IMG/VR virus record: IMGVR_UViG_2606217174_000001
Coordinates: 1 to 10,907 of that record
DNA: 10,907 bases
Origin: a virus
Taxonomy: Duplodnaviria; Heunggongvirae; Uroviricota; Caudoviricetes
Direction: 5' to 3' (one strand)
In this document: positions 1 to 10,907 of the stretch, one piece after another
Numbering within the stretch: the stretch's first letter is position 1
Layout: each line of letters starts with the position of its first letter
Notes under the pieces: model-generated
Told to the model about the DNA's origin: nothing
Seen by the model: only the letters and a program-made list of their open reading frames with translations
Database searches by the model: none
Position numbers and translations under genes: made by a program

Positions 1-7005: not shown

Positions 7006-7953
7006 TTACAGATAATCCGCGACAACCAGCTCCAGCTTGCCCTTCATCTCGTTAGAGACTGTGGCGTTACCGTCCGCGAACAGCTCGCGCTCCAGCAGCT
7101 GCACCGCCTGTTTTTCCAGCGAGGTGGGGACAACAATATGGGTGGGTTTGATGCCGAGTTTGCGGCCACCGTCAGCCTTAAAGTCACGCATGGCTGACCA
7201 GCCGTGCCACAGCGCATCCAGCGTCAGCGGTGACTGCATCATGTAGGCCATCTGCCAGAAGCCGTAGCCCACATTGCGACGGGCGGAAGCACCGAACACA
7301 AACTCGTTATCAGTAAACGCACGGCCTTCATCGACTTTTGTCTGGGCAACCAGTTCGGCCTTGCGGCGATCCTGATAAATCAGCGGTTTTACCGCGCGGG
7401 AGCAGTCAAGCAGATACCAGGCCGGGCCGCTGTAATCCGCCTGTGCACCGACAGAGCCGGTTTTTGCCACAAACATATTGCTGACCATCTGTGCATCACC
7501 GGAGCCATCCACTTTGGGGTAAACAGGGTGTTCGGTATCAAAGAAGTTCTGGCCGTCATAGCAGGCCGCATTCAGACCATCACGCAGTGCAGCAAAGACC
7601 AGTTCATCCGGTTGTGCCGCAGCGGCACGACCCATTTCCTGGAATAACGGGGAGTAGATGCCGAGATTGTCGTCTTCAAAGTCATCGCGGCTAATGGCAA
7701 CGGTGCCTTCAAAGGTTTTGTTCACGATGGCGTAGCCATAGGCTTTCATCTTCTCGATGACGCGGGAGCCGATCCACTCACGGAACTGCGGGAACTGCCC
7801 CAGCCAGCCGTAGGTGTTGGATTTCGAGGTGGACGGCACGGTCATCGCAATTTTCTGGTACTGCGACGGAGCCATGGACATCCCGGCCTGAAAATCAGAA
7901 CGGTAGCCCGTCATCAGGGCGGTGATCATCGCCGGTGTAATCGGGGTAGGCAT
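7006..7953 (-). CDS. T: major head (capsid) subunit, Mu gp34/T-like, 315 aa
   Basis: The translation (MPTPITPAMITALMTGYRSDFQAGMSMAPSQYQKIAMTVP...) resembles Mu-family major head proteins as I recall them. The start overlaps the stop of the protease/scaffold gene (TAATG at 7953). Size matches Mu T (~305 aa). Confidence 0.85.
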   Translation of the reverse strand: MPTPITPAMITALMTGYRSDFQAGMSMAPSQYQKIAMTVPSTSKSNTYGWLGQFPQFREWIGSRVIEKMKAYGYAIVNKTFEGTVAISRDDFEDDNLGIYSPLFQEMGRAAAAQPDELVFAALRDGLNAACYDGQNFFDTEHPVYPKVDGSGDAQMVSNMFVAKTGSVGAQADYSGPAWYLLDCSRAVKPLIYQDRRKAELVAQTKVDEGRAFTDNEFVFGASARRNVGYGFWQMAYMMQSPLTLDALWHGWSAMRDFKADGGRKLGIKPTHIVVPTSLEKQAVQLLERELFADGNATVSNEMKGKLELVVADYL

Positions 7954-8531
7954 TATTGCATTTCCTCTTTCATTTTCAGGAACTCGGCTTCGGTTTTACC
8001 CAACAGACGTGCGGCGGCGATATCTTCAGCCGACAGCACAGCGGTGGCGGTCTTTTTATCCGGCACGGTTACGGTGTCGGTCTGAAGAGTGGTCAGAGCC
8101 GCAACCGGCTGGCGGGCGTCAAGCTGTGCAGAAAGTGCCGCGACGCCAATCTGTTGTCCGAGTCCTTCCATGTATCCGCGTTCGCTTTTGAAAATGCGTC
8201 CTTCGGACTCGGCCTTATCCAGCAACTGCTCCAGCGTGGTGCTGCCGTGTTGTGCCGACAGCGCGGCATATTCGGTACGCAGGGCGTTATACGTCTCAAC
8301 GGGCACATATTTCGTCAGATCAATAGTGCCGCCAGTTGGTGTGCCTTTTGCGGTTTCCAGTTCTGCCGACAGGCTGGCAACCTGCGTTTTCAGGGTGTCG
8401 TGCGCATCCGCACGGGTTTTGATCCCGGTAAGGGCAGACAGCGCCGCCGTGCCCAGTTCCGGTGTAAATTCGTCACCGTCAGCCACGGTCAGACCGAGCG
8501 CCGTCAGCAACTGGCGTAATTGCTCATTCAT
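7953..8531 (-). CDS. candidate nested in-frame scaffold protein (Mu Z-like) from an internal start within the I gene, about 192 aa
   Basis: In-frame ATG (A at 8531; protein ...SPMNEQLRQLL) is preceded by AGGAG (complement of 8541-8545) with a 9-nt spacer. It falls at the boundary between the globular N-terminal domain and the coiled-coil C-terminal domain. Confidence 0.4.
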   Translation of the reverse strand: MNEQLRQLLTALGLTVADGDEFTPELGTAALSALTGIKTRADAHDTLKTQVASLSAELETAKGTPTGGTIDLTKYVPVETYNALRTEYAALSAQHGSTTLEQLLDKAESEGRIFKSERGYMEGLGQQIGVAALSAQLDARQPVAALTTLQTDTVTVPDKKTATAVLSAEDIAAARLLGKTEAEFLKMKEEMQ

Positions 8532-9071
8532 GGGGGATTGCTCCTGAGAAGGGGAAACGACATAGAGATCATCAGCACTGAGTGCCGCGACAGGGTTCAT
8601 ACCCGTAATACCCGGATCATTCGTCAGGGAAGCCATGCGCAACAGGTAGGGTTCCCCGGTGTCAGCGAAATAATGCATATATGCAGACAGATAGGCATAT
8701 TCACGGTCATCAATATGTTTTTGTGCCTGTGGTGTCCATTCAGGTTTAATGAAAATCCCCTGACCCTCACGCCAGCGGAAGTTTTCCGGTGAGGCCATGA
8801 CAATAGCCTTGAATCCGTTTTTCTGCGCATTCACGGAGTGATGGTCATAATCAATCAGTAACGGCTGATGCAGGGCGGAAAGCCCGGCTTTCATCCGGTT
8901 ACAGGCGGATTCGTTAATCAGCCAGCCTTCAGTCGGTTTTTCCGGGCGACCGTCACGGGCCTTTACCCGACCGGCTGGCATGATCTGACACCAGTCACCG
9001 TCCCCGTCTGCGGACAGGCTGATGGCATTCAGAATGGCATAAGCAAGTTTGGGCGTGTTTTTCGTCTTCAT
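7953..9071 (-). CDS. I: head maturation protease / scaffold protein (Mu gp32/I-like), 372 aa
   Basis: The N-terminal half is a globular domain (…LIDYDHHSVNAQKNGFKAIVMASPENFRW…). The C-terminal half is Ala/Leu/Thr/Gln-rich and predicted coiled-coil, typical of a scaffold. It sits directly upstream of the major head gene, as Mu I/Z does. Confidence 0.8.
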   Translation of the reverse strand: MKTKNTPKLAYAILNAISLSADGDGDWCQIMPAGRVKARDGRPEKPTEGWLINESACNRMKAGLSALHQPLLIDYDHHSVNAQKNGFKAIVMASPENFRWREGQGIFIKPEWTPQAQKHIDDREYAYLSAYMHYFADTGEPYLLRMASLTNDPGITGMNPVAALSADDLYVVSPSQEQSPMNEQLRQLLTALGLTVADGDEFTPELGTAALSALTGIKTRADAHDTLKTQVASLSAELETAKGTPTGGTIDLTKYVPVETYNALRTEYAALSAQHGSTTLEQLLDKAESEGRIFKSERGYMEGLGQQIGVAALSAQLDARQPVAALTTLQTDTVTVPDKKTATAVLSAEDIAAARLLGKTEAEFLKMKEEMQ

Positions 9072-9248
9072 TCCGGCAGCATAAGCCGGTGTTTTTCGGG
9101 GCCGGTTTTGCGGGACTTCAGAAAGTGCTGACAGGGGAAAAATGAGAAAGGCGCTTCACGCAGATTTTAAAGCCCGTTAAATACAGGTTAGAAAATCACG
9201 ACACGCGCCTGAAGAGGGTAAGGTAATGCGTTTGTATACCTTAAACCA
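9072..9248 (-). promoter_or_regulatory. G-I intergenic region; candidate activator-dependent late promoter (analogue of Mu P_I) with an AT-rich stem-loop spanning the G stop codon
   Basis: Largest non-coding gap in the operon (177 bp) and lower GC than the flanking genes. A -10-like TAAAAT (complement of 9164-9169) has no good -35. A direct repeat TTACCTTACC is present. An interrupted inverted repeat GTAATGGTTT...AAACGCATTAC lies at 9223-9252. In Mu a late promoter sits upstream of I. Confidence 0.35.
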
Positions 9249-9722
9249 TTACGGCGTTTCTGTGGCCTTTTTAAAGCGTTTTCTGATTTCGTCCATGATC
9301 TCCTGTTCTGCCACCTGATCAAAGCCCATATACGGACGTGCGCCAATGGCCGCCGGTCCCGGTGGCATACCAGGCAGGCCACCCCACTGATGAATGGCCG
9401 CATAAGGTTCATTTGATCCAATCAGCGCCCAGGTATCGCCATAATCCGTGGTCAGGCGGCGGGCCAGATCGCCGTTCAGCGTCAGGATTTTGCCGGGCGT
9501 GTATCCCTTACGGGTACGCCACTTGCGGTAAGGATCTGACCAGTCATGCCAGCGTTCGCCGTCCGGCTCTTTTTCCTGTTCAAACGCCATTTCTGACGAT
9601 GACAGAAGACTCTCCGCCACACTGCGGGCCAGGTCTTTTCCGCCGCCCACAAACTGAAGCCGGGCAAACACTCGCTGGAGACGCGTAACGTCAACAACGA
9701 CAGTTGCATCAATGGATGACAT
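9249..9722 (-). CDS. G: virion morphogenesis protein (Mu gp31/G-like), 157 aa
   Basis: ORF between the F-like and I-like genes. GGAGG RBS lies 4 nt upstream of the ATG at 9722. Size matches Mu G (~156 aa). Confidence 0.7.
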   Translation of the reverse strand: MSSIDATVVVDVTRLQRVFARLQFVGGGKDLARSVAESLLSSSEMAFEQEKEPDGERWHDWSDPYRKWRTRKGYTPGKILTLNGDLARRLTTDYGDTWALIGSNEPYAAIHQWGGLPGMPPGPAAIGARPYMGFDQVAEQEIMDEIRKRFKKATETP

Positions 9723-9759
9723 ATTGCCTCCGCATAAAGGATGAATATAAAATAAACAG

Positions 9760-9842
9760 GCGGTCAGTGTACGCTTAACTGGTAAAGTCGGTGCCTGCCT
9801 CCGGGTGGATCATGTATGCGGGTTCGCCCCCCGCCACTGACC
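9760..9842 (-). other. structured F-G intergenic element: 9-bp long-range inverted repeat enclosing an inner GC hairpin, followed on the transcript by a U-rich tract
   Basis: Plus-strand cggtcagtg (9760-9768) pairs with cactgaccg (9834-9842). The inner stem gcggg (9817-9821) pairs with cccgc (9829-9833). The minus-strand transcript then reads UGUUUAUUUUAUAUUC before the G RBS. Confidence 0.35.
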
Positions 9843-9843
9843 G

Positions 9844-10907
9844 TTAATCAATTTGTCCTTCCAGCACCTCAAGCATTCCGCCCCGGATATCCGATTTCAG
9901 CTTATCCATATTGATAACCCGGTAAGCATTCACAATCACATCCAGTTTGTCGGGCTGACGTTTCAGACTGTACGGTGCATTAATGGCAATCTGCACACTG
10001 CCATCCTGATTTTCCACGATATACATCAGATTTTTGTGCCGTTTGTCCCACAGCACCGCTTTTGGCTTTGCCAGCATTGCCGGTAAGCGCCCGAAGTCCT
10101 CTGGCATCAGGGCGATGCCGTCATTCTGATGTTTCACACTGTCTGCATGGAGCACATTTTTACCGCTCATCGCCAGCAGGCGGGCCGGTGGCGTTCCCGT
10201 CCGGCTTTCCACTGCCTGCGCAATGCTTTCAGTCATAAAGCCCAGCGTGCGGATATCGTTACCACCTCGCCGGGTCTGCATGATGTTTTTTGCCCAGATG
10301 CGGAACGCCAGCTGCCGCTCCGGGCTGTTGTTCATCTCCTGAACCACCATTTCCCGTAACGCCGGGCTTTTCACCTCGATCAGTTTGCGGATCAGCGCCT
10401 GGTCTGTGCCGAACGCTGCCGAGCCGGGGTTATATGACCAGCCCACATCCGGTGTCATGGTTCTGGTGCCATCTGAATATGTGGTCACCGGCATTTCTCT
10501 GACTTCTCCGGTCTGTTTATCCACGCCAGCCTCAACATTGCGGGTGGAGAGATGATCCTCACCGGATGAAACGGATAACCCCATTGCATCCAGACGAGCC
10601 TGAGACAATGGCCGCACACGGCAGCGGCAGTTCCAGCCATTAGGTGGGTAGTGTGTTTTCCAGAACGGATCGTCATAGCGGAATACCAGACCGTTAAGGG
10701 CGGAATGCGACGGGCGGGTACGGCTGTCCATGACCGCCACATACTGCCAGAACGGATGCGTGTCCGTGTTGTTCATCATCTGCGTGTAACGCCCGGCATT
10801 GTAAGCCACACGGGTGTTCACGTTGTAAATCAGCGCCAGACGACGGGGACTGCCCTGTTGCACTTCTTCCGCGTTACCGTCGCTGTCCACCACAATCTGC
10901 TTTCCCC
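9844..10907 (-). CDS. F: head morphogenesis protein (Mu gp30/F-like; SPP1 gp7-type domain), C-terminal ~354 aa; 5' end lies beyond the right window edge
   Basis: The track ORF 9844..10893 begins at a GTG, but the frame stays open to position 10907 (…GKQIVVDSDGN…). The translation (…YNAGRYTQMMNNTDTHPFWQYVAVMDSRTRPSHSALNGLVFRYDDPFW…PNGWNCRCRV) resembles the F-like head morphogenesis family as I recall it. Confidence 0.8.
   Translation of the reverse strand, partial: GKQIVVDSDGNAEEVQQGSPRRLALIYNVNTRVAYNAGRYTQMMNNTDTHPFWQYVAVMDSRTRPSHSALNGLVFRYDDPFWKTHYPPNGWNCRCRVRPLSQARLDAMGLSVSSGEDHLSTRNVEAGVDKQTGEVREMPVTTYSDGTRTMTPDVGWSYNPGSAAFGTDQALIRKLIEVKSPALREMVVQEMNNSPERQLAFRIWAKNIMQTRRGGNDIRTLGFMTESIAQAVESRTGTPPARLLAMSGKNVLHADSVKHQNDGIALMPEDFGRLPAMLAKPKAVLWDKRHKNLMYIVENQDGSVQIAINAPYSLKRQPDKLDVIVNAYRVINMDKLKSDIRGGMLEVLEGQID

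Follow-up and report, generated by a model that had tools for sequence, protein, structure and literature searches.

The synthesis of a protease and a scaffold from a single frame that has two translation starts, which sets the protease-to-scaffold ratio, is textbook knowledge in the cases of Mu and lambda and holds in outline for herpesviruses. In lambda, translation of the scaffold Nu3 begins within the protease gene C, at an in-frame start codon in its 3' portion, upstream of the major capsid gene; the C protease is of the ClpP/S49 type. The herpesvirus pair UL26 (protease-scaffold) and UL26.5 (scaffold) is also counted among the closest known systems, and herpesvirus prohead proteases, which have the assemblin-type fold, cut themselves free. 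Mu, with D108 and SfMu beside it, provides the closest known I/Z systems, and Mu Z (also called p20) is annotated as "scaffolding protein Z" with a start site internal to gene I (GenBank AF083977, Mu_32/Mu_33), in agreement with an earlier note on this DNA, made from the sequence alone, which had stated that I and Z are read from the same frame with an internal start for Z. Nested scaffolds are annotated in BcepMu (gp32/gp33) and KS10 (gp28/gp29) and are treated as common among phages (PMC2628397), and the Pseudomonas PaMx73/D3112 group also has a nested scaffold, whose internal start in PaMx73 is a GTG (Val177) (PMC4378225). According to these published annotations, the internal start in BcepMu, KS10, and the PaMx73/D3112 group is in frame, follows a Shine-Dalgarno (SD) sequence, and lies at the same relative position as in the locus described below, although these sequences are more distant, with ~33% similarity to Mu reported. 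A paper on JBD30 lists scaffold and protease as two distinct genes and gives no detail on them, and the protease-scaffold fusions of a CBASS preprint are T1-like, not Mu. In the literature searched, the primary Mu papers lying outside its reach, no experimental account of Mu Z or of cleavage of the portal was found.

The window analyzed here is a stretch of 10,907 nucleotides (IMG/VR record IMGVR_UViG_2606217174_000001, positions 1 to 10,907), in which a Mu-like E. coli prophage carries a full-length gene I homologue of 372 amino acids. The open reading frame (ORF) matched PF10123 (Mu-like_Pro) with E = 5.9e-81 and a score of 273 bits (cut-off 25.2), with the match spanning profile positions 1-330 of 330 and ORF residues 28-366. 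PHROG 328 (head maturation protease) matched both halves of the protein, which shares 52% identity with Mu I; these matches, with the gene order given below, establish its homology to Mu gpI. NCBIfam held no model for the full-length protein or for its Z part, and a profile search of PDB sequences returned only noise. The head module, encoded entirely on the minus strand, has the order F (PF04233), G (PF05069), I, T (PF10124), FluMu_N, Gp36, Gp37, and sheath, which places the I homologue in the Mu-type position between G (virion morphogenesis) and the major head subunit gene T (PF10124 match, E = 4e-119). The order F-G-I-T and the overlap of the I/Z stop with the T start are common to Mu and this prophage. 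Membership in the lambda C/Nu3 family was considered and rejected, as Pfam gave only PF10123 and the predicted fold is of the assemblin/gp21 type; the lambda system follows the same logic but is non-homologous. The features of the locus are as follows.

7953..9071, minus strand (ORF 9071..7953): gene I homologue, a protease and scaffold fusion of 372 aa and 40.4 kDa (ORF list, Pfam, PHROG, and identity with Mu I)
7951..7955, minus strand: TAATG overlap of the I/Z stop codon (7955-7953) and the ATG of T (7953-7951), with one base in common (sequence and ORF list)
8598..9014, minus strand: predicted N-terminal protease domain, residues ~20-158, confident alpha/beta (pLDDT 85-95)
8532..8594, minus strand: predicted variable disordered linker, residues 160-180 (pLDDT <50 at 160-179, about 40)
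8541..8545, minus strand: internal SD sequence AGGAG, 9 nt before the Z start (sequence)
8529..8531, minus strand: internal in-frame ATG (Met181), predicted start of a Z-type scaffold, aligned with the Mu Z start
7953..8531, minus strand: predicted coding sequence of the nested Z-type scaffold, 192 aa plus stop, 20.4 kDa, pI 4.8, mostly helical

The earlier note had placed an AGGAG at 8541-8545, a 9-nt spacer, and an in-frame ATG at 8531, and both coordinates and frame were confirmed, with the spacer covering 8540-8532 and (9071-8531)/3 = 180. The duplex between the internal SD and the anti-SD had an energy of -6.6 kcal/mol. Met181 aligned residue for residue with the Mu Z start (QENKP-MNETLRKLL in Mu and QEQSP-MNEQLRQLL here), and AGGAG, a 9-nt spacer, and ATG are found in both phages, with nested products of 183 aa in Mu and 192 aa here. 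Nucleotide identity to Mu was only ~70%, over part of the gene only, and the linker and N-terminus differ. Taken alone, the SD and ATG of this single sequence are not significant and do not go beyond chance: 9.6% of codon-order shuffles of the gene gave at least 1 AGGAG or GGAGG 5-10 nt before an in-frame ATG, and some SD core preceded 10 of 184 internal in-frame ATG/GTG codons in the genes of the window. The significance of the site comes from its conservation across homologues, not from single-sequence statistics.

We compared 153 homologues, along with a subset of 78 representatives (<80% identical) that reached down to ~27-30% identity and included beta-proteobacterial contigs and 1 Firmicutes-labelled contig. 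The Met181 column held ATG or GTG in 143 of the 153 homologues (127 ATG and 16 GTG), and among the representatives a start codon was present within 4 codons of the site in 76/78 and a GGAG/GAGG core 4-12 nt upstream of it in 75/78, counts that do not represent independent events because the homologues are phylogenetically related by descent. Non-conservation of the SD and ATG at the boundary, the outcome that the earlier note had set against its own proposal, is strongly contradicted by these counts. Start and SD occurred together at the exact alignment column in 89% of the representatives, against a background of 4.5% for the remaining in-frame ATG/GTG codons and 4.8% over the full set of codon positions, and no second conserved internal start was identified elsewhere in the gene, with every other alignment column at 6% or less. 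Among homologues, the SD core was encoded as QE, KE, TE, PE, HEG, NED, HGD, TGA, or QGE, in all three codon phases and at spacings of 5-12 nt, and the hexapeptides upstream of the internal start were all different (76/76 representatives); therefore, the constraint acts on nucleotides and not on the protein. Information content around the site peaked at -12 to -8. Only methionine and GTG-encoded valine interchanged at the start column, where Val codons were GTG in 14/14 cases among representatives versus 42% GTG usage elsewhere in these genes, and the GTG variants are paralleled by Val177 of PaMx73. The flanks were G-poor and A/C-rich, with a second codon that was mostly AAx in the representatives. 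The alignment to the Mu Z start and the conserved SD and start codon give comparative support to the earlier proposal of a scaffold of ~192 aa made from the internal start.

Signals at the level of the RNA and at the upstream start of full-length I were located as follows.

8521..8561, minus strand: low-structure RNA zone surrounding the internal start (folding of 40-nt windows in 76 representatives)
9069..9071, minus strand: start codon of full-length I, without SD
9073..9089, minus strand: inverted repeat or hairpin CCGGC-ttatgct-GCCGG, separated from the I start by 1 nt

Across the family, RNA folding had its minimum centred on the internal start, with a mean folding energy in 40-nt windows of ~-4 kcal/mol from -30 to 0 compared with -8 to -11 kcal/mol elsewhere in the gene across the same 76 representatives. 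The prophage's own 121 nt around the site had no significant structure (z = +0.32), and its SD and AUG were unpaired in the centroid. Of 73 representatives, 70 combined an I start lacking an SD with a strong Z start (Wilcoxon p = 5e-13). The loop of the hairpin at the I start holds a -10-like hexamer, TATGCT (9083-9078), and the hairpin itself was called from per-sequence folds compared with shuffles; RNAalifold on the ungapped alignment of these hairpins gave no consensus structure because loop lengths vary between lineages. A sigma-70 scan upstream of I detected no full promoter, and none is expected, as activator-dependent late promoters are without a -35 element. The late-promoter feature annotated in Mu stops 12 nt short of the I ATG, whereas in this prophage the I ATG is abutted by the hairpin with its -10-like hexamer. 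The hairpin was also considered as a plus-strand terminator-like site, but the adjacent T-run was not conserved in homologues, and the resemblance was treated as chance.

The domain boundary was read from an AlphaFold2 model of the I-like protein, which predicts a T4-gp21/assemblin-like prohead protease fold for the N-terminal domain, with His77 and Ser129, the candidate catalytic residues, invariant in 44 homologues. The model places Met181 at the end of the disordered linker between the protease domain and the helical half, whose helices begin at residue 183. The boundary at the ATG, as proposed earlier, was thus recovered, but as the end of a linker and not as an abrupt junction. Similarly, the description of the C-terminal half as rich in Ala, Leu, and Gln held for Ala (14.6%) and Leu (13.5%), but this mostly helical half is otherwise rich in Thr (13.0%) and Glu (8.9%), with Gln at 5.7%. 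This prophage copy has lost AAGW, a nearly invariant motif of the protease domain, which also sets it apart from Mu; the prophage may be defective, and initiation at the internal site may never occur in this host. A search for relatives carrying protease and scaffold as 2 genes split at the boundary found no clean split; all that it returned were relatives whose C-terminal region is shorter and different. The linker contains the first AALSA sequence (residues 162-166), 15 residues before Met181, and its coding DNA also contains the internal SD. Motifs of the AAL(S/K)A type recur through the scaffold half five to six times and occur once in the C-terminal region or linker of the portal of Mu and relatives, a pattern that could suit a protease recognition site.

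On the sequence evidence as a whole, this locus is very probably the Mu I/Z arrangement, with one reading frame and two translation starts. The SD-less ATG at 9071 would yield a small amount of full-length I, composed of an assemblin/gp21-type prohead protease, a flexible linker, and a scaffold domain by which the protease would enter the procapsid. The AGGAG at 8545-8541 with the ATG at 8531, a canonical strong and unstructured site, would direct the synthesis of more of the 192-aa scaffold alone, the putative Z homologue. Owing to the TAATG overlap of the I/Z stop and the T start, ribosomes that finish Z could feed the translation of T by translational coupling.

A broader reading is put forward tentatively, and we consider it somewhat less probable than its negation: the internal start may belong to a hard-wired dosage scheme, shared across the family, that is undescribed as a whole. 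First, the I start would be deliberately SD-less in nearly all Mu-like phages and abutted by a lineage-variable hairpin, with a -10-like hexamer in the loop exactly 6 nt before the ATG, so that the protease-scaffold might be translated either on a leaderless late mRNA or through a start that is masked. Second, the internal SD would be the main ribosome entry site of the head operon and would feed the capsid gene through TAATG. Third, AAL(S/K)A would be a recognition code of the protease, present once in the linker, five to six times in the scaffold, and once in the C-terminal linker of the portal, which would mirror the assemblin release and maturation sites of herpesviruses.

Proteolysis could generate a short product on its own, if full-length I cut itself in the linker (e.g., at AALSA 162-166) and the internal SD and ATG were unused. 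This is suggested by an AAL(S/K)A-type motif lying in the disordered linker so close to Met181, by its recurrence in the scaffold half and the portal, and by the self-release known for this protease fold in herpesviruses, but it leaves unexplained why a GGAG/GAGG core is kept at SD spacing in varying codon phases, why the column is exclusively ATG or GTG, and why there is a folding minimum and an SD-less I start; as the sole source, proteolysis is very improbable. The two processes are not exclusive, and cleavage probably takes place in addition to internal initiation. Just as improbable is a translational pause, in which the SD-like sequence would buy folding time for the protease domain and the methionine would be kept for protein reasons. 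Slowing of elongation by SD-like sequences within genes has been proposed, although this is disputed, and the motif falls exactly at the modelled domain boundary. However, pausing would not require a start codon at a fixed spacing, while in 76/78 representatives an ATG or GTG is retained 4-12 nt after the core; moreover, the exclusive use of GTG for valine, the A-rich second codon, and the unstructured RNA are signatures of initiation, and the Mu annotation gives the homologous site as a start. A chance SD-like pentamer before an ordinary internal methionine, as the shuffles and the ten other internal ATG/GTG codons with weak SD cores might suggest, is effectively refuted by the homologue comparison, with 89% at a single column against ~5% background, no other column above 6%, and exact positional homology to Mu Z.

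The nested scaffold of this prophage is real but ordinary, an instance of the already published Mu I/Z arrangement, and in principle it adds no new biology. The closest RefSeq relatives annotate only a "phage protease," and the nested scaffold gene is missed by automatic annotation; therefore, the head modules of Mu-like prophages appear scaffold-less. An annotation rule follows from the comparison, by which an ATG or GTG after GGAG/GAGG at the linker end of a PF10123 protein denotes the start of a nested scaffold. For the PF10123 family, the SD-less and possibly leaderless I start offers a small testable lead on stoichiometry, and the AAL(S/K)A motif common to scaffold and portal offers another on protease specificity.

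The window, which is the entire NCBI contig JNMV01000070.1 (assembly GCA_000700645.1), carries all its long ORFs on the minus strand, where they form a Mu-type late module, and it shares ~95% identity with Mu-like prophages of complete Escherichia coli genomes, in which the sole annotation of the I gene is "phage protease." The genes and the sites within I are as follows:

F, minus strand, cut by the contig end (PF04233)
G, minus strand, after F (PF05069)
9071..7953, minus strand, I, the 372-aa protease-scaffold ORF, between G and T
8545-8541, minus strand, Shine-Dalgarno (SD) sequence AGGAG, from the sequence
8540-8532, minus strand, spacer of nine bases, from the sequence
8531-8529, minus strand, internal ATG, Met181 of I, in frame
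7955-7951, minus strand, TAATG, I/Z stop over the T start, from the sequence and ORF list
T, minus strand, major head subunit, after I (PF10124)
FluMu_N, Gp36, Gp37, sheath, tube, and tape measure, minus strand, in this order after T

The minus-strand sequence at the internal site is tctcAGGAGcaatcccccATGaatgag, and an earlier note had placed its SD, spacer, and ATG at the right coordinates throughout. As 9071 - 8531 = 540 = 3 x 180, the internal ATG is in frame and is Met181, giving a predicted nested product (Z) of 192 aa, 20.4 kDa, and pI 4.8. The I protein matched the whole Pfam Mu-like_Pro profile (E = 6e-81) and shared 52% identity with Mu gpI. Mu gene I is annotated in GenBank AF083977 as capsid maturation protease and contains, in frame, [quoted passage not shown] with a ribosome-binding site for Z that is five bases long and nine bases upstream; I/Z is annotated likewise in D108 and SfMu. 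The Mu sequence at the Z start, caacAGGAGaacaaacccATGaatgaa, has a geometry identical to that of the window's internal start, and the protein alignment sets Mu ...QQENKP-MNETLRKLL over window ...SQEQSP-MNEQLRQLL, so that the window site is homologous in position to the start annotated for Mu Z. The Mu I/Z-type arrangement proposed in the earlier note is supported by the profile match and the position of Met181.

The internal SD/ATG of a single sequence does not by itself exceed chance: 9.6% of codon-order shuffles of the gene gave at least 1 AGGAG or GGAGG 5-10 nt before an in-frame ATG, and of 184 ATG/GTG codons internal to the twelve genes of the window, 10 followed a four-base SD core of some kind. 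The case for the internal start therefore has to come from comparison. Folding of 121 nt of window sequence around the site gave no significant structure, and in the centroid structure neither SD nor AUG is paired. We took 160 loci encoding I relatives from genomes and viral contigs, together with three annotated phages, and after extraction of the reading frames built an alignment of 153. The Met181 column held ATG in 127 and GTG in 16 homologues, and most of the remainder had an ATG two codons off with CAGGAG before it. Among representatives less than 80% identical (n = 78), 76 had ATG or GTG within 4 codons of this column, and 75 had a core GGAG, GAGG, or AGGA 4-12 nt upstream, where the duplex with the anti-SD averaged -7.2 kcal/mol. 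The background of start plus SD in the same genes was 4.8% over all codon positions and 4.5% at other in-frame ATG/GTG codons. Scored column by column, Met181 reached 0.89 and the next best column 0.06; SD and ATG are kept at the domain boundary, as the earlier note had proposed to check, and conservation, as read from these alignments, excludes chance as their origin.

The linker upstream of Met181 varies more than any other part of the protein, with hexapeptides different in 76 of 76 cases, and the SD core is spelled by QE, KE, TE, PE, HEG, NED, HGD, TGA, QGE, and other residues, in all three codon phases and at spacings of 5, 6, 7, 8, 9, 11, or 12 nt. Information content has maxima at -12 to -8 and over the start codon; the flanking positions are poor in G and rich in A/C, and the codon after the start is mostly AAx. 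The Met181 column holds Met or Val, and Val is encoded by GTG in 14/14 representatives (elsewhere in these genes, GTG makes up 42% of Val codons). Mean folding energy in 40-nt windows goes from ~-9 to ~-4 kcal/mol between -30 and 0 and is at -10 again by +30. By these comparisons, the constraint at the internal site acts on nucleotides, and the SD core, start codon, flanks, and low folding are the signatures of a translation initiation region. Proteolysis of the linker could also yield a Z-sized fragment and probably occurs, but it leaves these nucleotide-level signals unexplained. An elongation pause site at the SD-like sequence needs no start codon, and such signatures are not expected for it or for a conserved methionine. 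On sequence evidence, the window site is the I/Z arrangement of Mu.

An AlphaFold2 model of I, built with 43 sequences (mean pLDDT 74.6), had a confident alpha/beta domain at residues ~20-158, low confidence at residues 160-179, and helices from residue 183 through to the end; His77 and Ser129 were invariant in the homologue alignment. The domain boundary that the earlier note saw at the internal ATG is correct, with the refinement that Met181 ends a disordered linker of ~20 residues; the C-terminal half, described there as Ala/Leu/Gln-rich, is rich in Ala/Leu/Thr/Glu and not specifically in Gln.

Several local differences among I relatives were also observed. Against the 96%-identical homologue of E. 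coli JE86-ST05, a compact patch (~8800-8775, minus strand, I residues 91-99) changes IAAGWVKPENIEW to IVMA--SPENFRW in the window, with a 6-nt deletion in otherwise identical DNA. It removes the AAGW motif, near-invariant in the family, and may have impaired this prophage's protease or, alternatively, reflect a short recombination patch. The first 26 codons of I (8994-9071) diverge strongly from an otherwise near-identical E. coli homologue (locus L164, 530-620), with MKTKNTPKLA-----YAILNAISLSADGDGDW in the window versus MKTENHPKDANRPSGLAVLSA-SLTASGDG-W, which points to mosaic exchange at the gene's 5' end. Six comparison loci (L064, L065, L074, L075, L077, and L082) keep the protease domain but have a C-terminal region that is much shorter or unrelated, and in several of them repeated ...LS(A/P)EE...C...G(L/V)... 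units replace the long helical scaffold, which may be organized or encoded differently in these lineages.

The window's I start is without an SD (dG -1.7 kcal/mol), as is that of 70 of 73 representatives, and across the 73 the best-SD candidate I start averaged -2.6 kcal/mol, near background. For 70 of these 73 representatives, the internal start was the stronger of the two (Wilcoxon p = 5e-13). A weak I start and a strong Z start in one frame would yield little protease-scaffold fusion and much scaffold, a design that this gap in strength fits. A GAGG lies 10 nt upstream of the T start, within the I/Z coding sequence, and given the TAATG overlap, ribosomes ending on Z may reinitiate on the capsid gene T; overlap and GAGG together suggest that synthesis of scaffold and capsid protein is translationally coupled.

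The I start carries a further element:

9089-9073, minus strand, hairpin CCGGC-ttatgct-GCCGG, directly before the I ATG
9083-9078, minus strand, -10-like hexamer TATGCT in the hairpin loop
9071-9069, minus strand, I start codon, without SD

Of 75 representatives, 56 had a hairpin (4 bp or longer) that ended no more than 3 nt from the I start codon, with homologous positions in L086, L094, L096, L011, and other comparison loci and stems varying by lineage (CCCCC/GGGGG, GCCGCC/GGCGGC, GCGCA/TGCGC); the region had a mean MFE of -9.6 kcal/mol versus -4.9 for shuffles. The loop hexamers are -10-like (TATGCT, GACAAT, CACACT, TAATCT, CATCAT) and are separated from the I ATG by exactly 6 nt. With the A of this ATG as reference, A(-11) and T(-7) occurred together in 37/75 and in at most 11 at any other offset. 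With this geometry, transcription would begin at the AUG itself, which points to a late mRNA without leader or else to masking of the I start; the element may act as DNA (candidate promoter) or as RNA (start masking). The annotated late-promoter feature of Mu ends 12 nt before the I ATG. A terminator-like score of the hairpin on the plus strand was set aside, as the T-run is not conserved in homologues.

We identified six copies of an AALSA-type motif, [AVGST][AVS]L[ST]A, in the window I protein, at residues 162-166, 209-213, 232-236, 269-273, 311-315, and 344-348 (within 7953-8590, minus strand), and a seventh, looser copy, AALTT, outside the pattern at ~324-328. Mu I has the motif six times and the Mu portal H once (residue 427 of 512; locus L166, 2055-3593); the remaining window proteins lack it, as do Mu E, F, G, T, gp35, and J. 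In the scaffold half, most conserved columns, the best-conserved included, belong to AAL(S/K)A copies. In portal homologues (loci L167-L246), the single motif is kept at 83-108 residues from the C-terminal end, in a stretch that is otherwise variable and full of gaps, and in Aeromonas-type phages the scaffolds have AALKA and the portal likewise has AALKA/AALRA. Maturation of Mu includes portal trimming. This distribution would fit AAL(S/K)A as a candidate recognition or cleavage site of the prohead protease, shared by scaffold and portal, and the last copy, which lies ~25 residues short of the scaffold's C-terminal end, would be similar to the maturation site of herpesviruses.

Conservation of the I/Z arrangement is already published: in Pseudomonas Mu-like phages, a GTG (Val177) preceded by an SD is reported in the corresponding place (PMC4378225), and nested scaffolds are annotated in KS10 and BcepMu and called common in phages (PMC2628397). 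Lambda C/Nu3 works alike but is not homologous to the window I/Z, and herpesvirus UL26/UL26.5 is a parallel at the fold level. The herpesvirus short form, UL26.5, has its own promoter and not an internal ribosome-binding site. The internal SD and ATG are a known Mu I/Z feature, correctly recognized in a relative without a Z annotation.

Follow-up and report, generated by a model that had tools for sequence, protein, structure and literature searches.

Genes and comparison of the G–I region

The window, the whole 10,907-nucleotide stretch of DNA analysed here, is part of a Mu-like E. coli prophage of the Sp18 type and carries its genes on the minus strand. The genes flanking the region of interest resemble G and I of phage Mu (Table 1), and further Pfam matches in the window are gpT and Mu_F. 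The gap between G and I is the longest non-coding interval among the 12 main ORFs of the window and has a GC content of 48.0%, compared with 56.9% for the window. A preliminary description of this DNA had noted the 177-bp gap and its GC content below that of its neighbours, and both stand as given there. Among all 177-bp windows of the sequence, 3.6% are as GC-poor as the gap, and the sequence-wide GC minimum at this window size starts at 9113.

The set of related loci stems from a scan of viral contigs; a scan of genome contigs yielded a single relative. Across the 32 related loci, the gap has a length of 173 to 177 bp, even where the I proteins share only about 70% identity. Taken as a whole, the gap is clearly not a random stretch. 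It lies at about 47% of the prophage length in Sp18 and AF39 and at 48.7% in Mu. Sp18 itself (L010, 972–39730; G–I gap at 19234–19409) is the sole Mu-like prophage annotated in E. coli O157:H7 Sakai. The gap of the window differs from that of Sp18 at 16 positions, four of which fall into the presumed gyrase-site core and none into the 60 bp from 9208 to 9149, where both alleles are identical. Neither a tRNA nor a tmRNA was found at the gap, small ORFs were found nowhere inside it, and an Rfam search of 8800–10000 gave zero matches at E ≤ 1. Folded as a whole, the RNA of the gap has a z-score of −1.4.

Table 1. Positions of genes and of observed or predicted elements in and around the G–I gap
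Feature	Position	Strand	Basis
G-like ORF	9249–9722	minus	ORF list; Pfam Phage_tail_S
I-like ORF	7953–9071	minus	ORF list; Pfam Mu-like_Pro
G–I intergenic gap, 177 bp	9072–9248	minus	ORFs and Pfam
Presumed gyrase-site core (G-segment)	9209–9248	minus	alignment to Mu cut site 17879/17880
Conserved island, proposed right arm of strong gyrase site	9149–9208	strand-neutral	conservation, Mu homology
Terminator-like RNA element: hairpin 9210–9149 and U-rich tail 9148–9137	9137–9210	minus (sense)	fold
Predicted Mor/C-family activator box TTTCTGAAGTCCCGCAAAAC, 20 bp	9105–9124	minus	recurrence, weight matrix, clade variants
Inverted repeat CCGGC-TTATGCT-GCCGG around −10	9073–9089	minus	sequence
Predicted −10 hexamer TATGCT	9078–9083	minus	spacing, alignment
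Predicted transcript start A9071 or A9072 at I start codon ATG (9071–9069)	9069–9072	minus

The conserved island and the strong gyrase site of Mu

The island 9208–9149 is nearly invariant: 3 of its 60 columns vary among the 19 unique alleles (π 0.005). Third codon positions in the same comparison have π values of 0.089 in G and 0.265 in I, which places the variability of the island about 18-fold below that of the third codon positions of G. The island features three A/T tracts with a spacing of about 11 bp, namely ATTTTCTAA (9196–9188), TATTTAA (9183–9177), and TTTAAAAT (9171–9164). With the Mu gap as query, nhmmer returns a single match in the window, 9213–9134 (E 1.1e-4), which aligns to Mu 17895–17975, or positions +15 to +95 relative to the site of the Mu cut. 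The gap of a Citrobacter-like clade also matches Mu (17894–17943, nhmmer E 0.002), and a block of the form GATTTT.TAA.C.GT.TTT.AACGG is common to the window, Mu, and this clade.

In the Mu records, the gyrase cut is annotated 20 bp past G, within the G–I gap. The strong gyrase site of Mu and Sp18 (Pato, Howe & Higgins 1990; Oram & Pato 2004; Oram et al. 2006) shares with the present region its placement between G and I, just left of the prophage center, and its right arm is homologous in sequence to the island. According to a review, the Mu site's right arm is essential and the left arm can be changed, and the site of the Mu-like prophage of O157:H7 Sakai is the only foreign one able to substitute for that of Mu. 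We infer that the Sakai fragment tested in this way corresponds to the gap described here. For the allele of the window, function as a strong gyrase site is predicted by homology, conservation, and position and is the most likely assignment. The preliminary description overlooked this function, which is the best documented one for a G–I region of the Mu type.

The presumed core between the island and G behaves differently from the island: 8 of its 40 columns vary (π 0.075), which is near neutral. Such variability agrees with reports that the Mu site tolerates changes beyond its right arm, and the pattern of a right arm under constraint beside a freely varying core parallels the reported genetics of the Mu site. 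The core does not convincingly resemble the Mu cut site. The exact cleavage position is therefore a guess; the 4-bp stagger may lie near 9229–9226, a placement good to a few bases only. Three further measures were discarded or do not discriminate. In a strong/weak (S/W) match to the 133-bp gyrase consensus, used as a proxy, the gap ranks seventh of 10,775, but the Mu control site ranks only 28th of 36,585. By A/T periodicity (10–11.3 bp), the gap falls into the top 0.2–1.5% of the window, and Mu as the control does no better; both sites lie within the top 0.2–2%, and neither is unique. A dinucleotide deformability calculation was dropped as well since the scale used failed to return the percentiles published for Mu.

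The presumed core also contains TTACCTTACC (9226–9217) and most of a 30-nt interrupted hairpin (9252–9223), both of which had been pointed out in the preliminary description. The direct repeat is present but does not exceed chance: when the gap is shuffled, 12% of the resulting sequences contain an immediate 5-mer duplication, and the window holds about 0.24 of them per 177 bp. The hairpin likewise exists but is weak (−5.0 kcal/mol; z −2.3; equalled by 7 of 200 shuffles) and is not conserved, being lost or replaced in close relatives such as Sp18, L012, and L016.

The island coincides exactly with a second, far more stable RNA structure. The hairpin 9210–9149 is long and imperfect, is closed by GGCGC/GCGCC, and has a ΔG of −23.7 kcal/mol (z −3.7); none of 200 shuffles is as stable. 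It is followed by the U-rich tail UUCUCAUUUUUC. With 62 nt and several internal loops, it is atypical for a terminator, and a simple terminator scan did not report it because of a loop limit of 8 nt. All three variable positions of the island are unpaired in this hairpin. Because of the coincidence of island and hairpin, the conservation of the island could owe something, or everything, to a function of the RNA. The Mu record carries a TransTermHP-predicted terminator (17908–17953) at the equivalent place, which shares with the element of the window the operon boundary, the sense strand, the GC-closed hairpin, and the U-rich run of a Rho-independent terminator. Compared with it, the hairpin in Sp18-type phages is distinguished by its length and internal loops and by being co-extensive with the gyrase right arm. 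The Citrobacter-like clade features a different, non-homologous hairpin and T run directly downstream of the common block, and a hairpin with a T run recurs in all three clades. As judged by the fold, the hairpin and U run probably end or attenuate the upstream lys-to-G transcript. A termination structure within the gap, as had been suggested, is retained as a terminator-like element, but it maps to 9210–9149 and its U-rich tail rather than to 9223–9252.

A predicted late promoter of gene I

The I-proximal part of the gap features the 20-bp box TTTCTGAAGTCCCGCAAAAC, located at −53 to −34 if 9071 is taken as +1. The box pattern occurs once in the window, with 0.04 copies expected, and three times in the near-identical prophage L002, with 0.08 expected. 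The three copies precede lys, I, and a gene after the invertase, i.e., a third operon. A weight matrix built exclusively from lys promoters selects the I box as its top match in the window (13.2 bits compared with 3.3 for the next), and the I site is its best non-training match in two prophages; on the plus strand of Mu, the start of the P_P feature ranks third. In addition, the letters of the box differ between the clades in identical fashion at lys and at I. A P_P-like copy of the box was not found in this phage type.

Downstream of the box, the distance from the start of CCGCAAA to a −10 hexamer is 30 bp both at I and at lys (TACGCT) and 29 bp at the third promoter (TATTCT). The Citrobacter-like clade has TAAGCT or TACGAT at the same place, and MAFFT pairs TATGCT with CAAACT, the −10 of Mu P_I. 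A −35 element is lacking at I, where ACCGGC occupies −35 to −30, and 8800–9500 contains no promoter that matches the sigma-70 consensus in full. Conservation follows these elements: 2 of 20 columns vary in the box and 1 of 15 in the stretch from the −10 to the ATG, compared with 8 of 21 in the spacer and 14 of 24 in 9148–9125. A different counterpart of the Mu −10 CAAACT was also considered, namely CCCGCAAAAC (9113–9105), since both lie 32–33 nt from the start codon. It was dropped because the box recurs 29–30 bp upstream of TAYNCT at the lys and third promoters and because of the MAFFT pairing.

The closest known promoters are the late promoters of Mu, P_I, P_lys, P_P, and P_mom (Margolin, Rao & Howe 1989; Chiang & Howe 1993; Jiang & Howe 2008), which lack a −35 and combine a −10 with a C site centered at −43.5, of which −52 to −34 is required. 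The imperfect dyad of the window lies at almost the same place, and the element shares with P_I the position directly upstream of I and the −10 without −35. As in Mu, the box is also found at the lys promoter beside the gene of the activator, a 140-aa protein of the Mor/C family: In prophage AF39 (99.6% identity in the compared region), this gene lies just upstream of lys; the window does not include it. The two systems differ in several respects. The activator shares only 40% identity with Mu C (28% with Mor), this prophage type has one Mor/C gene and Mu has two, and Mu places late promoters at P and com/mom, whereas here the third box precedes the gene after the invertase. The Mu box reads ...CATAAYCCC or TTAT-N5-6-ATAA, in contrast to TTTCTGA-N4-CCGCAAA here. 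The strict pattern TTAT-N5-6-ATAA has no match in the window; in Mu itself, it matches P_mom alone among the four late promoters. The I box is thus not a site for Mu C and presumably serves the prophage's own activator. Taken together, 9124–9078 is most likely an activator-dependent late promoter with the architecture of Mu P_I, as predicted from recurrence, spacing, and alignment.

The hexamer is separated from the ATG of I by 6 nt in Sp18-like loci and by 7 nt in the Citrobacter-like clade, and the position of this ATG is kept in all clades. A Shine–Dalgarno sequence is absent at I and present at 9 of 11 ORFs of the window. The mRNA of I would accordingly be leaderless or carry a leader of 1–2 nt, unlike the transcript from Mu P_I with its leader of about 26 nt and its Shine–Dalgarno sequence. 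Such a start would be unusual for a major morphogenetic operon, and its prediction derives from the hexamer spacing and the missing Shine–Dalgarno sequence only. The inverted repeat around the −10 pairs in the same register in the Citrobacter-like clade, with 83% of the cells paired and one compensatory cell; its covariation is no better than that of shuffles. Read on the plus strand, this repeat resembles a terminator site.

The preliminary description had proposed a late promoter without a −35 in this gap. In kind, this proposal agrees with the promoter predicted here, but the location moves to 9124–9078 with TATGCT as −10. A transcript start 80–100 nt upstream of 9071 is at odds with the start at about 9071–9072 that this hexamer predicts. 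The comparison with Mu P_I and the C sites that it had called for gives an alignment of the P_I −10 to TATGCT and no match to Mu C's strict consensus.

A proposed composite cis-acting region and its alternatives

We consider it probable that the gap combines the central strong gyrase site of the prophage with an activator-dependent late promoter for I in one composite cis-acting region. Homology, conservation, recurrence of the box, and positions come from the present comparison; gyrase function in Mu and Sakai and the C-dependence of Mu P_I come from the literature. We infer the exact cleavage position, termination at the hairpin, the precise point where transcription starts, and translation of I without a leader. 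In the proposed mechanism, the G-proximal two thirds of the gap would act as the gyrase site: DNA gyrase of the host would place its cleaved G-segment near the G end (around 9230) and wrap the A/T-phased right arm as T-segment, and the wrapped arm would allow for highly processive supercoiling that helps the two prophage ends to meet for replicative transposition. The RNA of these 60 bp would, in Sp18-type phages, form the hairpin that, with its U run, probably ends or attenuates the lys-to-G transcript. The I-proximal third would be the late promoter of the head and tail operon, where the prophage's own Mor/C-family activator, as a dimer, would occupy the imperfect dyad and recruit sigma-70 RNA polymerase to TATGCT without a −35, with transcription beginning at, or 1–2 nt from, the start codon of I. 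A more specific version is tentative and, taken as a whole, rather doubtful: the 60-bp block may be read doubly, as gyrase right arm driving the synapsis of the prophage ends in DNA and as terminator closing lys-to-G in RNA; the I protease mRNA may be leaderless and lack a Shine–Dalgarno sequence, which would keep full-length protease sparing relative to the downstream head proteins; and a single Mor/C-type activator may control all late transcription through a CCGCAAA box distinct from that of Mu C.

An island that is solely an intrinsic terminator or RNA stability hairpin (9210–9137) for the lys-to-G transcript, with no special role for gyrase at this allele, would account for the stable fold followed by a U-rich tail, for the unpaired state of all three variable positions, for the predicted terminator of Mu at the same place, and for the hairpin and T run of all three clades. 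We regard it as unlikely, however. The phased TTTGAAAC repeats that the Citrobacter-like clade keeps in common with Mu lie outside the terminator-like hairpin of that clade, which argues for conservation of the phased block independently of hairpin formation; the Sakai allele, identical over the island, is reported as a gyrase site replacing that of Mu; and the internal loops of the 62-nt hairpin are atypical for a terminator. Conversely, the gyrase site might come without a promoter, with readthrough from the lys promoter serving I and the downstream genes, and the box being fortuitous or vestigial. The lack of both leader and Shine–Dalgarno sequence at the predicted start is unusual and would be explained in this way, as would the absent Mu C consensus, and the missing P_P-like copy of the box makes long transcripts plausible in this phage type. 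Against this improbable reading stand the box, its fixed spacing, and a TAnnnT hexamer, which are kept in two clades at 70% protein identity while the spacer varies freely; the selection of the I site by an independent, lys-derived matrix; the letters of the box, which change in step at lys and I; and the alignment with the experimentally mapped P_I, which supports homology. The terminator-like element upstream would, moreover, make an internal promoter necessary.

A late promoter with TAAAAT (9169–9164) as its −10, a start 80–100 nt upstream of I, and processing or termination by the hairpin 9252–9223 corresponds to the preliminary description and is very improbable. TAAAAT is present as the complement of 9164–9169, makes a good −10-like hexamer without a −35, and sits in a strongly conserved block, and the hairpin is slightly more stable than shuffles. 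Yet the hexamer is part of the TTTAAAAT tract, in the 3′ arm of the long hairpin and in the right-arm block, and it is preceded by no copy of the box that the lys promoter and the third promoter have in common. It aligns to TATGAAT in the gyrase right arm of Mu, whereas the mapped −10 of P_I aligns to TATGCT; the Citrobacter-like clade has TTGAAAA or TTGCGA at its position and keeps no TAnnnT hexamer; and the hairpin 9252–9223 is disrupted in the three close relatives named above. That the gap is a neutral spacer without any cis-acting function is scarcely credible. The weakness of the individual small motifs is all that speaks for it, and the conservation data already contradict it: the gap keeps its length in 33 loci, the window and Mu among them, two islands are far less variable than synonymous sites, and homology to Mu extends across about 50% protein divergence.

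The region under the preferred composite reading is of a known kind, and existing knowledge of Mu is not overturned. For annotation, the gap is better labelled as central strong gyrase site and late promoter of I than as an unexplained spacer. The comparison supplies a candidate recognition box for the late activator of Sp18-type phages and a predicted leaderless late mRNA. With their invariant right arm and variable core, the natural alleles are useful for the question of what makes a gyrase site strong. Sp18-type prophages occur in about 4% of complete E. coli genomes (228 of 5,426), O157:H7 included.

Conserved G–I gap of an Sp18-type prophage

All long ORFs of the window lie on the minus strand. 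A 501-bp query spanning the gap between G and I matches 228 of 5,426 complete E. coli genomes—strain AF39 being the top match with 99.6% and O157:H7 strains following at ~95.7%—and matches phage Mu in the coding part of G only, at 71%. The homologous element of E. coli O157:H7 Sakai is annotated as "prophage Sp18, Mu-like phage"; the window is therefore a fragment of an Sp18-type transposable prophage.

The non-coding gap of 177 bp described in the preliminary description was confirmed at 9072–9248; no other non-coding stretch among the main ORFs of the window is as long. Its low GC content was borne out as well, with 48.0% compared with 56.9% for the window and only 3.6% of 177-bp windows equally low. 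Taken as a whole, the gap is no accident: 32 related loci (from E. coli genomes, viral contigs, and Citrobacter braakii) keep a length of 173 to 177 bp, even with an I protein of ~70% identity; the G–I gap of Mu measures 196 bp. The gap features no Rfam family match at E ≤ 1, no tRNA or tmRNA, and no ORFs except mechanical ones that overlap the neighboring genes, and, folded as RNA over its full length, it shows no unusual stability (z −1.4). The direct repeat TTACCTTACC is present at 9226–9217, but a tandem 5-mer of this kind is no more than expected by chance, occurring in 12% of shuffles.

Judged by its sequence, the gap appears to be the Sp18-type counterpart of the Mu G–I region. It probably features a central strong gyrase site, with a right arm that also forms a terminator-like hairpin, and, downstream of this site, a late promoter of I that depends on an activator. 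The allele is new; the type of region is known and partly characterized by experiment. What is modestly new, and testable, is the box for the activator, the prediction of a leaderless start, and the putative double use of the right arm as DNA and RNA.

Features of the window, of related prophages, and of the Mu G–I region, with variation among Sp18-type alleles
Feature	Position	Strand	Source or context	Variable columns	pi
Mu F-like	9847–10893	−	Pfam		
Virion morphogenesis family (Mu G)	9252–9722	−	Pfam		
"Mu-like prophage I protein"	7956–9071	−	Pfam		
gpT	7009–7953	−	Pfam		
G third codon positions				43/157	0.089
Stretch adjoining G	9248–9209			8/40	0.075
Island	9208–9149			3/60	0.005
Stretch downstream of island	9148–9125			14/24	0.198
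I third codon positions				83/133	0.265
Box copy a			AF39 prophage, after single Mor/C-family gene, before lys		
Box copy b	9124–9105	−	AF39 prophage, G–I gap (window position)		
Box copy c	L002 (AF39 prophage) 36242–36262; L010 (Sp18) 35361		After invertase gene, upstream of 2-kb gene (DUF6645 in AF39)		
Single Mor/C-family gene	L002 11674–12096; L010 11020–11445		Sp18-type prophages, between gemA-like gene and lys		
Mu "gyrase cut site"	17879/17880		Mu records, 20 bp after G		
Mu predicted terminator	17908–17953		Mu records, between G and I		
Mu late promoter P_I	17977–18043		Mu records, between G and I		

Further features of the window concern its genes and the other spacers. A mosaic junction lies inside I: the window and AF39 are 99.6% identical from 9400 down to 8913 and diverge beyond, with overall identities of 79% for the I protein and 100% for G. 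Two other contigs, L012 and L038, carry the closest I alleles (93%). The F–G spacer at 9723–9843 comprises 121 bp, whereas F and G overlap in Mu. RefSeq carries a "tRNA-OTHER" at this spacer of AF39 on the opposite strand (L002 19559–19638); in the window, the spacer yielded no tRNA by ARAGORN, no Rfam match at E ≤ 1, and no RNA fold better than shuffles (z +0.2). The ORFs of the tail assembly chaperone and the tape measure leave an apparent gap of 127 bp between them (2854–2980). In Mu, a frameshifted extension of the chaperone spans the equivalent stretch, as may be the case for the window.

Proposed right arm of a gyrase site and overlapping hairpin

The strong gyrase site of Mu is, according to the literature, needed for efficient replicative transposition and has to be positioned centrally; its right arm is essential, and removal or alteration of its left arm is tolerated. 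The only foreign site able to replace it is, as stated in a review, that of the Mu-like prophage of O157:H7 Sakai. In Sp18 and AF39, the gap is situated 47% of the way along the prophage; the value for Mu is 48.7%. Variation was measured on an alignment of 19 unique Sp18-type alleles (Table), and none of the 16 gap positions differing between the window and Sp18 falls within the island. The primary paper on the Sakai site, Oram and Pato 2004 (J Bacteriol 186:4575), reportedly also observed its cleavage by gyrase in vitro and in vivo.

With the whole Mu gap as a query against both window strands, nhmmer yielded a sole significant match at 9213–9134 (E 1.1e-4), which aligns to Mu 17895–17975, i.e., to +15 to +95 relative to the cut of Mu and, hence, to the right arm. 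The probable gyrase site had been missed in the preliminary description. The gap of the more distant Citrobacter-like clade also matches Mu 17894–17943 (E 0.002), and the block GATTTT.TAA.C.GT.TTT.AACGG is common to all three. In the Citrobacter-like clade, this block is a plain run of ~11-bp repeats, TTTTGAAAC.G, resembling the phased bending signal described for the right arm of Mu. The hexamer TAAAAT, earlier taken for a promoter −10, is present at 9169–9164 but constitutes the third A/T tract of this conserved series. Alignment to the Mu cut site places the 4-bp stagger near 9229–9226, a position that is only a guess because the core is dissimilar to Mu and variable among Sp18-type alleles. 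The variable core positions (9235, 9234, 9230, 9229, 9228, and 9224) cluster around the cut predicted from Mu. Among the nuB mutants of Mu, in which gyrase cleaves the site more efficiently, one change is located 2 bp away from the cut annotated there. Direct computational tests of gyrase preference gave no discrimination, even for the site of Mu itself.

On the sense strand, 9210–9149 forms a long hairpin closed by GGCGC/GCGCC, with −23.7 kcal/mol, a z of −3.7, and a stability reached by none of 200 shuffles; the tail UUCUCAUUUUUC comes next. The three variable positions of the island are all unpaired in it. Mu carries its predicted terminator at the same relative place, and in the Citrobacter-like clade another hairpin, AAAATGGATC...GATCCATTTT, with a T run, lies just downstream of the phased block. 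A terminator-like element between G and I thus recurs in the three clades with a different sequence in each, and the phased block is conserved irrespective of its membership in a hairpin. We read this as an overlap of two functions—gyrase arm and putative terminator—in Sp18-type phages, the gyrase role being better documented than the putative terminator activity. The termination structure proposed earlier was right in kind but assigned to the wrong bases: the hairpin at 9252–9223 exists, yet it is weak (−5.0 kcal/mol, z −2.3) and is lost in Sp18 and the related loci L012 and L016.

Predicted activator box and probable late promoter of I

The box TTTCTGA-N3-YCCGCAAAWCC occurs in three copies in the AF39 prophage—which shares 99.6% identity with the window across the compared region—with 0.08 expected by chance. 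The third copy is not at com/mom, and no copy was found at a P_P-like position inside the N homologue. The copies are followed by the hexamers TACGCT, TATGCT, and TATTCT, 29 to 30 bp from the start of CCGCAAA. With +1 at 9071, the window box extends from −53 to −34, with ACCGGC in the −35 region. Late promoters of Mu are described in the literature as having a −10 and no −35, with C binding an imperfect dyad centered at −43.5 and −52 to −34 being required; the window layout corresponds to this architecture. Each of the four annotated Mu late promoters, compared here, is a 67-bp feature beginning 41 bp before its own −10 (TAGACT, CAAACT, TATCCT, and TAAGAT). In the MAFFT alignment, TATGCT falls opposite CAAACT, the −10 of P_I, and the right half-box falls opposite GCATAACCCC of Mu.

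A weight matrix trained solely on lys promoters (eight distinct alleles from Sp18-type and Citrobacter-type prophages) scores highest in the window at 9124 on the minus strand, with 13.2 bits compared with 3.3 for the next site. The G–I site is also its best non-training match in AF39 and Sp18, and on the plus strand of Mu its third-best match is the exact start of the P_P feature (L003 27287). This suggests a promoter architecture common to Sp18-type prophages, Citrobacter-type prophages, and Mu. The late promoter anticipated upstream of I holds up in kind, with the box and TATGCT in place of TAAAAT. The box (2 of 20 columns variable) and the stretch from −10 to ATG (1 of 15) are conserved, whereas the spacer is free (8 of 21).

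The lys and I boxes both read TTACTGA...TACCGCAAA in the Citrobacter-like clade and both TTTCTGA...YCCGCAAA in the Sp18-type, as co-evolution with the respective activator would give. An Sp18-type activator with only 40% identity to Mu C (28% to Mor) is consistent both with the changed box and with the lack of any strict match to the Mu C consensus TTAT-N5-6-ATAA. Mu features separate Mor and C with the middle operon between, whereas Sp18-type prophages have one Mor/C-family gene; their regulatory cascade may be one tier shorter.

Since 6 nt (Sp18-type) or 7 nt (Citrobacter-like) lie between the end of the −10 and the conserved start codon of I, the transcript start is predicted at the A of the ATG or 1 to 2 bases before, and not ~80 to 100 nt upstream of 9071 as previously suggested. 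I lacks a Shine–Dalgarno motif, which 9 of 11 window ORFs have, and Mu I differs by a leader of ~26 nt with AGGA. From the predicted start and the lack of this motif, we infer, coherently but only by inference, a leaderless I mRNA. The inverted repeat CCGGC-TTATGCT-GCCGG (9073–9089, 5-bp arms) brackets the predicted −10 just before the start codon. Its covariation is not beyond shuffles. In the Citrobacter-like clade, other bases, GACCG(CC)/(GG)CGGTC, pair in an unchanged register; in Mu, a different repeat, of 7 bp, lies just ahead of the Shine–Dalgarno motif. On the plus strand, the repeat at 9073–9089 reads as a terminator-like site.
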